This document shows, one piece after another, positions 1 through 34,485 of a stretch of 34,485 nt of DNA (positions are counted from its first letter, which is position 1; every line of letters begins with the position of its first letter). A model generated the notes under the pieces. The model did no database searches, had not been told where the DNA came from, and worked only from the letters and a program-made list of their open reading frames with translations. The stretch lies in IMG/VR virus record IMGVR_UViG_3300023179_003795, positions 64,001 to 98,485 of that record; one strand, written 5' to 3'. Made by a program: the position numbers and the translations under genes. This stretch comes from a virus. Taxonomy: Duplodnaviria; Heunggongvirae; Uroviricota; Caudoviricetes.

Positions 1-1
1 T

Positions 2-547
2 GGTGATGTTTCCGAAGTTGATTACGCTAAAGATGGTAAATGGGTCGCCGATGGTACTTGTAGAGACGATTTAAGATTTAAGCGAGGTTTACAAGCAATC
101 AAAGAAAAAGGAGAAGATCCAAATACTTATATTAAAAAAGCTGACGCTGAATTATCTAAGGGTGAATTTTGGAATGAAACAATGAGTACTAAACCTAAAT
201 GGAACTCAACGGATTCTTCAGGAAAATATCAAGCAGCGATTATCAATTTAGATAACTATTGGGATTTATTATATAAAAAGCATATAACACAAGTTATAAA
301 TCATAGTGCTGGTTACAGAGATATATTTAATATGAATGCAAATCGTAGAATGGATATCCAATGTGTAGTCGCAAAACAAATAAGATTTAGTGGTGATAAA
401 GATTATATTCTAACATACTCAGGAAATAATATTTGGAAGTATGATAAATACAATATTCGTATCAAATACGATGGTTCATCATTTTTCTTATACAATGCTG
501 ATAAAAATGACGAATTAATCGCTGTTTTTATGGATTCAGGTTATTAA
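2..547 (+). CDS. Hypothetical protein, 5'-truncated by the window edge
   Basis: The frame of ORF 182..547 is open back to base 2 (GDVSEVDYAKDGKWVADG...), so the Met at 182 is probably internal. Confidence 0.75.
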   Translation, partial: GDVSEVDYAKDGKWVADGTCRDDLRFKRGLQAIKEKGEDPNTYIKKADAELSKGEFWNETMSTKPKWNSTDSSGKYQAAIINLDNYWDLLYKKHITQVINHSAGYRDIFNMNANRRMDIQCVVAKQIRFSGDKDYILTYSGNNIWKYDKYNIRIKYDGSSFFLYNADKNDELIAVFMDSGY

Positions 548-674
548 TTAGAATTGATAATATCACCTAATTCTTCCAATGGTGTAGTATTAAATAACTA
601 TTATATCAGTAATTTTATAAATCTATTAGGGGATAAACCTGAACTTTAAAATTTTTAAATTAATATATAACAAA

Positions 675-700
675 AAAAGGTGGATTTTACTCCACCTTTT
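675..700. terminator. Bidirectional intrinsic terminator
   Basis: AAAAGGTGGA-ttttac-TCCACCTTTT perfect 10-bp stem with A/T tracts on both sides, between convergent genes and overlapping the stop of 687..1106. Confidence 0.8.
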
Positions 701-1106
701 CTGTTTCTGATGATATGGAAGTTTCTTCAACTTCAATTATCTTTATTTCGGGTATTACATCATCCCGTTTTATATTAAAATCAAGTCCAACTAACTCATC
801 CAATGATGATGAATTAAACAACTCTTCTAATTGTCTTTTCTTTTCAGCCAATAACTTAACCTTTTGTTCTCTTTCAATATTTGTATTAATTATTTGTGTA
901 ACAAAACCTAACATACTACTAAAAGAAATTGTGGGATCTTTTGTTATAAGATAAGTTAAATTATCTTTCTTCTTAACAATTATACCCTCTTGTTCTATTT
1001 GCCATTCTGGTTTAAAATAACACTTCATTAGTTTTATTTGTCCATCAAACTCAAATGAAAATACGTGTCCTTTATAGTTCTCAAATACTTCGTCAATATT
1101 ATTCAT
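687..1106 (-). CDS. Hypothetical protein with coiled-coil C-terminal half
   Basis: 139-aa ORF overlapping the upstream gene by 8 nt; EREQKVKLLAEKKRQLEELF is a heptad-like stretch. Confidence 0.7.
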   Translation of the reverse strand: MNNIDEVFENYKGHVFSFEFDGQIKLMKCYFKPEWQIEQEGIIVKKKDNLTYLITKDPTISFSSMLGFVTQIINTNIEREQKVKLLAEKKRQLEELFNSSSLDELVGLDFNIKRDDVIPEIKIIEVEETSISSETEKVE

Positions 1107-1491
1107 CTTTTTTTTCCTTTTCTATTTTATATATTGGATGTAATGTTTCTTTATCAATTTCCATTAATATCTTATAGTTTAATAAATCATCCGACCCATA
1201 ATCCCCTGATTGTTCAAATTGAATTGTTTTTGGATTAAATACTAATCCATTTACAACATTTCCTATTGGATCTAAAAACTCAATTGTTACTTCTTCAATA
1301 TTAAACAAATCTTTTGGATTAATATGGTGATGAACAGTTTCATATACTTCAGTTGAAAACATTAGTTTATCACCATCATTAAAGATTTTATACTTCCTAA
1401 AAAGATATTCTTCAATATCACACCCTTTTAATTTAATAATCCACCTATTTGTTTTAAGTGGTTCAAAATATTCCCATTTATTTATACTCAT
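1099..1491 (-). CDS. Shortened tail-tube (gp19-like) paralog, putative
   Basis: Motifs FEPLKTNRWIIKL, VTIEFLDPIGNVV and GDYGSDDL resemble the N-terminal and C-terminal motifs of gp19-type tube proteins of large phages (recalled); the central part appears to be missing. Confidence 0.45.
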   Translation of the reverse strand: MSINKWEYFEPLKTNRWIIKLKGCDIEEYLFRKYKIFNDGDKLMFSTEVYETVHHHINPKDLFNIEEVTIEFLDPIGNVVNGLVFNPKTIQFEQSGDYGSDDLLNYKILMEIDKETLHPIYKIEKEKKDE

Positions 1492-1495
1492 ACTA

Positions 1496-1801
1496 TTACC
1501 AATCAGGATTTAATTTATATCTTAAATGATCTAATAAAATTACAATACCAGCCGAAAAACAAGCGTCAAAGAACATAGTTACTAAAAAACTACCACCAAT
1601 GAATGTCGCTGTTGGACTAAATAATACTAAACTTAAAAACCATCCAACGTGAAAACCACAGCATAATGGACATCTAAATACTGAACTCCAATATTCGTTA
1701 ATACTTTCAGTCCAATCCCTTAACCATCTAAAAATCTTGCTTTGTGTTATAATTGTTGTAATACCAAAACTAATAATACTAAATAAAAATAAATTAATCA
1801 T
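1496..1801 (-). CDS. Small membrane protein, DUF1360-like
   Basis: Hydrophobic helices plus a CPLCCGFHVGW motif. The start is probably the ATG at 1801 (ATGA overlap with the upstream stop) rather than 1816. Confidence 0.6.
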   Translation of the reverse strand: MINLFLFSIISFGITTIITQSKIFRWLRDWTESINEYWSSVFRCPLCCGFHVGWFLSLVLFSPTATFIGGSFLVTMFFDACFSAGIVILLDHLRYKLNPDW

Positions 1802-1980
1802 ATTGTAAATCCACAAATTAATAGTGTAATTATTATTGAAAGTGATACACCTAAAACAATTAACTCTGTCATAGGTATAGGTTTAACTCTGTCAGCCGTT
1901 ATTCTTTTATAAAATAAGAAACCACTTCTTAAACAATTTAAGAAACTTATTACAAAAAGAAATACTAATATATGTGTCAT
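1798..1980 (-). CDS. Small two-helix membrane protein
   Basis: 60 aa, two hydrophobic segments, ATGA-coupled on both sides. Confidence 0.65.
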   Translation of the reverse strand: MTHILVFLFVISFLNCLRSGFLFYKRITADRVKPIPMTELIVLGVSLSIIITLLICGFTI

Positions 1981-2171
1981 TTTACCCCACGACCTTTCAT
2001 CGTTTTTTTTATTTTATTTACATTCTTCCACATTACCCTTGTTTCAGATATCAATTCTTTTAATTTTTTTCTCAATTTAAATGAATACATTTTCTTACCT
2101 TTAATATAATATTGTTCAGACAATATCTCAACTTCTTTTAATATATTCTTTAACTTTTGATATTCTTCCAT
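1977..2171 (-). CDS. Small basic protein, histone H1-like Hc1 family-like
   Basis: MEEYQKLK...YYIKGKK...LRKKLKEL pattern resembles Bacteroidota Hc1-like proteins (recalled). The ATG at 2171 lies 1 nt after the upstream TAA; the track start at 2180 is a TTG. Confidence 0.45.
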   Translation of the reverse strand: MEEYQKLKNILKEVEILSEQYYIKGKKMYSFKLRKKLKELISETRVMWKNVNKIKKTMKGRGVK

Positions 2172-2172
2172 A

Positions 2173-2589
2173 TTATTCAACCTTTGCTTGATTTATCAAA
2201 CCCATATTTGTTAAATATTCTTCAACAACATTCCAATTAATAAATGGTCTGCCATATGGTACTTCATCACCATCATCATTCTTTGTTTTCATTATACTTA
2301 AAGGAGCACCCAATCCAGCATCATCAATATATAACTCAGCATAACATTTTGGACTTGAAGTCCATTTCGCTTGTGTTGGATTATAACCCACACCATATAA
2401 TTCAATACCATTTTCTTTAAACCAATCAATAGCATCACCCAATTCGTGTCCGCTACGCATTGTATTTAAAATTAATTGATGTCCATTTTCCACCAATTTT
2501 TTTAATACCGGAACCGCTCCGATATCTTGTCCTACTCTTGGATACTCGTGTGTCACAACGGTTCCATCAAAGTCGAGGGATATTACCAT
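2173..2589 (-). CDS. HAD-superfamily hydrolase (BT0820-like)
   Basis: Motif I ISLDFDGTVV, motif II LILNTMR, and YIDD acidic motif. Confidence 0.8.
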   Translation of the reverse strand: MVISLDFDGTVVTHEYPRVGQDIGAVPVLKKLVENGHQLILNTMRSGHELGDAIDWFKENGIELYGVGYNPTQAKWTSSPKCYAELYIDDAGLGAPLSIMKTKNDDGDEVPYGRPFINWNVVEEYLTNMGLINQAKVE

Positions 2590-2608
2590 AATTTTTATTA
2601 TTTATTTT

Positions 2609-3259
2609 TTATTTATTTTTTTGATTTAATACTGCGATCCCACACGTAATTGCATCCGCAATATCATAGTTATTCTTCTTTAATCTACCTTTAGTATCCT
2701 TCAACCATTCCAATTTAGGATATAGTTTATTCACTTCATCAAATATTACTTTCTTCTTATCCAATGTAGCATACCCTTCTTTATCTACCTTATAATAATG
2801 TCTGTGTTCTTCTTTAATTTCATCAATACTATCAGTCTTTTTCTTATACTCTCCAAATAATACCAATTTATTCTTAGCAGAACCAACTTGCATTAAATTA
2901 GGGAATGCTTTCGCTCTTGAATCATATGATGAAATGTATTTAGGTGCTACACCCAATATATCATAACACATTTTAGATATAATACCATTAAATTTTAATA
3001 GAGTTGCTACTGTATACACATTGTTTGAACCTAATAAAGGTTCTTCAATCCAAATATGTTTAATTGGCATGCCTTCATATTCCTCAATAAGAGTTTGAAC
3101 TAGGTTAGCCTTCTCATATAATAGAGAATCATTTGTAGCGTTTTTAACCTTTGGTTCAATTTGTTTAAGTTCTAATACTTTTTCATTGTTATAGTCAAAT
3201 AGAGCGATACCAACACAAGATGTAGATATATCGAGACATAACATAAATATTTTTTCCAT
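2609..3259 (-). CDS. RuvC-like Holliday junction resolvase
   Basis: RNase H-fold acidic motifs CLDISTSCVG, IWIEEP and DIADAITCG. Confidence 0.75.
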   Translation of the reverse strand: MEKIFMLCLDISTSCVGIALFDYNNEKVLELKQIEPKVKNATNDSLLYEKANLVQTLIEEYEGMPIKHIWIEEPLLGSNNVYTVATLLKFNGIISKMCYDILGVAPKYISSYDSRAKAFPNLMQVGSAKNKLVLFGEYKKKTDSIDEIKEEHRHYYKVDKEGYATLDKKKVIFDEVNKLYPKLEWLKDTKGRLKKNNYDIADAITCGIAVLNQKNK

Positions 3260-3265
3260 ATACGG

Positions 3266-3293
3266 AATATATAAAGAAATAAAAGATTGTAAA
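3266..3293 (-). promoter_or_regulatory. Possible promoter TTTACA-N16-TATATT close to the resolvase start
   Basis: Minus strand reads TTTACA aatcttttatttcttta-like spacer then TATATT, ending 6 nt before the ATG; a TTATATAT box also precedes the glycosyltransferase start. AT-richness makes a chance match possible. Confidence 0.3.
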
Positions 3294-3295
3294 TA

Positions 3296-4333
3296 TTATA
3301 AAGTTTTAAAAAAAGATACTACTTCTGTTTTACCTAATTTATAGTTTATATTCTTTGTAAAATAAAAATCCATATTTATTTTACCAACCACACAATAAAC
3401 TTCAATCTCCAAATCATCTAAAACCAAATCTTTAGGATTGTGTTTATTTATTAACTTATTTAAATAAGCTGACATAATATGTGAATAATCAATAAAATCC
3501 GAATGAGATATTTTAGTCCAACTATAACTATTAACCCATTTTTCACCATTATTAAATATTACTTCACAATCTTCATTATCCCAAATAGCGTTATCAATAT
3601 CATCATATTCTAAATTATCCCACAATTGATTCACTTTAACAATATAATTTAACGATTTAATGTCGTTATCAGTTAAAAACTTATCATTAGTATCTTTAAC
3701 CTGTTTTTCAAATTCAACATCTCTTTCAACAATTCTTCTTGGAATGAATAATTTACCTTTCTTAGATTGTTCAGATTCGTTAATTGATTTAATTTTAATT
3801 GGTTTTATATTTTTAAATGGGTTTTCATTAGGGTCATCCATAAATCTACTTGTGAATAATAATTCGGTTCCTTCTAATTTAAAATCATTCCATATAAAAT
3901 ATATTATAGCGTCTTTTATTTCGTATGGTAAATTATCCCAATTATCCATGTCAACATATTCTGACAACTCTTCATCTGAAACATCCGGATTGTCCATATC
4001 AATATCAGCATTATATAAAAATTCTATCGGTACTTCTATTTTATATAGAACAGGTCTATTTGTGGAAACGTAATCTGATTTACCTAACTGAAAATAAATC
4101 AATGGCTCCGGACTAAATGATTTATAATTTTTACCATATGTTAATTTAAAACCTTCCTTATCAATAATTTCAGACATTTCTTTAGTATTTGCATGATATA
4201 ATGGTATCATTTCACCGTATTTTAATTTAACAGCCCTAATCCAATCATCAAAATCACTACCATTAAGAATCATATCCTTAATAATATCACTTTTACTATC
4301 CTCCCTTAATATTCGTTTGATTAAATCCTTCAT
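3296..4333 (-). CDS. Putative head-packaged protein with ADP-ribosyltransferase-like N-terminal domain
   Basis: MKDLIKRILRE leader; LYHANT...IIDKEGFK...IYF...LYKIEVP pattern; coupled (TAA-T-ATG) to the structural operon. Confidence 0.45.
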   Translation of the reverse strand: MKDLIKRILREDSKSDIIKDMILNGSDFDDWIRAVKLKYGEMIPLYHANTKEMSEIIDKEGFKLTYGKNYKSFSPEPLIYFQLGKSDYVSTNRPVLYKIEVPIEFLYNADIDMDNPDVSDEELSEYVDMDNWDNLPYEIKDAIIYFIWNDFKLEGTELLFTSRFMDDPNENPFKNIKPIKIKSINESEQSKKGKLFIPRRIVERDVEFEKQVKDTNDKFLTDNDIKSLNYIVKVNQLWDNLEYDDIDNAIWDNEDCEVIFNNGEKWVNSYSWTKISHSDFIDYSHIMSAYLNKLINKHNPKDLVLDDLEIEVYCVVGKINMDFYFTKNINYKLGKTEVVSFFKTL

Positions 4334-4334
4334 A

Positions 4335-6947
4335 TTAAAAATCTAAATTAATTTGATAGATTGTTGAATTTTGTCTTGACTTAATTACCGGTGTAGCCAA
4401 TTTAGCAATACCCACCAAATCTTTATCATCGCTATATATACCTACTTCACTTATATATGGAGTTCCTGTAAATACATTAAATGTTGGATTTACCGACCTA
4501 TTAAACATTGTTTCATCAATCACACATAATAAATTAGTTTGATATACCGTAGCACCAATATCTGTTGATATATTACCAAATAAGAAATCTTCATCCCCTA
4601 ATTGTAATGTTGAATTGGTTGTATTATACGTCATATAGTCAGTTATATTAAACTGATTTCCATATGTTAAAGCCGACCAACTTAATCTTATTTTACTACT
4701 ATTCAAGTTAGAACCAACCATAGGGAAACCAACTGTTTGATTTCTTACGGATGATGTCATATCATATATTGTCCAACCTGAAGGATTATACGTATCACCA
4801 CTTATTGTTTTCTTTAATAACACATAAAACTTATCTGCTGTATATCCTGTCCAATTACTGAAATTAGATAAGAATCCAAATCCACCAGTAGGGAAAGATA
4901 AATAAATATCAGTAGCGATATTCTTACTTGGATTTATCGTTGAGTAGTTTAAACAAGGTAAGGCTGTCGTAAATCCTGTTGATGAACCTAGCATATAACT
5001 AACCCATAATTGTTCAGTTGTTGCTGACATAATACCTCTTGTTTCTACACCACAAGGATCTACAATACTTTCAGTTAATGTAGGTTTTGGTAATGTCCAA
5101 TTTCTATTTGATTTATATGATAAAGCAGCATTTACTTCTTTATCTTCCATAATAGCAACTTTCAAATCAGGAAATACTTTACCAACAGCATATCCATCAA
5201 TCGTATCCACTAAATCATAATATCTTAATGAGAAATCACTATTTATTGTTTTACCTGTAAATCCTGTTGTATTACCAGATGGTAAATTAAATAACCCTAA
5301 TGGTGTTGATACGTTAAAGAAATCATTATCTAAAAATGTATACGATAATGTATTCTTATCTAATATAATTCTTCTTGTATCATCTACCAATGAAATAACA
5401 CCATTAGCAGTTTCACCTGAATTTAATAAATTAAAACCAACATTTAACGATTTTCTTAAACTTGTTCCACCTGGTTTTGTTATATTCAATAATGTGAATT
5501 CATTATCAATTGCTGTTGAGCCTGTAAATGTGGTAATAATAACTCTATCACCCGGATTAAATGGTATTGAGTCTGTCATATTAAATATTGAAACATTACC
5601 TCTACCATCACCATAGTTTCCTGTTGTTACACCACTAAATGAAAAGTTCTTTCTGGTGTATAAATTATAACCAGTAGCATTTGTTATACCACTCCAACTT
5701 AAATAGATACTCGTATTTTCACTACCTGTATTATATCCCACACCATAAGTTGTTTTATCAAATAAATAACCATCTTTTTTATAGTAGAACTTCTTAGTTG
5801 CTAAAGTTTCACCTCTATCAGTATAAGCAGATACATAGAATGTATAACCACTAAACATTTTAGCAACACCCACATTTGTATAACCTGTTATTTGTAAATT
5901 AGGTGTATCTATTGTTGGTATATTTAATTCAATTTCATTTGTAAAATACTTATCTTCTGTATTAGCAGTAAATGTATGTCCAATAACATTACTTTTATGA
6001 TACATAAGTGTTGGGAAACTAAACTTAGTTTTAGTCATAAACTCACCATATTCATTACCAACTGAATTGTTCGTGTAATGAAAAATACCCATATTTTCAA
6101 GGTTATTTGGGTAGTTATTAAACAAAACTAAAGAACCTTTATATGGATCTGTTTTATAAGATCCATAACCTGTATTATAACCCATAGGATTTTTATTCCA
6201 TACAATAGATAAGTTCCATACCGGAACATCATATTGACTTAAAGTACAAGTCCCTGATAGATTTAAATTACCACTATCCCAATAAGCGGTTGGTGTATTT
6301 AAACCATAGTAATTAGTAATAGAATTACCACTTGGATATACGAATATTTTAACTTGATTACTTGGATAACTATTCAATTTAGGTAATAACCTATCTAAAC
6401 TCATAGTAAAATTAGTTCCCATAGTTCCTGTCACACCAGTAACTCTATACCATAAGTAAGGGACTGGAACACTAACAGAAGTTTCACCACTAAAACTAAT
6501 TAAAAGCATATCATTAATAACAGGAACATAAGCATTACCTGTTGTTGCGGTTGTCGCTGATACGGTTAAACCATTCTTAAAATCAACACTATTAGCATTT
6601 AATATTTGTTTATATAAACCAATTGTATTGTATGAAGAACCCGTAAAGAAACCTCTAATTTTAGCAGTATTTGTAATAATATTTTTATCTACATATTGAT
6701 AGTCAATAACCTTAAAAAAGTTAGACGGATCTGATTCATTAGGTATTAAAGGATACTTAATATCCGGATTATTATCCTTTGGTTTAAGAATATTAAGACC
6801 TGATGGTGTAGGGTAGTTATAATTTACTTCACTATCACCAACAGCAAAATAGGTATAATTTAACATACCAGATGCTAACTTTAATCTACCTTTATCAGTA
6901 ATTTTTATATTTAAAATTGGACTATTATTTTTTATTATGTATGACAT
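4335..6947 (-). CDS. Virion structural protein (baseplate/tail-fibre associated)
   Basis: 870 aa, Thr/Gly/Asn-rich; N-terminal ILNIKITDKGR...YFAVGDSEVNY and C-terminal ISEVGIYSDDKDLVGIAKL...QINLDF motifs typical of large-phage baseplate proteins; located in the baseplate cluster. Confidence 0.7.
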   Translation of the reverse strand: MSYIIKNNSPILNIKITDKGRLKLASGMLNYTYFAVGDSEVNYNYPTPSGLNILKPKDNNPDIKYPLIPNESDPSNFFKVIDYQYVDKNIITNTAKIRGFFTGSSYNTIGLYKQILNANSVDFKNGLTVSATTATTGNAYVPVINDMLLISFSGETSVSVPVPYLWYRVTGVTGTMGTNFTMSLDRLLPKLNSYPSNQVKIFVYPSGNSITNYYGLNTPTAYWDSGNLNLSGTCTLSQYDVPVWNLSIVWNKNPMGYNTGYGSYKTDPYKGSLVLFNNYPNNLENMGIFHYTNNSVGNEYGEFMTKTKFSFPTLMYHKSNVIGHTFTANTEDKYFTNEIELNIPTIDTPNLQITGYTNVGVAKMFSGYTFYVSAYTDRGETLATKKFYYKKDGYLFDKTTYGVGYNTGSENTSIYLSWSGITNATGYNLYTRKNFSFSGVTTGNYGDGRGNVSIFNMTDSIPFNPGDRVIITTFTGSTAIDNEFTLLNITKPGGTSLRKSLNVGFNLLNSGETANGVISLVDDTRRIILDKNTLSYTFLDNDFFNVSTPLGLFNLPSGNTTGFTGKTINSDFSLRYYDLVDTIDGYAVGKVFPDLKVAIMEDKEVNAALSYKSNRNWTLPKPTLTESIVDPCGVETRGIMSATTEQLWVSYMLGSSTGFTTALPCLNYSTINPSKNIATDIYLSFPTGGFGFLSNFSNWTGYTADKFYVLLKKTISGDTYNPSGWTIYDMTSSVRNQTVGFPMVGSNLNSSKIRLSWSALTYGNQFNITDYMTYNTTNSTLQLGDEDFLFGNISTDIGATVYQTNLLCVIDETMFNRSVNPTFNVFTGTPYISEVGIYSDDKDLVGIAKLATPVIKSRQNSTIYQINLDF

Positions 6948-6951
6948 ATTC

Positions 6952-6959
6952 TATAAATA
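6952..6959 (-). promoter_or_regulatory. TATTTATA putative late-promoter motif
   Basis: TATTTATA-gaat-ATG, 4 nt upstream of the 870-aa gene. Confidence 0.6.
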
Positions 6960-7610
6960 CTATTGTATTGAAAATAATTTGATGTTATTTAATCTAACTT
7001 CATCAGTGCTCCTAATAAAGAAATCTAACCATAGGTTTGTTGATGTAATTCCACTCATATCTATATAATGGTTATAAGTTCCAGGGGTATTTACCCTACC
7101 TACTCTATTATTATAATTAAATACGTCTATTATAAAATCAGCGTTATTGGTTACATTATATTGTAATAAATAAGTTGTTGCTGACACGACTTTAATTAAA
7201 ACATTACCTGATAATGTAGTAGCACTTGTTGTTGTTAAACCTGTATAATTAGGTAATCCTTGTGTTGTATATACCTTAGTTAAGGCAGAATAAGATGTAT
7301 TAGTTGTTGTTATACCACTAAAATTATTATATGTGTTACCTGATATATAAACATTATAACTATAACCTATATTATTCCAATTAACTATAAATCCTTCCGA
7401 ACCAACACCCTTATCAAAGAATGTTGATTTCCTTTCAATAAAATTACCCGAATAATCAAAAGAATCTACAATAATATTATTGTATCTAGCCCCTGTTGAA
7501 AATGTCCCACCTGTAATAATATTAAATGTGTTAGGGTAATGATTAGGATTTAAAACATACCCATCAACTCTTTTATCTTTTCTTATATCTCCACTTAAAT
7601 ATATATCCAT
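6960..7610 (-). CDS. Virion structural protein, putative
   Basis: 216 aa, beta-rich, Thr/Gly-rich; shares a module with 10663..11844; TAATG-coupled. Confidence 0.6.
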   Translation of the reverse strand: MDIYLSGDIRKDKRVDGYVLNPNHYPNTFNIITGGTFSTGARYNNIIVDSFDYSGNFIERKSTFFDKGVGSEGFIVNWNNIGYSYNVYISGNTYNNFSGITTTNTSYSALTKVYTTQGLPNYTGLTTTSATTLSGNVLIKVVSATTYLLQYNVTNNADFIIDVFNYNNRVGRVNTPGTYNHYIDMSGITSTNLWLDFFIRSTDEVRLNNIKLFSIQ

Positions 7611-9748
7611 TACATTAAATTATCACCAACATTATTAGAAGTAAATACACTACCCTCATCAATACCTCTTTTATATACATATTTTTGTGTTTGGAATTTA
7701 GTATTCGTAATCTTTTCACCTACAAATGATATTGTTGTCGCAGGAACAAATTGTTTAACTAAATTACTCCAATAATCACCTATACTATCCAAATACTTTA
7801 ATACGTGTATATATCTAAAACCTGTTGTTCCAGAAGCATTTAAATATTCCTCATATACTTTATATAGTGTCGGATATTGTGATATACCTTTCCTATTTCT
7901 TACATTTATAAGTCTTGAATAAGTTTCATCTAAGAAATGTTGTAACCCTTGTGGGGTTTGATTTAACCATTGACTAAACCAAGTATTACCCGATAAAGTT
8001 GTATAATAATAGTTATATACATCATTCTCAATTGGCTTACTTAACTTCAAGTTTAAATCAATAAACTTATTATTCAATATTAATCTTTCATCATTTGTTT
8101 CATAATTAGCATAACTTTCATCCACATAATCAGCCCTTACAACATCTGTCACTCCCGATACAAACCAAACTTTCTTATTATCTATCTCTTGTGTTAATTC
8201 AAATCCGTAATTTAAACCTGGAAACTTCTCAAAGTATTGTTGGTATGTTGGCATCTGATAATAGAAAGTATCAGTATTATTTAATATAAATGGATAACCT
8301 TCAGTATCAACAGGTATTGTTGTAGTATCAATTACTGTTCCTGTCTGTACTTCAGTTAAACTAATAACCGACTCTAATTCATCGATACTAATCTTACCAT
8401 CGGATAAATACACATACTCATTAAACTCATATAAACTTTCAGGTGCTCCGATATATTCCAATATAAACTCAATAGCCTTTCTCGTTCCTTTTGATTTGAA
8501 TAGATACGCTGAATTTAAGAATAATCTCCTCCAAAACTCTATATCTAATTCATATGGGGTTTTATTCTTAGTATTAGTTAAAACTTGTGGTGTGTTAGTT
8601 CCAAATACATTTACTAATAAATCGTCTGAACTATAAATTGTATCTGCTTTCCAACCAATTGTTTCGGCTAAGTTTTTAATTAAATTATCCGCAGCATTAT
8701 TTTTCTTATCATATGTAACAGTATTAGCGAAAGCCAACCCATCAATATATTTCTTGATTTCGTCAAAACTTCTACCATAAACCTGTAACATCTTTTGTAT
8801 TTTCTGATCTGGTGTATCAAAATCCACAATACTATCAGATATATAAAATCTAGCAATTAAATTAGATTTAATTTCATCTATTTCATTACCAATATTTACT
8901 AAAGTAGTGATATATTGTTCTAAATAATTTACGTTAATATTTGGATTATAACCATAAAAATATGTTTCCCACGTTATTGATGTTGTATCATCAACTAATG
9001 TATCTTCAGTATATCTACGATATTTAAATGTTGCTGTATATAATGGTGTAGAATCCCTATTCAATAAAAATTGTTGTATTTCATCAAACGCTTTAAAAGC
9101 ATTTTCCCTTTCCAAATAATTTGGTTTAATAAGGAAATTCGCTGTTGTTGTTGAAAATATATTACCATTTACACTTATAGTTAAATAATTGTCATCCGTT
9201 ATTAAACCCACTAATGGAGTTTCTTCATTATTATATTCCAATACAAACTTATCATAATATTTAACAAGATTTCTTAAAGTAGTTCCACTAACACTATTAT
9301 CTAATAATCCATCACTAGTTAAAGTGATATTATATGGGTTATATATAAATCCTATTGGTATTTGAAATTGTGTAAGGTTTGTCCCTGAATTATATGTTAA
9401 ACTGTATAGTGTTTGGTTATAATAAATACCAGCAGGAAAATCGGTAATAATACCATTTACAGCAGCCCTTAATCTTTCAGATAATGAACCATAATTTGCA
9501 TAGTTTGTAATATCTGAATAGTTAAAGTTTATGAATATGTTTAAGTTGGTATTGTACCCATTGGTTTGATAGTTATATACTAAAGGATGTCCTGCCATAG
9601 GTAATATACCTTGTGATGTGGCGATATTAGTTGTAATACTAAAATCACCAAAACTAAACAAAGGAGTTCCCTTAGTAGAAGCAAATTGCAGACCTACAAG
9701 GTTGTCTCCGAATACAGATGATCCATTTCTAAATTGTTTAATTGCCAT
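7610..9748 (-). CDS. Baseplate wedge protein (gp7/P2 gpI-like segment), putative
   Basis: 712 aa; YLFKSKGTRKAIEFIL...EFNEY motif typical of wedge/tail-I proteins; cluster context. Confidence 0.6.
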   Translation of the reverse strand: MAIKQFRNGSSVFGDNLVGLQFASTKGTPLFSFGDFSITTNIATSQGILPMAGHPLVYNYQTNGYNTNLNIFINFNYSDITNYANYGSLSERLRAAVNGIITDFPAGIYYNQTLYSLTYNSGTNLTQFQIPIGFIYNPYNITLTSDGLLDNSVSGTTLRNLVKYYDKFVLEYNNEETPLVGLITDDNYLTISVNGNIFSTTTANFLIKPNYLERENAFKAFDEIQQFLLNRDSTPLYTATFKYRRYTEDTLVDDTTSITWETYFYGYNPNINVNYLEQYITTLVNIGNEIDEIKSNLIARFYISDSIVDFDTPDQKIQKMLQVYGRSFDEIKKYIDGLAFANTVTYDKKNNAADNLIKNLAETIGWKADTIYSSDDLLVNVFGTNTPQVLTNTKNKTPYELDIEFWRRLFLNSAYLFKSKGTRKAIEFILEYIGAPESLYEFNEYVYLSDGKISIDELESVISLTEVQTGTVIDTTTIPVDTEGYPFILNNTDTFYYQMPTYQQYFEKFPGLNYGFELTQEIDNKKVWFVSGVTDVVRADYVDESYANYETNDERLILNNKFIDLNLKLSKPIENDVYNYYYTTLSGNTWFSQWLNQTPQGLQHFLDETYSRLINVRNRKGISQYPTLYKVYEEYLNASGTTGFRYIHVLKYLDSIGDYWSNLVKQFVPATTISFVGEKITNTKFQTQKYVYKRGIDEGSVFTSNNVGDNLM

Positions 9749-10641
9749 TATCCTATAATATTAGTCCTACTATCATTAAAATCTATATTATCTCTCAATC
9801 TTCTAATTTCATAATTAGAATTGGTAAGAGAAACTTTTTGTTCATATAAATCATATTGTTTATATATATTACCATCAAAGTCATATACCGTATAAACACC
9901 ATCATCCACATTTTTAACTTGTTCACCATATAACATATAAGCCAATGTTTCAACGTCATATTCTACTAAATCAACTTCAATATTCACAGGATTAAAGAAC
10001 GAATTAGTTATTTTAACCGTTTGGTTTGGTTGTCCAATAAAAGGAATTGCGTTAGGTTTAACACTTGGAGCCGCTGTTGGTGTTAAAGTACAAAATAATA
10101 AATTACCACTATCACTATATCTATATCTAATAGATTTCTGACTACTATCTGTTAAGTTTTGACTTATAGGCTCACATAAAAATGACGATGTAATCACCTT
10201 AAAATAGTTTTGTAATAAACTACCATCAGGATTCACATACTCCACTTTATATCCAACTAAACCACCATTTATAAACTTATTTGTGTATTCAGCGGGTGCT
10301 TGTGTAATATCAAATACTAAACCCCTAACATCGGGTGATGAACTTAATACACCACAATCCAATATTTTAGTTCTGATTTCAGCGGGTCTAATATATAAAT
10401 TATATATACCTTTTTGATTGAAATTTGCTGATGGTAATGTAAGGTTATACATACCACCTAATATTTCATTTGTATTACCACCTGTGTCTGCTGTATTAAA
10501 AACAGGTGCTATTATATCAACCGCGTTTAACTTAGTGATTGTAGGTGCTCCAATAAAATCCCTTGTTGGGACATATATTGAAAACACTTCCATATCTGAA
10601 GGACTCGCATTAGCCGCTTTAACTGTACCGAATGTGCTCAT
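9748..10641 (-). CDS. Virion structural protein, putative
   Basis: 297 aa, beta-rich, preceded by the TATTTATA motif and TAATG-coupled to the downstream gene. Confidence 0.6.
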   Translation of the reverse strand: MSTFGTVKAANASPSDMEVFSIYVPTRDFIGAPTITKLNAVDIIAPVFNTADTGGNTNEILGGMYNLTLPSANFNQKGIYNLYIRPAEIRTKILDCGVLSSSPDVRGLVFDITQAPAEYTNKFINGGLVGYKVEYVNPDGSLLQNYFKVITSSFLCEPISQNLTDSSQKSIRYRYSDSGNLLFCTLTPTAAPSVKPNAIPFIGQPNQTVKITNSFFNPVNIEVDLVEYDVETLAYMLYGEQVKNVDDGVYTVYDFDGNIYKQYDLYEQKVSLTNSNYEIRRLRDNIDFNDSRTNIIG

Positions 10642-10645
10642 ATCT

Positions 10646-10653
10646 TATAAATA
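10646..10653 (-). promoter_or_regulatory. TATTTATA putative late-promoter motif
   Basis: TATTTATA-agat-ATG, 4 nt upstream of 9748..10641. Confidence 0.6.
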
Positions 10654-10662
10654 TTTGTATTA

Positions 10663-11844
10663 TTATTTTTCTTGTTCTTTTTTCACGTTAAAGAAATTAT
10701 TATTATATCCGTTAATATCATCAACAGTATTTACATCACAAAATTTCATTATTGGTCCAAATACATTATTATTACCCCTTTGAATAAACGCATAATTATT
10801 TATCTTAGGTTTTTCAATTATACCTACCAATATATCCCTTTTAGTTATACCTGTAAAGATTAAATCATTACTACCCATACCATTTGGTGTATATTGATAA
10901 TATGTCGTTACACCAGTTGTCGCTGAATATTCATAAAAATATAAATTTGTATTACCCGATTGTTTAATAATATATAATGTAGAACCATCAGTTAAACCAC
11001 TTTTACTTACCACTTGTTTACCTGCTGACACAGAACCAACATTTATTGTTTTTCCTGTTCCATAAGTAATAAACTCAAATAAAGTACTTTCAGTTAAACC
11101 TTGTGTTGTTGTTCCTGTTACTTGTTTAGCGTAGTAATCAATTGTATTAGGTAGAGATGAAGTTGTTAAACCTGTGTAAGCGCTATTAACAGTATATGAC
11201 GTATTAAATAAAGATGTTTTATATATGTTTGAACTACTATTCCCTGAAATATATAAATCATATCTAAAACCAGGATATGTCCAAACCAAACTAACATCAC
11301 CCGATATTGATGGTCTATAAAAATTTAATATTTGATTACGTTTTAAAAAATTATTATTACCATCAAAAGCATCCACATAAAAATTAAAATATTGACTACT
11401 AAATGATGTCCCACCTATATTTGTAGCAGTTAAATAATTTCCAATATGAACGGTTTGACAAGTTTTTACATAACCAGCACTATTTGTAGCGGTTAAACAT
11501 ACGGTATAAGCGGTGGGAACACTTGAATATAGTATTGGTGGGTTTGTGGTTGATGCTGTCAATACGTTTTGTACGTCCCAAAAGTAAGAAAAACTTGGGG
11601 ATATTGATGTATTTACAACACTAACCGCAGTCGATCCACTTGGATAAGCAACAAAGTTTATATCACCTAATAATTGTTTAATATCCCAAGCAACATTATC
11701 ATATACACCAATTTCTCTCGCATCAACATCCAACATAAAAGGTATTTGTATAATACCATTAGTTATGTTTAATGTATTACCTTTAACCGGTAGTTGCAAA
11801 CTGCTAAGTTGGTTTGTCCCTATTTTAATTTCTATTTTTTCCAT
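10663..11844 (-). CDS. Structural protein with PKD-like domain
   Basis: SFSYFWD...YTVCLTATNSAG...TVHI matches the PKD/Ig-like pattern; Thr/Gly-rich. Confidence 0.6.
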   Translation of the reverse strand: MEKIEIKIGTNQLSSLQLPVKGNTLNITNGIIQIPFMLDVDAREIGVYDNVAWDIKQLLGDINFVAYPSGSTAVSVVNTSISPSFSYFWDVQNVLTASTTNPPILYSSVPTAYTVCLTATNSAGYVKTCQTVHIGNYLTATNIGGTSFSSQYFNFYVDAFDGNNNFLKRNQILNFYRPSISGDVSLVWTYPGFRYDLYISGNSSSNIYKTSLFNTSYTVNSAYTGLTTSSLPNTIDYYAKQVTGTTTQGLTESTLFEFITYGTGKTINVGSVSAGKQVVSKSGLTDGSTLYIIKQSGNTNLYFYEYSATTGVTTYYQYTPNGMGSNDLIFTGITKRDILVGIIEKPKINNYAFIQRGNNNVFGPIMKFCDVNTVDDINGYNNNFFNVKKEQEK

Positions 11845-12989
11845 TATCCTTCTGTTGGTTTTGGTAAATTAGGTGATGCTTGGTTTGTAACCCTCACATC
11901 TGATATTATTTTTTCATACATAGGTATTGTTGTTGTTCCACTAATAACCGGATTTATATCAAAAGATAAAGTATTTGGATTATATAACCTTATACCATAA
12001 GTTTTTGTTGATGAACTTAAACTTAGTTTTATGTAAGTATAATTATCGGTAAATTGTGTCCTATAAAATATTGTCCCATCCTTATTTGGGTTTATTATAT
12101 CACTTATCGTAGATCCTGATTTTGTAACCATTTGAACCGATTTACCTGTTTTTGGGTTATAAAAAGCCACCTGTAAATAAAGTTCAGTTATATCAGTGCT
12201 CTTAGGTAAATAAATATTATTACCCAAAGTTTTATTATATCTATCCAAATTTAAATTAGGTTTTTTAACCGAATCATATGTCACACCCTTTGGTGGGTTA
12301 TAGAAATTAGCAAAATTAGGGAATATACTTAATACAGACGAATAATTTATTGCGTTATACCTAACCAAATTAAAACCTGTTTGTCCTGTTTCACCTGTAA
12401 ATATTAACTTATTATAGTAAAACTGATCGTATCCTGTTGTAGTTGATTTAGCACCAACTAATATCTTATCCACTTCTTTTCTATTAGAAATAGTATTACT
12501 ATTAAAATATGTAAATATAAATTGAGCATTTGACATTGCTTGATTACTAATAGTAGCGACATTTACTTCTCTTATTTTTTTAATATTACCACCACCAACA
12601 TCAATCTGCCATTCATTTGTATCACCAACATTGGTTCCGATTATTTGATTTTCAACTGGTTGTAAATTAACATTATCTCTTAATGTATTAGCGTATGAGT
12701 TAATAAAATAACCACTACTTTTTGTAAAAACATTTTGTTTATTATATGGATAAAATGGGTTAGTTGTTTCGTCACCTTTATCATCCCCACAACAAAAGAA
12801 ATTAAATTGATAGTTTAGGTTTTCACCTTCATATTGATATAAATCCAACTCAAAATCCACAATAGGGTTTATATTACCTGAACCTTCAGTATTCACCCAA
12901 TCCCTTATTAAACCTTCCTTATCATCGGTAAAGTTTAATGTGAATGGTATATTTAATATTTTTGTTTGATCAGTATTCCTTATTTCCAT
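11844..12989 (-). CDS. Virion structural protein, putative
   Basis: 381 aa within the coupled structural operon (TAATG overlap). Confidence 0.6.
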   Translation of the reverse strand: MEIRNTDQTKILNIPFTLNFTDDKEGLIRDWVNTEGSGNINPIVDFELDLYQYEGENLNYQFNFFCCGDDKGDETTNPFYPYNKQNVFTKSSGYFINSYANTLRDNVNLQPVENQIIGTNVGDTNEWQIDVGGGNIKKIREVNVATISNQAMSNAQFIFTYFNSNTISNRKEVDKILVGAKSTTTGYDQFYYNKLIFTGETGQTGFNLVRYNAINYSSVLSIFPNFANFYNPPKGVTYDSVKKPNLNLDRYNKTLGNNIYLPKSTDITELYLQVAFYNPKTGKSVQMVTKSGSTISDIINPNKDGTIFYRTQFTDNYTYIKLSLSSSTKTYGIRLYNPNTLSFDINPVISGTTTIPMYEKIISDVRVTNQASPNLPKPTEG

Positions 12990-12990
12990 T

Positions 12991-15900
12991 TTAACAAATA
13001 TCTATGTCATTTATTGTTTGTAAAGTTCCAAGACTATTATTATAATTATAATTAGTGTTATAACTTAAACTTCTTCTATTACCTGTTATTGGATTCCAAT
13101 ACTTACTTCTAAATGGTAATATAAAATTATTATATACATAATGTTTACCATTTAAGAATGGGAAATTAGTTCCTTTACCTGATTCATCAATATCACCATT
13201 AGGTATTAAATCTCTCCACTGCCATATGTTTAATTTATCATTAAATACCGCCCAAGATTGTTTATCTTCAACATTATTACTACTATATATAGTATTTGTA
13301 AAATATCTTAATATTACAGGGTTTAATAAATCTGTTTTAGCGTATGTTGAAGTTGTAGCCGAAAATATGGTTGATCCTGTATAACCATACAAATCTTTTA
13401 ACTTAAATAAGTAATTTGGCATCTGTAAAACATAGGTTTGTAGTTCCCTTTCATTATATTCAACAATATCACCATAAACACTATCACCAATATTAATAGA
13501 ATCAGCAATACTTAATTTTGTTTCAAAATCACCTAAATAATAAACCACAAAATGCTCAAACATTAAATCACTTAGTTTTACATTATATGTATCACCATAA
13601 TATTGTAAGGTATAAAGATTTGTATATCCTGTTGTTGGTAAATTACCATATGTGGTATTATTAATTATAGCGTATAATCCACCTAATTCATACCCTAAAA
13701 TAGTAGAACTTGTTAAAGTATCAGTAGAACCGGTAGCAAAATAAACAGTTCTCCCAATCGGAAAATCACTTAATTGATTATTAATTAAAACCATAGAATT
13801 ACCAGGATATAAACTACTTCCAGCAATTTGTGATGAACCATAATTTGTTAAAGTTGGTTTAATACCTAATAATGAAAAAGTATTACCTGATGTATCACCA
13901 ATAGGTTTCTTTGAGTATTCACTAAATAATGAAAAATACCTATTAGAATTGTAATTAAAGTCATCACCTTTTCTATATACAATAGATCTGGTTAAACCTG
14001 TCATACCTGAATATGTTGGGTATGAATCCGTAAAATCTATATATGTTCCAATACCAAGTTTCGTATCCGTATCAAATACAAACGTATCATCCTGTAAATA
14101 AGTTCCATCGGGTGTTATACTACCATTTCTATATGTATTTGTTAAACCTGAAGCCATTAAACCTAAACCATATGATGCTGTATTATGATATGAACTACCA
14201 CTTAAAAAGAAATTAGTGTTATTCATATATAATTCCCTTGATATAAATCCATTTCTAGCACCATAATACTCATCATAAAACTTATTTTTAAGTTTAGTGA
14301 TTTTTTGGGTTGTTGTTGATGTTATATTCTTTTTCTTAAAAAAATAAGATATACTAGTAATTGGAACACCATTTTCATCATATAAACTACTAACATCAAT
14401 TTCACTTGTATTAGTTAAATAATAATTATTATTTCCAAAACCATTTTTAGATAAAGGTGTTGTTAATGTATAGTTATCACTATTTTCAATTACTTTATAT
14501 TTTCTAATATAATATTGAGATAAACTACCACTATCAGTTGGTGTTAAATATCTTTTAAATTGAATGTACGTTCCAGTAAATCCACTTAATTTAATTGTAA
14601 ATAATTTATCACTTACACCATTATTTTTAGAACCAACACTTACAACAGGAAATATACCTAAATTAGTTGATGTTACACCAGATATTTGTTTTACGCTAAC
14701 ATAATCACCAATTTTAAGGTTATGATTAAAGTATGAATTGAATACAGTATTTGTTGTAGCACTTATCTCAAATAATGTTAGACCTCTATTATATTTAGCG
14801 GGTATTCCATCACCGATTGTAAAGGTATTTGTTAAACCACTTTCAATAATGTACAATGGGATTGTATTGTCTTTATCGTTTGGATACATTGAAAGTAAAT
14901 CCCAATTTTCCGTATTATTATTTAAGTATTCCAAATATTGTTTAGATGGAACAACTGAATCAAAATAATCGTCATACGATAATAATTTTTGTGTTCTATA
15001 TTGATAAGGTTCTCTTTGAACAAGTTTATAATTAACTAACCCTTTAAATGCGTATGTGTTTGTATCTGCCGATATAACTGTGTTTGGTTGAAATGTATAT
15101 ATATCTGTAGCCGAAGTATTTGTCCAACCATAATAATCCCTATAACTTACATTAAACGTTGAACCGCTTAATTCGTATGAGTCAGGCCATATATTTAACC
15201 AACAATATTGTTGATATGCTTTTATTGTTTTAATATCACCACTAGCCATAGAATCAGGTAATCCCATAAAACCAGCAATTGAGTCATAAGCATAACTTGT
15301 TTTTAACAATCCATTGTCGCCTGTTTTAGCGGTAACAAAGAATGAATATGTTTGATATTTAGGTATTTTAACATTCATATTACCCCTAAAAGTATATAGA
15401 TTAGTTCTTAATGTATTAGATTGGGTAAAATCAACTTCAGTTGTTCCTGTTAGAAATTTACCAATATTTATCCACCCTGTTGATGCACTAACAATTATTG
15501 GACTTCCAGCGGTATTAGTATAATTGGTGGTTGTATATGAACCATTTTTTTTAATATCCGTAGGTAAATACCAATAATCCAATAATTCAACCGTTTGTTC
15601 AGATGATATTGTAGTTAATGGTGATATATTTGTAACAATAATATCATCGTATGGCGCTGTTAAACTAAAAATAACTGATTTAGTTTTATATAAGTCATTA
15701 GGTTTATTAGGGTCAGGTCCATTAGTTACATTTGTATTTGTAACCACTTTTACCGGATCATATAATAAATCAATATTACTTAATAATGAATCATATGATG
15801 CAATACCTTGAGATGCGATACAATAAAATAATTGATATCCAATAGTATTATAACTATATTCTAAAAAACTACCGTTAATAGTCGCCTCAATTTCAACCCG

Positions 15901-16578
15901 AACAGTCTCACCAATAGTAAATGTCATACCACTACTTAAAATATTTGGTGTTATAACTACCGCTGAATTAGCGTTTATATAACTACCATATACTTGTTTT
16001 GAATATACCTTTGTTGAAGTACCTTTAATAAAATTAATATTAACAGTAAAATTATGTGGGGATACATCAATATTTTTAAGATTAATTCTTAATTTCGTTC
16101 CAAACGAATATACTCCTGTTTCCTGTATTGTAAAAGTATTAGTCAAATCATCATATCCAGGTGGTGTTGAGTTTTTATTTATACCAGGAAATGGTAATGT
16201 TTTAGAACTAGTTAAACCAATGTAATTTGTCAAAATAACTCTATCAAACGCCTCAAAATTTTTTGAATTGGTTGAGGGTGGTATTTTTAAAGGTTGTTTA
16301 TTAATATAATAATTTGTATTATAATTTTTAAAATAGTTGTTTATAAATGGACTATTTAAAGCATTACTATAATACATACCACTTACTTTAAGATATGTTC
16401 TAAATAAATCCGAATCTTGTCTTTCGGTGACAAATTGTTCACCTGAACTAACCGTATAATTATATAAACCTTCAATTGAGTTTTTTGAGTTATTCTCAAG
16501 GTTTAATTTAATTTGGATATCTTTATCAGGACTTCCAATATATTTTTTATTTGGTAATAATATTTTTTTATTTTCCAT
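12991..16578 (-). CDS. Large virion structural protein (tail/baseplate associated) with C1q/TNF-like insert
   Basis: 1195 aa, Tyr/Thr/Asn-rich; TFTIQETGVYSFGTKLRI...FTIGETVRVEI jelly-roll pattern; cluster context. Confidence 0.6.
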   Translation of the reverse strand: MENKKILLPNKKYIGSPDKDIQIKLNLENNSKNSIEGLYNYTVSSGEQFVTERQDSDLFRTYLKVSGMYYSNALNSPFINNYFKNYNTNYYINKQPLKIPPSTNSKNFEAFDRVILTNYIGLTSSKTLPFPGINKNSTPPGYDDLTNTFTIQETGVYSFGTKLRINLKNIDVSPHNFTVNINFIKGTSTKVYSKQVYGSYINANSAVVITPNILSSGMTFTIGETVRVEIEATINGSFLEYSYNTIGYQLFYCIASQGIASYDSLLSNIDLLYDPVKVVTNTNVTNGPDPNKPNDLYKTKSVIFSLTAPYDDIIVTNISPLTTISSEQTVELLDYWYLPTDIKKNGSYTTTNYTNTAGSPIIVSASTGWINIGKFLTGTTEVDFTQSNTLRTNLYTFRGNMNVKIPKYQTYSFFVTAKTGDNGLLKTSYAYDSIAGFMGLPDSMASGDIKTIKAYQQYCWLNIWPDSYELSGSTFNVSYRDYYGWTNTSATDIYTFQPNTVISADTNTYAFKGLVNYKLVQREPYQYRTQKLLSYDDYFDSVVPSKQYLEYLNNNTENWDLLSMYPNDKDNTIPLYIIESGLTNTFTIGDGIPAKYNRGLTLFEISATTNTVFNSYFNHNLKIGDYVSVKQISGVTSTNLGIFPVVSVGSKNNGVSDKLFTIKLSGFTGTYIQFKRYLTPTDSGSLSQYYIRKYKVIENSDNYTLTTPLSKNGFGNNNYYLTNTSEIDVSSLYDENGVPITSISYFFKKKNITSTTTQKITKLKNKFYDEYYGARNGFISRELYMNNTNFFLSGSSYHNTASYGLGLMASGLTNTYRNGSITPDGTYLQDDTFVFDTDTKLGIGTYIDFTDSYPTYSGMTGLTRSIVYRKGDDFNYNSNRYFSLFSEYSKKPIGDTSGNTFSLLGIKPTLTNYGSSQIAGSSLYPGNSMVLINNQLSDFPIGRTVYFATGSTDTLTSSTILGYELGGLYAIINNTTYGNLPTTGYTNLYTLQYYGDTYNVKLSDLMFEHFVVYYLGDFETKLSIADSINIGDSVYGDIVEYNERELQTYVLQMPNYLFKLKDLYGYTGSTIFSATTSTYAKTDLLNPVILRYFTNTIYSSNNVEDKQSWAVFNDKLNIWQWRDLIPNGDIDESGKGTNFPFLNGKHYVYNNFILPFRSKYWNPITGNRRSLSYNTNYNYNNSLGTLQTINDIDIC

Positions 16579-16579
16579 T

Positions 16580-19219
16580 TTAGTTTATTTCGTTATATAT
16601 AAAATCCCTTAATTTCCAATATTGATTACAAAAGAAGTAATAATTTATTGTCCCATTTTCATATGGATTATTTATTTGTGTATGTTCAACAATGTTAAAC
16701 ATTTCATCTGTTATTGGGTAAAGCATTAAGTCCATTTCTGTTAATTTAGGTGCGTTAAATCCACCACTATTTGTATCAAAAATATCTTTTCCAGGTCCAA
16801 CAGGGTAATAAACCGTGTCATATTTAGTGGCTTCAAATGTAGGTAAATACATATTACCAATAATTAAAGGAAATAAATTACCTGTTGGTATTTTATAAAA
16901 ACCTATATTTCCATTTTGTAATCTAAAACTCATACGATTATTTAATCTTTCAGTATAAAAATTAAAATACACAATATCATTATCTTGGAAATAATAATTA
17001 AAATCTAAATTCCACGATCTACCCTCATCAAGCCATTTATAATCATCAGTAGCGGTAACATCCTGTGAATCTTGATATATTTTTATATTCTGACCATTTC
17101 TATACACCACAATTTCCATGTGGTATTTAGCATAAAAAGGTAAAGATTCTTGCCAACCTTGTAATTCTATATTACCTTTAATTTTATAATTACCACCATT
17201 TCCGGTGTTTATTTGAAAGTGGCTATTTGTTGTACCGTCACCACCCCAAGTTCCAATATCCGGATTTTTATTATCCGATACAAAATCAAAACCTCCGTTA
17301 GGTGCTGCGGTTCTACCAATATTACCAAAAGGGTAATAACCAGTATTTAAATCATATAATTCATAACTATTTGGAGTATACCCATAAGGCCCATCATCGT
17401 CTAATGGTAACACATTCGGTCCTAAAGCACTTTTAGTTGAGTTAATACCTGTTGTTGTTATAGTAGTGATAAGTTGTGTATCACCCGATAATGGTTTTGT
17501 TGAATAACAATTTGGCATTGGAGCATATCTAGCCCTTTTTAATGTATCACTATACGATATTGTCCCACCACTTAAACCATTATTTTCAACATTTAAAGCC
17601 GAATAATAACCATACTTTGTCCATTGACTTGCTATTGTATAAATATTACTTCTCCTATTTGTATAATCCCAATTTAATTCAGCACCATTCCTATACTTTG
17701 TTCCAGCATCTTCTTTTGGATAAGGATAATAATTAGTATTAATTGGGTTATAATACCCATTTGGGAATGGTGACGCTGGATAGTATTGAGCGTTATATTT
17801 AATATTAAATCTATTAACTGTCGTTATACCAGTTGAACCGTCATAACCTATTTGTTCCACAAAATCAGCGTTATTATTTAAGTTAAAGCCTATACCTGAT
17901 GCTCTTGAATAAGTTTTACCATCATTCATATTAACATTAACATTATTATTAATATATATCATTAAACAATAAGGTGTTCTTGTAAAAATACCTGTTGGGT
18001 TCTTAGTAAAATCATCATTTGTTTTATACCAATTACCTTCTTCATCAATATTATATCTATCCCACTTACAAGGTATTGCAGCATAAAATGTTCCATCAGG
18101 TGCAACATCAGCCGAAACATCAGGATCGGTATCATCTGTTCCATCCAATAAAAATGCTACTTTACCACCCATATTTTGTTTAGTTGTCGCATCACTCATA
18201 TTATTTATTGTATATGTTGGTGTCGCAGAATTAAAAACTGACCTGTCAGCGTAAAATGAACCAATAATGTAATTACAAGGTTGGTATCTATAATCTAATT
18301 TATAATCATATCTATTTATACCTATTTCACATATATCAAAATCACCAAAAAATGATTTAATCTGAACATCTGTTGATCTTGATATTAAAACACCTGCCGT
18401 GTTATCAACACCACTACCATCATTAGGTATTTGTTTTTGTATTACCGATATAGTATCACCGGCTTGATTTTTTAAGTTTGTTCCTCCACCCAAAGCAGTT
18501 GCGGTTGCTCCGGTTATAACCGTTACCACAGTCCCACCTTCACCTATTTGTGTTATATTACCCAAAGAAACTGATTGTCCGGTAGTATTACCTGTGACAG
18601 GATCACCACTATTAGCACTTATTGGAGAACCATTTAATCTTTGATCCTTTTTAAAGTTTTTCTTATCTTTATTTCCTGTCGCTAATTGTTGAACTGGTGT
18701 TGTACTCAATGAACCCGCATCGGTACTATCAAAATTCATTAATAAACCACCCTTACCTAATGGAATACCTAAAATAGTATAATCACCATTTTGATTGGTT
18801 GATGTTACAAATTTAAAATATTTTTTATATACATACTCCAACGCTGAATTAGCCATTACTTCATCCTCACTTGGAAATCCACCAACAGGATAATGATTTT
18901 TATTAACCTTATATTTTGGTAATAAAGGGTATTTATTACCCATAATATCATTATATATAGAACTAATAGTTATATCGTTTTTATCGGTATCATCTAATGG
19001 TAATACATAACCAACTTTAACATTTTCCATTGGGAAATTATTACTATCAACAATTCTACCTATAATAATACCCCAATCCCCACAAGGGTTAGGATACGCA
19101 TCCGTTCCATAAATGCTTAAAGTTAAAATATCAAGCACATCAAAATCTTGTTGGATATTTACTTTTAAGTATTGATTTTGCTCAGGAAGTATTTTAGTTT
19201 TAATTCTATATTTATTCAT
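16580..19219 (-). CDS. Virion structural protein with carboxypeptidase-regulatory/prealbumin-like N-terminal domain
   Basis: GIIIGRIVDSNNFPMENVKV...TSTNQNGDYTILGIPLG motif; C-terminal jelly-roll-like segment; first gene of the leftward operon. Confidence 0.6.
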   Translation of the reverse strand: MNKYRIKTKILPEQNQYLKVNIQQDFDVLDILTLSIYGTDAYPNPCGDWGIIIGRIVDSNNFPMENVKVGYVLPLDDTDKNDITISSIYNDIMGNKYPLLPKYKVNKNHYPVGGFPSEDEVMANSALEYVYKKYFKFVTSTNQNGDYTILGIPLGKGGLLMNFDSTDAGSLSTTPVQQLATGNKDKKNFKKDQRLNGSPISANSGDPVTGNTTGQSVSLGNITQIGEGGTVVTVITGATATALGGGTNLKNQAGDTISVIQKQIPNDGSGVDNTAGVLISRSTDVQIKSFFGDFDICEIGINRYDYKLDYRYQPCNYIIGSFYADRSVFNSATPTYTINNMSDATTKQNMGGKVAFLLDGTDDTDPDVSADVAPDGTFYAAIPCKWDRYNIDEEGNWYKTNDDFTKNPTGIFTRTPYCLMIYINNNVNVNMNDGKTYSRASGIGFNLNNNADFVEQIGYDGSTGITTVNRFNIKYNAQYYPASPFPNGYYNPINTNYYPYPKEDAGTKYRNGAELNWDYTNRRSNIYTIASQWTKYGYYSALNVENNGLSGGTISYSDTLKRARYAPMPNCYSTKPLSGDTQLITTITTTGINSTKSALGPNVLPLDDDGPYGYTPNSYELYDLNTGYYPFGNIGRTAAPNGGFDFVSDNKNPDIGTWGGDGTTNSHFQINTGNGGNYKIKGNIELQGWQESLPFYAKYHMEIVVYRNGQNIKIYQDSQDVTATDDYKWLDEGRSWNLDFNYYFQDNDIVYFNFYTERLNNRMSFRLQNGNIGFYKIPTGNLFPLIIGNMYLPTFEATKYDTVYYPVGPGKDIFDTNSGGFNAPKLTEMDLMLYPITDEMFNIVEHTQINNPYENGTINYYFFCNQYWKLRDFIYNEIN

Positions 19220-19225
19220 TTATAT

Positions 19226-19269
19226 AATAAATAAATGATTTTCAAAAATTCTAAAGTAATCTATTTATT
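19226..19269. promoter_or_regulatory. Divergent pair of TATTTATT motifs
   Basis: Minus-strand TATTTATT (19226-19233) 6 nt before the ATG at 19219, and plus-strand TATTTATT (19262-19269) 5 nt before the ATG at 19275. Confidence 0.55.
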
Positions 19270-19274
19270 TAAAT

Positions 19275-19649
19275 ATGGCTAGTATTGGTATATTTTTTCC
19301 ATTCACAGAAAGTGATACTGAATTTGTTAAACAAACAACAACAACTAATGATGAAATACGTTCATCATTGACACATTTATTATTAACTAATAAAGGTGAA
19401 AGATATTATTTACCTGATTTTGGAACAAATCTTAGGAATTTTATTTTTAACCCAAATGATAATACCACTTATGATGCAATGAAAGAAGAAGTAAAAACTG
19501 CGGTTACAAAATACTTCCCACAATTACAAATAACCGATATAATAATAAACATAGATTCAAATAACGAAAGAAAAGCCAATCTTGAAATTAAATACATTAA
19601 TAATGGCTCAATATTTGGAAAACAAGATACAATTAATATTACACTATAA
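19275..19649 (+). CDS. Baseplate wedge subunit, gp25/GPW-like
   Basis: IRSSLTHLLLTNKGERYYLPDFGTNLRNFIF is the gp25-family signature (TxxGER...PxFG). Confidence 0.9.
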   Translation: MASIGIFFPFTESDTEFVKQTTTTNDEIRSSLTHLLLTNKGERYYLPDFGTNLRNFIFNPNDNTTYDAMKEEVKTAVTKYFPQLQITDIIINIDSNNERKANLEIKYINNGSIFGKQDTINITL

Positions 19650-21451
19650 TGGCAGAAAGAAAAATATCATACGCAGAACGTGAATTTACAGGTTTAAGAA
19701 ATGAACTTATTGGTTATGTTCAAACATATTATCCAGATTTAATTACCAACTTTGGTGACGCTGGTTTATTCTCCGTATTGGTAGATATCAACGCAGCGGT
19801 TGCAGATAACTTAAACTTCCACATTGATAGAAGTATCCAAGAAACCTATTTACAATTCGCACAACAAACTAATTCAATCTATAACATAGCAAGAACCTAT
19901 GGATTGAAAATACCTGGTAATAGACCCTCAGTTGCTGTATGTCAATTCAGTATTAATGTTCCTGTTGATGGTGATAAAGAAGATGTGAATTATTTAGGTA
20001 TCCTTAAAGCAGGTACTAAAATTAGTGGTGGTGGTCAAGTATTTGAAACCTTAACTGATATTGATTTTTCTTCAACAATCAACTCAAATGGTTATCAAAA
20101 TAGATTAAAATTGCCAATATTTGATGCAAATAATAGAGTTGTTTCATATCAAATTATTAAAACTGAGGTTGTTGTTAATGGTGAAACAAGAACACTTAGA
20201 CAAATCGTAAATACAAATAATGTTAAACCATTCTATCAAATTATTCTACCTGAAAGAAATGTTCTTTCTATTAGTTCAATTGTAGTTCAAGATGGAACAG
20301 CGATTACTACAATACCTGAAGATTCGGTATTTTTTGATGATAATAAAAGATGGTTTGAGGTGGATGCTTTAGCACAACAAAGAGTTTATATTGATGATCC
20401 TAACCTACCTGTTGTAGATGGAATTAGACAAGGTAAATGGACTAAAACAAATAAGAAGTTTATTACTGAATATACACCAGAAAACTTTATGGTTATTACT
20501 TTTGGTGGTTCTGAAACAGATAATGACGCAATCACACAATTCACATTAAATGAGTTTAATATTGATTATAATGAATTAACTAATAACCCTGTTTTAGGTT
20601 TAGCACCAAAAGCAAATACAACAATATTTGTTAAATATAGAGTTGGTGGAGGACAACAATCAATCCTTAACCCTAACACCCTTACAAGAATTACATCCTC
20701 TAATCTTGTTGTTACAGGTCCAAATTCAACAATTAATACAGCAGTTATCAATTCATTGAGAGCGACAAATGTTACTTCTTCATTAGGTGGAGCAAATCAA
20801 CCTACAATAGAAGAATCGAGAAATTATATTGGGTTTAATTTTGCGTCACAAGAAAGATGTGTTACGCTTGAAGATTATGAGTCACAAATATTTAAAATGC
20901 CGGGTAAGTTTGGAGCACCTTCTAAAGTAAGTGTTACTAAAGCAGGTAATAAGATAAATGTAAATATCCTTACTACTGACGTAAATGGTAATTTAACAAG
21001 TGATATTAACTCTAATATTGCGAATAATATTTCAACTTACTTATCACAATATAGAATGATAAATGATTACGTTGTGGTTCAACCAGCCCAAGTAGTAAAT
21101 ATTGGTTTTGTCTTAGATATTCAATATAATAAACAATACTCACCAACCGATTTATCAATAGCGGTTGTAACAAACATATCAAATATTTTTGATAAGTCTA
21201 AACTTGCTTTAGGTGATGATGTTTTTTTAGGGACTGTTAAAAATGCTATTATGAATACACCGGGTGTGTTAAACTTAACATCACTTAAAGTATATAATAA
21301 AGTAGGTGGTATTTATTCACAAAACACATCAGTTCAAACTGTGGCTTCTGATGGTGAAATACAAATAACAGAAGAGGTAATACTTGCAGATGATAATCAA
21401 ATCTTACAAATATTAAACCCTTCTATTGATATTGTAGTTAGATTGAAATAA
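19649..21451 (+). CDS. Baseplate wedge protein gp6 / baseplate J-like
   Basis: REFTGLRNELIGYVQTYYPD, IDRSIQETYLQFAQ, GGANQPTIEE and QERCVTLEDY motifs; TAATG-coupled to gp25. Confidence 0.85.
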   Translation: MAERKISYAEREFTGLRNELIGYVQTYYPDLITNFGDAGLFSVLVDINAAVADNLNFHIDRSIQETYLQFAQQTNSIYNIARTYGLKIPGNRPSVAVCQFSINVPVDGDKEDVNYLGILKAGTKISGGGQVFETLTDIDFSSTINSNGYQNRLKLPIFDANNRVVSYQIIKTEVVVNGETRTLRQIVNTNNVKPFYQIILPERNVLSISSIVVQDGTAITTIPEDSVFFDDNKRWFEVDALAQQRVYIDDPNLPVVDGIRQGKWTKTNKKFITEYTPENFMVITFGGSETDNDAITQFTLNEFNIDYNELTNNPVLGLAPKANTTIFVKYRVGGGQQSILNPNTLTRITSSNLVVTGPNSTINTAVINSLRATNVTSSLGGANQPTIEESRNYIGFNFASQERCVTLEDYESQIFKMPGKFGAPSKVSVTKAGNKINVNILTTDVNGNLTSDINSNIANNISTYLSQYRMINDYVVVQPAQVVNIGFVLDIQYNKQYSPTDLSIAVVTNISNIFDKSKLALGDDVFLGTVKNAIMNTPGVLNLTSLKVYNKVGGIYSQNTSVQTVASDGEIQITEEVILADDNQILQILNPSIDIVVRLK

Positions 21452-22630
21452 TTAGTACATTGTTAATGTAACATCATTAATTTCCTGTTCAGTCACTTTA
21501 GATAAAAATATTAAAGCGTCTTTTTGTGCTTCTTTAGAAATCTTATATCCTTTTTTAGTATATTTAACAATCCTATCCAATAAAGAAGCCGGTGATTTTA
21601 ACCCTTTATTTATGACTAATCTTTTAGATTTAGCGTCAACAAAAAATTTATCATTATGCATTAATTTTTTATTTTTTAAATCCACACCACACATAACACA
21701 AGTGAAGTCAAACTGATTGATTATTGTATCAACACCACCAAAAGTATATCTTGATGGGTTAATAAATTGATATTTTTTATTGTTAATAGTATATGTTATA
21801 GCATTGGTAGTTGAATATTTACTATGACTAATATAATTAAAAACATCATCATTGGATTGGTTTTTCTTTGTTCTATATAAAACATCCATATTACTAATAA
21901 CCTGTTTATAATCGTTTTCATTTGAAAACCATACATCAAAATCATTTATTTTTTCCTTTAATATAATAGATGTTAAAGCACCACCAGCTATTATTGCGTT
22001 ATTATTAACTAATATATCTAACACACTAATATCTGAAATACTATCTATTAGTTTTGACACTATTTCTAAATTATAATGATTCCTTAATATCTCACCATCT
22101 AAATTAATTAAATCAAATATGTTGGAACTATAAGCACAATCCGATCTATCCCAAACCGTTAAATATTTTTGATTGTTTAATTGAACAACAAATTTATTAA
22201 ATTGACTTGTGTATGGTAATTTTTTAGAAAAAACCAAAAAGAAAATATCACCATCCTTCTCATATCTATCCCAAATACTAATATCATCAGAAGCAATACA
22301 CCATTTACTTCCCTTACCGTATAATTTCATAGCATCCGAATTATGAATTCTTTTCACTAAAAAATCTTCATTTTCATAAATTGTTGTAGAACCATTATTT
22401 TTAATAATTTCTTCTTTTTCCGTTTCAGATTCTAAACTATCCACATATGATATAAAATTATCTACGGATTTAAAGTTAAAAATATTACGATATTCGATTG
22501 GTATTTTATCATTTAATCTTTTATGTTTATTACACATAAAAACAAATGAAGGGTGTAAACTACTACCATCATAACAGTTTTTTAACCATTTCTTGTATTT
22601 TGAGTCAATTTGTAAAGAAAGTATATCCAT
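21452..22630 (-). CDS. Two-domain protein with C-terminal nucleotidyltransferase (poly(A) polymerase/CCA-adding head-like)
   Basis: AIIAGGALTS...INDFDVWF, FDFTCVMCG and RIVKYTKKGY motifs; N-terminal YGKGSKWCIA domain. Confidence 0.65.
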   Translation of the reverse strand: MDILSLQIDSKYKKWLKNCYDGSSLHPSFVFMCNKHKRLNDKIPIEYRNIFNFKSVDNFISYVDSLESETEKEEIIKNNGSTTIYENEDFLVKRIHNSDAMKLYGKGSKWCIASDDISIWDRYEKDGDIFFLVFSKKLPYTSQFNKFVVQLNNQKYLTVWDRSDCAYSSNIFDLINLDGEILRNHYNLEIVSKLIDSISDISVLDILVNNNAIIAGGALTSIILKEKINDFDVWFSNENDYKQVISNMDVLYRTKKNQSNDDVFNYISHSKYSTTNAITYTINNKKYQFINPSRYTFGGVDTIINQFDFTCVMCGVDLKNKKLMHNDKFFVDAKSKRLVINKGLKSPASLLDRIVKYTKKGYKISKEAQKDALIFLSKVTEQEINDVTLTMY

Positions 22631-22632
22631 AT

Positions 22633-22800
22633 TTATTTTTTATTATTATAATATAAAGTATCATTAATATTATATTCAGTTGTAGTGAATACCGTGTATT
22701 TAAGTGTGTCATTGCAAGCAGTATATCTATAATAACTACCACAATTTTCTTTGCTCTGTATGACAAAGAATAATATTGAACCGAATAATATTGTTTTCAT
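22633..22800 (-). CDS. Small protein with hydrophobic N-terminus (not in the ORF track)
   Basis: Hand translation MKTILFGSILFFVIQSKENCGSYYRYTACNDTLKYTVFTTTEYNINDTLYYNNKK* (55 aa); the stop lies 2 nt before the next ATG. Confidence 0.6.
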   Translation of the reverse strand: MKTILFGSILFFVIQSKENCGSYYRYTACNDTLKYTVFTTTEYNINDTLYYNNKK

Positions 22801-22878
22801 ATTTTAATGATAAGAAAACATATTCAAAAAAACAAATTATTTATTTATTACCCTAAGAATCAATATTTTAAAAATAAA

Positions 22879-22910
22879 TTTGGTAATTACAAATAAAGAT
22901 ATTATATTTG
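22879..22910 (+). promoter_or_regulatory. Bacteroidota-type housekeeping promoter
   Basis: TTTG (22879-82), 20-nt spacer, TATATTTG (22903-10), matching the TTTG-N19-21-TAnnTTTG consensus. Confidence 0.7.
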
Positions 22911-22913
22911 TAT

Positions 22914-23324
22914 ATGATTAATCAATTAGAAAACAACGACATAAAAACCTTTATTTTCGCAGGAAAGGCTATTTTCACGATAACTAATACCAATACAGGT
23001 AATCGTTTCACTTATAAAGTTCGTAAAGCGAAAGATAGTGATATTTACTTTGTATCAGTTTTAACTGGTTCTGATAATACCAATGACTATTCATTTATAG
23101 GGTATATCAAGAAAGGATTATTTTATTCAAGTAAAAAATCAAGAATTAGTAGTGAAGCAACATCATTCAAAGTTTTTAGTTGGTTTATTAATAATATTAA
23201 TAAAATACCTTCAATTGTTCAAGTCCTTCACGAAGGAAAATGTGGTAGATGTGGTAGAAAACTCACAACACCTGAATCAATTGAAAGGGGTATTGGACCT
23301 GAATGTGTTAGATTAATGCAATAA
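22914..23324 (+). CDS. DUF6011-like zinc-finger protein (probable early gene)
   Basis: C-terminal CGRCGRKLTTPESIERGIGPEC. The start is probably ATG 22914; the track start at 22908 is a TTG inside the promoter box. Confidence 0.75.
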   Translation: MINQLENNDIKTFIFAGKAIFTITNTNTGNRFTYKVRKAKDSDIYFVSVLTGSDNTNDYSFIGYIKKGLFYSSKKSRISSEATSFKVFSWFINNINKIPSIVQVLHEGKCGRCGRKLTTPESIERGIGPECVRLMQ

Positions 23325-23348
23325 AAAAGGTGGGTTTCCCCACCTTTT
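23325..23348. terminator. Bidirectional intrinsic terminator
   Basis: AAAAGGTGGG-tttc-CCCACCTTTT 10-bp stem between the convergent DUF6011-like and RNR genes. Confidence 0.85.
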
Positions 23349-23354
23349 AATATA

Positions 23355-25622
23355 TTAAGAAGTTATTGAAGATTTCATTGCTTCCATTATGTCTGCTGGT
23401 ATTTCACATCCATTAGGTCCACTACAAGATACAGCCCCCATAGTATCCATATTAACATATTCAGGTTGTTTAATTGCTTCATTAAAATCAAAATCTCTTT
23501 GTTTTAATTCACGATTAATTCTAACCCATTTATGATATAAATGTAAATCTTTAATACATAATATCATTTCTTTAACATCACCTTTAAAGAATCTTTTAGC
23601 AAATTGTTTAGCTCTTCTAATCCAATCTTTCTTGATTAAAGCTTCAACTCTTGTTCCTTGTAATTTCAAATCTCTCTTATTTACATAATCACAAGCTTCC
23701 CATAAGTTACCATCAAAAGCGTGTAATCCATCAACAATTAAACCTGAAGCAAAGAAAGCTGCATCATCATATTTATCATATAAATCTTCACCCGATAATA
23801 CCGATGTAAATGGTGCTTGGTTGAAATCTTTATCACCTGTTAAAGGTAAGAATGATACTGCCGCGAATTCAAATCTATTGTTAAATAGATAATCTTCTAC
23901 CACATCATAATCAGAGTAATCTAATTCAACTGTATTAGAAACTGAATGTCTTAAATATGGTTGAACATTTCTTTCGTGATTTGTTCCATACTCAACCCAA
24001 TTGTTTTGGATTGTTTTAACCACTTCTAATTGATTCATACCAACTAAATCTTTCTTGAACTTAGCGTTCTTATTAGCAATTACTGGAATATATGCCACAT
24101 AATCTGTTTTATTAGTACTCCATACAGATTCTTCAATTAAATACGAATGTTCTTCATTTAAGTATTTACCAATACCTGATTGTTTATTGATTTGCATTAC
24201 CCTAAAGTATCTTGGTGCGTGATCTCCGTGACAACCTGAAGGTGATTTTAATAATACCGAAGCATTTCCTGATGGTTTAACACAAGTTGTTCTTGACGCT
24301 GGATTAATACCGATAATTTCAGCCAACTCTTGGTTTACTTTTTTAACTATCTCAGCACCTTTTCTTTGAATTTCAGGATTCATCATAATATGTGGGTTAG
24401 CCATCCAACCTGTAAATGAACAACCTAACAAAGCTTCTCTTCTAAAAATAGCTTCTGTCACTTCACCTAAGTATGGGAAATCAGCGTAACCTGCTTGTAA
24501 TGTTCCTAAGATAGCTAAAGACTCACAAGCTTCATAAAACTTTTCTTCTGTTGTGCACATACCACCATTACCTTCAGTTAAGTTACATCCTTGAAATCCA
24601 CTTAAACCTTCAATTTGAGGGTATAAACCAATTTCAACGCAAGGGTTTGTTACTTGATCTTCATCATCTACAAAATAAAAACCTGGCTCACCAAAATCTT
24701 TAATTGACGTAAATATCTTATTAAATTGTTCTTTTGTTGTGGTGTTTCTGTTGATTACCGCTGAATTATTAGATCTACCTCTTTGTGGATTTTCATAATA
24801 CCAATTACCAACCTTAGCATTCATCATTTCATCATCTTCAGGTGAGAATAAACAAATTGTAGCACTTCTTCTTACACCACCAGATAATACAGCATCCGCC
24901 ATATACATAATGAAGTCATAAGCCATAATAGGTTTCATCACATTAACACCTTGATTTAAGTTTCTTTCAATCAATTCTTCACATTTTAATAATGATTTTC
25001 TTAATCCTTCAGGACCAGGAGCCTTAAATCCACCACTAATCATAGAACCCGCAGGTCTAATTAAACTTAAATCAAATCTAATTTCGTACCCTTGATACTC
25101 AGGAAATGGTGTTTCTTTTCCTTCTTCCACATATGAAGATATTAAAATACCAAAAGTATCACTCCACCCTTCAATAGAATCAGGAACAACAAATGTTTTC
25201 GTTCCTTTAGTTCTTTTTACTAAATTAGGTAATTTACCTATGTGTTTATATTGAACCGAAAATCCAACACCACAACCACATAATAACAAATACATTATTT
25301 CTTGAAAACTTCTAACCCTATCAACATAAGTCGCTGTACAATTATATAACCTCGCATTGTGTTTCATAATTGGATCACCACCAAATTGTAACGCTCTTTG
25401 AGATCCCAATACTAACTTATCTTTATAAGCCCCTTCCGCTTTTTCAAATAATTCTACAAATCTTGGGTTACTTAAAAATTTAGCATACTTTGTTTTATGC
25501 ATGCTCATTACCCTGTTAACCGAATCTTCCCAAGTCTCAGTCCTATTTTCATCATCAATCCATCTCGAATAATCTAAATAATATTTTAAATCACTCGCCA
25601 ATTGAAGTCCATTTTTACTCAT
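23355..25622 (-). CDS. nrdJ: Class II (adenosylcobalamin-dependent) ribonucleotide reductase, monomeric RTPR type
   Basis: RLYNCT, VLSGGVRRSA, TNPCVEI (radical Cys), GCNLTE, CVKPSGNAS and C-terminal SCSGPNGCE redox pair; no small subunit nearby. Confidence 0.85.
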   Translation of the reverse strand: MSKNGLQLASDLKYYLDYSRWIDDENRTETWEDSVNRVMSMHKTKYAKFLSNPRFVELFEKAEGAYKDKLVLGSQRALQFGGDPIMKHNARLYNCTATYVDRVRSFQEIMYLLLCGCGVGFSVQYKHIGKLPNLVKRTKGTKTFVVPDSIEGWSDTFGILISSYVEEGKETPFPEYQGYEIRFDLSLIRPAGSMISGGFKAPGPEGLRKSLLKCEELIERNLNQGVNVMKPIMAYDFIMYMADAVLSGGVRRSATICLFSPEDDEMMNAKVGNWYYENPQRGRSNNSAVINRNTTTKEQFNKIFTSIKDFGEPGFYFVDDEDQVTNPCVEIGLYPQIEGLSGFQGCNLTEGNGGMCTTEEKFYEACESLAILGTLQAGYADFPYLGEVTEAIFRREALLGCSFTGWMANPHIMMNPEIQRKGAEIVKKVNQELAEIIGINPASRTTCVKPSGNASVLLKSPSGCHGDHAPRYFRVMQINKQSGIGKYLNEEHSYLIEESVWSTNKTDYVAYIPVIANKNAKFKKDLVGMNQLEVVKTIQNNWVEYGTNHERNVQPYLRHSVSNTVELDYSDYDVVEDYLFNNRFEFAAVSFLPLTGDKDFNQAPFTSVLSGEDLYDKYDDAAFFASGLIVDGLHAFDGNLWEACDYVNKRDLKLQGTRVEALIKKDWIRRAKQFAKRFFKGDVKEMILCIKDLHLYHKWVRINRELKQRDFDFNEAIKQPEYVNMDTMGAVSCSGPNGCEIPADIMEAMKSSITS

Positions 25623-25657
25623 TTTTTATATCTCTTTTTTAATTATTTTATTGTTTT

Positions 25658-25665
25658 TATAAATA
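25658..25665 (-). promoter_or_regulatory. TATTTATA motif upstream of nrdJ
   Basis: 35 nt upstream of the ATG and downstream of the hairpin at 25698-25770. Confidence 0.45.
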
Positions 25666-25697
25666 TGTAATTTTTTAGAAAAAATACAAGGTAAAAT

Positions 25698-25770
25698 AAA
25701 AAATCCCCCAATTATTTTTTATTAAAAACCTAACAAAATCAATATTAGGGAGTTATATATAATTGGGGGA
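25698..25770 (-). terminator. Long-loop stem-loop/terminator after the helicase
   Basis: Perfect 12-bp inverted repeat TCCCCCAATTAT (25704-15) / ATAATTGGGGGA (25759-70), inner CCTAA/TTAGG stem, followed by T6 on the minus strand. Confidence 0.55.
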
Positions 25771-25784
25771 AAATGTTTTTTTCC

Positions 25785-27173
25785 TTAGAACGTTTCTTCG
25801 TCATCTGTAACTTTTTCTTTCTGTTTTTTTTGTAGAATGTCGTTAATTCTATTTCTTTTCTTTTCTTCTTTTTTGTTTTCGACACCTAAAAAAGTAAGTT
25901 CTTCTGTATTATTATCGGTATCAATTTGAACTGATCCGTTATCAAATAAAACATTTTCAAATACAACACCAGCAGATCCAAATCTATTCTTTAAAATTGA
26001 TAAATTAGCCCTACCACTTTCTTGTTGTTCCATTGTTCTACCAATAGAATATAAGAAATGAGCGAATTGTGATTTCTTAATTGAGCCACCACCCATATCA
26101 GATGTAACAATTTCTTGTCCGATTGATTGTCTACCACCTTGAGTGAATAAGTGAATAGGTATTTTAAATTCTTCTGCGAGTGTTTCAAATTGTCTTACCA
26201 ATACACCTTCAGCTGTCCAACTTTCTTCCGATAATTGAATGCAATCTAAGTAATCAATAACAATCATATCAGGTATAATATTGTTTTGTCTTTGTTTTTT
26301 AACCCAATTACGGATTTTTTCAAAGGTTGTTCCGTATGAAGGAAACTTCTTTAATACAAGTTTACCTTTACCTTTAATACCCTCAATTATTTCAATAACC
26401 GCTGATTTATTTTCTTTTAAATCATTGATTGGAATACCTGTCCAACAAGCGTAATGTTTACGTTTAATATCCCTAACCTTATCCTCAAAGAAAATATGTA
26501 ATACTGTTTTACCTAAATTATAGTTTGTATTTGCTATCTTAGTAGCACAAGTGGATTTACCTGTTCCTAATGGTGCGATACCTAAACTAACTTCACCCGA
26601 ACCTAATCCACCACCAGTGGATCTATCAAAACCACCTATACCAAATGGTAATGGTTTTCTTTCATCATTATCTAATACATTCTCAATATTATCCAAAGCA
26701 TCTTCACCATTATCTTTATCCTCTGATATGTTAATAGCTTTTTTAATAATATCTTCACACTTATCATACGATTCAAAATCACCCTTTTCAAGTATCTTTT
26801 GAACCTTCTGAATAGCTTTCTTTAATTCTTGTTGTTTACAAAAATTGATTACTTTATGTTGAATAAAACTACTATCAGCCAATTCAACATTTTTAACACC
26901 CTCAAGTTCATCAACAAGAACTCTTCTAGTTACTTCTGATGATGCCTCCGAATTGATGATGTTTTCAATAGCATCCACCGTAGGGATAGCGTCATACTTA
27001 ACATAATACTCCTTAACATATTGAGTGATAACCCTAAAATATTGATTATCAAAATATTTTGGATCGATTATATTAATGTAGTTTTCACCAAAAGTTCTAT
27101 CAGTAAATATCTGAGCCAGAACTTTAGATTGGAAGCTATCACCTAAATACCCAAAATTTTCTTTATCACCCAT
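25785..27173 (-). CDS. Replicative DNA helicase (DnaB/T4 gp41-like)
   Basis: Walker A GIAPLGTGKST, Walker B IVIDYLD, LFTQGGR, and KNRFG arginine finger. Confidence 0.9.
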   Translation of the reverse strand: MGDKENFGYLGDSFQSKVLAQIFTDRTFGENYINIIDPKYFDNQYFRVITQYVKEYYVKYDAIPTVDAIENIINSEASSEVTRRVLVDELEGVKNVELADSSFIQHKVINFCKQQELKKAIQKVQKILEKGDFESYDKCEDIIKKAINISEDKDNGEDALDNIENVLDNDERKPLPFGIGGFDRSTGGGLGSGEVSLGIAPLGTGKSTCATKIANTNYNLGKTVLHIFFEDKVRDIKRKHYACWTGIPINDLKENKSAVIEIIEGIKGKGKLVLKKFPSYGTTFEKIRNWVKKQRQNNIIPDMIVIDYLDCIQLSEESWTAEGVLVRQFETLAEEFKIPIHLFTQGGRQSIGQEIVTSDMGGGSIKKSQFAHFLYSIGRTMEQQESGRANLSILKNRFGSAGVVFENVLFDNGSVQIDTDNNTEELTFLGVENKKEEKKRNRINDILQKKQKEKVTDDEETF

Positions 27174-27174
27174 A

Positions 27175-27660
27175 TTATTCTTCCTCTTCTGTATATTGTA
27201 AAGCGTTTTGTAGCCTTGAAATTATTGTGGAAATAGAATCTTTAATATCTACAATGTATCTAATTCTTTGTCCACTTTCAAAGAAAATAGGGATACATAA
27301 TCCATAACCAGAAAATATAGTTTCTGATACAGGTCTACCATCTACCTTTACAGTTAATGTAAAGTTGTCTTTAATGTCATTAAGATTATACTTTGGTATA
27401 TCCTTAATTACGATTTCACCATCATCGTCATAATAAAACCCATATGGGTCATAATTATTCCAAAGGTGATCAATACTCTTCTTCATAATACCTTTTTTAA
27501 TGATACCTACCACTTCATTAGTCGTATCTCTCATATACAAACTTCTTGTGGCTTTTTCATTAAACTTTCTTACGTTAAAGAATCTTTGAACAATAATGTC
27601 TTTGTTCAATTTTAACACGAACTCAAATCGTGTCTTGAATTTTTCGTTTCCGATACTCAT
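27175..27660 (-). CDS. Hypothetical protein
   Basis: 161-aa ORF tightly coupled to the helicase. Confidence 0.7.
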   Translation of the reverse strand: MSIGNEKFKTRFEFVLKLNKDIIVQRFFNVRKFNEKATRSLYMRDTTNEVVGIIKKGIMKKSIDHLWNNYDPYGFYYDDDGEIVIKDIPKYNLNDIKDNFTLTVKVDGRPVSETIFSGYGLCIPIFFESGQRIRYIVDIKDSISTIISRLQNALQYTEEEE

Positions 27661-27691
27661 TTTTTATTTATATTTAATTGTTAAACTTGTT

Positions 27692-28114
27692 TTACTTTCC
27701 ACTCGAGCCAAATGCTCCATTACCTCTATGAGTTTCACTTAACTCACTCACCTCTTCTAATTCAATAGTTGGGTAAGGTATAACTAATAATTGTCCAATC
27801 TTATCACCAACATCATACACTTCACCATTATCCCAATCCAATTTCTTAAATCTAAACTTGATTTCACCCCTATAACCTGAATCTACAACCCCAACGTGAT
27901 TCGCTAATATTTGTTTTGTTTTACTAATTGATGATCTCGGAAATACTAATCCAACATAACCTTCAGGTATCTCAACAGCAATGTCTGTACCATATTCATA
28001 AAACACTTCACTCTTGACTAATGATGTCGCCACCATATCCATACCAGCATCACCAGGTTTCGCATACTTCGGTGTTACCGCCTTTTCACTTAATTTTTTA
28101 AATCTTACTCTCAT
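27692..28114 (-). CDS. dut: Trimeric dUTPase
   Basis: All five motifs are present: AGMDM, RSSIS, GVVDSGYRGEI, GDKIGQL, RGNGAFGSSG. Confidence 0.95.
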   Translation of the reverse strand: MRVRFKKLSEKAVTPKYAKPGDAGMDMVATSLVKSEVFYEYGTDIAVEIPEGYVGLVFPRSSISKTKQILANHVGVVDSGYRGEIKFRFKKLDWDNGEVYDVGDKIGQLLVIPYPTIELEEVSELSETHRGNGAFGSSGK

Positions 28115-29127
28115 AATATTGCTTTTTTATATAATTTTTTTTCTTTTTCCATGATTATGTAAAATGGTTTAAAAAAATCAATGAATCCCAAATCTGATTT
28201 TGGCATATATGAATAGATACCATCATTTATCATCTGTTTCATTAATACTTTATAATCCCTACCATCAGGATTTAAAACACCATTTATTAATTCATCATCA
28301 ATCCGTTCTTTTACGTTATCAGTTAGCAAAGGTTGGCTTAAATCAATAATCTTTTGATTTGTTATATATAGGTTTTCACCCATCACACCGTGTTTTGATT
28401 TTCCGTTAATGAGATTTCTTAATACTGAAGCATCTCTACCTCTCGATTCAGGTAATAATTGTTTTGCTTTTTCAAATACCCATTCTAATGTTTTTTCTTC
28501 TTTTACTAACTCTGGAAATAACTTAAATAATGTTGCTTCACCCATACCATAAACACCTGCTATGTTATCCGAATTACAACCTGTTAAAACTTTTACTAAA
28601 CATATATTTTTATAATGATAATCTAAATACTTACTCCAATTTTTTTTATTTATGAAATCTCTTTTATCCGCTAAATAAACTTCAGTATTCTCACTAATTG
28701 TTTGTAATATATCCCTATCACCGGTATAAACATATTTATGTTCATTTGGAGTATTTAAACAATAATAAGCAATGGTATCATCAGCCTCAGACCCTTCATC
28801 TTCAAATTGTCTTAAATATAATTCTTCACAATAATATTGGGATTTAATTTTTTGAATGTTAAATTGATAGTCTTTATCAATTTTATTGTTTATCTCTTCT
28901 CGTTGTATTTTGTATTCAGGGTAAAATGTTCTTCTATAATCTTTGGAGTTGGATCCGTCCCAGAAAACTAGCACTTTATCAGGGTATATCTTATTTATCA
29001 TCATCTTTATTGTGATGATAAACTGATATAACCCACCTATCTTATCTTCATTAAAGATAATATTTTTAGCCCCTTTAGTTCCCCTTTTTAATAGATAATT
29101 ACCATCTACCACTAATGTTTTTGTCAT
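28111..29127 (-). CDS. 5'-3' exonuclease/flap endonuclease (T4 RNase H / Pol I N-terminal-like)
   Basis: LVVDGNYL, VFWDG, EADD, TGDRD, and LTGCNSDNIAGVYGMG helix-hairpin-helix motif. Confidence 0.9.
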   Translation of the reverse strand: MTKTLVVDGNYLLKRGTKGAKNIIFNEDKIGGLYQFIITIKMMINKIYPDKVLVFWDGSNSKDYRRTFYPEYKIQREEINNKIDKDYQFNIQKIKSQYYCEELYLRQFEDEGSEADDTIAYYCLNTPNEHKYVYTGDRDILQTISENTEVYLADKRDFINKKNWSKYLDYHYKNICLVKVLTGCNSDNIAGVYGMGEATLFKLFPELVKEEKTLEWVFEKAKQLLPESRGRDASVLRNLINGKSKHGVMGENLYITNQKIIDLSQPLLTDNVKERIDDELINGVLNPDGRDYKVLMKQMINDGIYSYMPKSDLGFIDFFKPFYIIMEKEKKLYKKAIL

Positions 29128-29158
29128 TACTTAATAGTAGTAAAAAATGTCTATAAAA

Positions 29159-29437
29159 TCAAACAATTCTTAAAATACCTTCACCATCTCTCCACACACT
29201 ACCCTCTGTTAATCCTATTGGACTGATAGGTAAATTATTAAACACAATACCACCATTTGTAATTGTATTAGTGTTAATATTATCATAATTTATTTGATTA
29301 TAAATCCTACCATTATTCCCACCATTAACTATATAATTATCAATAGTTAGGTTGGTATTATAGTGTAAATCAATTACACCCGTATTTATATCAATTAAAG
29401 GTTTTTTCCCACCTATTAAATTTTTTAAACTTCTCAT
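29159..29437 (-). CDS. Mini-protein with tail-fibre-like C-terminal motif
   Basis: 92 aa, Asn/Ile-rich, ends LPISPIGLTEGSVWRDGEGILRIV; ATGA-coupled. Confidence 0.55.
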   Translation of the reverse strand: MRSLKNLIGGKKPLIDINTGVIDLHYNTNLTIDNYIVNGGNNGRIYNQINYDNINTNTITNGGIVFNNLPISPIGLTEGSVWRDGEGILRIV

Positions 29438-29673
29438 ACAAATACCCTTCCATTTACATTTGGCATTTGGACAACACCATAATTATTAGGATTTACCTGA
29501 ACGGATGAGTATCTACTACTAATACTCATCACCGGTTCTAATTGAGTCGGTATATATGGAGCAAATACTAAACCAGTATTTAATACGCCAGCATTTCTTA
29601 ATACAGGTTCCCACTCATTGTTTAACACATTTCTTAACTTTCGTTGTGTATTATATTGTTTTATTGTTCTCAT
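29434..29673 (-). CDS. Mini-protein resembling joined N- and C-terminal segments of gp23-type major capsid protein
   Basis: NEWEPVLRNAGVL and GLVFAPYIP...EPVMSISSRY...VNP compared with recalled T4 gp23 NKWKPLLEGEGL and GIYYAPYV...QPVMGFKTRY...INP. Confidence 0.6.
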   Translation of the reverse strand: MRTIKQYNTQRKLRNVLNNEWEPVLRNAGVLNTGLVFAPYIPTQLEPVMSISSRYSSVQVNPNNYGVVQMPNVNGRVFV

Positions 29674-29677
29674 TACT

Positions 29678-29800
29678 ATGAACTACCCAACCACTAAAGA
29701 TGGTTTAGGCTTCCTACTTCTATGAGGGTCTAATGACTTACTCTCCGTAGGCATTACTTCAGGTTGATCCAACCTTAGTGCGTTTAACGCAAATCTTTTT
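29678..29800 (-). ncRNA. Putative omegaRNA scaffold overlapping the tnpB 3' end
   Basis: Successive hairpins TGCGT/ACGCA, AGGTTG/CAACCT, CCTAC...GTAGG enclosing GTC/GAC, and AACCA/TGGTT ending at the right end; the 5' boundary is approximate. Confidence 0.55.
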
Positions 29801-30870
29801 ATATTATTAGCCGCCAATACATCTCTTTCATGTGTTGTCCCACAACTATTACAAGTCCATCCCCTATCTTTTAATGTGAGGTCATTATTTATTACACCAC
29901 ATGAACACATCTTAGAACTAGACTCAAATCTACCTATTTTTAATATATTCACCCCATTCCATTCGGACTTATATTGTAATATATTTAAAAACATCCCCCA
30001 AGATACATCATTTATTGATCTGGCTAATTTATGGTTTTTAACCATTCCTTTTATATTTAAATCTTCTATACAAATAGTTTGGTTTTCACTAACTAGTTTA
30101 GAAGATATTTTATGAATATTATCTATTCTCTGATTGCTTATTTTTTCATGTATTTTAGCAACCTTTATTCTTTGTTTATTTCTATTATTAGAACCTTTTA
30201 CTTTCCTACTTAATTTTCTTTGCTCTCTTTTTAATTTCTTTAATGATTTATTTAAGAACTTATGATTTTCATATTTAACACCATTAGAAGTAATAATAAA
30301 ATCCTTTATACCTAAATCAATACCTATTGTTGTTTCTTCAGTTATACTATTTTTAGGTTTATTATTTTCATTTGTTTCACATAATATACTCACAAAGTAT
30401 TTACCGGTGGGTGTTTTACTTATTGTCGCTTGTCTTATTTCACCATTATGAGGTCTATCTATTTTAATGTTAATACCTTCTTTAAACTTAGGTATTATTA
30501 ATTTATTATCTTTTAATATAATAGATTGTGGTATCTCAAAACTATGATAATTATCACGCTTTGATTTAAACTTTGGAAAACTATTTTGTTTTCTGAAAAA
30601 ATTAGTAAAAGCAATATCTAAATGTCTATTAGATGCTTGTAATGCTTGTGAATTAACTTCTTTTAACCATGAATATTCTTCTTGTTTTTTTAATTCAGTT
30701 AATTGTTTATCTAAGTCAAATTTAGTTAATCTTTGTTTTTCATTCTGATACGCTTTAATTTTCTTACCCAAAGCCCAATTATAGATAAATCTAACAGATC
30801 CAAAGTGTTTATTTAACAATTCGGATTGGTTAATATTAGGGTATAATCTATATTTATATGATTTTAACAT
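29683..30870 (-). CDS. tnpB: RNA-guided endonuclease TnpB
   Basis: N-terminal YKYRLYPN HTH; RuvC residues IGIDLG, ICIEDL and HERDVLAANNI; zinc ribbon CSCG...CNSCG. Confidence 0.95.
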   Translation of the reverse strand: MLKSYKYRLYPNINQSELLNKHFGSVRFIYNWALGKKIKAYQNEKQRLTKFDLDKQLTELKKQEEYSWLKEVNSQALQASNRHLDIAFTNFFRKQNSFPKFKSKRDNYHSFEIPQSIILKDNKLIIPKFKEGINIKIDRPHNGEIRQATISKTPTGKYFVSILCETNENNKPKNSITEETTIGIDLGIKDFIITSNGVKYENHKFLNKSLKKLKREQRKLSRKVKGSNNRNKQRIKVAKIHEKISNQRIDNIHKISSKLVSENQTICIEDLNIKGMVKNHKLARSINDVSWGMFLNILQYKSEWNGVNILKIGRFESSSKMCSCGVINNDLTLKDRGWTCNSCGTTHERDVLAANNIKRFALNALRLDQPEVMPTESKSLDPHRSRKPKPSLVVG

Positions 30871-30876
30871 TCTATA

Positions 30877-30884
30877 TATAAATA
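30877..30884 (-). promoter_or_regulatory. TATTTATA motif upstream of tnpB
   Basis: TATTTATA-tataga-ATG, the same motif and spacing as in front of structural genes. Confidence 0.55.
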
Positions 30885-30928
30885 GTTAAAAATTATAAAA
30901 AGTACTTGTTTTAATTAAAAAAAATTCA

Positions 30929-31174
30929 TTAATGTAAATCATTATTTAATAGGTTTCTAATAATATTATTATCAATATTTCCACTTAATTCTTCACTTAA
31001 CAACCTTGTTAATTCAGCCTCAGCATCTATATTATGAAACGCAGAAATATCTTGAACCATTTCAGGTGTCCAAATCACTCTAATTGATCGAGCACCAACA
31101 TTAACATTAACAGTTCTTAAATTTAATTTAACTTTCCGTTTGTTTTCAATAATGTATTGATTTATAGTTCTCAT
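30929..31174 (-). CDS. Mini-protein containing the spine-helix segment of gp23-type major capsid protein
   Basis: ARSIRVIWTPEMVQDISAFHNIDAEAELTRLLSEEL...ID compared with recalled T4 gp23 SRQLKAAYSIELAQDLRAVHGMDADAELSGILATEI...IN. Confidence 0.75.
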   Translation of the reverse strand: MRTINQYIIENKRKVKLNLRTVNVNVGARSIRVIWTPEMVQDISAFHNIDAEAELTRLLSEELSGNIDNNIIRNLLNNDLH

Positions 31175-32373
31175 TTCAATACCGATCTATAAAATTCCAT
31201 CCTATTTTTTGATACAAAATCTAAGTTATATTTTTCTTTTACAGTTTCATATAACGCTTCACCCATATCTTTTATTTGTTCTGGGTTATTAATTAATTTC
31301 TTAATTGTTTTATGCCAATCTTTATGACTTCTTTTTTGTTCAATTAAAAACCCATTCTTACCATCAATAATATCTTCTGAATATGGTTCAATATGTGACG
31401 CAATTAACGCTTTTTTATGGAAACCCGCTTCCATTACTTTCAAGGATGATTTAACCCTATTAAACTCAGTTTCCACTAATGGTGCTAACGATATATCAAA
31501 GTAGTTATAGTTTGTAGCATATTTGTTAATTGGTAATGTCCATCTTCTTCTATATGGTTCATTCTTATCATCAAAATTACCTTGAGTAAATCTTTCTAAG
31601 TAATTCTTATATTGTGGTGAAATTATATTATAATTATCCGTTACAATCTTTTCATAATCATACCATACAGTTTCGTGTGGTTTAATTGGTTCTTGCATTT
31701 GCTCACCTGTTTGAGCATTTATGGTTGTTTTTGTCCCCCTTAAATCAAAACCACATAACACAAATTGTATTTTACTTATTACATTATTATCACCTGATAA
31801 AACATTTGTTACACCGTGTAATAATTGTAAATCTTTTAAATGTGATGAACCACCTAAATAACCTACACCAATTTTATCGTTTTCTTCTCTATTTGGAATA
31901 AATTGTCTATCTCTTGGATTAATAGCGTTAGGGAATATTACCACATTCTTATTATATTGTCTTATCTTAGAAGCAAAATATTCATTTGTTGTTGTAACAT
32001 AATCAAAAATCTTTAAGTTCTCAACTATTTTTTTATCTATTTGTTGAAATTTTACTATTTGATATAATCCGTGTGATGGATCAACCAACCAATGATCATC
32101 AATATCACCAATAATTATTTGATTTGGATTTTGTTGTTTTAATCTTTTATATATTTCAGGAGTAGCCCCAATATCAGGTGTTAAACTTCTATGACAGAAT
32201 ATAATATTATAATCTTTATACTTTGTAATATCTGTAAAGTCAGATATATCAATAATATCTATATGGATATCATTCTGAAACATTTCTTGTAGATGGACAT
32301 GAGGCCATCTCATTCTGTAAGCACCTACACCTGCCCCATCAATTGTTGTAACCAACATTTTAATTTTACTCAT
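31171..32373 (-). CDS. Glycosyltransferase, GT-B fold
   Basis: DIDDHW, YVTTTNEYFA, VVIFPNAI, GYLGGSSHLKDL and DISLAPL...KSSLKVMEAG...ALIAS motifs. Confidence 0.85.
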   Translation of the reverse strand: MSKIKMLVTTIDGAGVGAYRMRWPHVHLQEMFQNDIHIDIIDISDFTDITKYKDYNIIFCHRSLTPDIGATPEIYKRLKQQNPNQIIIGDIDDHWLVDPSHGLYQIVKFQQIDKKIVENLKIFDYVTTTNEYFASKIRQYNKNVVIFPNAINPRDRQFIPNREENDKIGVGYLGGSSHLKDLQLLHGVTNVLSGDNNVISKIQFVLCGFDLRGTKTTINAQTGEQMQEPIKPHETVWYDYEKIVTDNYNIISPQYKNYLERFTQGNFDDKNEPYRRRWTLPINKYATNYNYFDISLAPLVETEFNRVKSSLKVMEAGFHKKALIASHIEPYSEDIIDGKNGFLIEQKRSHKDWHKTIKKLINNPEQIKDMGEALYETVKEKYNLDFVSKNRMEFYRSVLK

Positions 32374-32412
32374 ACCACATATATAATTAAGACACCAGTA
32401 AAAATAAATATT
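32371..32412 (-). promoter_or_regulatory. Glycosyltransferase promoter/initiation region, copy A
   Basis: Two 16-nt blocks (32371-86 and 32397-412) identical to copy B, with a different 10-nt spacer; contains TATTTATT. Confidence 0.65.
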
Positions 32413-32457
32413 TATAAAAAAATACTATAAAAATCTTGTTTTTTTATTTTTTTTACG

Positions 32458-32465
32458 TATTTATA
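32458..32465 (+). promoter_or_regulatory. TATTTATA motif upstream of the RHH gene
   Basis: TATTTATA-taat-ATG (ATG at 32470). Confidence 0.6.
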
Positions 32466-32469
32466 TAAT

Positions 32470-32643
32470 ATGAGAAATAAAATAGAAGATGAAAAAAAGA
32501 AAGTTAAGGTGAGTATAACTTTAAACCCTGAATTAGATAAGATTATGGGTGAATTACATAAGAATAAATCTAAGTATATCGAACATTTAATTTATAGGGA
32601 TTTATTAAAAAACAATAAAATAAATGAAGATTTCATAATATAA
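32470..32643 (+). CDS. Ribbon-helix-helix DNA-binding protein (not in the ORF track)
   Basis: Hand translation MRNKIEDEKKKVKVSITLNPELDKIMGELHKNKSKYIEHLIYRDLLKNNKINEDFII* (57 aa); alternating beta strand KVSITL then two helices; TAATG overlap with the endonuclease. Confidence 0.7.
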   Translation: MRNKIEDEKKKVKVSITLNPELDKIMGELHKNKSKYIEHLIYRDLLKNNKINEDFII

Positions 32644-33326
32644 TGGATATAGAAATAATATACAAAAATGGTAGGTATTACGCAGATAGAAATTGTCCTA
32701 TTTGTGGTGATAAAATAATACACTCTACTGATGGAAAACAAAAAAACGCTAAATCTTACTTATTAAGAAACATAAAAACATCAATAAAAAATAATGTTAA
32801 ATGTCATAAGTGTAAAGTAATATCTCAAACAGGATCCGGTAATCCTTTTGCCGGTAAAAAACATAATAAAACTACATTAAAAAAAATATCTAAAAATAGG
32901 AAAGGTAAGGCTTGTGGTAAAAATAACAGTATGAATAAACCAGAAGTTAAAGATAAATGGGTTAAAAATACAACAAAATATAGATTAAAATCTAAAACTG
33001 AAGCATATATTTATAACGAATTAAAAAAAATATACCCTGATATTATATCAACTTTTTATATTTCAACAAAGCCTTTTGATTATTATATTCCAAGTAAAAA
33101 ATTACTTATCGAGTATAATGGTAATTATTTTCATTGTAACCCAACAATGTATAATGAAAACTATTTTAATAAAAAATTAAATAAAACCGCAAAAGAATTA
33201 TGGGAAAAAGACAAACAAAAAATATTATTGGGTTTAAATAATGGATTTAACGTATTAACCGTATGGGAGAAAGAATATATAAATAAAGGAATTAATTTTA
33301 TATTATATGAAATAAATAAATATTAA
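32643..33326 (+). CDS. Free-standing homing-type endonuclease (Zn finger + NUMOD3 + Vsr/DUF559-like PD-(D/E)xK domain)
   Basis: CPIC...CHKC, GNPFAGKKH...KISKNRKG (NUMOD3), and FDYYIP...LIEYNGNYFH...DKQK...GFNVLTVWE nuclease domain. Confidence 0.8.
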   Translation: MDIEIIYKNGRYYADRNCPICGDKIIHSTDGKQKNAKSYLLRNIKTSIKNNVKCHKCKVISQTGSGNPFAGKKHNKTTLKKISKNRKGKACGKNNSMNKPEVKDKWVKNTTKYRLKSKTEAYIYNELKKIYPDIISTFYISTKPFDYYIPSKKLLIEYNGNYFHCNPTMYNENYFNKKLNKTAKELWEKDKQKILLGLNNGFNVLTVWEKEYINKGINFILYEINKY

Positions 33327-33412
33327 ACCCCAGCACCATCAATAGTTGTCACCAACATCTTGATCTTGCCAGGGTTGTTTTTTTGTTCTCCCGTAATTTC
33401 GTTATTTTTCAT
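33323..33412 (-). pseudogene. Truncated 5' stub of the glycosyltransferase gene
   Basis: Hand translation MKNNEITGEQKNNPGKIKMLVTTIDGAGV*; the last 14 aa are identical to GT residues 3-16. Confidence 0.85.
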
Positions 33413-33451
33413 ACCACATATATAAGTATAAGGTTAGTAAAAATAAATATT
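33410..33451 (-). promoter_or_regulatory. Glycosyltransferase promoter/initiation region, copy B
   Basis: Blocks 33410-25 and 33436-51 are identical to copy A, at the same distance from the ATG. Confidence 0.65.
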
Positions 33452-33495
33452 AACTATATCTATGTTTTTATATCACCAAACCATATATTTTTAAT

Positions 33496-34392
33496 ATGAA
33501 AACAATTATTAGATATGCTGGTGGTAAATCCAGAGCAATTAAACATATTACACCATTTATTACGGATTATGATAAAATAGTATCACCCTTTATTGGTGGT
33601 GGTTCATTAGAAGTTCATTGGGCAGGTAATTTAAATAAGACAGTTATTGGTTATGATATTTTCGATCAATTAGTTAATTTTTGGCAAACTCTTTTATCCA
33701 ACCCAAAAGGTTTATCAGATGAGATGAAAAAAATTGAACCTACGATGGATGAGTATGATAAAATAAAAGAATTACTATTTAGAACAACAAACACCCAAGA
33801 ACTTTTAAAAAATTGGAGTACGGATCACTATAAAAGAGATAATGTAATTTCTTTAGATGATTTAACATTAGCAACATACTATTATTTTAGTCATAATTGT
33901 TCTTATGGTCCATCATTTTTAGGATGGGGAAGTAGTGTGTATTTAGACCCTAAAAAATGGGAAGGAATGATTAATAATGTTAATAATTTTAAATGTCCTA
34001 ACTTAGATGTTAAATTATTACCTTTTGAGTTATCTATACCACAACATAAAAATGATTTCTTATATTTAGATCCACCATATTTTTTAGAAAAAGATTCCGA
34101 TAATAAAATGCACAAAGGAATGTATCCAAGAAAAGAAATTGATGTCCATCATTCAGGTTTTAATCACGAATTATTAAGAGATTTATTATTAGAACATGAA
34201 GGGGATTTTGTTCTTTCATATAATAATTGTGAAACAATTAGGGAATTGTATAAAGGTTTTGATTTTTATTACCCAGAATGGACATACTCAATGGGTAACG
34301 GAGAAAAACGTATAGGTAAAAATAGATTACAAAATGGAGGTAAATCAACTAAAGATTCACACGAAATTTTAATCGTAAAAAAAGGGGTTTAA
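33496..34392 (+). CDS. dam: Dam-like (D12 class) N6-adenine DNA methyltransferase
   Basis: RYAGGKSR, SPFIGGGS (SAM binding) and LYLDPPY catalytic motif. GATC specificity is not established from sequence alone. Confidence 0.85.
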   Translation: MKTIIRYAGGKSRAIKHITPFITDYDKIVSPFIGGGSLEVHWAGNLNKTVIGYDIFDQLVNFWQTLLSNPKGLSDEMKKIEPTMDEYDKIKELLFRTTNTQELLKNWSTDHYKRDNVISLDDLTLATYYYFSHNCSYGPSFLGWGSSVYLDPKKWEGMINNVNNFKCPNLDVKLLPFELSIPQHKNDFLYLDPPYFLEKDSDNKMHKGMYPRKEIDVHHSGFNHELLRDLLLEHEGDFVLSYNNCETIRELYKGFDFYYPEWTYSMGNGEKRIGKNRLQNGGKSTKDSHEILIVKKGV

Positions 34393-34405
34393 TAACCCCT
34401 TTTTT
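34378..34405. terminator. Bidirectional intrinsic terminator
   Basis: AAAAAAGGGGTT-taat-AACCCCTTTTTT 12-bp stem at the methylase stop. Confidence 0.85.
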
Positions 34406-34484
34406 ATTTATATATATCAGGATATTTCCCATAATATATTTTTTTTAACAATGACGATATATGTGAATTTGGTATCACTTGTGG
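34404..34484 (-). CDS. Possible 3' end of a gene entering from the right edge
   Basis: Open frame PQVIPNSHISSLLKKIYYGKYPDIYK* stops at the terminator; only 27 codons are visible. Confidence 0.35.
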   Translation of the reverse strand, partial: PQVIPNSHISSLLKKIYYGKYPDIYK

Positions 34485-34485
34485 A

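Follow-up and report, generated by a model that had tools for sequence, protein, structure and literature searches.

An uncultured T4-like phage carries a cassette of three small genes (A, B, and C), which we describe, with a probability of about 0.85, as an array of leader-tagged modules. In this array A and B are internal-deletion derivatives of the major capsid protein (MCP), C is unrelated to it, modules are exchanged at the leader, and the reading frames are kept open by selection. From the MCP, A and B retain core elements of the P domain only. In A these are a strand and two helices, the short one and the spine helix; in B they are an N-terminal helix together with C-terminal strands. 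Several bacterial immune systems sense the conserved core of the capsid, yet no phage gene family made from capsid pieces has been described. The family considered here is defined, widespread in metagenomes, under selection, and of a simple design, in which a common leader is followed by a P-domain fragment.

The Cassette and Its Neighbours

The window, by which is meant the whole stretch of DNA that was analysed, is 34,485 nucleotides long (positions 64,001 to 98,485 of IMG/VR record IMGVR_UViG_3300023179_003795). Since CheckV rates the 98-kb contig as 30% complete, the full genome is probably about 300 kb in size. All three reading frames that an initial annotation had marked as fragments of virion proteins are present, on the minus strand, and their coordinates are given in Table 1 together with those of the surrounding features.

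Table 1. Features of the cassette, with positions counted from the first nucleotide of the window
Feature	Position	Strand	Size	Description
5'-3' exonuclease / RNase H-like gene	28111..29127	-	338 aa	Downstream boundary; Pfam 5_3_exonuc_N, E 6e-21
Module C	29159-29437	-	92 aa	Leader MRSLKNLI..KKPL, variable Asn-rich middle, invariant 24-aa C-terminus
Leader DNA of C	29417-29437	-		Module joint
Module B	29434-29673	-	79 aa	Leader MRTIKQY and basic stretch, helix, then MCP C-terminal P-domain strands
Leader DNA of B	29653-29673	-		Module joint
TnpB-only IS200/IS605-type element	29676-30925	-	1,250 bp	At A/B module boundary
TnpB ORF	29683-30870	-	395 aa	Three TnpB domains
Module A	30929-31174	-	81 aa	Leader MRTINQYIIE and basic stretch, then MCP payload
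Leader DNA of A, ATGAGAACTATAAATCAATAC	31154..31174	-		Module joint
Group-1 glycosyltransferase	31171..32373	-	400 aa	Upstream boundary; Pfam Glycos_transf_1, E 5.6e-8

The cassette is surrounded by genes for replication and nucleotide metabolism, not by head genes. The glycosyltransferase at its upstream boundary, which also matches the glycosyltransferase family phrog_7162 (E 2.6e-48), is present in all relatives, and its stop codon overlaps the start of module A (ATGA). The exonuclease on the other side is 86-98% identical in 15 relatives and serves as the anchor by which the cassette is compared between them. Self-modification genes (glycosyltransferases, Dam, Mom) adjoin cassette-type genes in three contexts. 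Scans for promoters, terminators, and late boxes gave hits at chance level only in this AT-rich DNA, where timing is not readable from the sequence, and an Rfam search of positions 29000-31300 returned no match.

A full-length MCP gene is absent from the contig and from four related contigs, and a gp21-type protease (PF03420) occurs only in more complete distant relatives. That such phages build their capsids from fragments is very unlikely; the partial contigs simply lack the head module, and the more complete relatives have both MCP and protease. A capsid gene split by an intron or in some other way is ruled out, because the order of the fragments is not colinear with the MCP, some of its parts occur twice, and there is a separate leader on A and on B.

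Capsid-Derived Payloads in Modules A and B

Module A is recognised directly as a piece of the MCP. Its residues 12-77 correspond to positions 131-196 of the 376 positions in the Pfam Gp23 model PF07068 (E 1.1e-14, 55.1 bits at a cut-off of 24.4), and it matches PHROG 138, the major head protein, with E 6e-13, and a custom HMM made from 61 full-length MCPs with E 1.3e-22. On T4 gp23 the payload aligns with residues 259-307, and contains a strand of the I-domain linker and P domain, a short acidic helix, and the spine helix (domain names as in PMC9546572). Homologues of A, 44-142 aa long and all assigned to Pfam Gp23, form 47 clusters in metagenomes. In these homologues the MCP-invariant residues W35, D42, F46, N48, I49, D50, E52, and E54 are unchanged down to 41% identity, and nearly all members of the family have the motif [ILVF]-x-E at residues 8-10. 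Distant A homologues also directly follow genes for group-1 (GT1) glycosyltransferases. A 67-aa reading frame in G007 with a weak Gp23 match was judged unconvincing.

Module B of this genome has no Pfam match and is recognised as Gp23-type by profile methods only, not by the curated PF07068 threshold; its homologues in relatives match PF07068 at 35.8 and 26.4 bits, over positions of about 311-353 of the 376 in the model. When the B-family profile is aligned with the MCP profile by hhalign, the probability is 98% (E 1.4e-13), and in tblastn B residues 26-73 match some 60 full-length MCP genes at their extreme C-terminus (E ~1e-7). Residues 28-73 correspond approximately to T4 gp23 444-492, a stretch to which the YAPY strand with A455 belongs. 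The preceding residues 12-30 resemble T4 gp23 residues 4-22 (shuffle p = 0.002), and a helix similar to the gp23 N-terminus is found also on modules of the relative G001. These likenesses are suggestive of an MCP N-terminal helix having been joined in B to the C-terminal strands. Homologues of B form 22 metagenome clusters, and neither B nor C has the [ILVF]-x-E site.

Of the three modules, C alone occurs in every relative, and its last residues follow the invariant pattern LPxSPIGLxEGxVWRDxEGILRIV. Searches of Pfam, PHROG, phages (by tblastn), a wider protein set, and the Atlas gave neither a homology to structural proteins nor any family for C; weak matches to the starts of Ig-like repeats in three large proteins are regarded as spurious. 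Hence, of the three genes that had each been thought to resemble a piece of a structural protein, A and B do so, both being significant matches to the gp23-type MCP when compared with profiles, and C does not. The AF2 model of C has a pLDDT of 51, and is confident for the last ~25 residues alone. For a natural A-B fusion AF2 gives no confident fold (pLDDT 40), and the model suggests that the A and B fragments on their own may be unstructured.

A Common Leader at the Module Joints

All three modules open with common DNA (ATGAGAAC/G, a repeat that spans about nine bases) and with a common peptide leader, MRTI(N/K)QY or MRSLKN. A leader shared by two of the genes and similar at the DNA level had been noted from the start, and it is confirmed here for all three. 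The pattern M[RK][TS][ILVY][KNQ][KQNE][YFL] is nearly confined to the modules in about 440 kb from five related contigs. The leader is found also on modules of 84 aa and 123 aa at another locus of G001, and on one 108-aa reading frame elsewhere in the contig that contains the present cassette, and the design of leader plus payload recurs both at other loci and, with a different leader, in a second clade. The leader was at first called a non-capsid sequence; given the likeness of the B N-terminus to that of gp23, it may not be so.

To see how modules are exchanged, consider phages with 86-98% identical exonucleases. Among them the cassette occurs as A+B+C, as an in-frame A-B fusion followed by C (the fusion is carried by a 286.8-kb ENA contig), as A+C, and as C only, the modules A and B both being absent from four relatives. 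The joints fall exactly at ATGAGAA. In genomes without A and B the junction reads as the end of the glycosyltransferase gene, then ATGAGAAG, then C, and in a genome without B it reads as the end of A, then TAATGAGAAG, then C. Judged from these junctions, the repeated leader is the exact point at which modules are gained, lost, and fused. The family is not strain-specific, as its metagenome clusters show, and its pN/pS ratios lie below one.

Selection and Exchange with Capsid Genes

The ratio ω is 0.03-0.15 for the flanking genes, 0.25-0.5 for A, and 0.4-0.9 for B and C, and non-synonymous change in the modules is 5-10 times faster than in their neighbours. The pooled pN/pS is 0.47 for A (p = 1.3e-7, Fisher) and 0.62 for B (p = 0.008, Fisher), and for C the pooled Fisher test gives p = 0.003. 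Within C, pN is 0.064 and pS 0.29 at the C-terminus; the middle is close to neutrality, and in the leader both values are low. At 0.2-0.5 substitutions per site, drift without selection would leave such frames open in only 8% to 1% of cases, yet every inspected module copy is open, and the frames persist across dS values of 0.2-1.4, where drift would close 91-99% of them. By these comparisons the reading frames are under weak but significant purifying selection.

In G005, module A is 94.8% identical in DNA to a full-length MCP gene over 97 nt, and module B is 91.9% identical over 111 nt. The MCP-like tracts in B alleles differ in length, and these alignments indicate that in some lineages the modules have been partly overwritten by the full-length capsid gene. 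Because purifying selection is combined with tracts that are 92-95% identical to MCP genes, the cassette is not a product of simple decay. The initial annotation had argued the same from intact starts and stops, and its argument is strengthened by frames that stay open where drift would close them and by pN/pS values significantly below one. The signal of purifying selection could itself be imported by gene conversion from the MCP gene, and module loss at start codons spares the remaining frames in a way that does not require selection.

Possible Functions of the Modules

By analogy with the internal-protein cassettes of T-even phages, their nearest counterpart, the modules may tentatively be seen as accessory, capsid-directed small proteins, a reading that we prefer to the others but hold to be possible rather than probable. 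On this view the module proteins would be guided to the prohead or capsid lattice of their own phage by the common N-terminal leader and, in the case of A and B, also by the P-domain contact elements that they retain. A capsid-targeting sequence, MKTYQEFIAE, is given for the T-even internal-protein loci where Rao and Black 2010 (PMC3012670) cite Repoila et al. 1994. When this sequence, checked against ipII and ipIII, is compared with 585 N-termini from these contigs, the A leader is the best of all with a score of 19, and the best reading frame from outside the family scores 14. The [ILVF]-x-E motif at residues 8-10 of the A family fits the rule of the T4 prohead protease. Contacts between the capsomers of T4 are made by a helix that is short and acidic and by a basic strand (PMC9546572), and when A is mapped on gp23 it holds counterparts of both. 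Against a capsid-directed role speak the length of the likeness to the targeting sequence, which is ten residues in an AT-rich genome very distant from T4, the position of the cassette outside the head genes, and the lack of a cleavage motif in B and C.

The two kinds of locus agree in that both consist of small accessory genes with unrelated, fast-changing payloads that have only a short N-terminal leader in common, and in that both are polymorphic between close relatives. In the T-even phages the payloads often serve counter-defence, and an accessory or counter-defence role is compatible with the polymorphism and the self-modification neighbours that the genomes show for the present cassette. 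The A leader ends in [ILVF]-x-E at residue 10, whereas B and C are without such a site. For the present cassette packaging and cleavage are hypothetical. The sequences show homology, modular polymorphism, selection, and exchange with MCP genes; translation, timing, head targeting, cleavage after the leader, and payload activity are what we infer. Payloads made from capsid protein are not known at the T-even loci, whereas the payloads of A and B are capsid pieces.

It is rather unlikely that A and B are decoys, an idea of the initial annotation. Such decoys would be made separately from the true capsid protein, mimic the conserved MCP core, and engage MCP sensors (Avs7/8/10, Dsr1, CapRel, or Lit-type) but not set them off, and through gene conversion the mimic would follow changes in the MCP. 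Several bacterial sensors do recognise conserved MCP cores (PMC13581612), and in favour of decoys it may be said that the genes are accessory, polymorphic, and fast-evolving, keep the MCP-invariant residues even in highly diverged A homologues, have tracts renewed from MCP genes, and lie in neighbourhoods rich in self-modification and anti-restriction genes. Yet the literature searched shows no precedent for an MCP-fragment decoy encoded by a phage, a fragment that binds a sensor could equally well trigger it early, no independent fold is predicted for the fragments, and the decoy reading fails to explain why C, which is not derived from the capsid, has the same leader and is the constant member. 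We find it equally doubtful that renewable mimics of the MCP core, refreshed by gene conversion and possibly delivered inside the head, blunt sensors of the capsid fold.

The Gol peptide, which is T4 gp23 residues ~94-122 and activates the Lit protease, is a short MCP segment that acts in trans on a host defence protein, and the initial annotation had drawn the analogy to it. Gol is, however, a part of the native MCP and not a separate gene, and for A and B the analogy fails, since A corresponds to gp23 259-307 and B to 444-492 and possibly 4-22; the equivalent of Gol is missing from all three modules. The Gol-equivalent segment (the VQPM region) occurs only on other modules of relatives, an occurrence that favours the decoy reading.

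A more sober possibility is that the modules arose as recombination by-products and do little or nothing: MCP pieces would have been copied into a hot spot, where recombination at start codons would keep the frames intact and gene conversion from the MCP would renew the pieces. The locus is indeed a hot spot, with its TnpB insertion, four relatives do without A and B, ω is as high as 0.9 for pairs of B and C, and AF2 confidence is low. There is also a precedent in T4, where the small reading frames alt.-1 and alt.-2 go back, according to their annotation, to an old duplication that copied only the beginning of a gene for a virion protein. We nevertheless consider this unlikely, for the frames stay open over distances where drift closes nearly all, pN/pS is significantly below one even where no MCP counterpart exists, as in the C-terminus of C, the family is widespread (47 A clusters and 22 B clusters), and the design recurs at other loci and in the second clade. 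According to the annotation of NC_000866, alt.-1/alt.-2 resemble the present modules in being short reading frames that arose from a partial copy of a virion-protein gene and acquired new start and stop codons. They are a single case next to the parent gene alt, whereas here there is a family at several loci and in many phages, with a common leader and measurable selection.

There are two further readings. In one, fragments with inter-capsomer contacts would cap the capsomers of related phages in the same cell, or pair them wrongly, as the contact elements retained by A and the accessory, variable nature of the genes would allow. This is quite unlikely, since fragments near-identical to the MCP of their own group would poison their own assembly at least as well, and no sign of timing or self-resistance was found. 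In the other, the MCP-like peptide is an adaptor, acceptor mimic, or regulator for a virion- or DNA-modifying enzyme, namely the glycosyltransferase. In this clade, in L221, and in the P0046 contig, the stop codon of a GT1-family gene adjoins or contains the start of an A-type gene, the latter two cases being inside clusters of sugar-modifying enzymes. Three observations make such a partnership highly improbable: no orthology can be detected among the three GT1 proteins (the protein of this genome against that of L221 gives E = 0.09 in BLASTP), close relatives retain the glycosyltransferase without A or B, and elsewhere A-type and B-type genes are preceded by Mom or Mre11-like genes.

The modules may also be compared with the known components of the T4 head. 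The HK97-fold capsid and vertex proteins gp23 and gp24 (PF07068) are homologous to A over gp23 residues 259-307 and to B over 444-492 and possibly 4-22. A and B each correspond to about 50 residues of a protein of 520-600 residues. Missing from both are the A and insertion domains and the greater part of the P-domain sheet, and they cannot form a shell. Soc of T4 (80 aa; PMC9546572) is similar to the modules in size, in being dispensable, and in being variably present, and sits at the capsomer junctions, which are also the site of the P-domain elements found in A. Soc is independently folded and unrelated to gp23, whereas binding of A or B to the lattice is only hypothetical.

The variants in module presence, fusion, and conversion are ready constructs for questions of head loading and of capsid assembly and sensing, and the family illustrates how a phage gene-cassette array can be jointed by a nine-base repeat at the gene starts. 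If the mimic reading were true, the modules would be the first case of protein-fragment self-mimicry as a phage counter-defence; if the genes were functionless, they would show how far recombination debris can resemble selected genes in T4-like genomes.

A TnpB-Only Element at the A/B Joint

The coupling that had been proposed for the three frames is interrupted in this genome between A and B by an IS element of 1.25 kb, and is intact in relatives, where A and B overlap as TAATG. The element is inserted exactly at the A/B joint, with TAATGA at both junctions (30926-30931 and 29670-29675). The empty site, with the allele TAATGA|GAACAATAAAAC, is seen in G001, G003, and G004, against which the blastn alignments break at 30926 and 29675. 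Among the genomes compared, only this one has the element at the A/B joint, and the contig has no second copy of it. An origin of the leader from the insertion is ruled out, as relatives without the element have the same leaders.

Its reading frame has the three domains of TnpB, which are OrfB_IS605 (RuvC; E 3.7e-27), Cas12f1-like_TNB (zinc-ribbon; E 1.5e-18), and HTH_OrfB_IS605 (E 3.8e-18), and matches phrog_506 with E 5.9e-128; the nearest viral TnpB is at most 56% identical. For an ω RNA of the element there is no Rfam match, and the fold z-score of -1.1 is not significant. The element has all three domains and the discrete insertion in common with the known IS200/IS605 TnpB elements, and, like many phage-borne copies, it has no TnpA within it. 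Its ends, as placed by the sequence comparison, and any target-adjacent motif are putative, and its 3' flank, which would be the source of the guide, is the leader of module B.

Setting of the cassette

The source contig, an IMG/VR viral record, is 98,485 bp long, with a completeness of 30% according to CheckV, and the window is its final 34.5 kb. T4-type functions in the window are a baseplate wedge protein, a ribonucleotide reductase, a DnaB-type helicase, a dUTPase and a 5'-3' exonuclease. A full-length major capsid protein (MCP) gene was found neither on the window's own contig nor on four related contigs. The full-length MCPs that match the fragments come from phages of about 290-335 kb, in which a gp21-type protease is also present, and from this it follows that the contig is part of a large genome of T4-like type.

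Features of the cassette and its flanks (window coordinates)
Feature	Position	Strand
Glycosyltransferase	31171-32373	minus
A, 81 aa	30929-31174	minus
TnpB gene, 395 aa	29683-30870	minus
B, 79 aa	29434-29673	minus
C, 92 aa	29159-29437	minus
Exonuclease	28111-29127	minus

Modules A and B are pieces of the capsid protein

Module A is a piece of the Gp23 family, as seen from its matches to Pfam (E = 1.1e-14), to the PHROG major head protein (6e-13) and to a custom MCP profile (1.3e-22), for which 61 full-length capsid proteins from related loci were used. It aligns with residues 259-307 of T4 gp23 and, when mapped on that protein, covers three elements: the strand entering the P domain, a short helix, and the spine helix. 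The residues that are invariant in MCPs (W, QD, FHNIDAEAE) show little or no variation in A homologues, even in those with only 41% identity.

Module B has no Pfam match of its own, but its residues 26-73 match the extreme end of about 60 full-length capsid genes, and comparison of the B-family profile with the capsid profile gives a probability of 98% (E = 1.4e-13). This C-terminal match corresponds to T4 gp23 444-492, with the YAPY strand and its Ala455 included. Residues 12-30 of B are similar to gp23 residues 4-22 (shuffle p = 0.002), which is suggestive of a relation to the gp23 N-terminus.

For C, no structural-protein match was found in Pfam, PHROG or further homology searches. The initial annotation, in which all three ORFs resembled pieces of a structural protein, is accordingly borne out for A and B, with gp23 matches that are significant in direct searches for A and by profile comparison for B, and fails for C. 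C also has weak matches to Ig-like repeats, at their starts, which appear to be spurious.

Homologues fall in 47 metagenome clusters for A and 22 for B, so that the modules are not strain-specific; homologue searches found none in any cultured phage.

A common leader and exchangeable modules

The common leader of the modules, claimed earlier from the sequence for two of them, is real and nearly confined to them: in five related contigs, about 440 kb in total, the pattern M[RK][TS][ILVY][KNQ][KQNE][YFL] is found in these modules only, and 13 of the 16 ORFs (among 585) with the looser start MR[ST][IL][KRN] belong to the module family. The leader tops capsid and non-capsid payloads alike. Among the 585 N-termini, that of A is the best match to the T4 capsid-targeting sequence (a sequence verified from T4 ipII and ipIII), and the A-family leader terminates in [ILVF]-x-E, a putative cleavage motif that B and C are without. 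Elsewhere on the same contig, outside the window, a 108-aa ORF (G000:C1:29975-30301) carries the family leader MRTLKKQY (ATGAGAACG...) on a payload without capsid similarity.

With the exonuclease as anchor, the cassette was read in twelve genomes. A, B and C occur together in five, the window's included; two have an in-frame A-B fusion (114-116 aa) followed by C, one has a short A and C, and four have C alone. Hence C is present in all, and B never occurs without A. When A and B are missing, the glycosyltransferase end is followed by ATGAGAAG and C; when B is missing, the end of A is followed by TAATGAGAAG and C. These junctions indicate that the repeated start ATGAGAA(C/G) is the joint where modules are gained or lost.

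Further capsid fragments occur in related contigs. G001 (IMGVR_UViG_3300020159_002019) has two more leader-tagged modules after an Mre11/SbcD-like gene (24807-25419, minus strand), a region for which blastn found no counterpart in the window's contig. In one (123 aa), the leader is followed by the N-terminal region of the capsid protein and what is left of the spine helix; in the other (84 aa), it is followed by the VQPM region, the equivalent of the T4 Gol peptide segment. G002 (IMGVR_UViG_3300044732_001952) has six capsid-fragment ORFs in two clusters (41652-42270, preceded by two Mom-family DNA modification genes, and 72711-75174). The parts represented are N-terminal, spine-helix, mid and C-terminal, and their order does not follow that of the capsid gene. 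In a second clade, a different common leader, NxFKLGRxN, tops two adjacent small genes, the A-type gene of locus L221 and the next gene (94 aa). At L221 (2286-2923) and on the P0046 contig, the distant A-type genes begin where GT1-family glycosyltransferase genes stop, and the clusters around them also encode an epimerase, GT2 enzymes, a UDP-galactopyranose mutase and a methyltransferase.

An insertion between A and B

Comparison with three relatives reveals a clean 1,250-bp insertion (29676-30925) at the point where the A stop overlaps the B start, with TAATGA on both sides. As regards A and B, the coupling of ORFs in the initial annotation, the text of which omits this IS element, therefore applies to relatives, where the two overlap, and not to the window, where the element splits them. 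Its ORF has all three TnpB domains, TnpA is absent, and the element is single-copy in the contig, with its nearest viral TnpB relative 56% identical. In this element family the 3' flank supplies the guide, and here that flank is the B leader; the expected guide is thus the common leader of the mini-genes, and other leaders, such as ATGAGAACTATAAATC of A, near-match the likely target of the element. An omega RNA was not found with Rfam or a fold test. The insertion is specific to the window's genome and does not account for the cassette. The end of a CTATTTATA box (30877-30885) is 6 nt upstream of the tnpB start codon; the window has boxes of this kind as often as expected by chance.

Selection and exchange with capsid genes

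The dN/dS ratios are 0.03-0.15 for flanking genes, 0.25-0.5 for A and 0.4-0.9 for B and C. Pooled over independent pairs, pN/pS is 0.47 for A (p = 1.3e-7), 0.62 for B (p = 0.008) and 0.67 for C (p = 0.003). Constraint in C is strong over the last 27 codons, and its middle evolves almost neutrally. The leader has few changes of both kinds, suggestive of constraint on the DNA or RNA itself. All inspected module copies are open, when of neutrally evolving ORFs of such size and AT-rich composition only about 8% would still be open after 0.2 substitutions per site, and about 1% after 0.5. Together with pN/pS below one, this makes simple decay unlikely, in line with the initial annotation. Two circumstances qualify the signal of selection. 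In some copies, the DNA has tracts that share 92-95% identity with full-length capsid genes, and B alleles are distinguished by such capsid-gene-like tracts, so that conversion from the capsid gene adds to module conservation; furthermore, loss of modules at start codons keeps ORFs intact without any selection.

Possible functions

Five functional readings were weighed. We tentatively favour, with a probability of about 0.3, that the modules are capsid-directed accessory proteins. This would account for the leader as the unifying feature of capsid and non-capsid payloads, for the match of the A leader to the targeting sequence with the [ILVF]-x-E end, and for the helix of B that resembles the gp23 N-terminus. 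T4 capsomers are joined via a short acidic helix and basic strands (PMC9546572), counterparts of which A includes by mapping, and the modular polymorphism parallels that of T-even internal-protein loci (PMC3012670). Against it count the position of the cassette among replication genes, the missing cleavage motif in B and C, and the shortness of the targeting match. That the modules would instead be decoys for capsid-sensing immunity, as the initial annotation proposed, suits accessory, fast-evolving genes, their renewal from the capsid gene and neighbours that modify the phage itself (glycosyltransferases, Dam, Mom), but leaves C unexplained, and we consider it somewhat less probable.

The hot-spot setting and the T4 alt.-1/alt.-2 precedent would fit functionless recombination debris, which is unlikely in view of the selection tests. 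Poison subunits directed at competitors are a still poorer candidate, since converted fragments would strike the phage's own assembly. Least probable is a partner of the glycosyltransferase: the pairing of a GT1 gene with an A-type gene behind it recurs in three contexts, but these enzymes are not detectably orthologous, and close relatives retain the enzyme without A.

Although homologous to T4 gp23, A and B are not members of that family in the functional sense, because most of the fold is missing. The closest architecture is that of the T-even internal-protein cassettes, which likewise have a common leader and locus polymorphism; here, however, the cleavage motif is in A only. In the literature searched, no description was found of payloads that are themselves pieces of the capsid protein. 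We rate the cassette as probably belonging with the polymorphic cassettes of T4-type phages in which small proteins are tagged by a leader.

Other features of the operon

Exonuclease and dUTPase overlap in the window (28111-28114). In the related loci L002 (7809-8105) and L121 (11633-11929) they are separated by an extra 98-aa ORF, absent from the window, which is a further presence/absence difference within the same operon. The ribonucleotide reductase of L121, a close relative, has 923 aa (14618-17389) and precomputed Pfam matches to intein and LAGLIDADG; that of the window has 755 aa (23355-25622) and, in the PHROG comparison, matched the ribonucleotide-reductase family only. The spacer 5' of the glycosyltransferase (32360-32470) contains ATATTTATA on the plus strand and, on the minus strand, TATAAATA, the late-promoter consensus of T4.

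Follow-up and report, generated by a model that had tools for sequence, protein, structure and literature searches.

A 79-residue mini-gene carrying the C-terminal strands of a T4-type capsid protein, and its siblings, in an uncultured freshwater phage

Introduction

Capsid proteins form the core of phage assembly and are among the main triggers of bacterial defences. The N-terminal helix of the major capsid protein (MCP), gp23, faces the scaffold in the T4-type prohead, and the Gol peptide of T4 gp23 triggers the Lit protease of e14 through EF-Tu. We know of no sensor for the C-terminal strands of gp23. The nearest annotated precedent for the locus described here is the T4 gene pair alt.-1 and alt.-2 (NC_000866), annotated as the product of an old duplication that covers the first part of alt and is interrupted by a stop codon followed by a new start. 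T4 also carries the neighbouring small genes ipI-III, which share one leader conserved at the DNA level. A literature search found no paper on capsid-fragment mini-genes.

The gene under study, ORF79, was found on a 98.5-kb IMG/VR viral contig from lake water (G+C 28%; completeness estimate 30%), the final 34.5 kb of which (34,485 nucleotides) are referred to here as the window. Its carrier is a large (about 300 kb), AT-rich, uncultured freshwater T4-like phage. ORF79 is the middle member of a cassette of three translationally coupled mini-genes, ORF81, ORF79 and ORF92, each of which carries an excerpt of a virion protein.

Residues 31-71 of ORF79 correspond to T4 gp23 444-492 and residues 12-30 to gp23 4-22 (PF07068; PDB 6uzc, 5vf3 and 7vs5). 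However, ORF79 has 79 residues against the 521 of gp23; it is devoid of the E-loop, the A-domain and the spine helix and cannot form a shell, its gene lies outside the head-gene module, and no autonomous fold is predicted for it. Like alt.-1 and alt.-2, the mini-genes are small adjacent ORFs from a partial copy of a virion gene, and in cassette-bearing relatives that lack tnpB, ORF81 and ORF79 abut in a similar manner (TAATG). Unlike the alt pair, the pieces of the cassette are non-contiguous excerpts of a capsid gene behind a repeated leader; they form a recurring family that many relatives have conserved. As in ipI-III, neighbouring small genes begin with one leader of their own that is conserved in DNA, but the cassette carries virion-protein excerpts in a non-late genomic context, and ORF79, in contrast to the start of ORF81 (MRTINQYIIE), lacks the I-x-E end of the capsid-targeting sequence (CTS) of ipI-III and Alt. 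The Gol peptide offers a parallel as a short gp23 stretch with biological activity in free form that a host defence recognises, and the equivalent stretch forms an 84-aa sibling gene in relatives, whereas ORF79 itself contains the C-terminal strands and not the Gol region. Finally, the insertion next to ORF79 resembles the TnpB-only elements of the IS200/IS605 group (IS1341 type) in its HTH, OrfB_IS605 and zinc-ribbon TNB domains, the lack of TnpA and a precise presence/absence polymorphism.

Results and Discussion

Genomic context of ORF79

A sequence-only reading of this DNA had called attention to a 79-aa ORF, which is present with the sequence quoted there, on the minus strand (Table 1). 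The order of genes on that strand is glycosyltransferase, ORF81, tnpB, ORF79, ORF92, 5'-3' exonuclease, dUTPase, DnaB-type helicase and ribonucleotide reductase, and with such neighbours ORF79 is located outside the head-morphogenesis module. The stop codon of the glycosyltransferase gene overlaps the start of ORF81 as ATGA, and the same overlap joins the stop of ORF79 to the start of ORF92. Four related viral contigs have kept the arrangement from the glycosyltransferase through ORF81, ORF79 and ORF92 to the exonuclease, without tnpB. The sequence-only reading is supported in part; it overlooked the three-gene cassette, the TnpB element beside the start codon and the conversion from capsid genes, all of which are described below.

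Table 1. Coordinates of ORF79, its neighbours and related features. Positions are those of the window unless another contig is named.
Feature	Position	Strand	Basis
ORF79, 79-aa mini-gene (stop codon included)	29434..29673	minus	ORF list
ORF79 shared leader, codons 1-8 (MRTIKQYN)	29650..29673	minus	DNA-level similarity to sibling starts
ORF79 residues 12-30, gp23 N-terminal-helix-like segment	29584..29640	minus	BLASTP to T4 gp23
ORF79 residues 31-79, gp23-type capsid C-terminal piece (YAPY strand to near C-terminus)	29437..29583	minus	BLASTP, HMM, hhalign
ORF81, sibling mini-gene	30929..31174	minus	Pfam Gp23, BLASTP
ORF92, sibling mini-gene	29159..29437	minus	BLASTP
TnpB-only IS200/IS605-type element	29670..30925	minus	Pfam and comparison with empty sites
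tnpB ORF	29683-30870	minus	within TnpB element
CTATTTATA box (late-promoter-like)	30877-30885	minus	6 nt upstream of tnpB ATG
Group-1 glycosyltransferase gene, upstream neighbour	31171..32373	minus	stop overlaps ORF81 start
5'-3' exonuclease (RNase H-like) gene, downstream neighbour	28111..29127	minus	gene annotation
2025-aa late fibre-like protein	G001 29952-36026; L096 9952-16026		
Capsid-fragment ORFs flanking gp47/gp46 genes	L104 12708-15168 (G003, about 72.7-75.2 kb); L094 1465-2077 (G001); L119 5591-6209		
P0047, fusion of ORF81 to the ORF79 tail	L115 10001-10351 (ENA contig of 286,803 bases)		
Conversion tracts	L006 5786-6237 (G005) vs L069 990-1086, 1476-1586 and L078 3752-3848, 4232-4342		

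The C-terminal piece

Residues 31-79 of ORF79 show clear homology to the C-terminal strands of gp23-type capsid proteins. This piece was aligned by BLASTP with T4 gp23 (E 3e-6), with residues 472-536 of the MCP of Microcystis phage Mel-JY01 (E 4e-9) and with a set of 63 freshwater MCPs (E 1.4e-8). An HMM made from 63 full-length MCPs of this clade and run against 5205 ORFs matched ORF79 at profile positions 532-580 of 595 (E 2e-4), while hhalign of the ORF79 family profile against the MCPs gave an E-value of 4.8e-11 and 97% probability for the C-terminal half. The match to the gp23 C-terminal segment proposed in the sequence-only reading is thus borne out by BLASTP against T4 gp23 and by hhalign.

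The window copy, which is six codons shorter than those of the relatives, gave no Pfam match at E<=0.1; orthologues of relatives are matched by Pfam Gp23 at profile positions 311-353. PHROGs and Pfam returned nothing for ORF79 or ORF92. A profile built from the ORF79 family alone failed to retrieve gp23 from the PDB, and its alignment with the NHS..PN motif of EZH1/2 (E 0.23) was at chance level; a SET-domain identity was also dropped because 79 residues are too few for such a domain. The invariant tail SRY.SVQVNPNNYGV (residues 52-75) resembles that motif, which is taken as coincidence. A working capsid subunit of the gp23 type (PF07068) comprises a complete HK97 fold of about 450-600 residues, and ORF79 falls far short of this.

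The N-terminal part and the shared leader

The N-terminal part of ORF79 probably derives from the N-terminus of a T4-type capsid protein. A second BLASTP HSP, with 7 of 19 residues identical (E 0.017), covers the N-terminal segment; when residues 1-32 were compared with the whole of T4 gp23, the score of the window copy was reached by 1 of 500 shuffles. The best local match fell on gp23 4-22 for 11 of the 12 distinct Trp-bearing N-terminal variants, and the M(R)TIK start is common to ORF79 and gp23. Against the freshwater MCP clade the comparison by hhalign was not significant (P 0.14), the sole match of residues 9-32 in this split search being the MCP N-terminal helix, and slice HMMs of the N-terminal part scored at the level of shuffles. 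The proposed match to the gp23 N-terminus therefore holds for T4 gp23 and not for the freshwater MCPs, and the split HHalign comparison suggested along with it succeeded for the C-terminal half and not for the N-terminal part. An N-terminal helix joined to the last strands is still the best reading of the sequence, with the helix backed by T4 gp23 only.

Extensions of the BLASTP and HMM alignments prompted another assignment, in which residues 16-31 would be the MCP stretch just upstream of YAPY. This was rejected, since the slice HMM scored at shuffle level and the best T4 match of the N-terminal part is gp23 4-22, not 419-443.

The leader of ORF79 is shared at the DNA level, over the first 7-15 codons, with siblings that carry other capsid or fibre pieces. 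Across ORF79, ORF81, ORF92 and two gp47-adjacent mini-genes of relatives the similarity gave z-values of 4-9, and its score was reached by 0-5 of 200 shuffles. Because this leader DNA is common to four sibling mini-genes, ORF79 may have gained its start from one of them. The sequence-only reading had explained ORF79 by one deletion that removed about 400 residues of a capsid gene in frame, which the sequence comparisons do not demonstrate.

The siblings of ORF79 bear on the origin of its N-terminal part as well. The 84-aa gene adjacent to gp47 is collinear with the MCP N-terminus (E 2.5e-9, columns 24-114), as is a gp47-adjacent family of 123-133 aa (E 2.4e-7, columns 17-163), the first 45 residues of which alone gave an E-value of 1e-3. 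Siblings with the same leader that are collinear with the MCP N-terminus lend indirect support to a capsid origin of the ORF79 N-terminal part.

Sibling mini-genes

ORF81 consists of the leader followed by a P-domain strand and the spine helix of the capsid protein; it matches Pfam Gp23 at positions 131-196 (E 1.1e-14) and residues 295-358 of the Mel-JY01 MCP (BLASTP E 1e-17). In ORF92 the leader is combined with the C-terminal 25 residues of a late fibre-like protein of 2025 aa, and its end aligns end to end with the C-terminus of the protein encoded in the related contig G001 (BLASTP E 4e-6 and 9e-7). A tblastn search of phages with ORF92 gave no match.

The 2025-aa protein itself has glycine/asparagine-rich repeats and a weak Pfam match to an antifreeze beta-roll. 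Its ITIDDF motif (38-43) resembles LTID(D/N)Y of ORF92 (30-35), a similarity that is not significant, and a late-promoter-like [A/C]TATTTATA box lies upstream of its gene in G001. One public source names a member of the ORF81 family, among the relatives P0063 and P0065 (71 aa), "succinyl-CoA synthetase alpha subunit", which is probably a mis-annotation.

More capsid-fragment ORFs flank the gp47 (Mre11-like) and gp46 genes, and the positions of these fragments are syntenic in G001, L119 and the distant G003. The G003 fragments bear no MRTI leader and share a basic C-terminal tail (..KKIKQFEL, ..KKINKFKL, ..PKHKL, ..KKHKL). Further combinations were seen in metagenomes, including the spine helix with the VQPM strand, the spine helix with the C-terminal piece, and unrelated domains with the spine helix. 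On contigs of 287-313 kb ORF81 is naturally fused in frame to the tail of ORF79, and the product (P0047, 116 aa) has neither a second leader nor the YAPY strand. Near this fusion in L115 lie genes for NUMOD3 and GIY-YIG endonucleases and for a ribonucleotide reductase that bears an intein.

A tree of the spine-helix piece placed the fragments in old clades apart from the full-length MCPs. ORF79 belongs to a class of small intact ORFs that consist mostly of a gp23 excerpt, lie outside the head module and occur in rows of sibling fragments with a common leader.

The common leader raises the matter of head-targeted cargo, in which the MRTI leader would act as a capsid-targeting sequence and the products would enter the prohead, where the head protease might trim them, before being delivered together with the DNA. 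The T4 CTS MKTYQEFIAE, a decamer of the type that closes with [LI]-x-E, was confirmed at two adjacent T4 gene starts of identical DNA, and the MRTI leaders were the top CTS scorers among 585 gene starts of five contigs. The start of ORF81, which has the I-x-E ending, reached a score of 24 (z 3.6), and the gp23-N-terminus-like helix of ORF79 would be turned towards the scaffold of a T4-type prohead. However, the start of ORF79 itself, MRTIKQYNTQ, scores 16 and has no Glu at position 10, nor has the 84-aa sibling, and the cassette is placed among replication and nucleotide-metabolism genes rather than late genes. The CTS comparison was moreover picked post hoc, and we regard delivery in the head as very unlikely.

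The TnpB element

The element that separates ORF81 from ORF79 measures 1256 bp and is an IS200/IS605 TnpB element: it has an HTH, a RuvC-bearing OrfB_IS605 and a zinc-ribbon TNB (Pfam domains HTH_OrfB_IS605, OrfB_IS605 and Cas12f1-like_TNB) and is inserted precisely, without large duplications. TAATGA is found at both joints, leaving six ambiguous bases, and the insertion leaves the stop of ORF81 intact and recreates the start of ORF79. Among the cassette genomes compared, only that of the window carries tnpB at this joint. A DNA contig of run X8, from a lake in another study, skips exactly the element and represents the empty-site allele, and a contig of run X2, from a third study, matches the filled allele without a mismatch. 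Both alleles are present in lake metagenomes. A late-promoter-like CTATTTATA box was noted immediately before the tnpB ORF.

In elements of this architecture the RNA guide is given by the first 16-20 bases past the right end. Here the guide is presumably the conserved leader of ORF79, which is 100% identical in all empty-site relatives. Since this presumed guide would match the leader, the element could home into relatives that lack it. We infer such a role for the leader from the architecture, because neither Rfam (no family match at the 3' end of the element) nor RNA folding (z-score -1.0) supports an RNA there.

Conservation and selection

Orthologues of ORF79 are intact in G001, G002, G004 and G005, and the frame is open in five related contigs. 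In metagenomes, ORF79-like proteins of 70-85 aa fall into 22 clusters at 90% identity, and small proteins that resemble ORF81 into 47 clusters. All three mini-genes are open in the relatives, their indels are in frame, and their dN/dS ratios are 0.2-0.9. For ORF79 the ratio ranged from 0.21 to 0.95 (the latter in one pair) and was mostly 0.45-0.66, which is 3-10 times above the neighbours: the glycosyltransferase, exonuclease and dUTPase genes gave 0.02-0.16 at a dS similar to that of ORF79. Substitutions in ORF79 were most frequent at third codon positions, followed by first and then second positions, and in simulations of neutral substitution the frame survived in 2-12% of trials per lineage pair.

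An invariant motif, SVQVNPN.YGV, is peculiar to the family and departs from the MCP consensus; the best-conserved stretch of ORF79 is family-specific and not capsid-like. Conversely, the most MCP-like motif, YAPYIP, is altered or missing in some members and the N-terminal helix is deleted in others, so the capsid-like parts are not essential throughout the family. Selection maintains the frame and part of the sequence, if weakly: ORF79 has been kept across relatives under a constraint that is weak in comparison with its neighbours. The earlier contention that the gene looks selected rather than random is supported by the five open contigs, the 22 clusters, the in-frame indels, the third-position bias and a dN/dS mostly below 1.

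The same ratios enter into an opposing explanation, namely that the mini-genes are the debris of selfish DNA. Flanks of capsid and fibre genes would have been moved ectopically by homing nucleases or transposons, the peptides would be inert, and the frames would be open merely through the translationally coupled operon. The TnpB element sits exactly at the joint of ORF81 and ORF79 in a nuclease-rich neighbourhood, the NUMOD3 and GIY-YIG genes of the relative L115 are nearby, and in T4 segD adjoins gene 23. The duplication of the leader at the DNA level, the mosaic family members with conversion tracts and the many permuted combinations of fragments point in the same direction, as does a dN/dS far above that of the neighbours. 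On the other hand, the ratio is mostly below 1 with a clear codon-position bias, the ORF79 family possesses an invariant motif of its own, and the fragment clades are old and distinct from the MCPs. In addition, the gp47-adjacent fragment genes are syntenic in relatives whose exonuclease is only 42% identical. On the whole we consider this explanation possible but rather unlikely.

Gene conversion and the full-length capsid gene

Two tracts in the ORF81-like and ORF79-like genes of G005, 97 and 111 nt long, have 92-95% identity with the MCP genes of L069 and L078, while the flanks of the tracts remain of the mini-gene type. In the other genomes, mini-genes and MCP genes share 73-83% identity over shorter stretches. 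A capsid-like patch as in G005 is also present in the protein P0021. These tracts indicate, by sequence identity, that a full-length capsid gene has recently converted parts of the G005 mini-genes, and it can be argued from them that the lineage likely has an ordinary full-length MCP.

The cognate full-length MCP was not found on G000-G005. A protein search for longer relatives gave only MCPs of other phages, about 55% identical, and a syntenic candidate in G003 was examined and is not an MCP. Complete distant relatives have one normal MCP each and no fragments visible to Pfam.

A capsid protein encoded in pieces, with ORF79 giving the C-terminal strands in trans, would account for the lack of a full-length MCP on five contigs of 16-163 kb from the lineage, and the pieces together span elements of the P-domain. 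Yet the contigs are just 7-50% complete, and pieces for the E-loop and the A-domain are absent. The fragments, which vary by indels, differ from MCPs at positions that are otherwise invariant, the complete relatives manage with one normal MCP, and the G005 tracts imply a full-length donor like those of L069 and L078. A split capsid gene is accordingly extremely improbable.

Predicted structure and expression

AlphaFold2, supplied with an alignment of ORF79 family members and MCP tails, returned a pLDDT of 47 for ORF79, with a low-confidence helix at residues 4-27 and the capsid-like half unfolded. The predicted lack of an autonomous fold fits, but does not prove, a peptide that would fold on binding. 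The complex prediction for ORF81 with ORF79 scored 0.00, which counts neither way, and a feature search of the ESM Atlas gave no usable match.

Contigs of one metatranscriptome, in which DNA carry-over is possible, cover the tnpB, glycosyltransferase, ORF81 and exonuclease genes of a relative, and not ORF79. The late-promoter box occurs eight times in the window against 9.5 expected, not above chance, and a sigma-70 scan of the window stayed at the level of shuffles.

Proposed origin and function of ORF79

Taking the sequence evidence together, we favour, with slightly better than even confidence, the view that ORF79 was exapted from pieces of a capsid gene and is now a small accessory gene under selection, one of a class of such genes. 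It would be built from the MRTIKQY.. leader, a probable capsid N-terminal helix and the last ~50 residues of a gp23-type MCP. Ectopic recombination, or deletion in a copy of the capsid gene that retained its 5' end, may have produced it, after which it would have evolved independently for a long time, with the real capsid gene now and then acting as a donor in gene conversion.

The exapted peptide, unstructured when alone, would present the edge strands of the capsid P-domain to their usual binder, the candidates being a capsid-assembly protein of its own or a rival phage, or a capsid-sensing host factor. It would thereby compete with, or pre-empt, the capsid interaction. For function we lean towards this mimicry mechanism, although it is the doubtful part of the favoured explanation and is offered tentatively.

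A broader version would make the entire cassette a device of mimicry, supplying free interface pieces of late virion proteins from an operon of replication genes. The spine helix, the C-terminal strands and the fibre C-terminus would together act as decoys that occupy or blunt a host sensor or an assembly partner of a rival, and occasional conversion, with the real capsid gene as donor, would keep the mimic current. We think this quite unlikely.

Significance

The conservation of tiny genes that carry capsid and fibre excerpts behind a common leader suggests that excerpts of virion proteins serve non-virion uses in large phages; they could act as decoys, modulate assembly or travel as head cargo. 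Should the peptides prove inert, the locus still shows that essential late genes give rise to partial copies, which are then shuffled and renewed by conversion, that such copies persist in a hotspot of mobile nucleases, and that there is a TnpB element whose presumed guide would match a conserved leader. Moreover, this unannotated family triggers the Gp23 model of Pfam, and it may thus mislead the classification of phages by their capsid proteins.

What the first reader, a model, noticed from the sequence alone, without database searches (positions are those of the whole stretch)
30929..31174. 81-aa protein carrying the HK97-fold spine-helix region of a gp23-type capsid protein
About 50 residues (WTPEMVQDISAFHNIDAEAELTRLLSEEL) match the most conserved gp23 motif (ELAQDLxAxHGxDAxAEL) behind an unrelated basic leader. 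This is the clearest member of the fragment cassette.
Basis: partly seen in the sequence, partly recalled or inferred. Interest (0 to 1): 0.8.

Follow-up and report, generated by a model that had tools for sequence, protein, structure and literature searches.

The report
Capsid-protein fragment mini-gene in jumbo phage
An uncultured giant T4-like phage keeps a small, selected gene that encodes only one conserved edge piece (E-loop hairpin plus spine helix) of its head-shell protein; it belongs to a large family of such mini-genes that I could not find described, and its function is untested.

Summary
ORF 30929-31174 (minus strand, 81 aa) matches Pfam Gp23 at E 1e-14 (residues 12-77 = profile 131-196 of 376). 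It matches T4 gp23 residues 257-308 in solved structures at E 1e-8. It aligns at 53% identity to residues 332-393 of full-length capsid proteins of related jumbo phages.

The "unrelated basic leader" is mostly the gp23 E-loop hairpin. Only the first 10-13 residues (MRTINQY...) are a leader, and the neighbouring mini-genes share it.

It is not a broken or misassembled capsid gene. Many independent contigs carry the same 79-81 aa ORF at the same place, with open frames. dN/dS is 0.1-0.3 in the motif, against 0.04-0.08 in flanking genes.

It is gene A of a three-gene cassette. Gene B carries a gp23 N-terminal helix plus C-terminal strands, and gene C is fibre-like. In this genome a 1.25-kb TnpB element sits exactly at the A-stop/B-start overlap. 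Natural A+B and A+C fusions exist.

At least 73 of the 150 best cluster representatives are similar mini-proteins that lack most of the capsid protein. Function is inferred only: most likely a mimic of the capsid protein's peripheral edge. No full-length capsid gene was found on any fragment-bearing contig, and all of these are incomplete. This scan noted the same kind of gene in other genomes before.

The parts
30929..31174 (-). Mini-gene A (81 aa), the finding itself: leader MRTINQYIIEN, then gp23-type E-loop hairpin, short helix and spine helix
   Evidence: ORF. Pfam Gp23 E 1.1e-14. Clade capsid profile E 2.4e-22. T4 gp23 residues 257-308 E 1.3e-8. 47 short homologues of 44-142 aa.
30944..31141 (-). 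Codons 12-77 of gene A, the part that matches the Gp23 profile (131-196 of 376)
   Evidence: The AlphaFold2 model has low confidence (pLDDT 57.9) but shows strands at 20-26 and 29-35 and helices at 37-47 and 51-79, the order expected for E-loop plus spine helix.
29676..30925 (-). TnpB-only IS200/IS605-type element (about 1250 bp) inserted exactly at the A-stop/B-start overlap, with TAATGA at both junctions. The tnpB ORF is 29683-30870 (395 aa).
   Evidence: Pfam OrfB_IS605, Cas12f1-like_TNB and HTH_OrfB_IS605. Empty sites in L092, L100 and L101 read TTACA[C/T]TAATGAGAACAATAAAA.
29434..29673 (-). Mini-gene B (79 aa): leader MRTIKQY, a helix resembling the capsid protein's N-terminal helix, then the C-terminal strands (APYIP...SRY...VNP)
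   Evidence: Clade capsid profile E 5.6e-4, positions 543-593. Blastp to the G001 capsid protein residues 513-569, E 1.9e-5. Abuts gene A directly in relatives without TnpB.
29159..29437 (-). Mini-gene C (92 aa): leader MRSLKNL, low-complexity middle, invariant tail GLTEGSVWRDGEGILRIV. Its ATGA start overlaps the stop of gene B.
   Evidence: No Pfam or PHROG hit. Only a weak lead to a phage tail-like trimerisation family. Fused to an A-type piece in P0173.
31150..31180 (-). First copy of the 31-nt direct repeat over the start of gene A; 81% identical to the copy at gene B
   Evidence: Repeat family D2.
29649..29679 (-). Second copy of the 31-nt direct repeat, over the start of gene B
   Evidence: Repeat family D2.
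31171..32373 (-). Upstream glycosyltransferase gene (400 aa), translationally coupled to gene A
   Evidence: Pfam Glycos_transf_1 and PHROG 7162. dN/dS 0.04-0.08.
28111..29127 (-). Downstream 5'-3' exonuclease gene, followed by dUTPase, DnaB-like helicase and ribonucleotide reductase. This is the replication-type operon that holds the cassette.
   Evidence: Same gene order in L002, L004 and L092.

Best explanation
Gene A is a real, selected accessory gene descended from a gp23-type major capsid protein. It keeps only the E-loop hairpin, the following short helix and the spine helix, behind a 10-13 residue leader that marks this lineage's mini-genes.

Together with genes B and C it forms a small cassette inside a replication-type operon. 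The axial (A) domain and the insertion domain of the capsid protein are absent.

Inferred mechanism: the protein, alone or paired with B, imitates the peripheral edge of the capsid protein (the P-domain and E-loop side that touches neighbouring capsomers and lines the shell). It would bind what that edge binds, most likely capsid protein subunits themselves. It would so cap or hold them, tuning or blocking shell assembly of the phage's own or a co-infecting relative's capsid protein.

Shown here: origin, anatomy, conservation, selection and modular shuffling. Inferred only: binding, target and effect.
For: Origin from the capsid protein:
-.

A real gene, not debris:
- 47 short homologues at 48-99% identity, most of 79-81 aa.
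- Same position on independent contigs.
- dN/dS is 0.11-0.3 in the motif and 0.3-0.9 elsewhere, against 0.04-0.08 in neighbouring genes.
- A 38-row clade of MRTINQY-type genes lies outside the tight clade of real capsid proteins.

Specific to the capsid protein:
- 11 of 23 small-ORF-to-large-ORF matches in five genomes hit the capsid protein, all in fragment-bearing genomes.

Which parts are kept:
- The N-terminal helix, the VQPM strand, the E-loop plus spine helix and the C-terminal strands are the recurring pieces. The large insertion region (about profile positions 120-340) was never matched.

The pieces work together:
- Natural A+B fusions of 116 and 114 aa.
- An A+C fusion, P0173.
- 158-199 aa forms that hold two or three pieces, P0177, P0110 and P0097.

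Breadth:
- 1670 cluster representatives at E <= 0.001. At least 73 of the best 150 are 220 aa or shorter, start with Met and are less than 75% capsid-like.
Against: - No binding, expression or virion data exist.
- The AlphaFold2 model of gene A is of low confidence (pLDDT 57.9).
- No full-length capsid gene was found on any contig that carries fragments, though all are only 7-50% complete. The protease-scaffold-capsid block that follows the portal gene in relative G001 is missing at that place in this genome. The presumed target in the same virus is therefore not shown here.
- Real capsid proteins of this clade are nearly invariant in this region, so a blocker of a rival's shell would also hit the phage's own.
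- dN/dS outside the motif is high.
- One B-type gene carries a tract copied from a real capsid gene. Gene conversion could therefore partly explain why the motif stays capsid-like.
Confidence: 0.35

Rival explanations
1. Immune decoy. The fragments are made early with the replication genes. They occupy host abortive-infection sensors that recognise conserved capsid-protein surfaces, without switching them on, so that the late flood of capsid protein goes unnoticed.
For: - The cassette lies in a replication and nucleotide-metabolism operon and is translationally coupled to it.
- The pieces kept are the most conserved parts of the capsid protein, which sensors would be expected to target.
- The genes change fast and are shuffled, as conflict genes often are.
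- From established knowledge: the Gol peptide of T4 gp23 activates the Lit protease, and CapRel senses a capsid protein.
Against: - In the known cases a capsid fragment activates the sensor rather than blocking it.
- No sensor is known for this host, and no defence context was found.
- Early timing is inferred from gene order only. The promoter scans were uninformative.
Confidence: 0.2
2. Near-neutral relics. The mini-genes are leftovers of capsid-gene duplicates that travel with mobile elements. They stay open because they are short and coupled to essential neighbours, and gene conversion from the real capsid gene keeps them capsid-like.
For: - A 111-nt tract in the B-type gene of L103 is 92% identical to real capsid genes.
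- Homing endonuclease genes and TnpB crowd these loci.
- dN/dS outside the motif is 0.3-0.9.
- Related jumbo phages G001 and G002 do without such genes.
Against: - At 28% G+C an 81-codon frame stays open by chance about once in a thousand (my estimate from base composition), yet all homologues are open.
- The MRTINQY-type genes form an old clade of their own, well apart from real capsid proteins.
- The family is shared by lineages whose core proteins are only about 40% identical.
- Fragments come almost only from the capsid protein, not from other large genes.
Confidence: 0.18
3. Packaged head proteins. The shared N-terminal leader works like the T4 capsid-targeting sequence. It would carry A, B and C into the prohead core, be cut off by the prohead protease after Glu10, and the proteins would be delivered with the DNA.
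For: - Leader MRTINQYIIE against T4 IPII/IPIII MKTYQEFIAE: 4 of 10 residues identical, with I8-x-E10 at the same positions as the T4 cleavage site.
- [IVLF]-x-E at positions 8-10 is kept in most A-type genes.
- The leader is restricted to small genes: all five such starts in G006 are mini-genes, and three of the four in this genome.
- T4 internal proteins share only the targeting sequence (PMC3012670).
Against: - B-type and C-type leaders lack the Glu.
- The leader also resembles the capsid protein's own N-terminus: T4 gp23 MTIKTKAELLNKW against G006 MRTLKNSNLLIKKW. It may therefore simply be inherited.
- The genes sit in a replication operon.
Confidence: 0.12
4. DNA-level role. The fragments serve as silent donor or acceptor cassettes for recombination with the capsid gene, for repair after nuclease attack or to vary it.
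For: A conversion tract from a capsid gene into a mini-gene is seen. Nuclease genes abound in these genomes.
Against: - DNA identity of gene A to any capsid gene is only about 81-83% over 66-74 nt.
- Selection acts at the protein level.
- The pieces cover the invariant parts of the capsid protein, not its variable parts.
Confidence: 0.07

Closest known systems
T4 major capsid protein gp23 and vertex protein gp24 (Pfam PF07068, HK97 fold; PDB 6UZC, 5VF3, 7VS5, 1YUE)
   Same: Clear homology over the E-loop hairpin, short helix and spine helix. It corresponds to T4 gp23 residues 257-308, and the motif W-x-P-E-x-x-Q-D...H-x-x-D-A-E-x-E-L is conserved.
   Different: Only 81 aa against 520-640. There is no N-arm, A domain, insertion domain or C-terminal strands. 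It is not in the head module but in a replication operon, and it evolves much faster than real capsid proteins. It cannot be a shell subunit.
T4 internal proteins IPI, IPII and IPIII with the capsid-targeting sequence
   Same: Small, fast-changing, scattered genes that share only a short N-terminal leader. The leader is similar in pattern, with I-x-E at positions 8-10 (PMC3012670).
   Different: The body is a capsid-protein fragment. The Glu is absent in B and C. The genome has another candidate targeting leader. Packaging is not shown.
MicroProteins: small dominant-negative paralogues that keep one interaction surface of a larger protein (established knowledge, for example Id proteins and plant LITTLE ZIPPER)
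   Same: A short protein that keeps a single interaction module of a large multi-domain, oligomer-forming parent.
   Different: Those are eukaryotic regulators of transcription factors. Here the parent is a virus shell protein, and the interaction is only inferred.
Capsid-redirecting proteins of phage satellites (P4 Sid, SaPI CpmB, PICI Ccm, PLE TcaP; established knowledge)
   Same: Small proteins that act on a helper phage's capsid protein or imitate a partner of it to change assembly. Ccm is itself an HK97-fold homologue.
   Different: Those are encoded by satellites, are full domains or scaffolds, and are not fragments of the capsid protein carried by the phage itself.
Gol peptide of T4 gp23, which activates the Lit protease (established knowledge)
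   Same: A short piece of gp23 with biological activity of its own.
   Different: Gol is a region of the full protein around the VQPM strand, not a separate gene, and it triggers host suicide. Gene A covers another region.

Membership tests
Gp23 / HK97-fold major capsid protein (PF07068) | Sequence match to the family profile above the curated threshold | tested here: met
   55.1 bits against a cut-off of 24.4, E 1.1e-14; T4 gp23 in the PDB, E 1.3e-8.
Gp23 / HK97-fold major capsid protein (PF07068) | Complete fold: N-arm, E-loop, P domain, A domain | tested here: not met
   Only profile positions 131-196 of 376 (361-423 of 606 in the clade profile) are present in an 81-aa protein. It is a derivative of the family, not a capsid subunit.
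Gp23 / HK97-fold major capsid protein (PF07068) | Position in the head morphogenesis module (portal, protease, scaffold, capsid) | tested here: not met
   It lies between glycosyltransferase and exonuclease genes, about 80 kb from the portal and terminase genes of the same contig.
T4-type internal proteins with capsid-targeting sequence | N-terminal consensus like MKTYQEFIAE with an [LI]-x-E cleavage site | tested here: inconclusive
   MRTINQYIIE: 4 of 10 identical, with I-I-E at positions 8-10. B and C lack the Glu. A ten-residue match picked after the fact is weak evidence.
T4-type internal proteins with capsid-targeting sequence | Presence in the virion and removal of the leader by the prohead protease | not testable with these tools
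   Needs virion proteomics.
IS200/IS605 TnpB element (the insert next to the gene, not the gene itself) | TnpB with HTH, OrfB/RuvC and zinc-ribbon (TNB) domains; discrete insertion relative to empty sites | tested here: met
   Three Pfam domains at E 1e-18 to 1e-27. A 1250-bp insert is absent from L092, L100 and L101. No TnpA gene. No guide-RNA family or group I intron was found in Rfam.

The most novel reading that the evidence does not exclude
Giant T4-like phages run a so far undescribed system of tagged mini-proteins. Each is a copy of one conserved surface of a virion protein, and they act as molecular mimics: as decoys for host sensors of capsid protein, or as weapons against the capsid assembly of rival phages. 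Gene A is one unit of that system. The shared leaders and tails (MRTINQY here; FKFFRG-type or KHKL tails elsewhere) would be handles for a common partner.
Probability: 0.3. Interest if true: 0.85.

Novelty: new variant of a known kind. Interest (0 to 1): 0.65.

Why it matters
Capsid proteins are treated as single, indivisible shell subunits. These phages instead keep, under selection, dozens of families of 80-200 aa genes holding only conserved peripheral pieces of the capsid protein.

Three full-text literature searches found no description of them. If they bind capsid protein or its sensors, they would be a new class of viral regulator, decoy or inter-phage weapon, and a natural source of assembly inhibitors.

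They also matter in practice. They carry a Pfam Gp23 hit, so they can be mistaken for broken capsid genes, and they can inflate counts in surveys that use the capsid gene (g23) as a marker.

Tried and rejected
**Split capsid gene restored by splicing (IStron or group I intron with TnpB): rejected.**
- Rfam finds no intron or other RNA family, at gathering or at E <= 1.
- Relatives without TnpB still have A and B as two separate ORFs whose stop and start overlap.
- The whole space between the glycosyltransferase and exonuclease genes is under 800 nt, too small for a capsid gene.

**Stop-codon recoding that would split a capsid gene: rejected.** Long ORFs read through under table 11 across the whole window.

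**Misassembly: rejected.** The same arrangement occurs on many contigs from different samples.

**Capsid protein replaced by another protein family: rejected.** The PHROG 19197 protein, shared by the fragment-bearing genomes G000 and G003 (it did not appear on the incomplete G006 contig) and absent from G001 and G002, turned out to be DruA-like, not capsid-like.

**Complex prediction of A with B: no verdict.** The score was 0.00. It is listed here only and counts neither for nor against binding.

**Searches that led nowhere.**
- A full-length capsid gene in the same genome or on other fragment-bearing contigs was not found.
- A word search with gene B for longer relatives found none.
- Five further capsid-bearing contigs hold no fragments.
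- P0053-type loci gave no long contigs.
- The 287-kb ENA contig of L002 could not be searched.
- Promoter, terminator and late-box scans were at chance level.
- No extra domain was found in the fusion partners of the module.
- A mixed A+B alignment (A4) misaligned the two types, so I did not fold it.

Full report
**Setting.** The window is the last 34.5 kb of a 98.5-kb viral contig, G000. CheckV rates it about 30% complete, which implies a genome near 300 kb; G+C is 28%. No cultured phage is close: the helicase is under 30% identical to anything in GenBank phages. The contig carries a T4-type portal and large terminase. Its relatives G001 (287 kb) and G002 (334 kb, rated complete) have full-length gp23-type capsid proteins of 579 and 555 aa. 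Core proteins of these relatives are 34-55% identical to those of G000.

**The observation.** ORF 30929-31174 on the minus strand encodes 81 aa.
- It matches Pfam Gp23 at E 1.1e-14 (residues 12-77 = profile 131-196 of 376).
- It matches PHROG 138 at E 6e-13.
- It matches a profile I built from 60 full-length capsid proteins of this clade at E 2.4e-22 (positions 361-423 of 606).
- It matches T4 gp23 residues 257-308 among solved structures at E 1.3e-8.

The pairwise alignment to the G001 capsid protein covers residues 14-75 at 53% identity. It shows that KLNLRTVNVNV-GAR-SIRVIW corresponds to both strands and the turn of the E-loop hairpin. Only MRTINQYIIEN(KR) lies outside the match. An AlphaFold2 model has low confidence (pLDDT 57.9). 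It still gives the expected order: strands 20-26 and 29-35, then helices 37-47 and 51-79.

**Not a broken capsid gene.**
- The ORF's ATG overlaps the stop of a glycosyltransferase gene.
- Downstream come TnpB, a 79-aa ORF (B), a 92-aa ORF (C), then exonuclease, dUTPase, helicase and ribonucleotide reductase genes.
- In relatives without TnpB (L092, L100, L101), genes A, B and C abut each other in under 800 nt. There is no room for a capsid gene.
- Forty-seven short homologues (44-142 aa, most of 79-81 aa, 48-99% identical) exist in public data.
- The same gene order recurs on independent contigs.
- Rfam finds no intron, and table 11 reads the window's long genes through.

**The cassette.**
- Gene B begins MRTIKQY. 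It ends with the C-terminal strands APYIP...SRY...VNP (clade profile E 5.6e-4; blastp E 1.9e-5).
- Gene C begins MRSLKNL and ends in an invariant GLTEGSVWRDGEGILRIV tail. It has no family match and only a weak fibre-like lead.
- The starts of A and B share a 31-nt direct repeat, 81% identical.
- In G006, a close relative, all five ORFs that begin MR[TS][IL][KN] are mini-genes. Two further ones lie 70 kb away: an 84-aa gene with the VQPM strand, and a 123-aa gene with the N-terminal region plus a degenerate spine helix.
- G000 has four such starts: A, B, C and a 108-aa ORF with no capsid match.
- G003, a more distant relative, has six capsid-fragment ORFs in two clusters, in scrambled order.

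**Specificity and breadth.** Of 23 matches between small ORFs (170 aa or less) and large ORFs (250 aa or more) in five genomes, 11 are to the capsid protein. All 11 lie in G000, G003 or G006.

A profile of the A family finds 1670 cluster representatives at E <= 0.001 among 1.84 billion. Of the best 150:
- 15 are full-length capsid proteins;
- at least 73 are 220 aa or shorter, start with Met, and have less than 75% of their length matching the capsid profile.

These mini-proteins combine the same few pieces: N-terminal region, VQPM strand, E-loop plus spine helix, and C-terminal strands. The order is colinear in some and permuted in others. The large insertion region (about profile positions 120-340) was never matched. 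Many carry short tags such as FKFFRG at both ends. Natural fusions A+B (P0025 and L106) and A+C (P0173) show that the cassette's modules are used together.

**Selection and history.** dN/dS (Nei-Gojobori) is 0.04-0.08 for the flanking glycosyltransferase and exonuclease genes. It is 0.11-0.3 for the 29-codon motif of gene A and 0.3-0.9 for the rest of A. It is 0.40-0.95 for B and 0.34-0.92 for C.

In a quick tree of the motif region, real capsid proteins form one tight clade (support 97). The MRTINQY-type genes form their own clade (support 96). Other mini-families branch separately, and only P0045 and P0046 nest among real capsid proteins. The tree rests on few columns, so these are rough statements. 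The mini-genes are therefore old, evolve faster than the parent, and keep the core motif.

One B-type gene (L103) contains a 111-nt tract 92% identical to real capsid genes on other contigs. Gene conversion from a full capsid gene therefore does occur.

**What is missing.** No contig that carries fragments holds a full-length capsid gene, but all are only 7-50% complete. In G001 the order is terminase, portal, a 250-aa gene, protease, scaffold, capsid. In G000 the first three are present, but unrelated genes follow. The capsid gene must lie in the unsequenced part, or this lineage is unusual. Earlier notes of this scan state that in other genomes such mini-genes coexist with the phage's own capsid gene. 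I could not check that.

**TnpB.** A 1250-bp TnpB-only element (29676-30925) sits exactly in the TTAATGA overlap of A's stop and B's start, with TAATGA at both junctions. It leaves both ORFs intact but uncouples them. Between this window and L004 the element's two ends and gene A are 98-100% identical, its middle part 91-95%, and the surrounding genes 90-96%. Genes B and C are only 84-88% identical.

**Mechanism.** The evidence supports a protein-level role tied to the capsid protein's conserved periphery. I commit, at modest confidence, to a mimic that binds capsid subunits or their partners at the P-domain and E-loop edge. The rivals are an immune decoy, neutral relics refreshed by conversion, packaged head proteins addressed by the leader, and DNA-level donor cassettes.

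The resemblance of the leader to the T4 capsid-targeting sequence is suggestive. It is weakened by a second, better candidate leader in the same genome (note e1-1832659). It is also weakened by its likeness to a gp23-type N-terminus.

**Literature.** Three full-text searches found no paper describing such genes.

Noticed in passing
window 29676-30925: A TnpB-only IS200/IS605-type element is inserted precisely at the stop/start overlap of two mini-genes, with TAATGA at both junctions. Its two ends plus gene A are 98-100% identical to the copy on contig L004, its middle part 91-95%, and the flanking genes 90-96%. A CTATTTATA box lies 7 nt before its ATG.
   Followed up: partly
L103:4058-4168: The B-type mini-gene of another contig carries a 111-nt tract that is 92% identical to full-length capsid genes of L079 and L070. 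This is a gene-conversion tract from a real capsid gene.
   Followed up: partly
G000:C1:9400-17100 (L163): Terminase, portal and a 247-aa gene are in the T4-like order. The protease-scaffold-capsid block that follows in relative G001 is replaced by peptidase-like, PD-(D/E)XK and PcfJ-like genes.
   Followed up: partly
G000:C1:29975-30301 (L164:9975-10301, + strand): A fourth ORF of this genome (108 aa) starts with the mini-gene leader (MRTLKKQY) but shows no capsid similarity.
   Followed up: no
proteins P0090, P0102, P0111, P0135, P0150, P0181 and others: Many other capsid-fragment mini-proteins carry the same short motif (FKFFRG, FKFGR or FKLLKG) at both their N- and C-termini. This could be a tag or an effect of tandem arrays.
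   Followed up: no
L118 and L119 (G003:C1:41649-42270 and 72708-75168): Six capsid-fragment ORFs lie in two clusters in scrambled order. Several end in a common KHKL, KFKL or HKFI tail. The second cluster flanks an SbcD-like gene, as do two mini-genes in G006 (24807-25419).
   Followed up: partly
L002:14618-17389: The ribonucleotide reductase gene of a relative carries an intein with a LAGLIDADG endonuclease (923 aa). The window's copy (23355-25622, 755 aa) has none.
   Followed up: no
G000:C1:27518-28693 (L164:7518-8693): A 391-aa phage protein matches the Druantia DruA family (E 6e-13). It is shared with G003 but absent from G001 and G002.
   Followed up: no
G000:C1:8978-9451, 21673-22752, 30520-31389: A second shared leader, MKI[IL]ITE[EQ]Q followed by KKKLFIPRR, heads three ORFs. 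LFIPR occurs in seven ORFs of this genome and in none of G001, G002, G003 or G006.
   Followed up: partly
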